A stretch of 64,000 nt of DNA, from assembly GCA_951406725.2 (NCBI GenBank), contig OX597819.1, forward strand, positions 88,226,001 through 88,290,000, written 5' to 3'. This document shows, in pieces, positions 1 to 64,000 of this stretch (within the stretch, counting starts at the first letter, position 1; each line of letters starts with the position of its first letter). The notes beneath the pieces are model-generated. The model had not been told where the DNA came from. It saw only the letters and a list, made by a program, of their open reading frames with translations, and did not search any database. This DNA comes from Octopus vulgaris (lineage: Eukaryota). The position numbers and the translations under genes are program-made.

Positions 1-879
1 TTCTTAAATGATAGCATTTACCCGAGGCCATATACAGTGTTGCACACGAAAGGCCAGGGATAGCTGTCATTTATTTTCTCTCTCTTTCTCTCTCCATATA
101 TTGGATCCAACCTATCTAATATTGGATATCATATCGTGCACAAAGTTGCTCGGATTCCTTTATTTACCCATTCCTTTGAATTGCTGCTGTTGTATACCTC
201 ATTAACTACCTGCTAGTTTAATATAATAAACAAACTCCGCGTTACAGAATCAGAAAAGAGAGATAGAGAAGAAGAGAGAAAGGCATAAAGAGATAGATTG
301 ATAAATAGAGATAACAAAGAGAGAGAGGGGGGATAGAAAGGGAGAGAGAGAGCCAAGTGAGAAAGAATGAAAGAGAGAGAGAGAGAGAGAATGAGTGAGT
401 GGAAGCCGTTCCTTTTTTTAGAGCAGTTAATGTACCTAATCAACTGTCCACTGAAAGCAGATGTAACATTCAGTCAGACATTTTACAAAAAAAAAAAAAG
501 AAACAGAAATGTTCTGTACCGCGTAATAACTGCATTAGAGTGTCTGTAGAGTGAATGAATGGAAGCTAGGTATTTTAGTTTTTTTAATACACCTGCCTTA
601 TTCTAAGTCACAAGCCTGAATTATCTCTTATATTCATTTATTTGTTTTATTATTTTTGTATCTGAACTCTGTTTCTTAAATGTACACAGTTAGAAGAAAA
701 AGTAAATTATATGATATGACTGGCATTTCAGAAGAGAATCGTTTTGCGCTTAAAAAAAAATATAAAAAGTTTTAGTAAAGAAGAAAGCTTCAACAAGCAT
801 ATTGTAGTGAAGAGAACTTCTGATAGACCATATAATTTAAATTAATTTTAGTAATTATTATTATTATTATTATTATTAC

Positions 880-1301
880 AGTGAGAGAGCAGCATATGCC
901 ATCAAAGTGACAATGGGGTACAAATATACGAAGCCCAATATACCCATCATGACTACCCGTCTGAAAAGGGTACACCAGACACATGCTTCACAACCATATG
1001 TGCGTGACTTGGTGATCTCATATCAAGATAAACAGCGCATGACCTTGCAATAGAGCCCAGTAAAATTTTCTTCAAGTTGAGTAGCCCATCTCGCTCAAAA
1101 GGTCCCTGAATAAGGTTTGTTTAAGTATGCTGAACAAAACACCCATGTTTTCAGAGGTGAATTATTCAAAAGGTGTATTATTTAGAGGTGAATTATTGAG
1201 CAGAATATTTGCTGTAGCCGATCTTTTATACCAAGATAAAACAATGTATATGATAAGACCTCCAATCAGTTAAGATCAAAAGCCATGAGAGCCACAGCCT
1301 G

Positions 1302-1304
<3 letters not shown>
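880..1304 (-). mobile_element. TAA-microsatellite-associated interspersed repeat, internally deleted copy
   Basis: Reverse complement of 52560-53116 with an internal deletion; (TTA)n tracts on both sides. Confidence 0.85.
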
Positions 1305-1384
<80 letters not shown>

Positions 1385-1409
1385 GTTGTTGTTGTTGTTG
1401 TTGTTATCA

Positions 1410-1580
1410 TAATTAAATGCTTGGCTTTTGCTTTGTATTTGTACAAGTTGTCTACATGTCTCATCCAGAGATCTCAAGAGACAACATGTTAGAAGTTCAA
1501 ATTGGTGTTGTGATAAGGTTTGTTTTAAAAGTACTCTTCTGATAAGATGATAGTGAGATCTTAAGATGACGGTAAAAAGT
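1410..1580 (-). mobile_element. Probable 3' end of an R4/Dong-like non-LTR retrotransposon
   Basis: Minus strand ends ...TGTTGTCTCTTGAGATCTCTGGATGAGAC...GTACAAATACAAAGCAAAAGCC and runs into (AAC)/(AAT)n. Resembles Dong-type 3' UTRs from memory; weak. Confidence 0.4.
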
Positions 1581-1681
1581 GTTTGCTATTATGTACATTT
1601 AAAAGTACGTTTGGCAATGTTTACATATTGAAATGTTTATTATTATTATTATCATTATCATTATTATTTATTATTATTATT

Positions 1682-2206
1682 GAGTGAGAAAGCAATGCAT
1701 GCCATCAAAATGACACTGGGATACAAATATACGAAGCCCAATATACCCGTCTGACAAGAGTACACTAGGTACATTAGGCATATGTGCACGACGTAGTGAT
1801 TTTATATCAAGATAAGCAGCGCATAGCTTTGCAAGTGGGGCCCAGTTAGAATTTTCTTCGGGCTGAGTAGCCCTTCCTGTTCAAAAGGTCCCTGAATAAG
1901 GTTTGTTTAAGGATGATGAGCAAAACACCCATGTTTCCAGAGTCCAATTATTCAAATCCTCAAGAATTCCTTTCAGTACACGGCTATGATGGTCCCCCAC
2001 TACATCTGCTTGCATATATTAGCAGCCACTAAGGAACATGCTCAACTGTTTAAGGTCAAGCAACTGACAAGCAAATCTGTGATATTGAGTAAAATATTAA
2101 ATATAACCCATCTTTTATACCAAGACAAAGCATATATATGATAATACTTCCAACCAATTAAGATCAGAAGTCATGAGAGCCACTGCCTGGCACTGCACCA
2201 GGGCAT
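1682..2206 (-). mobile_element. TAA-microsatellite-associated interspersed repeat, near full-length copy
   Basis: Reverse complement of 52560-53116 over about 525 bp; (TTA)n on both sides. Confidence 0.88.
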
Positions 2207-2218
2207 CTATTATTATTA

Positions 2219-2264
<46 letters not shown>

Positions 2265-2483
2265 GGCGGCGAGCTGTCAGAAACGCTAGCACGCCGGGCG
2301 AAATGCTTAGTGGTATTTCGTCTGCCGTTACGTTCTGAATTCAAATTCCGACGAGGTCAACTTTGCCTTTCATCCTTTCGGTATCAATAATTTAGGTACC
2401 AGTGAAACACTGGAGTCAACGTAATCGACTCATCCACCCCATCCACCCCAAAAATTGCTGCCCTTGTGGCAAAATTTGAAACG
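2265..2483 (+). mobile_element. SINE family A (tRNA head + central TCGACTTTGCCTTTCATCCTTTCGGGGTCGAT domain)
   Basis: GGCGGCGAGCTG..AGAA head, B-box-like GTTCAAATTCC, shared central domain; more than 25 related copies in the window. Confidence 0.88.
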
Positions 2484-2486
2484 ATA

Positions 2487-2535
<49 letters not shown>

Positions 2536-3292
2536 GTCAATATTGTAGAAATAAGATGAAGTTTAATTCTTTTATTGTTCTATTCACATATACGTTTGAG
2601 ACGTGGATTTTACTTTCGGTCAAACATTAAAACCCTCTTCCATGAGACGCTCTGGTAGTATTTCAAAATGGAATTAAGTTATATAAAAAAAAACAGAAGA
2701 GATATCAAGAAATGTTTATACAGGGAGAATCTGAAAGGCTTCAAGAGCATTAAAACATAAAATAAAAAATAATAATAAAAAACACTCCGATGGGTGGGGA
2801 GAATTGTGTTGCCTAGCAAGATATCCGCATCATGTGCCAAATTTTAAAATCCGTTTTTTTCTTTTTCTTTTCTTTTTCGAATTGTAAGTGTTCATGTTTG
2901 GCAACGTGATTAAACGGGCAGCTATCCGCAGATCGACTCAAGAATTCTGAAGTTTATTTCACCCCTACTGCCTATAATGGTATCATAAAGTATTTCTGCA
3001 GAGATTGTAGTTTCTGAAGAGCAAGAGTTGCAATACACTGTTTCCGCCGGAAGTTTCTAAGAGCTTCTATCTTCTTTTGATTTTCTATCTTCTTAGTCAA
3101 TTATCCACTATATAGTAGGTTATTTGTGAGGTCTTATTGTCAAGGACGCTTACCACCCATTTCGCTAACAGAATGTACTGAAAATCTTATTCGTCTCTTT
3201 CGAGATATTTGAAGACTTAATGGATCAAATAGAAAGTGAATATAATTTTTACTGATTATAACTTTTCAGACTTGGTTTGCAAGCATAACACA

Positions 3293-3447
3293 GGCGCAAG
3301 CATATGTGGTAAGAAGTTTGCTTCCCAACCACAAGCTTTCGGGTTCAGTCCCGCTATGTGACTCCTTGGGCAAGTGTCTTCAATAAGGTCGACCAAAGTG
3401 GATTTGTTAGACGGAAACTGAAAGAAGACCGTCATATATATTTATAC

Positions 3448-3510
<63 letters not shown>

Positions 3511-3830
3511 AGTGTGTGTATATATATATACACACATACATGCATACATACTTACATACATACAGATTCATATATATGTGTCTATCACTGTATGTATGCA
3601 CGCATGTGTGTGTACATATTTAAGAGTGCATCTTTATAGTTGTGTTAATCTCCCACCACCAATTGACTACCGTGTCCATTTACGTGACGTAACTTAGCGG
3701 CTCGGCAAAAGAGGGCAATAGAATAAGTACCAGACTTGAAAAAAATAAGTACTGGGATCGATTTATCCCACTAAACCCTTTAAGGTGGTGTCTCAGCACG
3801 GTCACAGTCCAGTGACTGAAGCAGATAAAA
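3293..3830 (+). mobile_element. SINE family B (tRNA head + CORE-like CCTTGGGCAAGT, internal TA/TG microsatellite)
   Basis: Diverged match to the full copies at 13288-13738 and 60103-60481. Confidence 0.82.
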
Positions 3831-4224
3831 TATAAATGATAAAAAAGCATGGAATCTTTGATTATTATTTTTTCTTTTGGAGGAAATTCTACGAGTCAAA
3901 GAGGAATCTTCAGGACATCGTTCAACCTTTGAGAAATAGCAGCTAAATTTCACTGAAATCACACCGTACTCATCTATCTTCAATAAAACGAAGGCCACAT
4001 CGAATCAAGTGACTCTAGATATACTGTGCTTGAATGAAAGATGCTATGGACACAGCCTGAATATCTTTGACCATAGCTCTACTCAGTATGGGCTGACCTA
4101 GTGCTAAAGAACAACAACAGCAACAAATTCCTTGAACGTTGATCAAGAAGCAAATTTTTAAAAATAAAACGCAAACCTGTCTTTTGCGATACATTGCTTA
4201 TATTGATAAATTAGGAAATATACT

Positions 4225-4605
4225 GGGTTCGAATTTTGGGGCAAGGCCTGCAATTTTGCAGTGGTGGGTATAAGTAGATTACAGCGATCCTAATGCTCAT
4301 CTGGTAATCATTTTATTGACCCAGAATTTGTACTTAGAACGTAAAGAATGAGGAAACACCGCTACGCATTTTGTCCGGCGTACTTACGATAAAATTAGGA
4401 AACATTTTGGTTTCAAATTTTGGCACAAGGCTAGCAATTTTGTGGGGTTAGGGTGTGTCTATTACATCTATCCCAGTGCTCATCTAGTAGTCATTTTATC
4501 GACCCCGAAAGGATGAAAGGTAAAGTCGACCTCGGCAGAATTTGAACACACAACGTAAAGACGGACGAAATGCTGCTAAGTCTTTTGTTCGGCGTGCTAA
4601 CGATA
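4225..4605 (-). mobile_element. Two tandem degenerate SINE-A copies
   Basis: TTTTGGCACAAGG tail and ..ACGTAAAG head segments occur twice; the second copy contains GACCCCGAAAGGATGAAAGG. Confidence 0.75.
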
Positions 4606-5844
4606 AATTTGGAAATATATTCTAGACGATAACCCCAAGGTTATTCGTATCAGCAAGTTTTTTTCTTTTTATATCCAACATCCTACTTCTGTGTTTGAGT
4701 TCAAATCGGTGTCTATTGAAACAGCTTCAAGTTCTTGTGAAACACTAGAGCTCCGAATGACCTTAAAAGCATTCGTTATAAAAGTCATTAAAGGATTATG
4801 TTTAATTCTTAACCACGGGGAGGTAAATAATGCTCATATCACTGGGAGAAAATCTCATGAGAAGTAAGGCCGAAGAACAATAAAAAAAAATAATAAAGAG
4901 AGAAGTAAATTCCAGAATTTTAAATATTTCTTCCATCTGTGCACTTTAAGTATCATGTGTGGAGGAAGGAGAGAAACAGAATATGAGTTAGCGTCGGAGA
5001 GAGAAGCAGAGAGTGAGAGAGGAAGGGAGAGAGAAAGAGAGAGAGAGAGAGCTTTAAAATAAGATAGAGGGAGCTTGGAAAAAGAAAGTGATGGTGGAAA
5101 AGGGAGAGACAGACAGGCAGACAGACAGACAGAGCAGTAAAGAAAGAGTTAGTTTGTCAGAGACCACCCCACTACCCGTTTAGTTCTTACGGCAAGGTCC
5201 TAATATCCAGGTATTGTGTTCTGCGAGGGACAAGTGTTGAAGATCAACAGTAAAAGCAGGAACTATCACCATTTGAATTTTGTGAGTTGATAGATGGATG
5301 TATGGATGGGTGGATGGATGAATGTTAAATTGGGGCATTAATGAAAGTGACGAAAGCTGTAATTTGAAGTAAGAGCCAAATTTTGCAACGCGACTAAATG
5401 TATTTTTATTCAATATATGAATCTGTATATGTACTCTTTCATAAGCTTCAAGTTATTAACTCGCAGTCGTCAGCCTTTATCATTATGTAAAGGAAGATGT
5501 GTTATAATCATGCTTATATTAACTACTATTTTTGTAAGACACTTAGTCTTTAAGCTTGCTTATAAGACGCTTCTTAATTTTAGCAGGCTTTTCCTGAGCC
5601 ACGACTAGCCTGTAAATAAATTATGACCGTACATTTATGAGATGCAAGATGATTTCTTTCGAGAAAATACGATAATTTCTTTGTTACTTACGACCATCGA
5701 CAGCTTCAAAGGCAAAGATTAGCTATCCCGGAAGAGTTTTATGAAAGACGAAGCAAATCGGTTCAATCTTCATTCTAAGCTGCTAAAGGTAATGTAGTTT
5801 GACATATATGTATATAAATACATATATACATATATAGTTGTGTG

Positions 5845-6480
5845 GAGGCGGACTCGCGGTCATAGGATTGCCGTTTCGATTCCCAGACCGATCGTTGTGA
5901 GTGTTTATTGAGTGAAAACACTTAAATCTTCACGAAGCTCCGGCAGACGGTGGTGGCGAACCCTGCTGTACTCTTTCACCACAACTTTCTCTCACTCTTT
6001 CTTCCTGTTTCTGTTGAACCAGCCTTGTCACACTCTGTGTCACGCTGAATCTCCCCGAGAACTACGTCTGTGGAGTGCTCAGCCACTTGCACGTTAATTT
6101 CACGAGCAGACAGAGTGCCATAACATATTTGTGAATGTAAGGGCACATGGCCAAGTGGTTTAAGGTGTTGCAGTTACGATCGCGACTCGTGGTTTCAATT
6201 CCTAGACTAGGTGGTGCGTTGTGTTCTTGAGCAAAATACATCATCACACGTTGTTCTGCGATCGCTTAGACACATGACGCGTGATACAGCGAACACCTGT
6301 TCAGACATCGTGGATTTGATCACTATAAACTAATCTGGTTTGGCAATACACCATAAACAACCTTGCCCGGATTTGTTCCTCGGAGAGTAGCTTTCTAGGT
6401 GAAATCCTAAGACAGTAACCTAGAAAGTTACTCTCCAGATGAAATCCCATAATCATTCCTGCCCGAAGTGGGTGCCTTTA
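5845..6480 (+). mobile_element. SINE family C related fragments (tRNA head; TGTGTTCTTGAGCAA domain)
   Basis: Head GGCACATGGCCAAGTGGTT..GGTTTCAATTCC at about 6142; 3' parts shared with 11809-12137 and 50818-51133. Confidence 0.7.
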
Positions 6481-7028
6481 CCTTTTACCCTTTATTATAA
6501 GCGCGCACACACACACGTATGATTCCATCCTGCCTCGTGCCAGGAGACAGTTATCGCCAGAGGGAGCTACATGTACGTGTCTATGGTGTTTTTAGTGTAA
6601 CTGGTACTTAATTTTAGCGACTCCAGAAGGCTGAAAGAAAACGTTGGGTCGAAAGAGATTAAATTCTGAAGATAAGGAACCGTAATTGAATATCGTAAAC
6701 GTTTCTTGCCACATTCTAATGGTTCTGTCAATCCTTCGCATGACAACTAGTGGCTTGCATGGATTTTCTTATAACATATTTGTTGTAATATACAGTTTCT
6801 GACCAAAATATAGCTTCTTTTAGGTTATTTTACTTGTTTCAGTCATTGGACTGCCGCCACGCAGTTTGAAGTGTTTAGCCGAACAAATTGAACGCTGGAC
6901 TTATTTTTACGCCTCGTACTTATTTTGTGGGTTTCTTTTGCCGAACCGTTAAGTTACGAGAACGTAAACAAACCAACAGCAGTTGTCAAGCTGTGATGAG
7001 AGACAAACACAAAGACATATGCACATAG

Positions 7029-7094
<66 letters not shown>

Positions 7095-7266
7095 AGACAC
7101 ATATATACGCATGTATTTTTTATTGTTTACATATATACATGTATGTAGGTATGTATGTAGGTATATGTAGGTATATGTAGGTATATTCAAGTGTGTATGC
7201 ATGTACGTATGTATTATTCGTGTGTGTATGTGTGTAATGTATGTGTGTATACATGCACTCACACAC

Positions 7267-7304
<38 letters not shown>

Positions 7305-8060
7305 ATGTGTGTGAGTGTGTAAGTGTGTGCGCGAATGCGTCTGTGTGCAGCTCATTTTTCACATTCTTCGCATTTTTCAGATTATACACGAATCGAGCAT
7401 TTTAGAAAGTAACATTCTTGAAATTTATTCGTTTGTAGAAACTAGCAGAGATTATGTTGTAAGACAAACTGCCTATAAGTTACTATCGCTGTTAGTATTT
7501 AGAATATTTGTTCAATTCCAGAATGTAAAGAAGATATTTCAAGAAAAACGACAAAACAAACAATAACCAAACCTCTCGGCCTACATCTATAACGGTTTCA
7601 AATTTTGGCACAGCCCCAGCAATTTCGGGACAAGGTGTAACTAACTCGATTACATTGATCCCAGTATTCAACTGGTACTTATTTTATCGACCCCGAAAGG
7701 ATGAATAGTAAAGTCAACCTCGGTGGAATATGTATTACATGTTAAAGAGGGAGCTTCTTTGTGGTCATTCGATCTTTTGGAAATAACAACCAAATTTGTT
7801 CCTCCGTATCCTTTATATTAAGTAAGTGGGGTATACATTGAACAGTATGTACTTTGGTATACAAACTGGCAGGATGGTGACAACTGACATGACTTCAGTC
7901 CATGTTTTACTCGAATAAGACTGACCTTGGGTTGAATAACAGAGAAAATTATAATTTATTCCTTTAGAATAGTGGTTTCTGGTTTAGTTACAAGGCATGC
8001 AATTTTGGGGAGAGGAAGAATAGTCGGTACCATCCACCCTACCAAAAGGTACCATCCAAA

Positions 8061-8291
8061 AGGCGGCGAGCTGGCAGAATCGTTAGCACGCCGGGCGAAA
8101 TGCGTAGCCGTATTTCATCTGGCGTTACGTTCTGAGTTCAAATTCCGCCGAGGTCACTTTGCCTTTCATCCTTTTGGGGTCGATAAATTAAGTACCAGTT
8201 ACGCACTGGGGTCGATATAATCGACTTAATCCGTCTGTCTGTCCTTGTTTGTCTCCTCTGTGTTTGGCCCCTTGTGGGTAGTAAAGAAATA
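8061..8291 (+). mobile_element. SINE family A copy
   Basis: AGGCGGCGAGCTGGCAGAATCGTTAGCACGCCGGGCGAAAT...GTAGTAAAGAAATA; flanked by opposite-strand SINE-A remnants. Confidence 0.9.
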
Positions 8292-8643
8292 GCTACCATA
8301 CACCCTACCACTTGACCTCTACCTTATTTTAACGACCTCAGAGAGATGAAAAGCAAAGTTGATATCGGTGGAATTTTAACTCAACGTAAAGAACCGGGAC
8401 AAATACTGCAAAGCATTTTTCCCGACGATCAGAGTATTTGGTATCGCTAGGGGAGTCTTGACGTTCTGGTTTTCTGGAATTCGTCTCAGTTTTCATGCAA
8501 CAGTTCCGGTGTTCCGAAAGAATGCTTCGAGAGGGTGATTTATCTTTTTCTTTTTAATTTTATAATTTGTAAATATCTTCCTGGTTGTCGTAATTATGTT
8601 CTTTGAAAGTACAACCGCGGTTTCAAATTCAATTTTTGTTAAA

Positions 8644-8993
8644 GTAGGAGTGGCTGTGTGGTAAGTAGCTTGCTTACCAACCACATGGTTCCGGGTTCAG
8701 TCCCACTGCGTGGCACCTTGGGCAAGTGTCTTTTACAATAGCCTCGGGCCGACCAAAGCCTTGTGAGTGGATTTGGTAGACGGAAACTGAAAAGAAGCCT
8801 GTCGTATATATGTATATATATGTGTGTGTGTGTGTGTGTTTGTGTGTCTGTGTTTGTCCTTCCCCCAACATCGCTTGACAACCGATGCTGGTGTGTTTAC
8901 GTCCCCGTAACTTAGCGGTTCGGCAAAAGAGACCGATAGAATAAGTACTAGGCTTACAAAGAATAAGTCCTGGGGTCGATTTGCTCGACCAAA
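8644..8993 (+). mobile_element. SINE family B copy
   Basis: GGAGTGGCTGTGTGGTAAG (A box), GGTTCAGTCCC (B box), ACCTTGGGCAAGT; high identity to the other B copies. Confidence 0.92.
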
Positions 8994-9371
8994 GAAGAGG
9001 CGTTGGAGTTTTATATAGTTTAGACACCCACCAAGTCTAAATCCGGCACTGATGATTGGTGCTCATTTCAATCTAATAAATAGTGTAAATCATTTATTTT
9101 TGTAATTAGTGTAAGTCCTTTATTTCCGTAGTGTAAATCATTCCTGCATTTTCCAATTTCTGTCAAAGCAGTAGGAAATATTTTACCAAGGTGCTTTTCT
9201 AAGAAATTAGAATCTCGCAAAGTTTATGGAGTGATTTTCATAAATCACACTTCTTGTTTATAATGTTTTGCCTTTTGTGAAACGTATGATGACTTCAGCT
9301 GTGTCTAGTTTGTAGTTTAAACGAATGACGTGGCATGGGACGTAATTCTTGGAATGAATTATTTTGTTTTC

Positions 9372-9578
9372 TTTTTACTAAATGCACAAGGCTTGAAATT
9401 TTGAGGGATGGGGCTAGTCGAATATATCGACTCAATTGCTTGACTAGTATTTATTTTATCGACCTCGAAAGAATGAAAGACAAATTCGAACTCGGCAGAA
9501 TTTGAACTCAGAACGTAAAGACTGACAATATGCCACAAAGCATTTTCTTCGGCGTGCTAATGATTCTGCTAGCTCGCC
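9372..9578 (-). mobile_element. SINE family A copy
   Basis: Reverse complement of the SINE-A consensus seen in this window. Confidence 0.8.
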
Positions 9579-10369
9579 AGGTAGTTTTGAATGAGGCAAA
9601 AAAGTATCGCCCGAAATAAGATTTTAACTCGTAAAACATTGAAAGAAGAACGCGACAAAACATAGCCAAAAAGCATTTAATCAAGTTCCTACTACACTGT
9701 TTCTCTGTAATAACCGATCCTCGAAAATAAATGAGCAAAGTAAAATAAATGAATAGATAAAAGGAAATAAAGAAAAAGAAAAAGGCTTTGAAGCATTTAA
9801 GGAGTTGTTTTATAACTGCATATTGTGAGATAGAGATCTGCTGTTGCGTTTCAACATTGTTGATCGTTGTTTTAATTGGTCGTCAGGTAAATATTAAATA
9901 GTTGTTATCTGACATTTCAAACATGTCACATGAGAAAATATTGATCCACAGCATTAGGTTCCGGAGGTAAAAAAAAAAAATTAGTTAATTTAATCTGTAA
10001 ATTAGTTAATTAAAAATATAATTGCTTTTTCATTTATTTATTTAATAATTTATTGTCTGTTTTGTGTATGAGTGTATACATACAACACACACACACATAT
10101 ATATATATATAATGTGTTTATATGTACGTTTACGGAGCTGTGTAGGTGTGTGAGTTATCGATTATTTTTTCTTATACAATATGTCATTTATTATAATAAT
10201 AATTAATTTTTTTATTGATACTAGAAAGAGGAAAAAGTCAAGTTGACCCCGAGACTATTTCAACAGAAAGTAACAGAATATAAAGCTGTTATGTTGACTT
10301 CTCAACTCTTGTCCACGCTACTCCAGTTTTATTGTTTTCTTAAACAATGTCGACATTCTGACCGCGCCC

Positions 10370-10450
<81 letters not shown>

Positions 10451-10691
10451 AATTATATACATATATGTAATTATACAAAAATGGACTTGAACTGCTAGAA
10501 TCTCTCACCATATAGCTTGAAGTGAAACCGAAATCTCGTGAAGCATCTTATGTAACCCGAAGAGGCTCTTTTGCACTATGCGTTGCATCTGGTGTTATTA
10601 CATCGTTCCACGCCCTGTAGGAAGCAGCGCAATATGAAGCTGAAACGATTGTTATTATAATAAATAAATGTTTCTCATTTCTTTTTCTCAT

Positions 10692-11295
10692 TTCTTTATT
10701 GCCCACAAGGGGCTAAACATAGAGGAGACAAGGACAGACAAAGGGATTAAGTCGATTACATCGACCCAGTGCGTAACTGGTACTTATTTAATCGAACCCG
10801 AAAGGATGAAAGGCAAAGTCGACCTCGGCGGAATTTGAACTCAGAACGTAGCGACAGAAATACTGCTAAGCATTTCGCCCGGCGTGCTAACGTTTCTGCC
10901 AGCTCGCTTCTTGTTATACTCCGTCTTCTGTATTAATCTTATATATTGTGTAGATCCTCATAGTGTAAGACCTCAGTGTATTTTCCTGTTCAACATTCGT
11001 TGGAACCGAGAAAACACTCAAGATTCACAAGTGTGGAAACTGTAGATACGTCACTGATAAAAGCCGCGTGTAAGTCTTACAAAAAGTAGCATATGATCAT
11101 TTTTTACTATAGACACAAGACCTAAAATTTTGTGAGAGGGTGCTGGTCAATTACATCGACCCCAGTGTTCAACTAGTAAATCATTTTATCGACCCTAAAA
11201 TGGCTGAAAGGCAAAGTCGATCTCGGCGGAATTTGAACTCAGAATGCAAAAACGGAAGAAATTCTGCCAGCCAACCATTCTGCCGGCTCGCCGCC
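10692..11295 (-). mobile_element. Two SINE family A copies (about 10692-10907 and 11103-11295)
   Basis: Both contain GAAAGGCAAAGTCGA.CTCGGCGGAATTTGAACTCAGAA. Confidence 0.85.
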
Positions 11296-11808
11296 CATAT
11301 GAAGCGTAACATATAAGAAGACGGAGAATGAATTTAGTTCATATTTATTATTAGTTGCAGCATTTTTCGGTGCCAATCAGTTTATAGACCCACATATATT
11401 TCTTATGATTCACCGAGAAGTGAAAAATTACAGATCACAATGTGTAAATGCAGAGTATTCTTAAATACATTATAATTGAAGAGTTCCCACTACTCCCAGT
11501 TTCCCGTTTCTACTTGTTCAGCTGTTAATCCGCGCCTTGAGTTATTTGTTGGTTTAAATATATTTGGAATATTTGCGAGTGACGGAGAATTGGTTCTCGA
11601 TATACATATGCTATAAATAATAAGCATGTAGATATGGGTTGAAAAACCTTTCTGGAAAGGAAAAATCGAAGACTGCTCTTGGGACACGAACCCACAATTC
11701 TTATAGATAGGTCATGCGTTCTACTACTGTACCACGAGAAGCCTTCGACTTTTTCTATCCAAAAGAGTTTTTCAACTCAATATTAATTATAGCTTTATAT
11801 GTACTGGT

Positions 11809-12137
11809 GGAGCATAACTCAGTGGTTAGCGCGTCGAGCTTACAATCATGAGGTAGTGAGTTCGATTCCCGGGCCGGGCTGTATGTTATGCTCTTGAGCA
11901 AGACACTTTATTTCACGTTGCTCCACTTCACTCAGCTGTAGAAATAAGTCGCGATGTCATTGGTGCCAAGCTGTGTCGTTCTTTGCCTTTCCCTCGGATA
12001 ACATCGGTGGCGTGGAGAGGGGAGGTTGGTATGCATGGGCGACTGCTGGTCTTCCATAAACAACCTTGCCCGGACTTGTGTCACGGTGGGTAACTTTCTG
12101 GGTGCAATCCCATGGTCATTCATAATCGAGTGGGGTA
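11809..12137 (+). mobile_element. SINE family C full-length copy
   Basis: tRNA-like head (CTCAGTGGTTAG A box, GAGTTCGATTCC B box), then CTTGAGCAAGACACTTTATTTCACGTTGCTCC; homologous to 28192-28528 and 35870-36200. Confidence 0.9.
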
Positions 12138-12714
12138 GTCTTTATATATGTACTTCGAGAACGAATTCCAAATAAGAATTATTCCACGTTCTCTCGAAAA
12201 TTATTTTGAAATGTATGAAAATTGGAGAAAAGTAAAATAACACGTATCTTAAAAAATATATTAGATAAAAAAAAACATCATATATTAAAAACATATACGC
12301 ATTACATTTTTAAATACTTTTTATAGATATTATAATTAACAATATTTAAAATTATTTAAAATGTCATTTAAAAATATTGGTTAAGCAACAACGGAGTTTC
12401 ATGTGGACGGTTCTTAGAATGACATTGCTTGTCTGAAGCTTATATGACGTTTGGGGTATTCCTGCGAGAGCCAGAAATGAAATAAAAAACGCAAGCTTGA
12501 ACAATTGCTTTTGCATATATAGCTGACAAAGGTTGTTTAAAACAGACAAATATACATGATGCCAATTACACTAATTTAACCTTCGGACTTTCAGTCATCC
12601 AAAACAGATGTTTTAATTTCATAAGTGAAAAAGTAAGTTTCTTAAAACAAAGTTAGAAGCATCGAGAAATATGTAAATTAATCTTTATTGGTGATGTATC
12701 TGGAAACGATTTCA

Positions 12715-13168
12715 TCTCAAATTTTGGCGCAAGGCCAGCAATTTTGGACGAGGGAATAAGTCGATTACATCGATCTCAGTATCCAACTGGTACTTATTTT
12801 GACGACCCCGAAAGGATGAAAGGTTAAGTCGACCTCGGTGGAATTTTAACTGAGAACATATAGACGGATGAAATGCTGCTAAGCATTTTCATCGGCGTGC
12901 TAACGATTTCTGCCAGCTCACCTCCTTAATTTCATCTATAAATAACGGTTTCAAATTTTGGCACAAGGCTCACTATTTTTTTTTTTTTGGAGTGGGGGTA
13001 AGTCGATTACATCGATCTCAGTGTTCAACTGGTACTTTTTTTGTCGACCCCGAAAGGATGAAGAGCAAAATCGACCTCGACGGAAAATGAACTGGGAACG
13101 TAAAGACGGTCGAAATGCAGCTAAACATTTTTGCGCGGCGTGCTACAGATTCTGCCAATTTGCTGCCT
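12715..13168 (-). mobile_element. Two tandem SINE family A copies
   Basis: Two reverse-complement copies; both heads abut the same TTAATTTCATCTATAAATAA flank. Confidence 0.82.
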
Positions 13169-13287
13169 TAATTTCATCTATAAATAATTTCTTAAAATAC
13201 AAAGGTTTTAAAAAATTCATTAGGCGAAAAGAAAAGGCGGAAAGCTACCCCCAACTATAGCGGAATTTGAATTCAAAACATTAAGAA

Positions 13288-13738
13288 GCGTAGAAGTGGT
13301 TGTGTGGTAAGTAGCTTGTTTACGAACCACATGGTTCCGGGTTCAGTCCCACTGCGTGGCACCTTGGGCAAGTGTCTTCTACTATAGCCACAGGCCGACC
13401 AAAGCCTTGTGAGTGGATTTGGTAGACGGAAACTGAAATATTACATATAATAAGAGCTTTGAGGCCATCTTAGATTGGTGAAGGAGAGTCACAGGCTCTC
13501 GTATATATATGTGTGTGTGTTTATGTTTGTGTGTCTATGTTTGTCCCCCTAACATCACTTGACATCCGATGCTGGTGTGTTTACGTCTCCGTAACTTAGC
13601 GGGTCGGCAAAAGAGACCGATAGAATAAGTACTAGGCTTACAAAGAATAACTCCTGGGGTCGATTTGCTCGACTAAAGGCGGTGCTCCAGCATGGCCGCA
13701 GTCAAATGACTGAAACAAGTAAAAGAGTAAAAGAGTAA
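13288..13738 (+). mobile_element. SINE family B copy carrying a templated inverted insertion (13436-13488)
   Basis: Full head, body and (GTAAAAGA)n tail, interrupted by a 53-bp reverse complement of 13904-13956. Confidence 0.9.
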
Positions 13739-15404
13739 GCAACAGGAAATAGTGTAAATCACATTTTTCTTTCCCCAAAACTTTCCAGTTCCTGTCATGG
13801 CAGTAAAAGACATTTGCCAAGGTATTGCTCAATGGTAAGAAACTCAGAACTTCGAGGTTACAAAGTAGTTTTTCTAACCTCACGGCATGTGTTCATCCCG
13901 CCGCTCTCCTTCACCAATCTAAGATGGCCTCAAAGCTCTTATTATATGTAATATTTTGTATTTGTAAAAGGTTTTGGTTGCTTCTACTGTACACTGTTCC
14001 TTTATGAAATGAATGCTGAGTCATGAGGGTGATTTGTTATAACGAGGGATGATTGTTGTGACTGGTCGTATTGAATGAGACTAGACTGTCAAGTCATCAC
14101 AGCAGGATGTTTTTCAGGCCTTTTGATTATGGAGGGTGTGTATATCCATAAAGAAAATGCTAAATTTGCTTTTGGTGAAAGCTTATGAACAAGACTTCGG
14201 TGTACACAGAAAAGAGTTTGGAATAAAGTGTATTCAAAAGTGTTGATAACAAATATATCTAGAAAGTGTGTGTGTGAGAGAGAGGGAGAGAGAGAGAGAG
14301 AGGTGGATAAAAGAGAGAAAAGAGAGAGAAACAAATAGAATAGAAAAGAGAAATATACCGAAGGAAAGGCGAGAGGGAAGGTTAGGTCCAAAGGAGCTGA
14401 AAGTAAAATGAGGAGGGACTGCTTCAGTAATAAGGCTCTCACGTAATTAACATAATCATGTAATACCTGGTTTTTAATACCCTTTAACGGAGTCCACTCT
14501 GTTGCATGCATTCGAACCAGGTGGTTGTTTTTGCTTGTTTGCCACTAGCCTCTGACTAAAAATCCCTAAAAACAAAAACCTATTTTTAATCCGTTAGAAA
14601 CATCATCAAAATTACCTTCATGTAACACCTTACAGCTGAAAAAAGGGAAGAAAGAAAAAAGATTGAAATATACATAGAATAAAGTTATAGTCTTGTCTGA
14701 AAGAAATACTATGAGAAAGCCATGGTGGGAATGCTTTTAATCATACGTCTACTCGATGAAACCTGACCATGGTTTAGCCAACAGCAATATTTGACTAATT
14801 CTTTACTTAAAACCAAGAAAGCAAGAATGACTTGACAATTTTTTTTTTTTTCCAAATTCACATACAATATTAAAAGAAAATATGGCTGCCTGGCAATGAA
14901 TACATATAACCTGTTTGTTTTATATTTAAGTATATATGAGGTGGTGATTTAACTGCAGTAATAATATATTTTTCAGAAAATGGAATAGGAAATTATTTGT
15001 GTGTGTATGCTTGGTATTAATTATTAGCATTATCCTAAGGGTTCAAATTTGGGGATGGATATAGTCAATAAACTGATTCCTATACTTTTACTTAATTTTT
15101 TTTTATCCTAAAAGCTGTAAGGCAAATTGAATTCGCTTGGGTTTAAAGCGTAAAGAAGCGTAACTAAATACTTCGTGACAATTTGTCGCTAATATTGTAG
15201 CAATGGCCTCGGGCTGAAAATTACGAAAGAAAGTTCCTTGACGAGATCTTTATTGTACTGTTTCAATAATAAAAGATGAAGTCGATCTTGATAGGATTTG
15301 AACTCAGGAGACGCAATGAAGCACTACATAAATATTTTGTCCGCTGTTTTAGTCAAATCTACCATGGGCGTAGACGTGGTTCTGTGGTAAGAGGCTTGCT
15401 TCCA

Positions 15405-16060
15405 GCGCATGCGTCGGTCTATTTGCTGTGTTGATTTTTGACGAGTCGGACGGAGTTTTTTCTGCTGCTTGGCAGCGGTTTGTCAGTGAGTGTCCTCAGC
15501 GGAAGAGGAGCTCGTTAAGGCGGCAAATAGAATGGACGAGCATTTGGAAAGAGTAAAGAGTTTTGCTGAGGCTGTAGAGGTGAAGAAAAGGGAGGTGGAC
15601 CTAGCCGAACGGAAGGAGCTGAGTAAGATGACACAGAAGGTGGGTCGTCACGTAAAGTTATTACCCCCGAAAAGAAGACCATTGAGTACAAGGTGTACTC
15701 AGTGAAGAGTAGGAAGGTGGAGCGGATGGAGATGGAAAAAGGTAGAAAAAGCATTGAAGGGGCTTTCGAAGGAAGTGACGTACATAGCCAAAGGAAATGG
15801 ATATGGGACGGTGGTTGTCCAGTTTAGGACAGCAGAGGAGGCAAAAATGCTGGTGAGTGCAACTGTAAAATCGGTGGAAGTGGTACTTCTACCTACGTAC
15901 CTTGGAAGAAAGACTTCTAAGGTGAAGGTAGAAGGAATTTCACCCGATATAGAAGTGGCTTGGGTTGCGGCAGCCGTCCTCATTGGAAGCGAGGAAGAGG
16001 TGACTGTCCTCCAAGCCACGGAAACGGAGGACGGAGGATGGAGAGGAAAAACACTGGACT
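15405..16060 (+). pseudogene. 5' region / ORF1-like fragment of a non-LTR retrotransposon, frameshifted, embedded in a SINE-B
   Basis: Purine-rich coding-like sequence with ORFs 15490-15705 and 15754-16060 (YIAKGNGYGTVVVQFRTAEEAK...LLPTYLGRKTSKVKVEGISPDI), which reads like an RRM-type LINE ORF1. SINE-B head at 15366-15403; SINE-B 3' half resumes after about 16060. Confidence 0.6.
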
Positions 16061-16062
16061 TG

Positions 16063-16093
<31 letters not shown>

Positions 16094-16760
16094 CCTTGTG
16101 TCTGTGTTCGTCTCTTAGTACCACTTGACAACCGGTGTTGTGTGTTCACGTCTCCCTAATTTAGCGGTTCGGCAAACAGAGGATAAGTACTGGGGTAGAT
16201 TAATTCGACAAAAAATTTTTCAAGGTACTGCTCCAGTATGGCCTCAATCATAAAAAAAGAAGATTCCCTTATTTGTGTGTTATGTTAATGCTAACTCCTA
16301 GCATAATGCAAGAGTCAGTATGCGCAGAAGGATTAATTGACTATTAAATCAATCCTGTTGTTTCTTTGGTATTTATGTTAGCAAACCTCCCGGAGGGCTG
16401 AAAGATAAAATCGATTCCAGCAGAATTTGAACTGAGGAAAACTTAACGAAATACCACATGACATTTTTGTTCGCTGCATGAACGATTCCACGAATCAACT
16501 GGCCTTTGCGAGAAATGTTTAAATGTTGATTTTTGAAACCTAAGTACAAGGACATACATCTATAGGCAGGTGGGAACAGTTAATTAAGTCTACCCAGTTC
16601 TTCCCTGCTGCTTTTTGGCATCCGAGAAAAATGAACAGTCGACCTCCACGGGATCTGAACTCAGAACATTTTTGTTCATCAGTCTAACGATTCTCCCAAC
16701 ATACTTCCATTTGTATGTAATGTTTAAAATATTGATTTCAGAACATTTTTTTTCAGTATT

Positions 16761-16795
<35 letters not shown>

Positions 16796-16808
16796 CTGTA
16801 GAAATAAT

Positions 16809-17012
16809 CCTTTCTACTAAAGGCACAAGGCCTGAAATCTTGGGGTAGGGGTAGTCGATTATATCGATCCCAGTGTTTCACTGGCACTTAATTTATCGAC
16901 CTCGAAAGGATGAAAGTCAAGTCGACCTTGGCGGAATTTAAATTTTCCACGAAAAGACGGACGAAATGCTGCTAAGCGTTTTCCTCGGCGTGCTAACGAT
17001 TCTGCTAATCTC
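16809..17012 (-). mobile_element. SINE family A copy
   Basis: Reverse complement of the SINE-A consensus. Confidence 0.85.
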
Positions 17013-17162
17013 CCAACAAGCATGTAAATATTAGGGTAAAAAACCGTTTCGGATAGAAAATGTCGAAGGCTTCTCGTGGGACTGGAACTCACATCTCTTG
17101 TAGACATCTTCGTGCTTCGAGATATTTCCCAAAAAGAATATATCGAGAGTTTACAAATTCTT

Positions 17163-17214
<52 letters not shown>

Positions 17215-17689
17215 TATTGGTTTAATCGACCATACGACTGACTATTCAGTAATCTCAGTTGAATATCAGAATGAGTTGAAAATTTTGATCGACTAAGATA
17301 ACAAAAGAAATTTATAAACAAATTGCCCCTCTAGGGAGTGTATAAAAGTTAAAAATCAACAAGCAAGCGAGAAAACTCTACTAAGATCAGTTGATCGAAA
17401 TTTGTTGGAAACAGACAATGCAAATCAGAGTGGATTTTGTCTTAAAGCCGCACTGAACGTTTTTTCTTAAACTCTACACTTTATGAGCTGGCTTTATTTA
17501 TAATTCCGAACTTAAAACGTTGTACATTGAACCTTTTGAGAACGACAATATTTCATGCTTCTTCCTCTCCTCTTCTCATTCCTGACAATTTGGGGGCGGA
17601 GATGGTAGGATTGTAAATAAATGCTCAAGATGTCATTCTGTTTGATATACGATTGGTAAACAGAAAGAAAGGAATGTAAGACAGAACAG

Positions 17690-18258
17690 AAACAAAGGGC
17701 AATGTACTAGAAGTTAATGTAGGACTGCTACAGAATTGCGTGGGTGACTAGATGCATGCCAGTAAAGGCGGGCAGTCAAGAGTTTGTAGGTCGTTCCCTC
17801 TGTAGGTCTTTGGAACACAAGGCATTACGAGGGTGAACAGGACAGCAGCGTAGCTAGGAGGGAGGTAAGTTGCACCTTCTGCGTTGGGCGACGCTTCTAT
17901 GGAAGCAGCGCATTTGGATCTGCTGTATAAGCCTGTATAGTCTCATACAGCAGATTCCACTTTATAAGCCTGTTTAAGCGTAAAGAGAGCGGAAGCAAAC
18001 ACACGGGCTGTCCAAGACGGCATATACTCTAGCTACGCACACCAACGTAGCTAGAGTGTGTACCGCCCGAGACAGCCCTTCCGTTTGCCGCCCCTGGACC
18101 CCACAAAAGCACATGTTGCCTACAGCAGACCCCAAAAAGCCGCCGCTATCCGCCCCCATCCCAGCTACGCTAGTGGCTACGCAGGAGTCATTAAGAACAA
18201 CGTGGAGACACCAGAGAATGCATCTAGATGGCTCTGGCTAAAATGGGTTGACCGATAG
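17690..18258 (+). pseudogene. Decayed C-terminal restriction-like endonuclease region of a HERO-type non-LTR retrotransposon, split by an insertion
   Basis: Manual translation KQRAMY*KLM*DCYRIAWVTRCMPVKAGSQEFVGRSLCRSL (about 17690-17815) and VIKNNVETPENASRWLWLKW (18187-18246). Both fit the RLE C-terminal pattern RKRAKYxELxxxC...W...PVEVGCRGF...ASRWLW recalled for HERO-like elements. Confidence 0.7.
17843..18175. mobile_element. MITE-like insertion with imperfect TIRs and internal hairpins
   Basis: Left end CAGCAGCGTAGCTAGG; reverse complement of right end CACTAGCGTAGCTGGG. Interrupts the HERO-like frame. No clear TSD. Confidence 0.65.
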
Positions 18259-18301
18259 AGTCAGTAGAATATGACTATCACATGTATTCAAGCCGAGACC
18301 T

Positions 18302-18466
18302 GTGATTATATTGACCCCAGTGCATAACTGTTACTTATTTAATCGACCCCGAAAGGATGAAAGGCAAAGTCGACCTCGGCGGAATTTGAACTCAGAACGT
18401 AGCGGCAGACGAAATACTGCTAAGCATTTCGCCCGGCGTGCTAACGATTCTGTCAGCTCGCCGCCT
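18302..18466 (-). mobile_element. SINE family A copy
   Basis: Near-consensus reverse-complement copy. Confidence 0.9.
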
Positions 18467-18805
18467 TCTACTGAAAGTCAGAATGAGGAATTGGTACAAT
18501 AAAAATATCTAGTGTAATTCATTTATTCGTTAATTCTAAGAATTACTGTTTCGTCTTTATGTTCAAGACAGGGCTGTTTTCATGGGAAGAGGGTCGGGCC
18601 ATCGCTGTAATTTGATTTTTTTTAGCTAGCACATTAACTTTCATTAAGCAAGATCTTTCATTAGAGGCATTCCGCTAGTGATCATTCCACCCTCACTTAC
18701 TAGCTTTTTTTCAGAGGCAGTGTATTTATGACATTATTTAATGTGTCCCTGCTGTTTCTAGCAAATCTCCCCGACTCGATAACTTGACCATCTCTTGTTG
18801 GTTGT

Positions 18806-18812
18806 ACATACA

Positions 18813-18845
<33 letters not shown>

Positions 18846-18866
18846 GTATACACATCTATCTATCTA

Positions 18867-18920
<54 letters not shown>

Positions 18921-19065
18921 TACATACCCATACATGCATACTTGCTTAATACATACATATACACATACATACATACATACATACATACATACATACATAC
19001 ATACATACATACATACATACATACATACATACATACATACATACATACATACATACATACATACA

Positions 19066-19096
<31 letters not shown>

Positions 19097-19110
19097 TTGT
19101 GTGTGTGTGT
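18806..19110. repeat. (TACA)n/(TA)n compound microsatellite
   Basis: Directly visible. Confidence 0.97.
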
Positions 19111-19874
19111 ATCTGCAATTTTTACACTTTGAACTGTTGCGAGACAGTTTTATGTCTGGACAGGACGCCAGTTTACGTACAAAATTTGCCCATAAGAAGA
19201 ATTTAACCTAGTCCTACAAACTAAAAAACAAAAAAAAAATAGATAATTAAAAATAAAAAGAAACAAAAACGAGACAAAAATAACACCACAACAATAAATA
19301 CACCCAATAACTTAAAGCACTCCACCCGCCCATGTTGTGCCTTTTTACAAATGGATGATTCGATAATTAAATGGTTTTTCTGATAAACACAGCACAGCCA
19401 GATAATGAAAGGAATGAGTCAGCCTTCAGAACTGTATAATAAAATTAAATCATGTCGTGACATCTGGCCCGTCCTCTGATTTAAACTGTCTAATTCATAA
19501 CCACCAAAAATAAAATTTATTAATCATGAGGTTCTCCTCTTACATTTACCAGTTGGTGTTCGATTACTATAGGAACTACGCTTCTTTCTCTTTTCTTTTC
19601 TTTTTTTTTTCTATTTATGAAACATAAATAGTATGTATGGCGACTGTTGTGTTACAGATGTAGACGTGGAAGAGGTTTCTTGTAGAGTGAGTGATAGAAA
19701 AGAGTAGGGGTGGGGTGGGGTGGGATGTATGGGGGGGGGGGGGAAATTATCTTCTCGGAATCTTTATATTTTCTTATATTTACTTGTTTCAATCATTTGA
19801 TTGCGGCCATACTGGAGCAAATGCCTAGACGGGTTCTAGTCGAATAAACACACATAAACACGCATACATGATAT

Positions 19875-20170
19875 ACAACGGACTTCCACACAGTTTCCAT
19901 CAATGAGACTCAATGCACTAGTCGGTTCGGGGCTATAGTAAAAGATATTTGCCAATATGCGGCGGACTGGGATTGAACCCGAAACTACATGGTTGCAAAG
20001 CGATCTCCGTAATCATACTGCCACAACGGACTTCCACACAGTTTCCGTCTACGAGACTCAATGCACTAGTCAGTCCGGGGCTATAGTAAAAGACATTTGC
20101 CAATATGCGGCAGACGGGGATTGAACCCGAAACTACATGGTTGCAAAACGATCTTCGTAATCATACTGCC
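19875..20170 (-). repeat. 148-bp tandem duplication of a degenerate SINE-B head
   Basis: ACAACGGACTTCCACACAGTTTCC starts at 19875 and again at 20023; the two units differ at only a few positions. Confidence 0.9.
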
Positions 20171-20190
20171 ATGCCTGAGTGTATAAATAA

Positions 20191-20380
20191 CTCTTGTTTC
20201 AGTCATTTGACTGTGGCCATGCTGGAGCACCGCATTTAGTCGAGCAAATCGACCCCAGGACTTATTCTTTATAAGCCTAGTACTTATTCTATCGGTCTCT
20301 TTTGCCTAACCGCTAAATAACGGGGACGTAAACACACCAGTATCGGTTGTCAAGCGATGTTGGGGAGGGGGAAAACACAG

Positions 20381-20417
<37 letters not shown>

Positions 20418-20583
20418 CATACATATATACGGCGGGCTTCTTTCAGTTTCCGTCTACCAAATCCACTCACAAGGCTTTGGTTGGCCCGAGGCTATAGTAG
20501 AAGACACTTGCCCAAGGTGCCACGCAGTGGGACTGAACCCGGAACCATGTGGTTCGTAAGCAAGCTACATACCACACAGCCAC
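20191..20583 (-). mobile_element. SINE family B copy
   Basis: Near-consensus reverse-complement copy. Confidence 0.92.
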
Positions 20584-20889
20584 ATGTTTTAAAAAAAGAA
20601 GAATTTGAATTCTCGTTAGTTGATGGTTGAGAAGGAAATATATATAAGGAGACATTTTCTCACGCAACCACACAGATTTTCCCCCTCCGCTCCCACATAC
20701 AAAATAAAGCTTTAATGGAAGCATTAAGGAAAGTACTAAGGTACAGTATGAGAACTTGAGAGACAAGAATCTATTGTTACAACGATGAAATGAGAAGTGA
20801 ATTCAAACGCTGATCGTAGGAGGATTATGTACATAGTCATCGTGTCCAGAAATAGAAACGATGAAATCATTATAATATTCTGATATTAA

Positions 20890-21655
20890 GGTGGTAAGCT
20901 TGGCAGAAACGTTAACACACTGGGCGAAATGCTTAGCGGTATTTCGTCTGCCGTTACATTCTGAGTTCAAATTCCGCCGAGGTCGACTTTGCCTTTTATC
21001 CTTTCGGGGTCGATAAATTAAGTACCAGTTACGAACTGGAGTCGATATAATCGACTTAATCCGTGTGTCTGTCCTTGTTTGTCCTCTCTGTGTTTAGCTC
21101 CTTGTGGGTAGTAAAGAAATAGAAATAGGTATTTCGTCTGCCGTTACGTTCTGAGTTCAAATTCTACAGAGGTCGACTTTGCCTTTCATCCTTTCGGGGT
21201 CGATTATGTAAGTACCAGTTACGCACTGGGGTCGATATATTCGACTTAATCCGTTTGTCCTCTCTGTGTCTAGCCCCTTGTGGATAGAAAAGAAATAGAA
21301 ATAGGTATTTCGTCTGCCGTTACAATCTGAGTTCAAATTCTACAGAGGTCGACTTTGCCTTTCATCCTTTCGGGGTCGATTAAGTAAGTACCAGTTACGC
21401 ACTGGGGTCGATATATTCGACTTAATCCGTTTGTCTGTCCTTGTTTGTCCTCTCTGTGTTTAGCCCCTTATGGGTAGTAAAGAAATAGGTATTTCGTCTG
21501 CCGTTACGTTCTGAGTTCAAATTCCGCTGAGGTCGACTTTCCCTTTCATCTTTTCGGGGTCGATGAATTAAGTACCAGTTGCGTACTGGGGTCGATCTAA
21601 TCGACTCCCCCCTCCCCCAAAATTTTGGGCCTTGTACCTAGAGTAGAAAAGAATC
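20890..21655 (+). mobile_element. Head-to-tail tandem array of SINE-A: one headed unit plus three head-truncated units
   Basis: GGTATTTCGTCTGCCGTTAC restarts at 20938, 21128, 21304 and 21488. Confidence 0.92.
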
Positions 21656-22045
21656 GTTAGCATGCCGGACAAAATGCTGAGCAGCATTTTGTCTGTTTTT
21701 ACATTTTGAGTTCTAATTCCACCGCGGTCGAATTTGCCTTTCATCCTTTTGGGGGTCGACAAAATTGTTTTACCGCCGCCCCCGAAATTGCTGGTCTTGT
21801 ACCCAAATTTAAAATCATTATATTATATATATATTTGACAATTTGGCGCAAGGACAGCAAATTCGGGGGAAGGGGTAAGTCGATCACATTGGCCCCAGTA
21901 ATCAACAAGTACTCTTTTTATCTACCTCGAAAGGATGGAAGGCAAAGGCGACCTCGGCGGAATTCGAACTTAGAACATGAAGACGGACGAAACGCCGCTA
22001 AGTATTTTGATCTTTGTGCTACCGATTCTGCCAGCCTGCCATCTT
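21650..22045. mobile_element. Two further SINE-A copies, tail to tail (+ about 21650-21815; - about 21840-22045)
   Basis: Central SINE-A domain present on both strands. Confidence 0.75.
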
Positions 22046-22356
22046 AAAGAAAAGCACAAAACTCAACTAAAAGTCTGAAAACAAGCATGGAAGTCTGTGA
22101 CAAACTTATGAAAATGCTTTGGATAGGCAATGAGTTAATAGGCGACACCAACTTCGCTCAAAGGGCCCGCAGTGATTTTTCTGAGACATTTTTGAGTTTG
22201 TAGTTCGTCCTATGTGTCATTAAACACGGCATACTGTAAATAACAGTTGTAGAGTTATCAAATCATGTTTTTAATTTTTTAAATTCAATCTAAAGAGTAG
22301 AGTAGAATAGAACCTATAATCCTTCCATGCCCTTCTCCTCTGATAATTCTTCCGTT

Positions 22357-22410
22357 TGAGATATGAACCATAACTCTCAGAAAAATCTGAGAGCTATGGT
22401 TCATGTCTCA
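22357..22410. repeat. Inverted repeat with 25-bp arms and a 4-nt spacer
   Basis: TGAGATATGAACCATAACTCTCAGA-AAAA-TCTGAGAGCTATGGTTCATGTCTCA; 2 differences between arms. Confidence 0.9.
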
Positions 22411-23423
22411 GCCAGGTCTCACTACAAAACGAAAGAAAGTAGACACATGTGCTGGACTGGTACTTTATTTACCCGCCCCCCACTAAAGTGAGATGTAAAT
22501 TTGACCATGGCACCCAGAGCAGTGGAACGAATGATGCAGAGTTATTTATCCGACGCTGTAGCAACTCTGCTAATTCGATGTCAAAGATAGTCATGGGTAG
22601 GCCACTATAATATATTTAAACATTCCATATAATTCTGTAGGCATTTTTTCTGTTTCTCAACTTCCGCTCTCTATTCCATACAACAATGCTAAGTCTAAAT
22701 ACACTAGATCAGCCTTGTTAATCTAAATCGATTAAACGGATCCTCGTATTTGTCTGGTATTCTAAGGATGAGAGGCAGAGTTTATTTCTGCGGGATTTGA
22801 GCATAGAAGTGTGAACTATTAGCAAAATCTTAGTAAAGGTATGTGTGAAATGTTGACAAACCAGTTGCTTTCCGTTTCTATAAAGCTTTGAATCTAGCGA
22901 TTTGATTTGAAGACCATGTGATATATTTCACACAGTTATGATAACAATGTATTTTTGTGTACAGTGCATGAAATATGATAAATTTAATTGAAGACGAAAT
23001 AGAAAACTTTATGCGAGAATTTCAACTATTTTCAGATTTCAGAGGGAAATAACACAGACGGTGTGAAATAGCCATAGAAGTCTTTGAAAGTAACCCCACG
23101 TGGTTTGAAATATTTAAGTGTTAAGTGAAAGTCCTGCTCGTATCATTAAATTTATTTCTCGTGATACATTAAAAAGATCGCATTCTAAACATTTCTCTAT
23201 ATGAAGGGTCTTAATGCCAGTGTGCATGATATAATGTCTTCTTAAAGAAAGGGTTTGAATATCATTCAACATATTTTAAATGATTTCTAAAAGTGGAACG
23301 TTAAGATTTAAGTGAATATTACTTTCATGTCAAAAGCTCTATTTTCAAAAAAACGTTCATACATTAAGATATTATGAAAACATATAGCTCGTTTATTTTG
23401 GTAATATTTATGAAACAGTAATG

Positions 23424-23810
23424 CGGCGAGCTGGCAGAAACTTAGCACGCTGGGCGAAATGCTTAACAGTATTTCACTGTCTTTACGTTCTGAGTTCAAA
23501 TTCCGCTGAGGTCGACTTTGCCTTTCATCCTTTCGGGATCGATTAAATAAGTACCAGTTACGCACTGGAGTAGATATAATCAACTTAATCCGTTTGTCTG
23601 TCCTTGTTTGTCCCCTCTAGCTCCTTGTGGGTAGTAAAGAAGTAGGTATTTTGTCTGTCTTTACGTTCTGAGTTCAAATTCCGCCGAAGTCGACTTTGCC
23701 TTTCATCCTTTCGGGGTCGATTAATTAAGTACCAGTTACGCACTGGGGTCGATGTAATCGACTTAATTCCTTTGTCTGTCTTTGTTTGTCCCCTCTGTGT
23801 TTAGCCCCCT
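23424..23810 (+). mobile_element. Dimeric SINE-A (headed unit plus head-truncated unit)
   Basis: Second unit restarts at GTAGGTATTTTGTCTGTC near 23642. Confidence 0.88.
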
Positions 23811-24022
23811 GGGGTACTTATGTGTACTCATGACTCTTGCTTTTGCTTTTTTCCATGGGTGCAAGTAAGTATTTCATTTATTTCTTAGCGTATTTTCCAC
23901 TGAAGAGGGAAAAATCCATACGATTAATCTCGAAATTAATTCAATATAGAAATGACGAACTCTATCCTATATTAGCAGTAATTGTAGTAGTAGTAGTAGT
24001 ATATATATATGTATATATATAT

Positions 24023-24698
24023 ATAGTGTAATAAATAAAATATATGCATACATACAAACATATATGTATGTACCGACATCTACATGTATATATATACATG
24101 AATATATAAATATATATATATACGTACAGGACATCACAGGAAGACGAAAAAATCAACAGAACGAAAACGGAAAAGACATTTTGTTACAACAGAAGGACAG
24201 AGACGTGGAACAAGACGAAACGAAAACGAAAACGGGAAAAACAATTATGTGCAACAGAAAAACGAAGTACAGGACATGCTACACAAGGAAAAATCCCCTT
24301 CATTAGGTGTCGCTAGCAGACACGTGTTTCGAAGGCAGAGACAGAACACGTAAGGTCAAGCTAAGCCTTCCTACGAGAGAATTAAAATAAAATAAACTCG
24401 TAGAGGGGTAAACGAGCAAGAAAAAATGTAACACAAAAAGGGACGTAACAAAGAACTGCACAAAAAATACATACAAGAAAAAAATAATACAAAATTAAAG
24501 ATACAAGTACAAGAAAATACATAACGAGAATTAAATTACAATACGAGAAATCAAAAATAAACAAGAGAACAAACGAAAAAGACGAACGAAGGCCGTTGTC
24601 CTGGCTGGGACGAGAAGGTAACTGGCGAGCGCGAGGAAACATGACCTTAGGGCCTGAATGCAACAGGCGGAAAGGTTTAGCAGTGACGAAAGTGAGGA

Positions 24699-24746
<48 letters not shown>

Positions 24747-24995
24747 TTAGAGGAAGACACAGGCTAGAGAGAAGGGAGAGGTAGAGAGAGCAAGAGAGAG
24801 AGAGAGAGAGGGGAAGGTAAAGCAAAGGTAGAGAGTTTCGCATCATTGTAGTAAACTGTAAAAACGGACAAGGAGGAAAGAGACGGAACGAAGTGAGAAT
24901 TCGAAAAATCGAAAATTCAAACGAACCCGACGCGAAGCGCTGTCAGACAATAGTGTAATAAATAAAATATATGCATACATACAAACATATATGTA
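24023..24995 (-). mobile_element. Penelope-like pseudo-LTR region bounded by identical 46-bp direct repeats
   Basis: ATAGTGTAATAAATAAAATATATGCATACATACAAACATATATGTA at 24023-24068 and 24950-24995; lies directly downstream (minus strand) of a GIY-YIG fragment; abuts (TA)n. Confidence 0.7.
24297..24335 (-). ncRNA. Circularly permuted hammerhead-like motif (degenerate)
   Basis: Minus strand CCTTC-GAAA-CAC-GTGTC(TGCTAGC)GACAC-CTAATGA-AGG: GAAA precedes a closed 5-bp stem and a CUGAUGA-like box with one substitution. Confidence 0.35.
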
Positions 24996-25110
24996 CGTAT
25001 ACGTCTACATAACAGCCGACTAACAAGTCTACCTGTGCATGTATAAGATGTGGGTATTGGAATATCACTACCTTCTGTGTATATCTCCTATTTAGTACTG
25101 GGTGTTTCAT

Positions 25111-25422
25111 TTATGGGGACGTACTCCTGTTTTTGTCTGAGTCTTGGGTCCTTCGCGTTCTTGGATAAAATGCGAATGCCAAGTCGACCCAGTGTGCTTC
25201 CATGTTGGTCTTTGGCATGTTGCTAGAATATGAAGACTGTTTTTTGTCGTCATATTGTTTCAAATGTGCATTTAGTCTCTCTACAATGCTTCTAGATGTC
25301 TCACCAATGTATGTCCTATTCTTGTCTTTACAAGCACTCTCTATACGCCTTATGTTGCAGACTACATTTCTAGTTCTACAGTTAATGACAGCGTTAATCT
25401 TACATACCAAATGCACGTACAT
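25111..25422 (-). pseudogene. GIY-YIG endonuclease fragment of a Penelope-like element
   Basis: CRTRNVVCNI...C...TYIGETSRSIVERLNAH matches the PLE GIY-YIG pattern NVVY..C....YIGET.R.L..R..EH; frameshifted downstream. Confidence 0.88.
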
Positions 25423-26141
25423 AGGTCACACAAATCCATACACATAGACATACTCAAACATGCACACACAAGGAGACAGAGATACACACACAAATACACA
25501 CACACACACATACATACACATATACAACCACACAAATATGAACACACAAACACATGAATATGCAGAATACATACAAACGTACACACACGCATACATATAT
25601 AAATGCATACACACACACTCATACATACATACATACACACACACACATACATACATACATACATACATACATACATACATACACACACACACATACATAT
25701 GTGTATACACATGCACAATGACGTACACACATGCGCACAAACAAACAAACAATAATAACAGAGCTCCGATAACAGAGTCGACGACTATTGAGAGAGGTTG
25801 CCAGAGGCAAAGAAAATTTTAGAAAAAATAAACAACTGAGTGGAAATCGAACCAGTGAGTGTGTTAATTAATAAGGGTTTAAAAAGAATGACTCTCCCTT
25901 GACACAATAAAATATACATCAACACACGAATTCACATAAAGAATCTTGCAAAACGAAAACGAAATACTATATATATATATAAAGGGATGAATTATATGGT
26001 TATTGACGATATGTCTATTTTCGGCATATTTGGCATTAGAATTTCTTTTCTTTTGCCCTAGTTTATAAGTTGTTTATAAATTAAACCATTAAAGGTATTT
26101 TTTAATATGCCATTGATAGAATTTTTTCGAAAACTTTTATC

Positions 26142-26171
<30 letters not shown>

Positions 26172-26180
<9 letters not shown>

Positions 26181-26410
26181 CGTTTATTAAATGCATGAAA
26201 TACAAAAATGTCTACATATATATATATATATATACATATAAAAAGTTCCAACTTACACAGATTAGAAATGGTATAGAGAATTTATTTTTTCCTCCACCCC
26301 TTTAATTCCCTATATCATTTCTAAGCTGTGTAGGTTAGACCTTTGTGTGTGTGTGTGTGTGTGTGTGTATACATTTTTTGTATTTCATGTATTTAATACG
26401 CTTTATATAT
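26172..26410. repeat. About 240-bp imperfect fold-back (MITE-like) element
   Basis: Arm segments AAATGCATGAAATACAAAAATG / CATTTTTTGTATTTCATGTATTT and ACTTACACAGATTAGAAATGGTATAGAGAATT / AATTCCCTATATCATTTCTAAGCTGTGTAGGT are reverse complements; (TA)n flanks. Confidence 0.85.
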
Positions 26411-26525
26411 AGATGTGTCTAATTCGTTTATCCCTACATTTACCTCTATACTCGCTCAAATTTAAATGTCATGAGCACCATTAGGTGCATTCTATACGGA
26501 GAATATTTGGATCTCATCTATGAAC

Positions 26526-26559
<34 letters not shown>

Positions 26560-27130
26560 TATATCTGGAGGGACGGCAGTGCTCTTGAGTCTTTACTAAG
26601 TTTGCGGACACTGGGGAGAAAAGAGCAGACTCAAATTTGGAAAACTGGCTTAAATATTTGCATCACTGAAGTGGCGTAAAGCCTGGCATGAGATGAAATC
26701 ATCCACCACAGCAGGTCATTGCAGGATTTAAACTCGGAGCGCAGAGACGGAACAAATAACGGCAGGCATTCTATCCAACTCGGCCACTTCGCCAGCACGC
26801 ACAAACACTCAGCACACGCACACGAGCGCACGCACGCATACATACATACATACATACATACATACATGCACACAAGTGCGCGCGCACATACTTACAAATA
26901 TGCAAATGCACGCCCCCCCCCCCCCTATATATATATCGTTAATCAAATATATTCAATGAGAATACAGTATACTGAATATCTAATAAGTGCTCTTGGTAGG
27001 GAAATGTCTAAAACATTAAAGGTATTCAGACATTTAATGTCATAATATAATGTAATATATAATATAATATTTAATATATATTATATAATATATACATACA
27101 TATATGTATATTCAACGTTATGTATATAGA

Positions 27131-27161
<31 letters not shown>

Positions 27162-27234
27162 GTATGCGTGTGTGTGGATGTGCATGTGTGTGTTGACACT
27201 TATATGTATATGCATACATACATACATATATATG

Positions 27235-27266
<32 letters not shown>

Positions 27267-27363
27267 TATATGCATACACACACACACATTTACATATATT
27301 TACATACATACATGTATGTATGTATGCATAAATCCACACTCACACATATACACATCATGTAGG

Positions 27364-27405
<42 letters not shown>

Positions 27406-27992
27406 CAAATAGACGCAAATCATGCGAAACGGCGCAGTTTTAGTTTATTCCTTTTTTTCCCAACTGTTTTTTTTTTTTTGTTACTGCTTTCAGACAGTTT
27501 GCAGAAATGTAGAGAAATTTACGGAACGGAAATAAAATGGAAACAATAGATTTATTAACATCCAGTCAGGTCATAAAAAAGACATTTATTATTAGATGCG
27601 TTATATGGACTGCATGATATGAGTCTATATATTATATTTATTCATGAACTTGTATTTGGTACTCTAGAAATTATTATCCACCATCCTTGTACCATTATGT
27701 AAATGAGATGTGTCACTCGCAAGCTCTTTGTTTTATTTATTTGGTTTTTTTTTCTGTTACTCGTTTCAGTCATTCAACTGCAGCCATGGTGAGGCATCGT
27801 TTTGATAGGTTAGTTAAAGAAATCTACCCCAGTGCATTTTGTTTTGTGTGTGTGTGTGTATTTAAGTCTGGTACTTCTATCGGTCTCTTTTGTTAAACTG
27901 CTAAGTTATGTCGTCGTAAACAAACCATCTTCGGTTGTCAAGCAGTAGCGAGAATAGTCACAAAGACACACTCGCACACACATGCATGTGTA

Positions 27993-28190
<198 letters not shown>

Positions 28191-28191
28191 A

Positions 28192-28528
28192 AGGGTAAAG
28201 ACCCCCGTCGGTCATGAATGACCATGGGATTGCACCTAGAAAGTTACCCTCCTAGACACAAGTCCGGGCAAGGTTGTTTATGGAAGACCAGCAGTCGCCC
28301 ATGCATACCAGCCTCCCCTCTCCACGCCACCAGTGTTATCCAAGGGAAAGACAAAGGTCGATACAGCTTGGCACCAGTGACGTCGCAACTCATTTCTACA
28401 GGTGAGTGAACTGGAGCAACGTGAAATAAAGTGCTTTGCTCAAGAACACAACACGCAGCCCGGTCCGGGATTCGAGCTCACAACCTCACGATCGTAAGCT
28501 CGACGCTCTAACCACTGAGCCATGCGCC
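28192..28528 (-). mobile_element. SINE family C full-length copy
   Basis: Reverse complement of the family C sequence; inserted in (TA)n. Confidence 0.92.
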
Positions 28529-28741
28529 TTATATATATATATAAATATATGAATTATTAAGGTGGCTATTCGTAATTTAGACCCGAAAGGTAACAAGTGT
28601 ATAGTCGTCACTAAAGTGATGAAGGGTGCAAGTCAGCACCATCGTTGCTAGAAATAAGAGTCAACACAACTCTTAGCCACATGTGAGCACTTTTCTAACG
28701 ACTGACAAAGGAGACAAGCTCCCTACGGCAAGTGAAATGGA

Positions 28742-28837
<96 letters not shown>

Positions 28838-29059
28838 GTCTGTATGTATGTATGTATGTATGTATGTATGTATGTATGTATGTATGTATATATATACGAC
28901 AGGTTTCCTCACAGTTTCCGTCAACCAATTTCTTTCACAAGGCCAGGACTCTAATAGAAGACATTTGCCCAAGGTGCCGTGCAATGGGACTGAACTCGAA
29001 ACCACACGGTTGCAAAGTGAGTCATGTCAACTTTATTAATTCAAATGAGTACTTTGGGA

Positions 29060-29450
29060 GGAGACTTGATTGAATGCTGATGAAATTGTGAAATTCGAGA
29101 TCAATTGTAGTGTATAAATCAGAGTTACGTTCTCTCTCGCCCAAGAACCCAAGTTCACCTATACATTTCCCAGATGGGTTGGTACATATCCTCTTCCTCC
29201 AATAACAATAGTTATGAAGCTGAAAGATGTATGTATGTATGTATGTATGTATGTATGTATGTATGTATGTATGTATGTATGTATGTATGTATATATGTAT
29301 GTATCTTCTCTTTCTCTTTTTAATTTTAGAGTAAATTTTGATCAGCCACCTACATGGTAGCAAGGTTGCGAAGGAAAGTATCTTGACTTAACTGTCATCC
29401 TTTAAATCTTAAGGTCTTTCAGATTTTTATAGACCTTGATATTGTGATCA
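29060..29450 (-). pseudogene. Two R4/Dong-like RLE C-terminal / 3' UTR fragments separated by (TACA)n
   Basis: About 29060-29227 encodes FSFITIVIGGRGYVP. About 29305-29450 is homologous to the ORF end and 3' UTR at 34530-34650 (TCATCCTTTAAATCTTAAGGTCTT, GCCACCTACAT, TAGAGTAAAT). Confidence 0.72.
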
Positions 29451-29759
29451 ATGTGCACGTGTTTGTGCTTGACTGCTGTTCAATAATTTGAAGTAAGGCC
29501 TCATCTTCCACGACAGATCTCCCTGACCTTAGTTTGTTTTCGAGGCTGGTGTCCCCTCCCTTGAAACATCAGAACCAGTTTTGTGCCACACGTTTGTTGA
29601 CAGTTCCTGGGCCTTCCGTGTCCTTAAGTTCTTTTATTGGTACCCTTGCATTCAGTCCTTTTTTCCACAGGTAGTGTAAAATGACTCCAATTGCAATTCT
29701 CTCACCACTCAAACAACTTTTTTCTTTTTTCTTTATTTTTTTTCCTTTCTTTCTTTCTT

Positions 29760-30130
29760 TTTTCTACTCTAGGCACAAGGCCCGAAATTTGGGGGGAGGG
29801 AGAATCGATTACTTGTACGTAATTTATCAACCCCGAAAGGATGAAAGGCAAAGTCGAACTCGGTGGAATTTGAACTCAGAACTTAATGGCAGACGAAATA
29901 CCTATTTCTTTACTACCCACAAGGGTCTAAACACAAAGGAGACAAACAAGGACAGACAGATGAATTAAATCGATTATATCGACCCCAGTGCGTAACTGGT
30001 ACTTATTTAATCGACCCCGAAAGGATGAAAGGCAAAGTCGACCTCGGTGGAATTTGAACTCAGAACGTAGCAGCAGACGAAATACCGCTAGTCATTCCGC
30101 CCGGCGTGCTAACGTTTCCGCCAGCTCGCA
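29760..30130 (-). mobile_element. Multimeric SINE-A
   Basis: Two central domains joined through the GAAATACCTATTTC junction. Confidence 0.88.
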
Positions 30131-30167
30131 GACAATTAATGCATATATGATATATGTGAAAATAAAA

Positions 30168-30483
30168 GACTCCGCCGGTTACGACGACGAGGGTCCCAGC
30201 TGATACGATCAACGGAACAGCTTGCTCGTGAAATTAACGTGCAAATGGCTGAGCATTCCACAGACACGTGTACCCTTAACGTAGTTCTCGGGGATAATCA
30301 GCGTGACAGAGAGTGACAAGGCTGACCCTTTGAAATACAAGTACAACTCATTTTTGCCAGCTGAGTGGACTGGAGCAACGTGAAATAAAGTGTCTTGCTC
30401 AAGGACACAACGCGTCGCCGGGAATCGAACTCACAACCATACGATCATGAGCCGAATGCCCTAACCACTAAGCCACGCGCCCT
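30168..30483 (-). mobile_element. SINE family C subfamily with an alternative 3' tail
   Basis: Same head and domain as family C, but its tail is shared with 50818-51133. Confidence 0.9.
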
Positions 30484-31518
30484 CACATGTGAAAATAAAG
30501 AACAAGCAATTAATGTTATGTTATAAATGAAAGTAAAGAATAAACAATTCAGCAACAATTGGACGACAACTTGTATCAAATTCAAGGATATGACATGGAG
30601 ATACTAGTTGCTAAAAATCATCAGTGAAAATCCGAAAACCGTTTGGCTTAACCTAGTGTTTTAAATACGGACACCGTCCTGTTCTCGTTCTCCTTCTGCT
30701 ACAGCTGTGATTGTTCTTGTTGAATGCCCTTGCTCATATAAATACTTTGAGCAAACATGTGGTCAAAAGTTCCAGCCGTGACCATCACTTTTTACTGTAG
30801 TACAGCGTAAATCTTCGATCTAGTTTATCAAGTGTAGCTTTCCTTAAAAACAAATAGAAAAAAAAAATAGACGTTTATGAATTGAGGAGTTAATGGTTGT
30901 TATTTCTAGTATGTTTAGTGACAGCATATCGGCATCCTTGTCTTGTTATTGCTACTAGGCATCCAATTAACTATATATTCCAAATAAATACTTTATTTTT
31001 CCCTGTTGGTAACTCTAGTCCACGTTGTTCTCCGTGTACGGATGAATCATCTTCCATGTCAGTGCTCTACTGAAAAACGATGAGTCCATTGTAATGGTTG
31101 GCTCTGCATTACGGGTCTCCATTCATCTGCATAAGCTGTTCGCATGTTTCTAATGCGTTTCACTCGAGTTTTACATAAAAACATTTCATGGTGGCATAAA
31201 GTGTAAGTGATGTAGTCGGTGGGGGGTGAAGAAGCAGGAGGTGTCAATGCACATACAATGCACGCTCATAGCTTGCAACAATGCATTCCCATTTGGTTAG
31301 GCCTATAGGGATTGGCAAGGTCACACATCAATATCTTCGTATCTCCAGCCTGTCACAGAACTGTATTCACAATGACTATTCTTGTATTTTCATCTTTCGG
31401 TTCTTTTATTTGTGTTTTACTTTGTTTTGTTCTGAACGTTTCCAAGACATGTGTTACATACATGAAATGTGTGTATGTATGTGCGTGTGCATATGTATAT
31501 ATATTAATATAGACATAG

Positions 31519-31573
<55 letters not shown>

Positions 31574-32210
31574 TATAAACATATACATATACATACATAT
31601 ATACATACACTTACGCACACGTATATATGCATGTATGTATAGATATATATACATGTATATAAAATATGTCATATATATATATATATATACACGCATATAA
31701 ACAAACACATATATATATATAAATATTTATATATACATGCATATATATATACACACACATATATATATACATACACCCATATATATACATACATATATGT
31801 GTGTGTGTGTGTATGTGTGAGTGTGTGTGTGTATGTGTGTGTATATATATATATATATATATAGACAGGCAGACATAGATATATAGATACATACACACAC
31901 ACACATATATAAATAAATGCATTTGTACATTTATGTTTATGCATGTATGTATATATGTGCGCACATACACGCTTGCATACATACATACATACATACATAC
32001 ATACATACATACATACATACATACATACATACACACATATTTATATAAGCGAAGCTGAGACATTTCCAAGAGATGTGTATAGATGGATCGTGTACATAAT
32101 TCAATTACTATGAAGATAGTAAGTGCAACCAGCATGAATTCTTTGCCACGCATGTCCAGAAAGCAAAATAAAAATTGTGGACACTCTTCCACATCGTTGA
32201 CAATTTCGGA

Positions 32211-32550
<340 letters not shown>

Positions 32551-34104
32551 TCTTTCCGTCCGTCTCTATTTATCTAAGTACTTGCTCTCCTCCCTCTCTC
32601 TCTTCTATATGCATAATATATATAGACAGATGGACAAACAGTCAGATAGATAGACAGATAGATAGATAGATAGATACATACATAAATACATACATACATA
32701 CATACATACATACATACATACATACATACATACATGTTTATGCACACACATACTCGTATATATATATATATATATAGAAATACATACACATATATGTATA
32801 ACGAAATATCTCACATGAAATGGAAAAACTTAAAAGTAGCACAAATATATGTACTTTATCATGCAATTACAAGAATAGCAAAATACAAATAAATAAATAA
32901 ATACATATAGAAGTATAAAGTACATAATACTGTGCATATACATTGAGTGTGTATGTGTGGTGTGGTGTTGTGAGTTGCGTGCGCGCGTGTGTGTGTGTAT
33001 GTATGCACAAATAAGTTTAACCTGTTTTAACCCATAACCGTGCGTCCGATAAAATATATCTTATCGGTCACTTTGAATAAAGAACTGGAAGCTAGAAGTG
33101 TCTGTAAGTTTAATCCTTAACCATAAACCCGATAAATATATTTTTCTTATCTTACCCTTTCCTTGTTCCAGTCAATTGACTATAAGCCATGTTGGGATAC
33201 CATACCGAAGGGTTTTGTCGAACATATCGACCCCAGTAATAACTGGGTGGCGGGGGGGGGCTGTCTTTAAAGAAAATCTAGTCCTTATAATATCAGTGTC
33301 TTTTGCCGCACCGTTAAGTTAGGGGAACGTAAATAAACCAGCACCGGTTGTCAAGTTGTAGCTATGGGGTACAAGTTGGGGCACCGCTTCGAAGAATTTT
33401 AGTTGAACGAATCGACCCCAGTACTTATTTTTGTAAAGCCTGGTATTTTTTTTTATCGGTCTCCTTTGCTGAACCGCTAATTTACGGGGACAGAAACACA
33501 GGAACATCGGGTGTCAAGTAGTGGTGGGGACAGACACAGACACAAAAAACACCCACACACACCTGTGTTTTCAAAGCGATGAATAGCTTTGAACCATGGT
33601 TCGCTTTGTTTTCTGACTTTATAATCATCTTATAATCATCTCATAATAATGACTTTTATGACTTTCATTACTACCTCAGTCAATCTAAATGTATATATTT
33701 GTCGTTACCTGTCATAAAAAGCCTTTTTTTTTTATTTACAATGTGCATTTTCGTTGATTTTTCATATTTTACCCTGACATTTCCACGTGTATTTTATATT
33801 TTCTTTTTGTAACATATTTCTACTATATATATATATATATACGACGGGCTTCTTTCAGTTTCCGTCTACCAAAACCACTCACAAGGCCTTGGTATGCATA
33901 TATATAAATCGGAAAGTGTTTTCTACTTTAGCCTTGGACAGCTCGCGACTATAGAAGAAGACACTTACTCAAGGTGTCACGCAGTGGGACTGAATCCGGA
34001 ACCATGTGGCTAGGAAGCAAACTTCTTACCACACAGCCACGCCCACATAAAAGTTTTTATAATAAAAACAATTTTACATAAATTTTAAAGTGCAAATTTA
34101 TTTT

Positions 34105-34229
34105 TCTTTAACAAGAATAGCATTGACAGTAACTTCGAAATTTGATCAGCTAAGACATCTTCGGATTGTCTGATGATGGCTTAGCTGACCGAAACTTTGA
34201 AGTCACTATCAATAATATTCTTGATAAAG

Positions 34230-34230
<1 letters not shown>
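34105..34230. repeat. About 126-bp imperfect palindrome made of two head-to-head hammerhead-like copies
   Basis: Reverse complement of left arm TCCGAAGATGTCTTAGCTGATCAAATTTCGAAGTTACTGTCAAT aligns with right arm TCTGATGATGGCTTAGCTGACCGAAACTTTGAAGTCACTATCAAT; flanks TCTTTAACAAGAATA / TATTCTTGATAAAGA also pair. Confidence 0.88.
34164..34210 (+). ncRNA. Type I minimal hammerhead ribozyme-like motif
   Basis: GATTGT-CTGATGA-TGG..CC-GAAA-CTTTGAAG-TC-ACTATC: stem I 5/6 bp, intact core boxes, short stem III, GUC site; stem II weak. Confidence 0.6.
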
Positions 34231-34290
<60 letters not shown>

Positions 34291-34529
34291 CGACGGGCTT
34301 CTTCACAGTTTCCGTCAACGAAATTCACTCACAAGTCATTGGTTGGTCCAGGTCAATAGTAAAAAGACACTTGCCGATGGCGCCATGCAGTGGGACTGAA
34401 CCTGAAACCACATGGTTGTAATGCAAGCTTTCTGACCACACAGCACATGCTTGCACCTACCATCAACCTTTAATTTTTTCACTCCCGATAATGCAGCATG
34501 CATGTGTGTGTGTGTGTGTGTGTGTGTGT

Positions 34530-34882
34530 TCTCCTCTTTTAAATTTAGAGTAAATATTGACTGGCCACCTACATATTGTTTTAACTATCATCCTTTAAAT
34601 CTTAAGGTCTTGCAGATTTTTATAGTCCCAGATATCATGATCATTTGTAAAGTATGAATTAAAGATTTGTGTTCACTCACTACGATCTCAAGTTCAGTCA
34701 TACTTTGTTCCAGACAGGTTGGTATACATCCTGTTGCTCCAATAATAATAGATATGAAGCTGAAAGTGCATCTTGGGTACAGGATTTTCAAGCTCCTTAT
34801 CAATGGTCCATAGATATCCTCTTTTTTTTGGTATTTTTCTAACCACATTGGTGCCCAGGGGACAGTTGATTTCCACAACAGA
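34530..34882 (-). pseudogene. 3' end (RLE C-terminus plus short 3' UTR) of an R4/Dong-like non-LTR retrotransposon
   Basis: KKEDIYGPLIRSLKILYPRCTFSFISIIIGATGCIPTCL...ISGTIKICKTL fits the RLE K..KY..L....P(I/V)(I/V)IGA.G motif; bounded by (CA)n at its 3' end and (TACA)n at its 5' end. Confidence 0.8.
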
Positions 34883-35199
34883 ACATGTATGTATATGTAT
34901 GTATGTATGTATATATGTACATATCTATGTATGCATGTATGCACATCTATATATGTATATATGTATGTATGTATCTACGTATGCATGTATGCACATGTAT
35001 GTACGTTCCGACCCCATCTACCGCCCCTTAAACCGTTCCCATCCCAAAATGAGACACAACCAAGAAGTCAAACAACTTTTTCGCATTTCAGATTTATAGA
35101 TATTGATGAGTTAAAAATTGTTTGGTATGTGTTACGGCGTCTTTTCTCTTCATATGCTCGCTCTCATTAACTTTGGAACTTTGCTACGCCTCTGTTCTG

Positions 35200-35310
35200 T
35201 TCCAGTGCGTGGTACCTTGGGCAAGTATCTTCTATCATTGTTCCGGCCGACTCATGACTTTTGAGTGAACTTGGTTGACGGACTACTATTTGGAAGTCCG
35301 TCGTATATAC

Positions 35311-35372
<62 letters not shown>

Positions 35373-36470
35373 ATTCCCCCCATCCGTTTGGCAACTGATG
35401 TCTTTTGTTTACGTCCCCGTAAGTTAGCAGACCGTCAAAAGAGATCCGACAGAATAAGTAGCAGATTTATCGTTGACGAAGCAAAAAGTAAGTACTCGGA
35501 TCAATTTATTCGACTAACCCCGTGAAGGCTTTGCTCTAGCATGGCCGCACTACTCCAGTGAATGAAACGGGGGAAAAAAAGCAAGAAAGAAGAACACGAA
35601 CAAAAATGTATGGGCAGGTGTGGCTGTGTAGAAAGAAGCTTGCTTCCCAACCACATAGTTCCAGGTTCAATCCCACAGCGTAGCACTTTGGGAAAGTGCC
35701 TTCTACTATAGCCTCGGACCGACCAAAACCTTGCGAACGGATTTGGGAGACGGAAACTGAAAGAAGCCCATCGTGTGTGTGTATGTATGCATGTATGTAT
35801 GTATGCATGTATGTATGTATGTATGTATGTATGTATGTATGTATGTATGTATGTATGTATGTATGTTGAAACCCCCTTCGATCATGAATGACCATAGGAT
35901 TGCACCTAGAAAGTTACCCTCCCAGGCACAAGTCCGAGCAAGGTTGTTTATGGAAGGCCAGCAGTCGCCCATGCATACCGGCCTCCCCTCTTCACGCCAC
36001 CAGTGTTATCCAAGGGAAAGACAAAGACCGATACAGTTTGGCATTAGTGATGTTGCAGCTCATTTCTACAGCTGAGTGAACTGAAGCAACCTGAAATAAA
36101 GTGTCTTGCTCAAGAACACAACGCGCAGCCCAGTCCGGGATTCGAACTCACAACCTCACGATCGTAAGCTCGAGGCTCTAACCACTGAGCCATGCGCCTT
36201 CACATGTATGTATGTATGTATGTATGTATGTATGTATGTGCGTGTCTTTGTACCTGTGTTTGTCCCTTCATCACGGCTTGACAATAGGTGTTGCTGTGTT
36301 TACCTCCCCGTAACATAGCGATTCTGCAAAAGAGACCGACAGAATAAGTACTAGGCTTAAAAAAAAAAATGATAAGTCCTAGGGTCGATTTGTTCAACTG
36401 AAAGTCCTTCAAGGCGACGCTCCAGCATGGCCGCAGTCAAATGACTGAAAAGAAGTAAAAGAATAAAAGA
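35200..36470 (+). mobile_element. SINE-B cluster: degenerate copy (35200-35570) and a second copy (35613-36470) split by a SINE-C
   Basis: B head at 35613-35775; B 3' half resumes at about 36240 after the inserted element. Confidence 0.82.
35870..36200 (-). mobile_element. SINE family C copy nested in the internal (TGTA)n of a SINE-B
   Basis: Near identical to 28192-28528; (TGTA)n on both sides. Confidence 0.92.
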
Positions 36471-37023
36471 ATAAGGGAAAAAAAAAAGAACATGAAGCAG
36501 AAGAAGAAGAGGAATGGTAAGAGAAACTGGAACAAGAAAAAGCAAACAAGGTACAAAAACAAAAAACAAAATAAAAAGCAAAATCGAAGCAGTTGAACTT
36601 ATTATATTCGTTTCCTTCCAATATGCGTATCGTATGCTGGCAGAAACGCTTGACAAGTTTTATTCACTGTGTTTCTTTGATATTCTGACAAGGTCTTTCT
36701 TTTAATATCAGCAATTTTAGTTCAGAAAACTAAAATAGTTCAATATATAAAAAAAAAAAAAGAAAGAAAGAAAAAGACGGTATTGCTAAAAATATAAAAA
36801 AGGAAAATGAAAAGATGAAAAAAAAAAAAAAATGGCATGAGCGGAAAACAAAAGATCCAATCTAGTTCGGTGACTTGAAAATCTTAATAATAAATTTTTA
36901 CTTGCATTTGGCAACATGACCATAAATTTGTATATGGGGAATGTAGTGATGTATGAAACCGAACCGCTCTCATATACCCCCTCTCTCTCTTACTGTCCTT
37001 TTGTGTGTGTGTGTGTGTGTGTG

Positions 37024-37055
<32 letters not shown>

Positions 37056-37136
37056 CCCTCTCTCTTCTCTCTCTCTCCCTCTCTTTCTCTTCGTCACCCT
37101 CTCTCTCTGAAACTCAGAAATATATGAAAATATATG

Positions 37137-37210
<74 letters not shown>

Positions 37211-37339
37211 TGTGTGTGTGTGTATATATATATGTGTGTGTGTGTATGTATGTATGTATACACACACATATATAAACTGACGTATATATATATATATATT
37301 TACATACAGTCATATACTCACACATCTATATCTATCACA

Positions 37340-37385
<46 letters not shown>

Positions 37386-37493
37386 TTCTCTCTCGATATA
37401 TGTATGTGTGTGTATGTGTAATGATTTTGCTTAGATATGGCGATACTAATAGCCAGTTGTTAAAACTCAGTAAACATATGTTTTTGGAGTAAG

Positions 37494-37848
37494 CAGCCCC
37501 CATTTTGTTTTCCACCACGAACTGGTTTCATGCAAGACAATTTTTCCACGAACTGGGGGAGTATGCGCATAACAAAACATGATAAAGTGCATAATATTCT
37601 GTACAATTTGTTACATATATAGCGTAAATTTAATTATTACGTTGCGTATAATACACTTTATTTCTATTATTATTATTACATTGTTATATATATATATTTA
37701 GTGCTCTTGTGGCAATCTCAGTAATTTTTCAAAGGAAAGCACCATGCAGAATGCGATAGTCAATACAATACAAGTAAAATTTTAATAATTTATTCTTTCT
37801 GCGCAGCCCGGTGCCAAATGATTCACAGCCTAGTACTGGGCCACAGAG
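37494..37848. mobile_element. Degenerate hAT-Charlie non-autonomous element (MER1-like ends)
   Basis: CTGGTTTCATGCAAGACAATTTTTCCACG, CACTTTATTTCTATTATTATT..ACATTG and CTGCGCAGCCCGGT..CACAG..AGTACTGG resemble Charlie3/MER1 subterminal sequences as recalled from memory. Confidence 0.6.
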
Positions 37849-40039
37849 TTTGATTGTTATTCTATTTTATCGACACACACACACACACGCACGCACATAG
37901 ACACACACCCACACGTGCACACACTCACGTGCTCGCACGCGCACGCGCACACACATGTGCACGCACTCACAGACGAATACATGTATATCAAATACCATAC
38001 AACATAAATACCTGATTTATCAAAATTATCTTCGCCTGAAGAGGATGTGTTGTAATTACGAAATGGTAATTATGTCCAAGAGAAATTATCTCATGAATCA
38101 AAAGTTCTCCAAAACTGACATGCCATTAAGGAAAAGGACAAGCTTACTGTCTGGGGATAAAAGGACAGTTGTAGACGCTTATTTCTGGTTGAATAGGCTT
38201 CGTCGGCACAACAGTAGTCCCACTTTATCTCTTGTTGCCAAGGGACTTAGACTTATACAAAAATGGGTAGAAAACATTAAGGTTTTGTTAATTTGCATAA
38301 TTTAAGCAAATATATGCAAAGAGAAATAACTCAAGTTGGCCAGTACAAGTTGAACTTGTACAACATAGATAAATAAAAGTACTTCAAATAATACACAACG
38401 TAAATTCTGGATTCATTAAAATTATCTCCGTCTGAAGAAGATGCATCATAATTACTAAATGCCAATTAAGACCAACTAAATAAGACATTATTGTTCATTG
38501 TGTTCTTTCCTAAGTTATAAAGAAAGATGAAAACTCATAAATCGAAATACGAAAAGAAATTAAAAAGTGCTAATTAGATAATTGTTAAACGTTTGTAAGA
38601 GAGCTCGAAATAAATGAATGGTGACATGTATGGAACATTTAACAGCATTAAATCATTTACAAGAGAAATCTAAAGTTATAAAATAGATAATTGTGAAAGT
38701 ATTTCGATTTGTTTTTGTTGTATGTAAATTGTCACGAGAGCAAAGGCTAGACTACTGGGTGGAAGTGATAAAGGATCAAAATATATAGAGGAAATGGGGA
38801 AGACAATGATCTTAGTGGTAAAATTTATCCCTACTTAAACGAGTTTTCTATTAGAACAAGCTACACTACGGTAGTTACCACGAGAGAAACTCTCATATTA
38901 GCTTTTAGGTGTAACATGCACTCTTGTATATATTGCTATGATACCTGTGAACCTTGAGCAAAAATGATGTTCAAAATGCGTCCTAAATCAACATTTTTGA
39001 TAAAATATATCAAAAGTGGAATTTTAAAGATTTAAAAATACGGTAGCTTTTAGCTCATATACCAATATGACCGTTACTGACAAATCATTTTATTCTAGAT
39101 ATGAAAGACAATGGCTGTCAGCAATGCTCGTGATGAAATTTAAAGCCAATAGCAGCTTGCAAAACGCTGCTAAGACTCTCACCTTCAAAGTCAAGTAGTC
39201 TAGAAAAACCTAGAGTAAGATTCCTGGCTGTTATTTCAGAATTTTCTTCAATGAGATGGCTAAGCAAAGTCGTGGTGTCTCTCACCCTCAGCTATTGGAT
39301 GGCAATTGACTCTACTGTGTTCATTCGTCCTTTGAAAGGCTATTTTTTTCATCCTGAAGTGTGTCCAACGAAAACCAACCTCCTTACCCCGTAGGCTTGG
39401 TAAGGTTGCCGATTGAATCGGCGACGGTTCGACCATGTGACACGCCGTACCAATAGCACGAAAAGCGACCTGACAATATATAGCTATGTTTACATTACGC
39501 TCATTATATGCATAAGATATAAAGGAAGAAACTGTTTGAAAATATTACGATAATATTTTAGTAAGAAAGTGTTTATCGTTCAAGAACTTAAGTTTTGGGT
39601 TCCATTTTATCTGATCTCAACATATGAAAAGCCACTTGCTTAGAAAATTAGCTTAAAATTTTGAAAATGAGATTAGCTTATATTTCATTTAAGTAAATTG
39701 ATCGGTGGTTAGCTGCAAAGCTTGCACAAAATACATTCGTATTATCACACTTCTAAGCAAACCTACTGAATATGAAACAGAGGGCATCAACTTCATAATT
39801 TTATTTTCTGTAAGAAACACAGTTCTCTTTTGTGTTTTGTTATTTTACATTTTGTACGATGTTTTGAGATAAAGACAGTGTTTAATATATTTCCAGGCTT
39901 TATATATCTACTTTTAGAATTCGGTATTTACCAGTACAAGAAAACTATCCTTTGCCGATGTGGTCAGAATATTACTGAAACATGCCCGAAGTCTGTAGTT
40001 GTCTCCCCTACTTGCCCGGGAAATATAAAAATAATATTA

Positions 40040-40252
40040 GATTCACATTTTGGCACAAGGCCAGTAATTTAGGAGGGAAGGAGAAGTCGATTGTATCGCT
40101 CCCAGTCATTAGCTGGTACTTGTATTATCGACTCCGAAAGGATGAGAAGCCAAGTCAACCTCGGCAGAATTTGAGCTCAGAACATAAAGACCGACGAAAT
40201 GCCACTAAGCATTTTGATCGCCGTGCTAACAATTCTGCCAGCTCATCGCCTT
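40040..40252 (-). mobile_element. SINE family A copy
   Basis: Reverse complement of the SINE-A consensus. Confidence 0.82.
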
Positions 40253-40536
40253 AAATATGAAAATAATATTAGTTATTGATAAATATCGTTTTATTTCTTT
40301 CTCACAATATATTTACATCTATTTAACTTTTTAATGAGATCTAGAATGTATATCTCAACAGTTAACTCAACATTATATGTTTCGTATTAATTACAATTCA
40401 GTCTTTGCCACATAAAATGACAGGAATATGTGCCTTTCAGCATAAGGAAACTAATCTTCACTGATGAGCAATTCTTATGAAAGTTAAAACCAAAACAGTA
40501 TTTCGAAAATTTGTAGGATAGTTAGAAAAATACCAA

Positions 40537-41103
40537 TCTATTATATAAAATCCGTTCTGTCTGTCTGTGTGTGTCTTCTAGGATCTCGGGCATCCTCCAT
40601 CCGATTGCGCTCAAATTTGATATGTAGATACCCACGGTATCAGGGCGTGAATAAGTCTTGAAAAAATTACAAAAATCGATTCCAGGTGAGAATGCGATCG
40701 ATAAAACCGTTTTTGTCCTGCTTTTCTTCAGTCAACCTGTACGTAACTGCACCTTCCATTTTTTGTTGTTTTTGTACTGCTTAAAGGCATATTTCTTTCC
40801 TGCAAAGTTTAATGTTTAAACCATGTTTGTGTTCTCCCAGTCAACAGCCTTATCATTACTGGTACTTTAAAGTCTTCGGCTGCATATTTGTGTGAATAAA
40901 ATCATTTTTCTTTGGAATAGAAAAAAGTATATCTTTATTTCTTCTTTTGCTGGTGTCTCAAATTTAGGTTAAATCAGTGTTTCTCAAAGGGGAGGCCTAT
41001 GGGACGGTCGGACAAGTTGTTTTGAAAAAATTTAGTTTAAATGCTTGACAACACAGCACCGTCCATTGGACGGTGGGTGGGGGAGGTCGTTTTGTTCGTA
41101 TAT
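40537..41103 (+). mobile_element. Helitron-like non-autonomous element, copy 1
   Basis: Begins A|TCTATTATATAAAA with (TCTG)n near the 5' end; GC hairpin CACCGTCCA-T-TGGACGGTG at 41057-41075. The 5' ~175 bp and the hairpin region are shared with 59395-59953. No clear CTRR terminus. Confidence 0.6.
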
Positions 41104-41887
41104 CTGTAAAAATATATAGAAATGGTTCTTTTTGGCCAGATATCGATGTTGGGACAAATTTTACCAGATTTATACTATTTGGAAGATAAAGAAAACAAGA
41201 CAATTGCAGCATAGCTGCGTGATAGTGGAGTCAGACGTGGTATGCAGACTATCTTATAACTTGTTTGACATTGTGATTTTATTCTTCTCTTCCGTTTTAT
41301 TTTGACACGCGCATTGCGTTTTTACTTTTCTCTACTGTTTTACGAATTCAGTGTGCACATGCGCATTGCTTATTCATACTGCTCTTTCCGGTTCCTACTC
41401 AAAATTGTTTACAGGTCACAACCACCTCACGATCCTACGGTTGTGAGGAGCTCTTCGCGCCCCGATAAAATAATTGTCTTAAAAACGTCACATCCATTTT
41501 TGTCATGCACATCACATCAGGTAAATGAGATTTGTGACCACAGACATGATTTTATTCTGTTCTGGAGAAATTCAGAGGAATTAGCAGTTAATATTTTCAG
41601 GTGAAAAAAGTTTATTTTGTACGATGTTACATACATCACACTTTGTAACCTATTCAAATACATCAACAAACATACTTGGTATATTTGTTTTTAATGCTTG
41701 CCTGGATAATCAAACTTTACTGTGGAAAAATGACACAATACAATTCATGTAAATGTTCAAGATTTAAAGCTTAGGTATTTCATAACTTGAGTCTCTGATT
41801 GTTACACAAATCACGCGAGAATGGCCCTGATGAAGTCAGAATAAGGCAGAAGTTGTCCGTAGTTGTCTCTCCCGTAAATGTTTAGAA

Positions 41888-41958
<71 letters not shown>

Positions 41959-42478
41959 TAATAATAAAAATACAAGATTAACAATATATCATTTTTCATC
42001 CGTCTCCCGTCGTATATTTACTTATAATTAGCATTTTTAATACCCCTTTGGAATAAATACCCTATCACTTATCACATATACACTTATCTCCTTGTATCTA
42101 ATATTGGTTAGAACCAAATCTATATCACTTAAGAAGGGTGAAATCTCTAGAATCGTCTCACGGTTAGAATTCCGGTTATGCCTCTACACATTAAAGTCGT
42201 TCTTGTATTGCATACATAGTGAAGAATTACTACAACAACAAATAATAAATTTGTTGCCAATAGTTTCCTCGTCTGCAATGCACATTTCAATCGAATAACA
42301 ACTTCAGATTTGAGCATATTTAATTTCGTCCATCTATTCTAGATAACTAATCTTATGGGTTTAGACTCGTAAGATAATAAATATCAAGACTCATAAGAAT
42401 ATAGGGTATCTCTCTAATATTTCATATTTCATCTGTAACTCATCTCGGTGCTGCAATTATATCATGGATGAGAGTGTG

Positions 42479-42535
<57 letters not shown>

Positions 42536-42594
42536 TGTGAGGTGTATGTGTGTATGTGCGCGCGCACCCACACACACATATATATAATTATATA

Positions 42595-42635
<41 letters not shown>

Positions 42636-42980
42636 CCCATGAAATGTAACAGCGAAATTAATTGCAGATGCAGATGAAATAAAAAATATTGATAGCCTAC
42701 ACACACGCACACACGTACACGCACGTACACACATACACACACATAGAAGCACGTACTCGCACACGCACACATACACATGCACAGATACATGGTAGTATAT
42801 ATATGTATGTATATATGTGTGTGTACGTGTGCGTGTGCGTGTGTGTGTGTGGAGAGTGGAACAGGGAGAGATCTGAATGATAGACTGATAAAAAGATAGA
42901 TAGGTAGATAGATAGATGCAGATGTGCGTGTGTGTATACATAAATATATATACTCATATATAATGTGAGTGTATATATGT

Positions 42981-43030
<50 letters not shown>

Positions 43031-43031
<1 letters not shown>

Positions 43032-43074
43032 CAGCCGAAATTACTACGATGATCCGGTTCTTGACTGAAGACTG
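43031..43074 (+). ncRNA. Circularly permuted hammerhead-like motif in a ~135-bp insert within (TA)n
   Basis: TCAG-CC-GAAA-TTACTACGAT-GA-TCCGGTTCTTGA-CTGAAGA-CTGA: terminal TCAG/CTGA pairing, with GAAA before CUGAAGA. Confidence 0.35.
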
Positions 43075-43160
43075 AGGGCTTCGAATGTCCTGTCTGTGTT
43101 TGTTGTATCGTCTTCTAAGTGTTATGCGTTCTTGTCACAGTTTGTATTGTTTTACTTATC

Positions 43161-43196
<36 letters not shown>

Positions 43197-43199
43197 CAG

Positions 43200-44244
<1,045 letters not shown>

Positions 44245-44569
44245 CCTATCACTTCCTGAGCTTATTTGACTTGAGCCAAGGAGCTTGTATAGACCGATCA
44301 ACCTGTAGGAAATAGTAGCTAAATTTCTCTCAAATGAGATCAAAACCGCCATAGGAAAAGGGTCACGCTAGATAATGTTTTCTGGGATACATTATTCCAG
44401 GGAAGGTCACAACTCTTCCAGCAATACCAGCGGTAGTTGTACCAGCTTCAGAAAAACAACAGTAGCAACAACACATCTGGCTCCAATTAACAAGTAAGCT
44501 TCTATATGCAAGAAATAGCAGCCAAATGTCATTCGTATCGCTTGCTATCTAATATTAAGTGTGTCAACT

Positions 44570-44980
44570 AAGCCGGCAAACTCGTAGAATCGTTAACATG
44601 CCGAGAAAAATGTTTAGCGGCATTTCGTCTGTCATTACGTTCTGAGTTCTGCTGAAGTCGACTTTGCCTTTCATCCCTTCGTAGACGATAAAATAAGTAC
44701 CAGTCGAACACTAGGGTTGATGTCATTAATTTACACCTCCTTCGAAATCACTGGCCTTGTGCGAAAATTTGAAATCAATATAAACTGAGTCAATAAGGTT
44801 TTCGTTATATATTCTTTCGACAGACTAGAAATATTAACGTAATCTCCTTCAAACATGAACCTAACTTTTATATCTTTTATATCCCACTGCGTGGCACCTT
44901 GTGCAAGTGTCCTTTACTATAGCCTCGGGCCGACCAAAGTCTTGTAAGAGGGTTTGGTAGACGGAAACTGAAACAAGCCC

Positions 44981-44982
<2 letters not shown>
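44570..44982 (+). mobile_element. SINE-A copy (44570-44775) and SINE-B fragment (44883-44982)
   Basis: Family-specific domains present. Confidence 0.8.
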
Positions 44983-45024
<42 letters not shown>

Positions 45025-45027
<3 letters not shown>

Positions 45028-46010
45028 TTATTAGAGACAAAACCACTATTTTGCAAAACAAACAAGGAAAGACTTAATCAATACATAAAATTTTAATAAA
45101 TAGTCAAAAAAACCGCCACTACAATTGTTTCTTGTCTTGATCGACAATCTTCAGGTGGACTTCCAATCTAAAATATCAATATTTTAAAATATAAAAATAA
45201 TAATTTAAAATAATTAAAGTATGAATGAAAAAATATAAATATATAATCCATATATAACCTATATATAATCCATATATAATAAATATATAAACAATATATA
45301 AACTAAAATAAACCTATCAACAATTAAATATAAAATATAAAATATAAAATATAAAATATAAAATATAAAATATAAAATATAAAACAAAACAAAAAAATAA
45401 TAATAATATAATAATAAACTATATATACACCCATACTCATATACCTAATTATATATAACCATATCTAACTACATACACTAAAACACACACCTATATATAT
45501 ATATCCCTATACACATAAAAACGTCTAGGCAACTATAAATAAATAAAATAGCTAAATACTTCAACACAATACTTATTCATACTCCCACACACACACACAT
45601 ACAACCCACATTCACGCTCTAGAAAACAGACATCACTTAAAATTATGAACGGAGAAATAGAATAAATGGAATTAAAAATTATATTCACTTGGTAAAACGA
45701 ACACTACTTAAAAATTATGAATGAAACAATGCAATAAAACAACAGACATCGCAAATAGACACAAATTACTACGAATTCCTTAACAAACCTACCATGATAA
45801 ACCAAAACTCATAAAAACATATAATGATAAAATCTCCCTTTACTAAACTCTGTAACATACCTATATAGCAATCCCCCCAACCTAAACATTCACACACAAA
45901 TACACACACGTAAACCACACACCCACGACATATACAAATACCCACACCACTTACACATACCTATACATACATATAAACCTCAACATATACTCCAAAAACC
46001 CACTCAACCC

Positions 46011-46018
<8 letters not shown>
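45025..46018 (-). mobile_element. Probable Penelope-like non-coding (pLTR-type) remnant within (TA)n
   Basis: Strongly strand-biased (A/C-rich on +) 1-kb block between (TA)n tracts, carrying an HHR followed on the minus strand by ATTAAA. Confidence 0.55.
45116..45158 (-). ncRNA. Type I minimal hammerhead ribozyme
   Basis: Minus strand CCAC-CTGAAGA-TTGTC(GATCAA)GACAA-GAAA-C(AATT)G-TA-GTGG: 4-bp stem I, both core boxes intact, perfect 5-bp stem II, palindromic stem III, GUA site. Confidence 0.85.
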
Positions 46019-46086
<68 letters not shown>

Positions 46087-46088
<2 letters not shown>

Positions 46089-46601
46089 GTCATACGATAT
46101 AGTGTATATTTAAACACATAAGGAATACACTTATAGGAATTCAACACGCTAGAAAGAACAGCTAGGTTCTATAACCATAAAAATTAGGGACAAAATTCGA
46201 CAGGAACGAATTGAAAAATGAAAAACATTTTACCATCTAGTTTCCTGGACCAATTGGCTTCTGGTTTTAGTTTCGCGAGTCAAGGAACTCGCTAGGTGTA
46301 ATCTTCTTCAGCAGGACCACATAGGGTTAAACGTATACACACGGGACGATCAAAACTACTTGCCCGGTGTTTATACGTCCTAACTTTTTCAAAATTTACT
46401 GCGCAGCCGGAGACCTTCGCCGGCAATAAAAAAAAACCGCCAACTTTTAAAACCGTAAATTATCCAAAAAAACTTACAATATTTAATCATATCAAAGGGA
46501 AATGGAAATTAATTAAAATTTACATTTCCAGGGGTCTAACGCGTAAAATTTAGTCAAAAAGACTATATATTAGTTATACGATAAAGTGTATATTTAAACA
46601 C
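46087..46601 (-). mobile_element. Non-coding 484-bp unit bounded by 31-bp direct repeats, within (TA)n, containing an HHR
   Basis: TAGTCATACGATATAGTGTATATTTAAACAC (46087-46117) vs TAGTTATACGATAAAGTGTATATTTAAACAC (46571-46601); long (TA)n on both sides; no ORF in the track. Confidence 0.72.
46243..46316 (-). ncRNA. Type I hammerhead ribozyme variant with a 12-nt insertion between the core and stem II
   Basis: Minus strand TCCTG-CTGAAGA-[AGATTACACCTA]-GCGAGT(TCCTTG)ACTCGC-GAAA-CTAA(13 nt)TTGG-TC-CAGGA: 5-bp stem I, 6-bp stem II, 4-bp stem III plus A-U, GUC site. Confidence 0.7.
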
Positions 46602-47285
<684 letters not shown>

Positions 47286-47725
47286 ACTGGCATACAAACA
47301 TATATACATTAAATAAAAATTGGTTATAAACTCACAGACGCGCGCGCACATATAAATGCTTGCACACAAATAACCGATCTCATATGCTTGGATGTTAATA
47401 TACTTCGACGGATACAAAGGAATTTTTGCACTTTTGTGGTTCTGTATTTTGTCAGCGATTCAATATTAACGAATAAATGCATATAGACTGATCACAAACA
47501 TACGCACACACACACACACACACACACACATTCATACACACACACACATTCATACACACATATATATATCGATGTAAAATGTACTCGTAAACAAGCACAC
47601 TTGCCTACACGGATCAAAAAATATATTTATTTTTACGCAAGCCATGCCAAAGCTTTGATCTGTTTATATTCAAAAATAGTAAATTCCAACTCTCAGGTTG
47701 GACTAGTTGACTATCGACTTAAAAG

Positions 47726-47808
<83 letters not shown>

Positions 47809-48235
47809 ATATAATATATTATAATATAATGTATACGTATTAATATATATAATATACATATACATAAACCTAGAGAAAAGGAGAGAGAAAAATGTTTCAC
47901 CAAGATTAATAATTTTCATTTATGCATTTATTTCTTATTCATTTATTCAAGTATTTATTTATTTGCCATAAATACCAACCAAACCGCCATTAAATCGCAC
48001 CACAGCATCTGAAAAGATGGAAAACACGGCGTTCAATATAGTTCTACATATTGCACAAGACAAATTGCTAAAGGCTTCGCAAACCTTTGATCATATACGT
48101 CTGCTCGTTTTGGACTTCTTGAGCTAAAATAACAACAATAATAGCAACAAAAATAGCAACGATGACGGCGTTGACAACAACAACAACAACAATAACGACG
48201 ACGACGACGATGACAGATACATATTTCTCTGGATT

Positions 48236-48873
48236 CTTGTTTCAGTCACTGGATTGCGACCATTCTGGGGCACTGCATTCAAGGGTTTAATGGGAACAAA
48301 TCGACATCAGTAATCTGGTATTTAATTTATTGGTTTTTTTTGTCTGTTTGTTTGGGTTTTTTTTTGCCGAATCACTAAGTTACAGAGACCTAAACAAACC
48401 AACATCAGTTGCCAAGCGGCGAGTGGGGGACAAATACCCACATACGTGCATACATACATACATACATACATACATACATACATACATACATACATACATA
48501 CATACGTACGTACGTACGTATTTGTGTTTGTGTATCTGTGTGTGTGTGTGTGGAAAATACGACAGGCTTCCACACAGTTTCCGTCTACCGAATTCATCCA
48601 CAAGACACTAATCGGCTTGTAGTTATAGTAGAAGACGTAGCGATCCTTCAGTATTGCGTTACAGAGTGTCGGTATGAGGAGACGATGCCATTCGCTGTCC
48701 TTTTCAGCCTCGCCTCTTTATCTGTCACGAGGGAAGTATGTGTGGGTGAATGACATCGTGTACTAATACCGAAGAACTGCTGAAGACACCTGGACAAGTT
48801 ACTGCACATTGGAACTGAACCCGAAACCATGGGGCTACTAAGCAACCCTCTTAACCACATAGCCATGCCTGCA
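48236..48873 (-). mobile_element. Degenerate SINE-B containing a 145-bp insertion (48637-48781)
   Basis: The SINE-B sequence TATAGTAGAAGAC|AC.TG..CAAG is split; GAAGAC is duplicated at 48631 and 48782; insert has weak TIRs. Confidence 0.7.
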
Positions 48874-48903
48874 CTTACAGACATTAATAATTTACAGTTT
48901 ATA

Positions 48904-49105
48904 AGGCAGTGAACTAGCAGAATTGTTAGCACACCGGGCAAAATGCTTAGTGGCATTTGGTCCGTCTTTACGTTCTGAGTTCAAATTCCACCAGGATTGA
49001 CTTTGCCTTTCATCCTTTCGGGGTTGATAAAAATAAATACCAGTTGAGTACTGGCGTCGACATAGTCGACTTACAATCTCCTCAAAATTGCTGGTCTTTG
49101 GAACC
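48904..49105 (+). mobile_element. SINE family A copy
   Basis: Head and central domain present. Confidence 0.85.
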
Positions 49106-50234
49106 GATAATTTACAGTTATTTGTTAACTTGGCAGAGTTTTTGATTTGGCGCCCCATATCTGAAGGTTATTTCTTCTCATAATGTTTTAGAATTCGTGT
49201 GTTTCATACAATGGTATGGATATCATTAATGTTTCCTCTTCTTTGTAAACCCTGTCATATTTCTTTGGTATTTCCTCACAGAGTTGACGGGAAATTCACA
49301 GTAAATACGAACAAACAATGCAGACAAGATGTAACTTGGAACCCCACCCCCCGTTAATAACCTAATTCTCTTTGCGATACTTGTAGTCGATTCAGTTGAT
49401 AGGGATAGCTGTGTGAAGCGTGCTGTTGTCAATCTTTTGACTCTTTGCTTGTCATGTGTATCACGTGATACAAAGGACATATTTCCATGAAGTCCATGCA
49501 TCATAAACGATACACATTCCCATTTTTTTCCAACCAAGATTAATTCGGGACTTATGAAAGTAATCTGGAACTTACTCAGAACGTATGAAATAAGGGCTAA
49601 CTAAAAGACCGTGAATAAATATGGACGTTTCGGACAGACTTATGGAAATGATTTGGATAGTCATAAGGTTAACGACAATGAAACCTCGGCAATAAAGGGC
49701 GGAATCAAACGCCTTTTAGTTGTCTAGTCATTCTGTCTATAGACTTCAATAACGTTGCCTCGCTTCCTTAGGGACAGGTCTGTTAATAAGGCAACGTAGT
49801 CCCAAACACCATTCTTTCTTCTAGCTTACTCACTAATGACACGTAGTTTGTTTCGCAGTGATTTTGCAGCCTGTGTTCAGTCTGTGCTTAACATTTAAGT
49901 AAGCCTCGGCTGTTTGGGGAGAAAAAGAGGTAATCTATTTTGGTCGTACGTCCATTTCGGTCGATTTCGATTAAATCTGTCTATCGATGGATCGTAACTG
50001 TTACACAACGCAATAACATAGACATGCAATGCTCCAAAACTGAGAGCTTCAATTTGCGTTAGGTGTTCTCTAACGACTGATCAATCACTGATAATATAAA
50101 GTTAGTTCCAATGACAAATGTCAACATCGTTCTTTCATGTAATGCCTTGTTAACGTGAAAAGTGAAGTTCTCTTGCTGTGAGTTATGTTTTGAGTTGTTT
50201 TTACCCATCAATCGTTTCTGTTTGCTCGTAAGCG

Positions 50235-50570
50235 TGTCCATAGATGCCTTCGAGATGCGGGTCTTTTGTAGATTGGATAGAATAAGCTGGAAAGACAGAG
50301 TAACAAATGTTGCAGTACTAGAAAAGCTGGAAGTTCAAAGAAATATATTCTTGAGCTTCAAATCTACAAAGCTTTCATATTTTGAACATACAACGCACCA
50401 AGACCCAATGCTCTCAAGAGCACCCTGACAAGAGGCCATCACAGACGTTTGCTGACTGACAACATCAAGGAAAATACTGGAAACAAGAGCCCGGTTGATT
50501 TTATTCATGCAATACAATACAGAGGGAACTGGAAACGAATCCAGGTCACAGGATGACACCTGGCTGATGG
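50235..50570 (+). pseudogene. RTE-clade LINE C-terminal fragment
   Basis: SIDAFEMRVFCRLDRISWKDRVTNVAVLEKL...KLSYFEH matches the RTE/BovB-type post-RT motif IDAFEMWxxRRxLxISWxDRxTNxEVL...LxYFGH. Confidence 0.88.
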
Positions 50571-50817
50571 CTGGTGATATCTTTGAAATGGTGACAAACT
50601 TGCTTCTATATTCTTCTCAATTTTGTTCAATTGTGGTTCGTCTTTTAGCAATTTTGTACAAGTTAGGATCTATTGAGCTCTCGACACTGTTATTTGCTGG
50701 ACATATCTTATCGTTGATTTTCCTTGCCAAATGTTGCATTTATCTTCTCAAAGTTTGTAGCTAGCTGATACAGATGCTTCGTATTCCATTGGTATTATAC
50801 ATCTCAGTAACTATGTG

Positions 50818-51133
50818 AAGGTACGTGGTTTAATGGTTAGGGTACTCTGTTCAAGATCGTAAGGTCGTTGGTTCGATTCCCGGCGGTGCGTTGTGTCCTT
50901 CAGCAAGACACTTCAGTTCACGTTACTCCAGTCCACTCAGCTGGCAAAAATGAGTAGTGCTTGTATTTGAAAGGACCGGTCTTGTCACATTCTGCGTCAC
51001 GCTGAGTCTCCCTGAGTACCAAATTAATGGCACATGTGCCTATGGAGTGCTCAGCCTCTTACACGTTAATTTCACGAGCAGGATGTTCCGTTGATCGGAT
51101 CAACTGGAACCCTCGTCGTCGAAACCGACGGAG
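50818..51133 (+). mobile_element. SINE family C subfamily copy
   Basis: Reverse-complement homologue of 30168-30483. Confidence 0.88.
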
Positions 51134-51239
51134 TACCAGTTATAGTTATGCATCTTCTTCATGTAATCGATCGAAGAATTTTCTTAAGCAATTTGAAGAA
51201 TTGGCACAAGTCTCGATTCAGTTCAAAAAATGTCCACGG

Positions 51240-51425
51240 GGGTTTTCACTTGATAGTTCTTAGAGCTGCATAGTTGATCCAGTTATCTTATTTTGCATGG
51301 CAAAGGTAGCTTATAGGCATAAATGTACCAGTAGTTATCTTTATAAATCTAAAGTTATATCCGGTTGTAATATCTGCAGATTTTTCATCAGTTCGGCATA
51401 ATTGTTTTCTTTTATATTTGATTCA
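51240..51425 (-). pseudogene. Decayed R4/Dong-like RLE fragment
   Basis: Manual translation KENNYAELMKNLQILQP, then a frameshift; homologous to KEDIYGPLIRSLKILYP near 34800. Confidence 0.6.
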
Positions 51426-51637
51426 AGTCTATTTTTTAATACATACGTATGCTTGTGTATGTACGTTTAGTGGTATGAGTATATATCTATGTATGTGTTT
51501 GCATAAATGAAAATAAAATTAAAATACACAAACACACACACACACACATACATCTTAGACACATCTTAGTCTGTGAGGAGTTTTCAGGACATTTATAAGG
51601 AAATATATATATATATATACATACACACACACACACG

Positions 51638-51678
<41 letters not shown>

Positions 51679-51748
51679 GTATGTATGTATATATATATAT
51701 GTATATATATATGTGTGTATATATATGTATATAGATACATATATATAT

Positions 51749-51811
<63 letters not shown>

Positions 51812-51999
51812 TATACATACATACATACATACATACATACATACATACATACATAGAGAGAAAGAGAGGGAAGGGAAAGAGAAATGCACACGCTGTTTGT
51901 TTTTGTCTCTGTTCATCCATTCTCTTCTTTTTCTTTTCTTTCTTTCTTTCTTTCGTTTCTCTCCCCCTAACCTTCTGTCTTTCTGCAACCGTAATTCAG

Positions 52000-52286
52000 A
52001 CAGACACCAGCGGTGGACACTGCCATTACGACCGAGCCATTCAAATTGACCGAATGAATTATTTCTCATCTTAATGGTATTGCCCACTCAGCCAAAGTAA
52101 TCGGCAAAGACGGTCACAGTACGAACCACTATAGCAACGTCGACAACTGCAGCCGCACTAGTACCACAAGCAGCACTAGCACTCGTAGCAGAGTGACATC
52201 ATCTCTAGTAAAGTTTGCGTAACTATGGTGACAGACTCGCTGGTGCCGCATCTAATTGTTAGGGCTGGAAGTTCGTGTCTCAGCAG
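52000..52286 (+). other. Candidate host exon (mostly non-coding; possible start codon at 52225)
   Basis: Polypyrimidine tract, CCTAAC branch-like motif and TTCAG acceptor ending at 51999; non-repetitive ~50% GC sequence; CAG|GTAAAG donor at 52286/52287; AACTATGG context opens MVTDSLVPHLIVRAGSSCLS up to the donor. Confidence 0.45.
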
Positions 52287-52451
52287 GTAAAGCGAGAGCA
52301 AACAGATTCATTTGCTGACTCCACGAGAATTTTCCAAACGGACGACCAGTTTAAAGGCGACTGCTAGTAGGCTGAGGACGCATTGATACATTGCTTAATT
52401 TGCTTATCGTTTTATGTTCGACAACGTACAATTTCTACCCAGCTTTACATA

Positions 52452-52505
<54 letters not shown>

Positions 52506-52506
52506 C

Positions 52507-52552
<46 letters not shown>

Positions 52553-52559
52553 TAATAAA

Positions 52560-53116
52560 ATGCCCCGATGCAGTACCAGGCAGTGGCTCTCATGGCTTCT
52601 GATCTTAACTGATTGGAAGTGTTATCACGTACATTGTTTTGTCTTGGTATAAAAGATGGGCTACAGCAAATATTCTGCTCAATACCACAGATTTGCTTGT
52701 CAGTTGTTTGACCTTAACCAGTTGAGCATGTCCCTTAGTGGCTGACGATATGTGCATCTCTGATCACGAGCAGAAGTAGTGGGGGAGCATCATAGCCATG
52801 TGTTGAGAGGGATTCTTTGGGGGTTTGAATAATTCACCTCTGGAAACATGGGTGGCTCTTTTAACATCCTTAAACAATCCTTATTCAGGGACCTTTTGAG
52901 CGGGATGGGCTACTCAACCTGAAGAAAATTCTAACTGGGCCCCACCTGCAAGGTCATGTGCTGTTTATCTTGATATGAGATCACCATGTCGCGCACATAT
53001 GGTTATGATGCATGTGCCTGGTGTACCCTTATCAGACGGGTAGTCATGATGGGTATATTGGGCTTCGTATATTTTACCCCAGTGTCACTTTGATGGCATG
53101 AACTGCTCTCTCACTC
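52560..53116 (+). mobile_element. TAA-microsatellite-associated interspersed repeat, full-length copy
   Basis: 557 bp between two (AAT)n tracts; two more copies at 880-1304 and 1682-2206; no ORF, no TIR, no evident tRNA head. Confidence 0.9.
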
Positions 53117-53151
<35 letters not shown>

Positions 53152-53167
53152 TACTAATAATAATAAT

Positions 53168-53760
53168 TCTTACTACTAAAGGCACAAAGCCTGGAATTTT
53201 CGGAGAAGAGACTAGCCGATGACATCGAACCCCAGTATTTCACTGGTACTTAATTTATCGAACCCAAAAGAATGAAAGGCAAAGTTGACCTCGGCTGTAT
53301 TTAAACTCAGATCGTAAAGGCGGACGAAATACCGCTGAGCATTTCGCCCGGCGTGCTAACGATTCTTTTCTACTCTAGGCACAAGGCCCGAATTTTTTGG
53401 AAAGTGGGGTGGGCAGTCGATTAGCTCGACCCCAGTACGCAACTGGTACTTAATTTATCGACCTCGAAAGGATGAATGGCAAAGTCGACCTCGACGGAAT
53501 TTGAACTCAGAACATAAAGACAGACGAAATACCGCTAAGCATTTCGCCCAGCGTGCTAACGATTCTGCTAGCTCGCAGCCTGGCTTTCAAATTTTGGCAC
53601 AAGGCCAGCAATTCTGGTGAGGGCTATATTAATTTCAACGACCACAGTACTCAACTGGTACTTATTTTATCGACCCAGAAAGTATGAAAGGCAAAGTCGA
53701 TGTTGGCGGAATTTGAACTCAGAACATAAAAATACTACTAAGTATTTTGTCCGACGCTCA
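53168..53760 (-). mobile_element. Three tandem SINE-A copies
   Basis: Central domain repeated three times on the minus strand. Confidence 0.87.
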
Positions 53761-53969
53761 AATAAATTCTATCAAAATAATATCAGAAATAATGCCTCAA
53801 GTATAACAAAAATACTTCTTTGTTGAAACCATTTTAGCTGAGTCGCAATATATATGACAAAATATTTGTGAATGGAACTCAAAAGTAGACACACGCAGTA
53901 TGTATGTATGTATGTATGTATGTATGTATGTATGTATGTATGTATGTATGTATGTGTGTATGTATGTGT

Positions 53970-54195
53970 GTTTGTGCGTCTGTGTTTGTTCCCTCCACCA
54001 TCACTTGACAACCGATGCTGGTGTGGTTACGTCCCCGTAACTTAGCGGTTCGGCAACTTAGCGGTTCAAAAATGACTGATAGAATAAGTGCTATGCTTAC
54101 AAAGAATAAGTCCTGGGGCCGATTTGCTCGACTAAAGGCGGTGCTCCAGCATGGCCGCAGTTAAATGACTGAAACAAGTAAAAGAGTAAAAGAGT
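53970..54195 (+). mobile_element. SINE-B 3' half
   Basis: CTTGACAACCGATGCTGGTG...GACTGAAACAAGTAAAAGAG. Confidence 0.88.
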
Positions 54196-54599
54196 ATGTA
54201 TGTATGTATCGTATATGTATAATGCATATATTTATGTATGCATGTATATATCATGTATGTATGTACGTACGTGTATGCACGTATATATGAGTGTATATAT
54301 CTATATATATAAATATATTTATGTCGATGTGTAGACACACACACACGCGCGCACAAGCACTCATGACGGCCTCCCAAGTTCTATACATAAGGTTTTGGTC
54401 AGCTCGACGCCAAAGGAGAACCACCGTTAGGTGTGTACCGCACGGTGGGACCATACCTGGGACCACATAGCTGCCAGTCAAATTTATTAATTATATATAA
54501 GTACTCATACAACCTTTATATTCATACTCACACGTATACAATTATTGTTTCCCTAAATATACTTGTACACGTCTATTTTAAGATATACATTTTAATTTG

Positions 54600-55660
54600 A
54601 TTTTCAGGCACTGAAAAAGAAGTTTCGCTTTTCATATGCAGTTTTGGCACTGTCATATGTGTGAGACTGCCATGAGAGATCATGAGAGATTGTGAGGCTT
54701 GGTATTTTTAGTAATTTCAAGGGCTTTGTGTAAGGAGTTACGGTGCAGAATTGTTTCCTTTATTTATGTAACAATTTTGTCTTTTGTAATATTCAGTGAG
54801 ACTACTAAGTTTTCGTTGCCTACCCCATTGGATGATGTTCACCTCTATTCACGCAAGGATTCGCGTGAGATGTGTTAGTTGTATGTGGATGGTGCTTATG
54901 TGTGGAGGATTCAAGAGTAATAATAAATGGTGGTTACATTTGTAAAACTGTTTGACTAATAAAAGAAATTATGTTATACAAAACAAGATCAGTGTGAAGG
55001 ATAAAACTTAACGTGAGGTGCATCAAAGTTTATATAATGTGAATCGGAGAGAATTTCCTTACAGACTGCTGTAACGGTGCGATCTGAGAGGAAGTTGTAA
55101 TACTACATGGTTTGTAAGGAAGATGAGGCAATCACCAGGCGACCTAATGGGATGGGGAGGAAATAATGTGCTTTCAGGATAGAGGTTGGGTATGAAAATG
55201 AGAAAGCGAGTCTGTGTATGTTCAGAGATAAGGGTAGGTGAGAATACTAAATCTTGCAAGCTGTTTCAAAATGGTGGTTGAATCAGCTTCTGTACCAGGT
55301 TTGGGTGCAGAATGAATGCGAGAATCAAAAGGAGTTGTGTGCAATCAAAGTTTCACAGAAAGATTACTTGAAACCTGCGGAAATCGATCAAGTAGGTGGG
55401 GGGACTCGATGAGCGGTAGAGATAAGTTACTAGTCAAAGCAATAGAGAGACATTGGGCGTTAAGTGATAAGAGGAATGAATGTCTTTCACATGACTGTTG
55501 GCCAGAATATTTGTTGCATATTCTTCTGGTCAGCAAAGCTAAGTTTAAGTAAATGGCGAAAGATTTGGGTCTCAAAGAGAAGAAATAAAGCTGTGCATAT
55601 TAAAATCCTTCAACACCACCAAATAATTACCACCTTCAATGCCGCAGTCTGCTGCTAAAA
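54600..55660 (-). pseudogene. Highly decayed, internally deleted CR1-group LINE (APE endonuclease plus RT fragments)
   Basis: Manual translations TYLYRSSS, VIFL*NF and QDLVFSPTLI (APE-like), followed by YNFLSDRTVTAVCKEILSDSHYIN and IIQWG (RT-like), with many stops and frameshifts. Confidence 0.62.
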
Positions 55661-55698
55661 TATCCCTTGAACGTAATTTTCGGTACACTAAGTCTTAA

Positions 55699-55761
<63 letters not shown>

Positions 55762-56065
55762 GACTATATGAGGGTCATGGATAAAACAGTTTTGATTATA
55801 TATATCCGTGTGCGCAGTCTCAGGGGTGACATAGGGTTAAGCAAAACAAAAAAAACCCCCAAAAAACTCAATAACAATCACAAACAATAAACAATAATAA
55901 CTGTTATATCCTGTTACTACGGGCTAGCCTTAGTAAACAACAAACGTCACTAGTTTTTACAACAAAAGGTATAACTGATGTCGCTTACAAATTGAAAAAA
56001 AAATAATCTATATATGTATGTAACAGTATAATATATCAATTTACAAATTTTATACTATTATTATA

Positions 56066-57377
<1,312 letters not shown>

Positions 57378-57978
57378 AATGATTTTTACTGATTAAAACA
57401 GTCATATTTTCGAGCGGAGATCAGACGGCTTTCATGCTTTCCCAGTGACATATTAACACGTTCATGAAATATATTTATATCAAGCCTGAATCAAAGTCAG
57501 GCCACGATCTCGACTTACATAAAGCTAATCACGAGGCAGACATCACCACTCTCAACTTACTTTATAACACGTGATAGTACCTTTCCGTCATAATTGAATT
57601 TACTCGTCATCCTTCCCATCTACATTAAATAAACTATCCGCTAAGTTTCACAGTTTACTGAGATTATTCCGGATATGCTGTATTTTTCACAATCTTATAG
57701 AAGTTGTTGAAGTTGTTCTCCGAGACTGAATCCCTCGGCGGAATGAAACGATTAGGCGCGAACGACGTCGGATCGCTGACGACTTGGCACAACAGCCGGG
57801 ACATTTAACGTGTTTTGGTACTGGAGGAAAAGAGGCGTGCGCGCAAAAAATATACGCATTCAGATAGAGAGAGGTAAGAAGAGATAGGGGGAGGGAGGAA
57901 GAGGGAGGGAAAGAAGAGAGAGGAAGAGAGAGGGTGACAGATACTACATACAAACATAACTAGCTTCTCCCACACATA

Positions 57979-58127
57979 GGTGCAGGAGTGGCCGTGTGGT
58001 AAGTAGCTTGCTTCAGTCCCACTGCGTGGTACCTTGGGCAAGTGTTTTCTTCTATAGCCTCGGGCCGACCAAAGCCTTGTGAGTGGATTTGGTAGACGGA
58101 AACTGAAAGAAGCCCGCCATATATATG

Positions 58128-58166
<39 letters not shown>

Positions 58167-58368
58167 TTGTGTGTCTGTGTTTGTCCCTTCAACATCACTG
58201 GTGTGTTTACGCCCCCGTAACTTAGCGGTTCGGCAAAAGAGACCGATAGAATAAGTACTAGGCTTACAAAGAATAAGTTCTGGGGTCAATTTGCTTGACT
58301 AACAGCGTGCTCCAGCATGGCCACAGTCAAATGACTGAAACAAGTAAAAGAGTAAAAGAGTAAAGAGT
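57979..58368 (+). mobile_element. SINE family B copy (two small deletions)
   Basis: Near-consensus. Confidence 0.9.
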
Positions 58369-58494
58369 ATAAATAAAGCGAGAGAGAGAGAGATAAAGCG
58401 AGTCAGACAGACGGGCAGGAAGTGTGTGTGTTGTGTGTGAGAAAAGATAGTGAGAGAGAAAGAAAGAGAGGAGAAGAGAGAGGAAGTGAACGAG

Positions 58495-58672
58495 AGAAAT
58501 TTTTGGGGAGGTGGGGGCCAGTCGATTAGATCAATCCAGTACGCGACTGGTACTTAATTTATCGACCCCGAAAGGATGAAAGGCAAAGTCGACCTCGGCG
58601 GAATTTGAACTCAGAACGGAGCAACGGGCGAAATACCGCTGAGTATTTCGTCAGCGTGCTAACAATTCTGCC
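58495..58672 (-). mobile_element. SINE family A copy
   Basis: Near-consensus reverse-complement copy. Confidence 0.88.
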
Positions 58673-58855
58673 AAGAACGAGAGAAATATTAAAACAAGAA
58701 AGATATAGAAAAGCCTGGTGTCAAATAAGTCAACGCCGATTCAGCAATGTCAAGTAGGCGCAGGTCGCAGACGAATGACTGAAAGAAAGAAAAAAAGATA
58801 TCATCAAGTATAATAGAGACTTAAGTGAATGCGAAAAGTGGTCTTCATTGATATA

Positions 58856-59391
58856 CAGGGTGTCCCAAAAAAATGTATACACTTGCTGCAACAGTCTGTC
58901 ATGCCAAGCATTAGAGAGGACTTTGAACAGGAAGAGTTTTATTTCCAGCAAGATGGGGCACCTCCACACTACCATCGCGATGTTAGATCCTTTCTTGATG
59001 GGATCTTGCCAAACAGGTGGATTGGACGGAGAGGTTTTGTCGAATACCCTCCACGTTCACCAGACCTCACACCACTAGACTTCTTTTTATGGGGATACCT
59101 AAAGGACAAAGTCTACGCACAGAAACCTGCAACAGTCGTTCAATTGAGGGCAACTATTGAACATGAATGTACGAATATCCCAAGGGAATTGTTCCATGAT
59201 GTGTGCCATTCCATCGCTTCGCGTTGTCAGCAGTGTCTGGAGCAGAACGGACATCAGTTTGAGAACATGCGATAACAAGACAATAGAATGATATTTGTAA
59301 ATTCTTTTACATGTTGAAAATTATTCGAATTATAATAAACCCCAAATTTACAATTATTTAAGGTGTGTATACATTTTTTTGGGACACCCTG
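58856..59391 (+). mobile_element. Internally deleted Tc1/mariner transposon of the DD41D (rosa/Visitor-type) group
   Basis: Perfect 27-bp TIRs CAGGGTGTCCCAAAAAAATGTATACAC (58856-58882 and 59365-59391), TA on both sides; transposase C-terminus inside. Confidence 0.95.
58883..59275 (+). pseudogene. Transposase catalytic-domain C-terminal fragment (open frame, first catalytic D missing)
   Basis: FQQDGAPPHY...RWIGRRG...YPPRSPDLTPLDFFLWGYLKDKVY; 41 residues counted between the QDG Asp and the final PLD Asp. Confidence 0.93.
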
Positions 59392-59394
59392 TAT

Positions 59395-59953
59395 GTATAC
59401 GGGCAAAACGCCCCCGTCCAATGGACGGTGCTGAATCATATATGCTGAACAAAAAGCAATCAGTGTTTCTTTTCATTAAAAAATAATTAAGCATGCCTTC
59501 ATTTCAATAAAATTTTTGGTTTTGTTAAACGAAGTTAAGGCAAAAAAAAAAAAAAAAATTCTTGAGAAACGAAATAGTCTTTCCTTCCTTCATGCCAAGT
59601 TTGAAGAAAATATCTTTTTTGCATCTTACTTTTTTTGTCTCTTAAATATACTGCATTTTGTGGCATTATTTCAAGTCAGCCGGCTTTTTTTGCGCAAACT
59701 GCACGTGCATTTTTCTCGCGTACGTGTAGCATCGATTCTAACAGCTGATGTACTTGCACGTACAAATGCACGTTCCCACGGCTTTATCGATTGCATTCTC
59801 ACCTGGAATCGATTTTTGTAATTTTTTCAAGACTTATACACGCCCTGATACCGTCGGTATCTGCATATCAAATTTGAGCGCAATCGGATGGAGGATGCCC
59901 GAGATCCTAGAAGACACACACACAGACAGACAGAACGGATTTTATATAATAGA
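59395..59953 (-). mobile_element. Helitron-like non-autonomous element, copy 2
   Basis: Reverse complement of 40537-40710 at 59780-59953; shared hairpin CCGTCCA-A-TGGACGG at 59414-59428; middle differs from copy 1. Confidence 0.6.
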
Positions 59954-60102
59954 TTACATAATGAACTATTGCACTCAAAGTCATGTATATTCAAATGTTT
60001 ACCTATCGTGAATAATACAGAATAGTGTCTTTTGTTATTCAGCATTTCAGTTTTTAAACAGAGACAGTCCGTTAAATAAATAGAGCTGAAATGTTCCCTA
60101 TA

Positions 60103-60481
60103 GGCGCAGGAGTGGCTGTGTGGTAAGTAGCTTGCTAACCAACCACACGGTTGCGGGTTCAGTCCCACTGCGTGGCATCTTGGGCAAGTGTCTTCTGCTA
60201 TAGCCCCGGGCCGACCAATGCCTTGTGAGTGGATTTGGTAGACGGAAAATGAAAGAAGCCTGTCGTATATATGTATATATATGTATATGTGTGTGTGTTT
60301 GTGTGTCTGTGTTTGTCCCCCTAGCATTGCTTGACAACCGATGCTGGTGTGTTTGCGTCCCCGTCACTTAGCGGTTCGGCAAAAAGAGACCGATAGAATA
60401 AGTACTAAAAGGTGGTGCTCCAGCATGGCCGCAGTCAAATGACTGAAACAAGAAAAAGAGTAAAAAGAGAGTAAAAAGAGT
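60103..60481 (+). mobile_element. SINE family B full-length copy
   Basis: GGCGCAGGAGTGGCTGTGTGGTAAG head through the (GTAAAAAGA)n tail. Confidence 0.93.
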
Positions 60482-60528
60482 ACTCATCATTGAAAGAATA
60501 ATAGTGAACTAGTATTATTCCTCTACAT

Positions 60529-60886
60529 CAGTGGTTCTCAACTGGGTTCCATATATGTCTCCTGAAGGTCCATATAAGATTTTTGGGGATCCACGCAATA
60601 AAACAGTAAATTGAGGATCCACAATATTATTTTAAGGAGCCCTGGTAAACTTTTGCTTTAGATGTATTGCAAAAACAAAAACAAAAACAAAAAAAAAACA
60701 GCTAGGCTTCTCTCTCTAGTTCAACCTACACAAGTTAACGTGTGAAAAACAAAATAGAAATTTGGAAAGAAGTATCTGTGAAACTAGTTTTTAAACATCA
60801 AATGACTCTGGGGGCTCCACCTGAATAAGATAGTAATCAAGGGGTCCTAGATAAAAAAAAAAAAAAATAGTGGCTGAGAATCCCTA
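60529..60886. mobile_element. hAT (Charlie-type) MITE
   Basis: Left end CAGTGGTTCTCAAC, right end GCTGAGAATCCCTA; exact 8-bp TSD CTCTACAT at 60521-60528 and 60887-60894. Confidence 0.9.
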
Positions 60887-61428
60887 CTCTACATTCTAAG
60901 TTCGAATGAAGCCAAGGTTAACTTTACTTTTTATCCTCCTCGGGTCCATAAGTTAAAGTACTAATCAAGGACTGTGAGTTGATTTAATCAAAAGCATCCT
61001 TCTTCCAAAATATATAGCTTTCTCCTTATGTCAGTAATCAATATTAATATAATACTTTTTCACGCCTTTTTGTTATTCCCTCTATATTTCTCTCATTTTC
61101 TACGTCTAACTTCACACACAAGCTCCTCTCTTCCGTTTATTGTTGTTATGGTGGCAGCTTGCCGCCCACTCAGTTTTTTTTTCGAAACTTATTTTTGATT
61201 CGTGTATCCTGAGATAAGATGTCTTTCTAATCCGCTTAAACACTCTCAGGCCATGGAAAAAATAAGTACCAACCTTTCTTTTATGAGACGTTATTGCTCG
61301 AGGAAGAGATAGCTTAGTAAAGTGCTTTCTAATCTTCCCATATATTATAAATATCACTGCATAATGTAAGTGCGTGTATATACATACATGAATGCATACA
61401 TATATAATACATACATGCAAACACACAC

Positions 61429-61461
<33 letters not shown>

Positions 61462-61472
61462 TATACATATAC

Positions 61473-61528
<56 letters not shown>

Positions 61529-61547
61529 GTAATTAAGAATTTAAATG

Positions 61548-61589
<42 letters not shown>

Positions 61590-61723
61590 GTATATGTGTT
61601 TGCACATATATGCACATATGTATGAATATATTTATAAGTATATGCATACATGCATGTATTGATGAATGTATATGTGTATGTACGTATGTATGTGTGTGTG
61701 TACGTTTACACACGCACATATAT

Positions 61724-61795
<72 letters not shown>

Positions 61796-61915
61796 TGTAT
61801 ATATGCTTGTATGTGTACACACGTTTGTGTGCATGCAAATGCATATATGCATAATGATGTGTGTATGTGTGCGTATGTGTACAGGTGTGCGTATGTATGT
61901 ATGTATGTACGGGAC

Positions 61916-61956
61916 CTCCGACGGTTTCGTTGATGAATATTCAGCTCTTCAAGGAA
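61916..61956 (-). ncRNA. Minimal type I hammerhead-like motif (slightly degenerate)
   Basis: Minus strand TTCC-TTGAAGA-GCTGA(ATATTCA)TCAAC-GAAA-CCG-TC-GGAG: 4-bp stem I, UUGAAGA box, stem II 4/5 bp, vestigial stem III, GUC site; abuts (TACA)n. Confidence 0.55.
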
Positions 61957-62312
61957 ATAAAATATAAAACTGATTGAATTTTCCACAAATATATAAACCC
62001 TTCTTAGCATAAGCCTCAGGCAAAATAACCATCACAGTGTGTGAGAAGGCCGGTTGGCCCATTTGAAATACAGCTAGCGTCCTTATGACAGACTTTCGCA
62101 CAATACTGTGCGAAAATAAATCATATCATTCACGTGGCTTAAATCGACACTAGTTGTTACGTAGATTTTTTTTCTAAATCATGGAATCTCTGGTTTAAGT
62201 CCACTGTAGGGTATCTTTAGGAAATAACTTTACTTATTGTCACTACTAAATTGAAGGTTTATGAATGATACGAAATAGAGGGAAACTGTTTGAAGTGGCT
62301 ACATATAAATAT

Positions 62313-62365
<53 letters not shown>

Positions 62366-63199
62366 GATAAATATCAAAGTGAGTTATATACAGTAGCGGT
62401 AACACATCGTGACGTATATTTGCCATTTCAATATGGCTACCCCTAAGGGTGGATGCTACAGAAAGTGTGTCTATGGCCACATATATATATATAAAGCATA
62501 GATATGTATATATGTTGATGGGTGACTGTGGACTCGCTCGCGACCGAGGAAGATCATCACTCACCATTACCCAAGCAAAATGCCAGCAATGCCTATGCTT
62601 GAGGTTCACCCGGTGTTCGCTCCCGCGGTTTCCATGCTCACCGCGGTGCCCACCTACTCGATCGGGCACTGGAAAGTTGCTTTATCGGCGATGGCAAAAC
62701 CTTAAATTTTACGCCCAATAAGGCTTGCACAACACCTTACAGGTACTCTCCACGGTGATGATATAATCCAGAGACAAGCTAGAGCAATATATCCAGTGCC
62801 AATATGGGTCATAGTCTCAGGAATGTATATTACATGATCTCAGGCACAAGCGAAAGATCCTCAAAATGTCCAATGCCTTTACCTGCCTATCAGGTTTTGC
62901 ATGGGAGTGACCTCCTAGAGACATGCTTTAACAAAAGCCGAGAGGTGACTCACTTGCAGTGATCCTCCAGTACACTGGATACCATCCCAGAATATCTGAA
63001 GATCGGTGCTATGGTGACATAGTCGTTGAACTGACACTAGGTCCATCCGTCTTTTTGAAAGGTCATGTTTTTAGTCCTACTGGTTTGTACGAGTGTCGGG
63101 GCTTCATGTTAACAATAGCACGCATGAGAGAGCTCACCAGCAACCTGACACAATATGTGTGTGTGTGCGTATGCGCGCGCGCGCGCGCGTGTGTGTGTG

Positions 63200-63285
63200 T
63201 GAAAGCACATCTGGGCATGGTAAAATGTCTCCTTACTTGGAAACAGGTGATGGTTGGTGACATGAAGGGCATCCAGCCGTACCTG
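63200..63285 (+). mobile_element. RTE-type 3' tail fragment (SINE or LINE remnant)
   Basis: GGTTGGTGACATGAAGGGCATCCAGCCGTA resembles the RTE-associated tail motif recalled from memory. Confidence 0.45.
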
Positions 63286-63383
63286 TCTGATACATCGGAA
63301 GATGGAAAAGTAGATATTTCATATACATATAAAGATACATTCATGCATACATACATACATACATACATACATACATACATACA

Positions 63384-63419
<36 letters not shown>

Positions 63420-63421
63420 TA

Positions 63422-63466
<45 letters not shown>

Positions 63467-63509
63467 TTGTGTGTGTATGTATATATATATATATATGTAG
63501 ATATATATA

Positions 63510-63560
<51 letters not shown>

Positions 63561-64000
63561 CGTGGACGATAACATTTTCAACCGAGACATTACAACCGAG
63601 TCTCATTGTTCAAGTGCTTTAATTCTGTGCATGTACATATATTCACTCGATTACTGACATTTATCAATGGTTTCTTTCATTGTTTTGATGCGCCATTTTC
63701 TACCATTAATAAATCTGTCAGCATTGCCGACAAGACGTATATGATAATATATATATATATATATGTTTGTGTGTGTACACATTCATACATACTTACATGG
63801 ACATACTTATATATGTATATTATGTATCTGTGCGTATAAACAGACAGATACATATATATGAACACACACATATGTATATATATATATACACACACATATA
63901 TATACATATTTTTCTGTCTGTAGGTCTTTCTTTCTCTCCCTTTCTCTTTTTCCCTTTATCCCCCTCTCTCTCTCCCTCTGTCTCTTCTCTTTCTCTCTAC

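Follow-up and report, generated by a model that had tools for sequence, protein, structure and literature searches.

A 484-bp non-coding unit embedded in (TA)n of the Octopus vulgaris genome is probably a worn and circularly permuted representative of a repeat with many copies, the relatives of which carry a Penelope-type hammerhead. It was likely put into (TA)n in trans by enzymes, a reverse transcriptase and an endonuclease, that an autonomous Penelope-like element (PLE) supplied. The copy lies in a window of 64,000 nucleotides (contig OX597819.1), the whole stretch of DNA that was analysed and to which all positions refer. Self-cleavage, a circular RNA and a PLE partner are properties that we infer for the unit. 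In line with the original prediction, relatives in public sequencing runs support a multi-copy, non-coding, (TA)n-inserted and hammerhead-bearing unit of the retrozyme/PLE type. The unusual core of the window copy is, as compared with these relatives, an artefact of mutations that they do not share.

The unit and its flanks

The predicted arrangement of 31-bp direct repeats with two mismatches (46087-46117 and 46571-46601, spaced by 484 bp) around an ORF-less unit in (TA)n was verified for repeats, frames and flanks alike. Gapped alignment lengthens the repeats to about 38-39 bp (46079-46117 against 46564-46601, 89.7%). The features of the copy are as follows.

46018 to 46078, no strand: (TA)n tract on the 3' side of the copy in the RNA sense, likely the insertion target
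46079 to 46117, minus strand: 3' terminal redundancy with an ungapped core at 46087-46117, about 38 bp with one indel, ending within a TA-like stretch of the element
46118 to 46601, minus strand: 484-bp monomer without a coding frame, with a GC content of 35% and in circular permutation with respect to the commonest family end
46479 to 46480, minus strand: commonest family end, where relatives stop and go on into (TA)n and depth climbs sharply on the 46480 side
46498 to 46529, minus strand: AU-rich hairpin adjoining the commonest family end (predicted fold; local folding z of -3.63 for 46487-46566)
46564 to 46601, minus strand: 5' copy of the terminal redundancy, with the 5' truncation point at 46601
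46602 to 46794, no strand: (TA)n tract bordering the copy on its 5' side, assigned from the sequence

Read circularly, the unit holds no coding frame, the longest ATG-started one spanning 33 amino acids and the longest stop-free one 83, and the latter returned no Pfam match. With no frame above 83 amino acids, the unit lacks the ORF with reverse transcriptase and GIY-YIG domains of an autonomous PLE. No further copy was found elsewhere in the 64-kb window. Folded as a circle, the monomer scores better than 99 of 100 shuffles (z of -2.69), a signal in weak support of the reading given above, as it may stem from local hairpins. The proposed structure of a monomer plus terminal redundancy is retained as regards the redundancy (31 bp, about 38 bp when gapped), the repeat itself more plausibly reflecting the overlap within a permuted copy than a terminal repeat of fixed position.

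The hammerhead as first drawn

On the minus strand, the window copy presents CUGAAGA (46311-46305), GAAA (46274-46271) and GUC (46250-46248), plus a 5-bp stem I, and these elements of the proposed three-helix hammerhead stand. The claim that the sequence folds into this shape does not, as the minimum free energy structure is a different one, the folding z-score of the region is -0.88, the drawn stem III has a pair probability of 0.01, and no Rfam hammerhead match was obtained for the copy at E<=10. Across the whole window, the 150 of 268 Rfam rows listed include miRNA-like matches to microsatellites. A relaxed descriptor, composed after the finding had been read and allowing an insert of 0-15 nt, matches this locus only within the 64-kb window, and was matched in 1 of 50 block-shuffled windows and 2 of 2000 shuffled units. 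The hammerhead likeness of the locus exceeds chance.

The window copy could in principle be a hammerhead active as a monomer, in which a 12-nt insert follows A9, the GAAA box lies at 46274-46271 and stem III has 5 bp, its register having moved by two mutations. Every pair of that drawing can form without mismatch (-11.5 kcal/mol), and both boxes and the GUC are intact in that register. Nevertheless, we consider this barely plausible: the minimum free energy structure lies 7 kcal/mol lower, stem III is hardly populated, the G at 46274 is missing from 97.5-100% of depth in relatives (see below), and the natural core inserts described in PMC3088659 comprise 1-2 nt and mostly lower activity.

Relatives in public sequencing runs

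Of the 24 runs listed under four organism labels, 20 contain a portion of the unit, and four were analysed at a likeness threshold of 80%: X1 (organism A), X2 and X6 (organism B) and X7 (organism C). Contigs matching the unit number 1675 of 35.8 million in X1, 1355 of 40.6 million in X2, 610 of 14.2 million in X7 and 82 of 0.73 million in X6, the largest class of likeness to the unit being 90-95%. On this sequence evidence the 484-bp unit is an old, many-copy family. The records listed comprise 40 of 107 variant rows, 15 of 25 joints, 24 of 448 loose ends and 32 of 3793 pieces, and depth values are contig depths, not copy numbers. Pattern scans for relatives gave 0 matches in metagenome and 0 in viral data; a candidate from a further metagenome scan, L001, was rejected as a 24-nt chance match beyond which similarity ends.

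The family register of the hammerhead

Five hammerhead positions carry another letter in relatives, four of them at 96-100% of depth, and the motif holds seven variant rows among the 40 of 107 listed (46258, 46264, 46274, 46293, 46299, 46317 and 46321). Reading these letters into the motif yields a different register, henceforth the family register, with the following parts.

46237 to 46247, minus strand: 3' strand of stem I and distal extension; stem I at 46247-46243, extendable to 46242, distal part at 46240-46237 (pair probabilities 0.58-0.65 and about 0.5)
46248 to 46258, minus strand: stem III and predicted cleavage site; 10-nt palindrome at 46258-46249 in relatives, 8 of 10 self-complementary in the window copy; C17 at 46248
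46258 to 46261, minus strand: family GAAA box (G12-A15.1), GAAG in the window copy and likely inactivating; 46258 differs in 96-100% of depth in all four runs
46262 to 46304, minus strand: 43-nt stem II region, also containing the formerly proposed insert and the private GAAA (46274-46271)
46305 to 46311, minus strand: CUGAAGA core box, intact, with no variant among the 40 of 107 rows listed
46312 to 46324, minus strand: 5' strand of stem I, including its internal loop and its distal extension

The order of the family motif is accordingly stem I, CUGAAGA, an extra A, a 4-bp helix with G10.1-C11.1 first, a 5x6 internal loop, a 7-bp helix, an extra A, GAAA, palindromic stem III and GUC. Proximally, stem II is flanked by an unpaired A on each side and pairs 46303-46300 with 46263-46266 before the internal loop; distally, 46294-46288 pair with 46273-46279 around an 8-nt loop.

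At 46258, relatives have A in 99.3, 96.1, 99.2 and 100% of depth (X1, X2, X7 and X6, also in the following), so that GAAA is formed at 46261-46258, A15.1 is restored and 46258-46249 becomes a perfect 10-nt palindrome. This family GAAA sits 13 nt downstream of the one originally assigned. At 46264, U is found in 99.6, 96.4, 98.6 and 100% of depth, completing the 4-bp helix with 46303-46300, which is itself part of the supposed insert. At 46274, taken as G12 in the original prediction, 97.5, 98.3, 100 and 100% of depth has another letter, U on the minus strand, which pairs with 46293. Family letters at 46321 (98-100% of depth) and 46317 (0-79%) add pairs to the stem I extension, the variant at 46293 (0-52%) changes A-U to G-U, and that at 46299 sits in the internal loop. 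The pairs of the window copy that fail under the family register are exactly 46302:46264, 46293:46274, 46317:46242 and 46321:46240, and in all four the relatives carry the Watson-Crick letter (96-100, 97.5-100, 0-79 and 98-100% of depth).

The letters also occur together. Record 23 of X6, covering 46247-46365, has five letters that differ, placed by the X6 columns at 46258, 46264, 46274, 46299 and 46321; by their co-occurrence, a single real sequence unites core, stem II, GAAA, palindrome and GUC. This record comes from a run guessed to be RNA and holds an intact family hammerhead at a depth of 234, the depth of the other record over the middle being 4.7; it terminates in an inverted piece of the element. 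Its start at 46247, one base from the predicted cut, was considered as a sign of cleavage and discarded, as record 28 of X7 starts there too and contigs cannot show RNA ends.

Several earlier features dissolve in the family register. The GAAA box at 46274 is no family feature, the position differing in all four runs. The 12-nt insertion of a core-expanded variant now forms the 5' arm of stem II, which is long and interrupted. Where a real stem III had been seen, relatives have the 10-nt palindrome instead, and the proposed contrast with minimal PLE hammerheads falls away, the family having an ordinary small palindromic stem III. CUGANGA, GAAA, an NUH site and A15.1-U16.1, as expected of a type I hammerhead, are all present in relatives and incomplete in the window copy (GAAG), and the open-ended helix I, G10.1-C11.1, the extra base after A9 and the palindromic helix III are found in the family register. 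Changes at 15.1/16.1 are described to reduce hammerhead activity at least tenfold (PMC3088659); with A15.1 lost, the window copy's own ribozyme is likely dead.

The register was drawn once the variants were known, and the folding probabilities are those of the decayed window copy, where the proximal part of stem II has a pair probability of 0.00. The helix changes observed are one-sided restorations and one A-U/G-U exchange, with no two-sided (compensatory) change among the 40 of 107 variant rows listed. Aggregated, the family register appears well supported by the relatives, though unproven by covariation.

Ends, circular closure and inverted junctions

Loose ends cluster at 46479, with 22, 13, 7 and 8 contigs in X1, X2, X7 and X6 among the ends listed. 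Of the end-to-start joints, three of five listed extend past the direct repeat both ways, with shorter sides of 45, 56 and 94 letters; a 46601-to-46139 joint (side 36) and joints with sides of 31 and 19 fall within the redundancy and were not counted. Requiring at least 31 letters across, 46479 is bridged by four and 46270 by three of the 32 pieces listed, with other pieces tiling the middle (X1-8, X2-13 and X6-22 fall below this at 46479). Together, the joints over the direct-repeat junction and the pieces over 46479, 46270 and the middle indicate that the family sequence closes into a 484-bp circle, as assembled from overlapping pieces and the window copy. No single contig spanning the whole unit and no record with two hammerheads was seen in the four runs among the 32 of 3793 pieces listed. 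On these coordinates, the window copy is a permutation that begins 123 bp ahead of the commonest end and, on the second pass, fails to reach it by about 85-92 bp. Both 3' ends, 46479 and that near 46079-46087, lie in AU-rich stretches resembling the target, and microhomology priming, or later loss of the final 85-92 bp into the TA tract, may have played a part.

Three of the 15 joints listed switch strand, and together with the inverted end of record 23 they match the inverted, 5'-truncated copies of PLEs (PMC8557442). The unit hence displays a partial tandem, an end extension of 30-40 bp, inverted truncated copies and a microsatellite target, as known for PLE insertions, and at the same time is non-coding, multi-copy, low in GC and equipped with a type I hammerhead, as retrozymes are.

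These ends also bear on whether the repeat is another kind of element, a SINE or a non-autonomous DNA element, with an incidental hammerhead likeness. We judge this very improbable, even considering the missing Rfam hammerhead match and that no PLE protein has been linked to the unit: descriptor matches are rare in shuffles, relatives are closer to the hammerhead consensus than the window copy, the permuted ends, inverted junctions and (TA)n ends suit PLEs, and neither a terminal inverted repeat nor a tRNA-like head is apparent in the unit.

Uneven depth and the possible role of an autonomous element

Depth is 3-35x higher at 46246-46263 than at 46282-46299. It is high from 46480 across the repeat junction to about 46270, and in X1 it falls from 64884 to 4004 between 46264 and 46274. 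From this imbalance, most related DNA may belong to a second, possibly coding, element sharing approximately 330 bp with the unit; alternatively, there may be a subfamily too diverged in the middle to match at 80%.

The unit could then be a minor, internally deleted by-product, or the pseudo-LTR, of an abundant autonomous PLE, with the hammerhead as a passenger and no RNA circle. The excess over the middle at 46480-46570 and 46087-46270 with its sharp boundary, the report that animal retrozymes are PLE pseudo-LTR derivatives (bioRxiv 10.64898/2026.07.22.740005) and the match of the 31-38-bp end repeat to the PLE tail length (PMC8557442) agree with such an origin, the depth imbalance being the chief argument for it. 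On the other hand, the middle of the unit is also multi-copy, with 36, 15 and 21 contigs differing at 46321 in X1, X2 and X7 and pieces carrying 4 to 25 differences. Moreover, the 24 of 448 loose ends and 15 of 25 joints listed show no common exit into long foreign sequence save a low-agreement one at 46273, where the loose ends partly resemble the same hairpin, and neither the octopus Naiad ends nor the Hydra one among the consensus sequences of PMC8557442 match the unit by exact words or by eye. We regard the by-product origin as unlikely.

An autonomous PLE partner was not found, seven unit-derived words giving 0 matches in the PMC8557442 consensus set (exact words, where line breaks may hide matches). 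For the only PLE tested, the protein is reported to cut AT-rich DNA and to start reverse transcription inside its RNA at two tail-defining sites, internal priming and a 30-40-bp tail being demonstrated (PMC11167929). In that work, hammerhead cleavage required the protein and was dispensable for insertion in vitro, which we count against our preferred explanation, as we do the report that eight of nine frog retrozyme dimers remained uncleaved, with one of nine active (bioRxiv 10.64898/2026.07.22.740005).

Returning to the decayed copy of a PLE-mobilised repeat, the following course can be proposed. Tandem copies would be transcribed from the minus strand, and the palindromic stem III may join two hammerheads, the cut after GUC releasing a 484-nt monomer that is possibly ligated to a circle. 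A PLE protein would nick AT-rich DNA and begin reverse transcription internally on multimeric or circular RNA, mostly at 46479 and, for the window copy, near 46079-46087. Copying would span one unit and about 38 nt and halt at 46601, and this overrun would generate the direct repeat. Later decay would have removed A15.1 and three or four helix pairs, with a chance GAAA gained upstream.

Other elements in the window

Approximately 1.1 kb from the first hammerhead and on the same strand, the TA-bounded block 45024-46017 contains an intact, compact PLE-type hammerhead (45116-45158, minus strand). It has a 4-bp stem I, CUGAAGA at 45154, a 4-bp stem II that one extra base flanks at either side, GAAA at 45131, a perfect 8-nt palindromic stem III and a GUA site at 45120. 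Its descriptor was matched in 3 of 200 shuffled windows, no Rfam hammerhead match was obtained for it, and it has no similarity to the 484-bp unit; it likely represents the 3' terminus of another PLE family.

A degenerate GIY-YIG endonuclease fragment (25111-25425, minus strand, Pfam E 4.4e-05) is probably a PLE relic and, with the compact hammerhead, places remnants of PLE type in the vicinity of the unit, which we count in favour of the preferred explanation. Its 12 relatives are short, three of the nine scanned match GIY-YIG, and a C..C..H..H pattern is present among them (motif as in PMC8557442). The search found no long relatives of the fragment and no link between its relatives and the 484-bp unit. 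Two 112-bp stretches on the plus strand (37968-38079 and 38364-38475), 75% alike, spaced by 396 bp and each with CTGAAGA but no full hammerhead, are perhaps an old tandem of another such element. A 148-aa frame at 58829-59275 (plus strand) without a Pfam match at E<=0.1 presumably resembles the C-terminal part of a Tc1/mariner transposase. The 140-aa frame at 15706-16128 (plus strand) has a weak RRM_3 match (E 0.056) and is possibly a retroelement ORF1 remnant. Short interspersed repeat families of 70-95% identity with microsatellite tails occupy much of the window (e.g. 8060-8295, 8622-8993, 20193-21606 and 53166-54196).

Novelty and significance

No description of the 484-bp family, or of any cephalopod retrozyme, was found in the literature searched; Repbase and Dfam were outside the search, so the repeat may be catalogued. 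A recent annotation of octopus repeats includes active PLE families, with ribozymes unmentioned in the text available (PMC13282606), and the text of bioRxiv 10.64898/2026.07.22.740005 names vertebrates, insects and coral, its supplements possibly holding more families. The retrozyme class, its link to PLEs and this type of ribozyme have already been published, and the mild peculiarity is the 43-nt stem II region that was missed by Rfam and short-spacer descriptors. If the preferred explanation is true, a retrozyme-type family is added to a lineage for which none was found described, together with a system for testing if multimers or circles serve as templates when PLE machinery copies non-coding RNAs with hammerheads; a single 484-bp unit whose copies end in different registers is the material needed for that question. 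The case also cautions that one decayed copy may mimic a new ribozyme variant.

A further-reaching idea, doubtful at present, is a cephalopod retrozyme with a 484-nt circular RNA that a PLE protein primes at several AU-rich sites onto (TA)n, giving permuted copies. Its 43-nt interrupted stem II would escape detection by Rfam and by descriptors with short spacers, leaving a whole layer of animal hammerheads overlooked, perhaps with some of the 'half-core' cases spaced by 35-50 nt among them.

Comparison with known systems

Animal non-LTR retrozymes (Cervera & de la Pena 2020, PMC7229834; Li, Clavereau & Pollet 2026, bioRxiv 10.64898/2026.07.22.740005) are described as non-coding repeats in tandem that bear type I hammerheads, with expression as circles reported in the former and derivation from PLE pseudo-LTRs, with monomers common, in the latter. 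Shared with the unit are the non-coding nature, low GC, the type I hammerhead, candidate head-to-tail junctions with dispersed monomers and the proposed PLE dependence, and there is a mollusc precedent in mussel (350-390 bp). At 484 bp, the unit exceeds the 170-400 nt of invertebrate retrozyme RNAs (PMC7229834), which we count against our preferred explanation, and falls within the 51-972 bp given in the bioRxiv work. It differs by the interrupted 43-nt stem II region and the (TA)n ends.

The PLE pseudo-LTR hammerheads of the small-palindromic-helix-III type (Cervera & de la Pena 2014, PMC4209133), which in metazoans are thought to be dimeric and weakly cleaving, share with the family the extra nucleotide after A9, G10.1-C11.1, the palindromic helix III, a helix I of 5-6 bp and many dispersed single copies. 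Unlike them, the unit has no attached ORF, and its helix II consists of 4 bp, an internal loop and 7 bp in place of a single 6-8-bp helix.

Among PLEs, Naiads and the Hydra clade, for which one octopus member is listed (Hydra-1_Obim; Craig et al. 2021, PMC8557442), share (TA)n targeting, a 30-40-bp tail and inverted truncated copies with the unit. By eye, the 3' ends of Naiad_Obim, Naiad_Ovul and Hydra-1_Obim in the supplement of that work show no likeness to the unit, and an exact-word search there, in which line breaks may hide matches, returned no words of the unit or of its neighbour at 45154. Naiads are without canonical hammerheads, unlike the unit family. The core search of the same study covered 7-17 nt between the boxes and reports eight half-core cases at 35-50 nt, compared with a spacer of 43 nt in the family. 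Hydra hammerheads have a near-palindromic stem III and an extra base flanking stem II on both sides, features which the family hammerhead shares.
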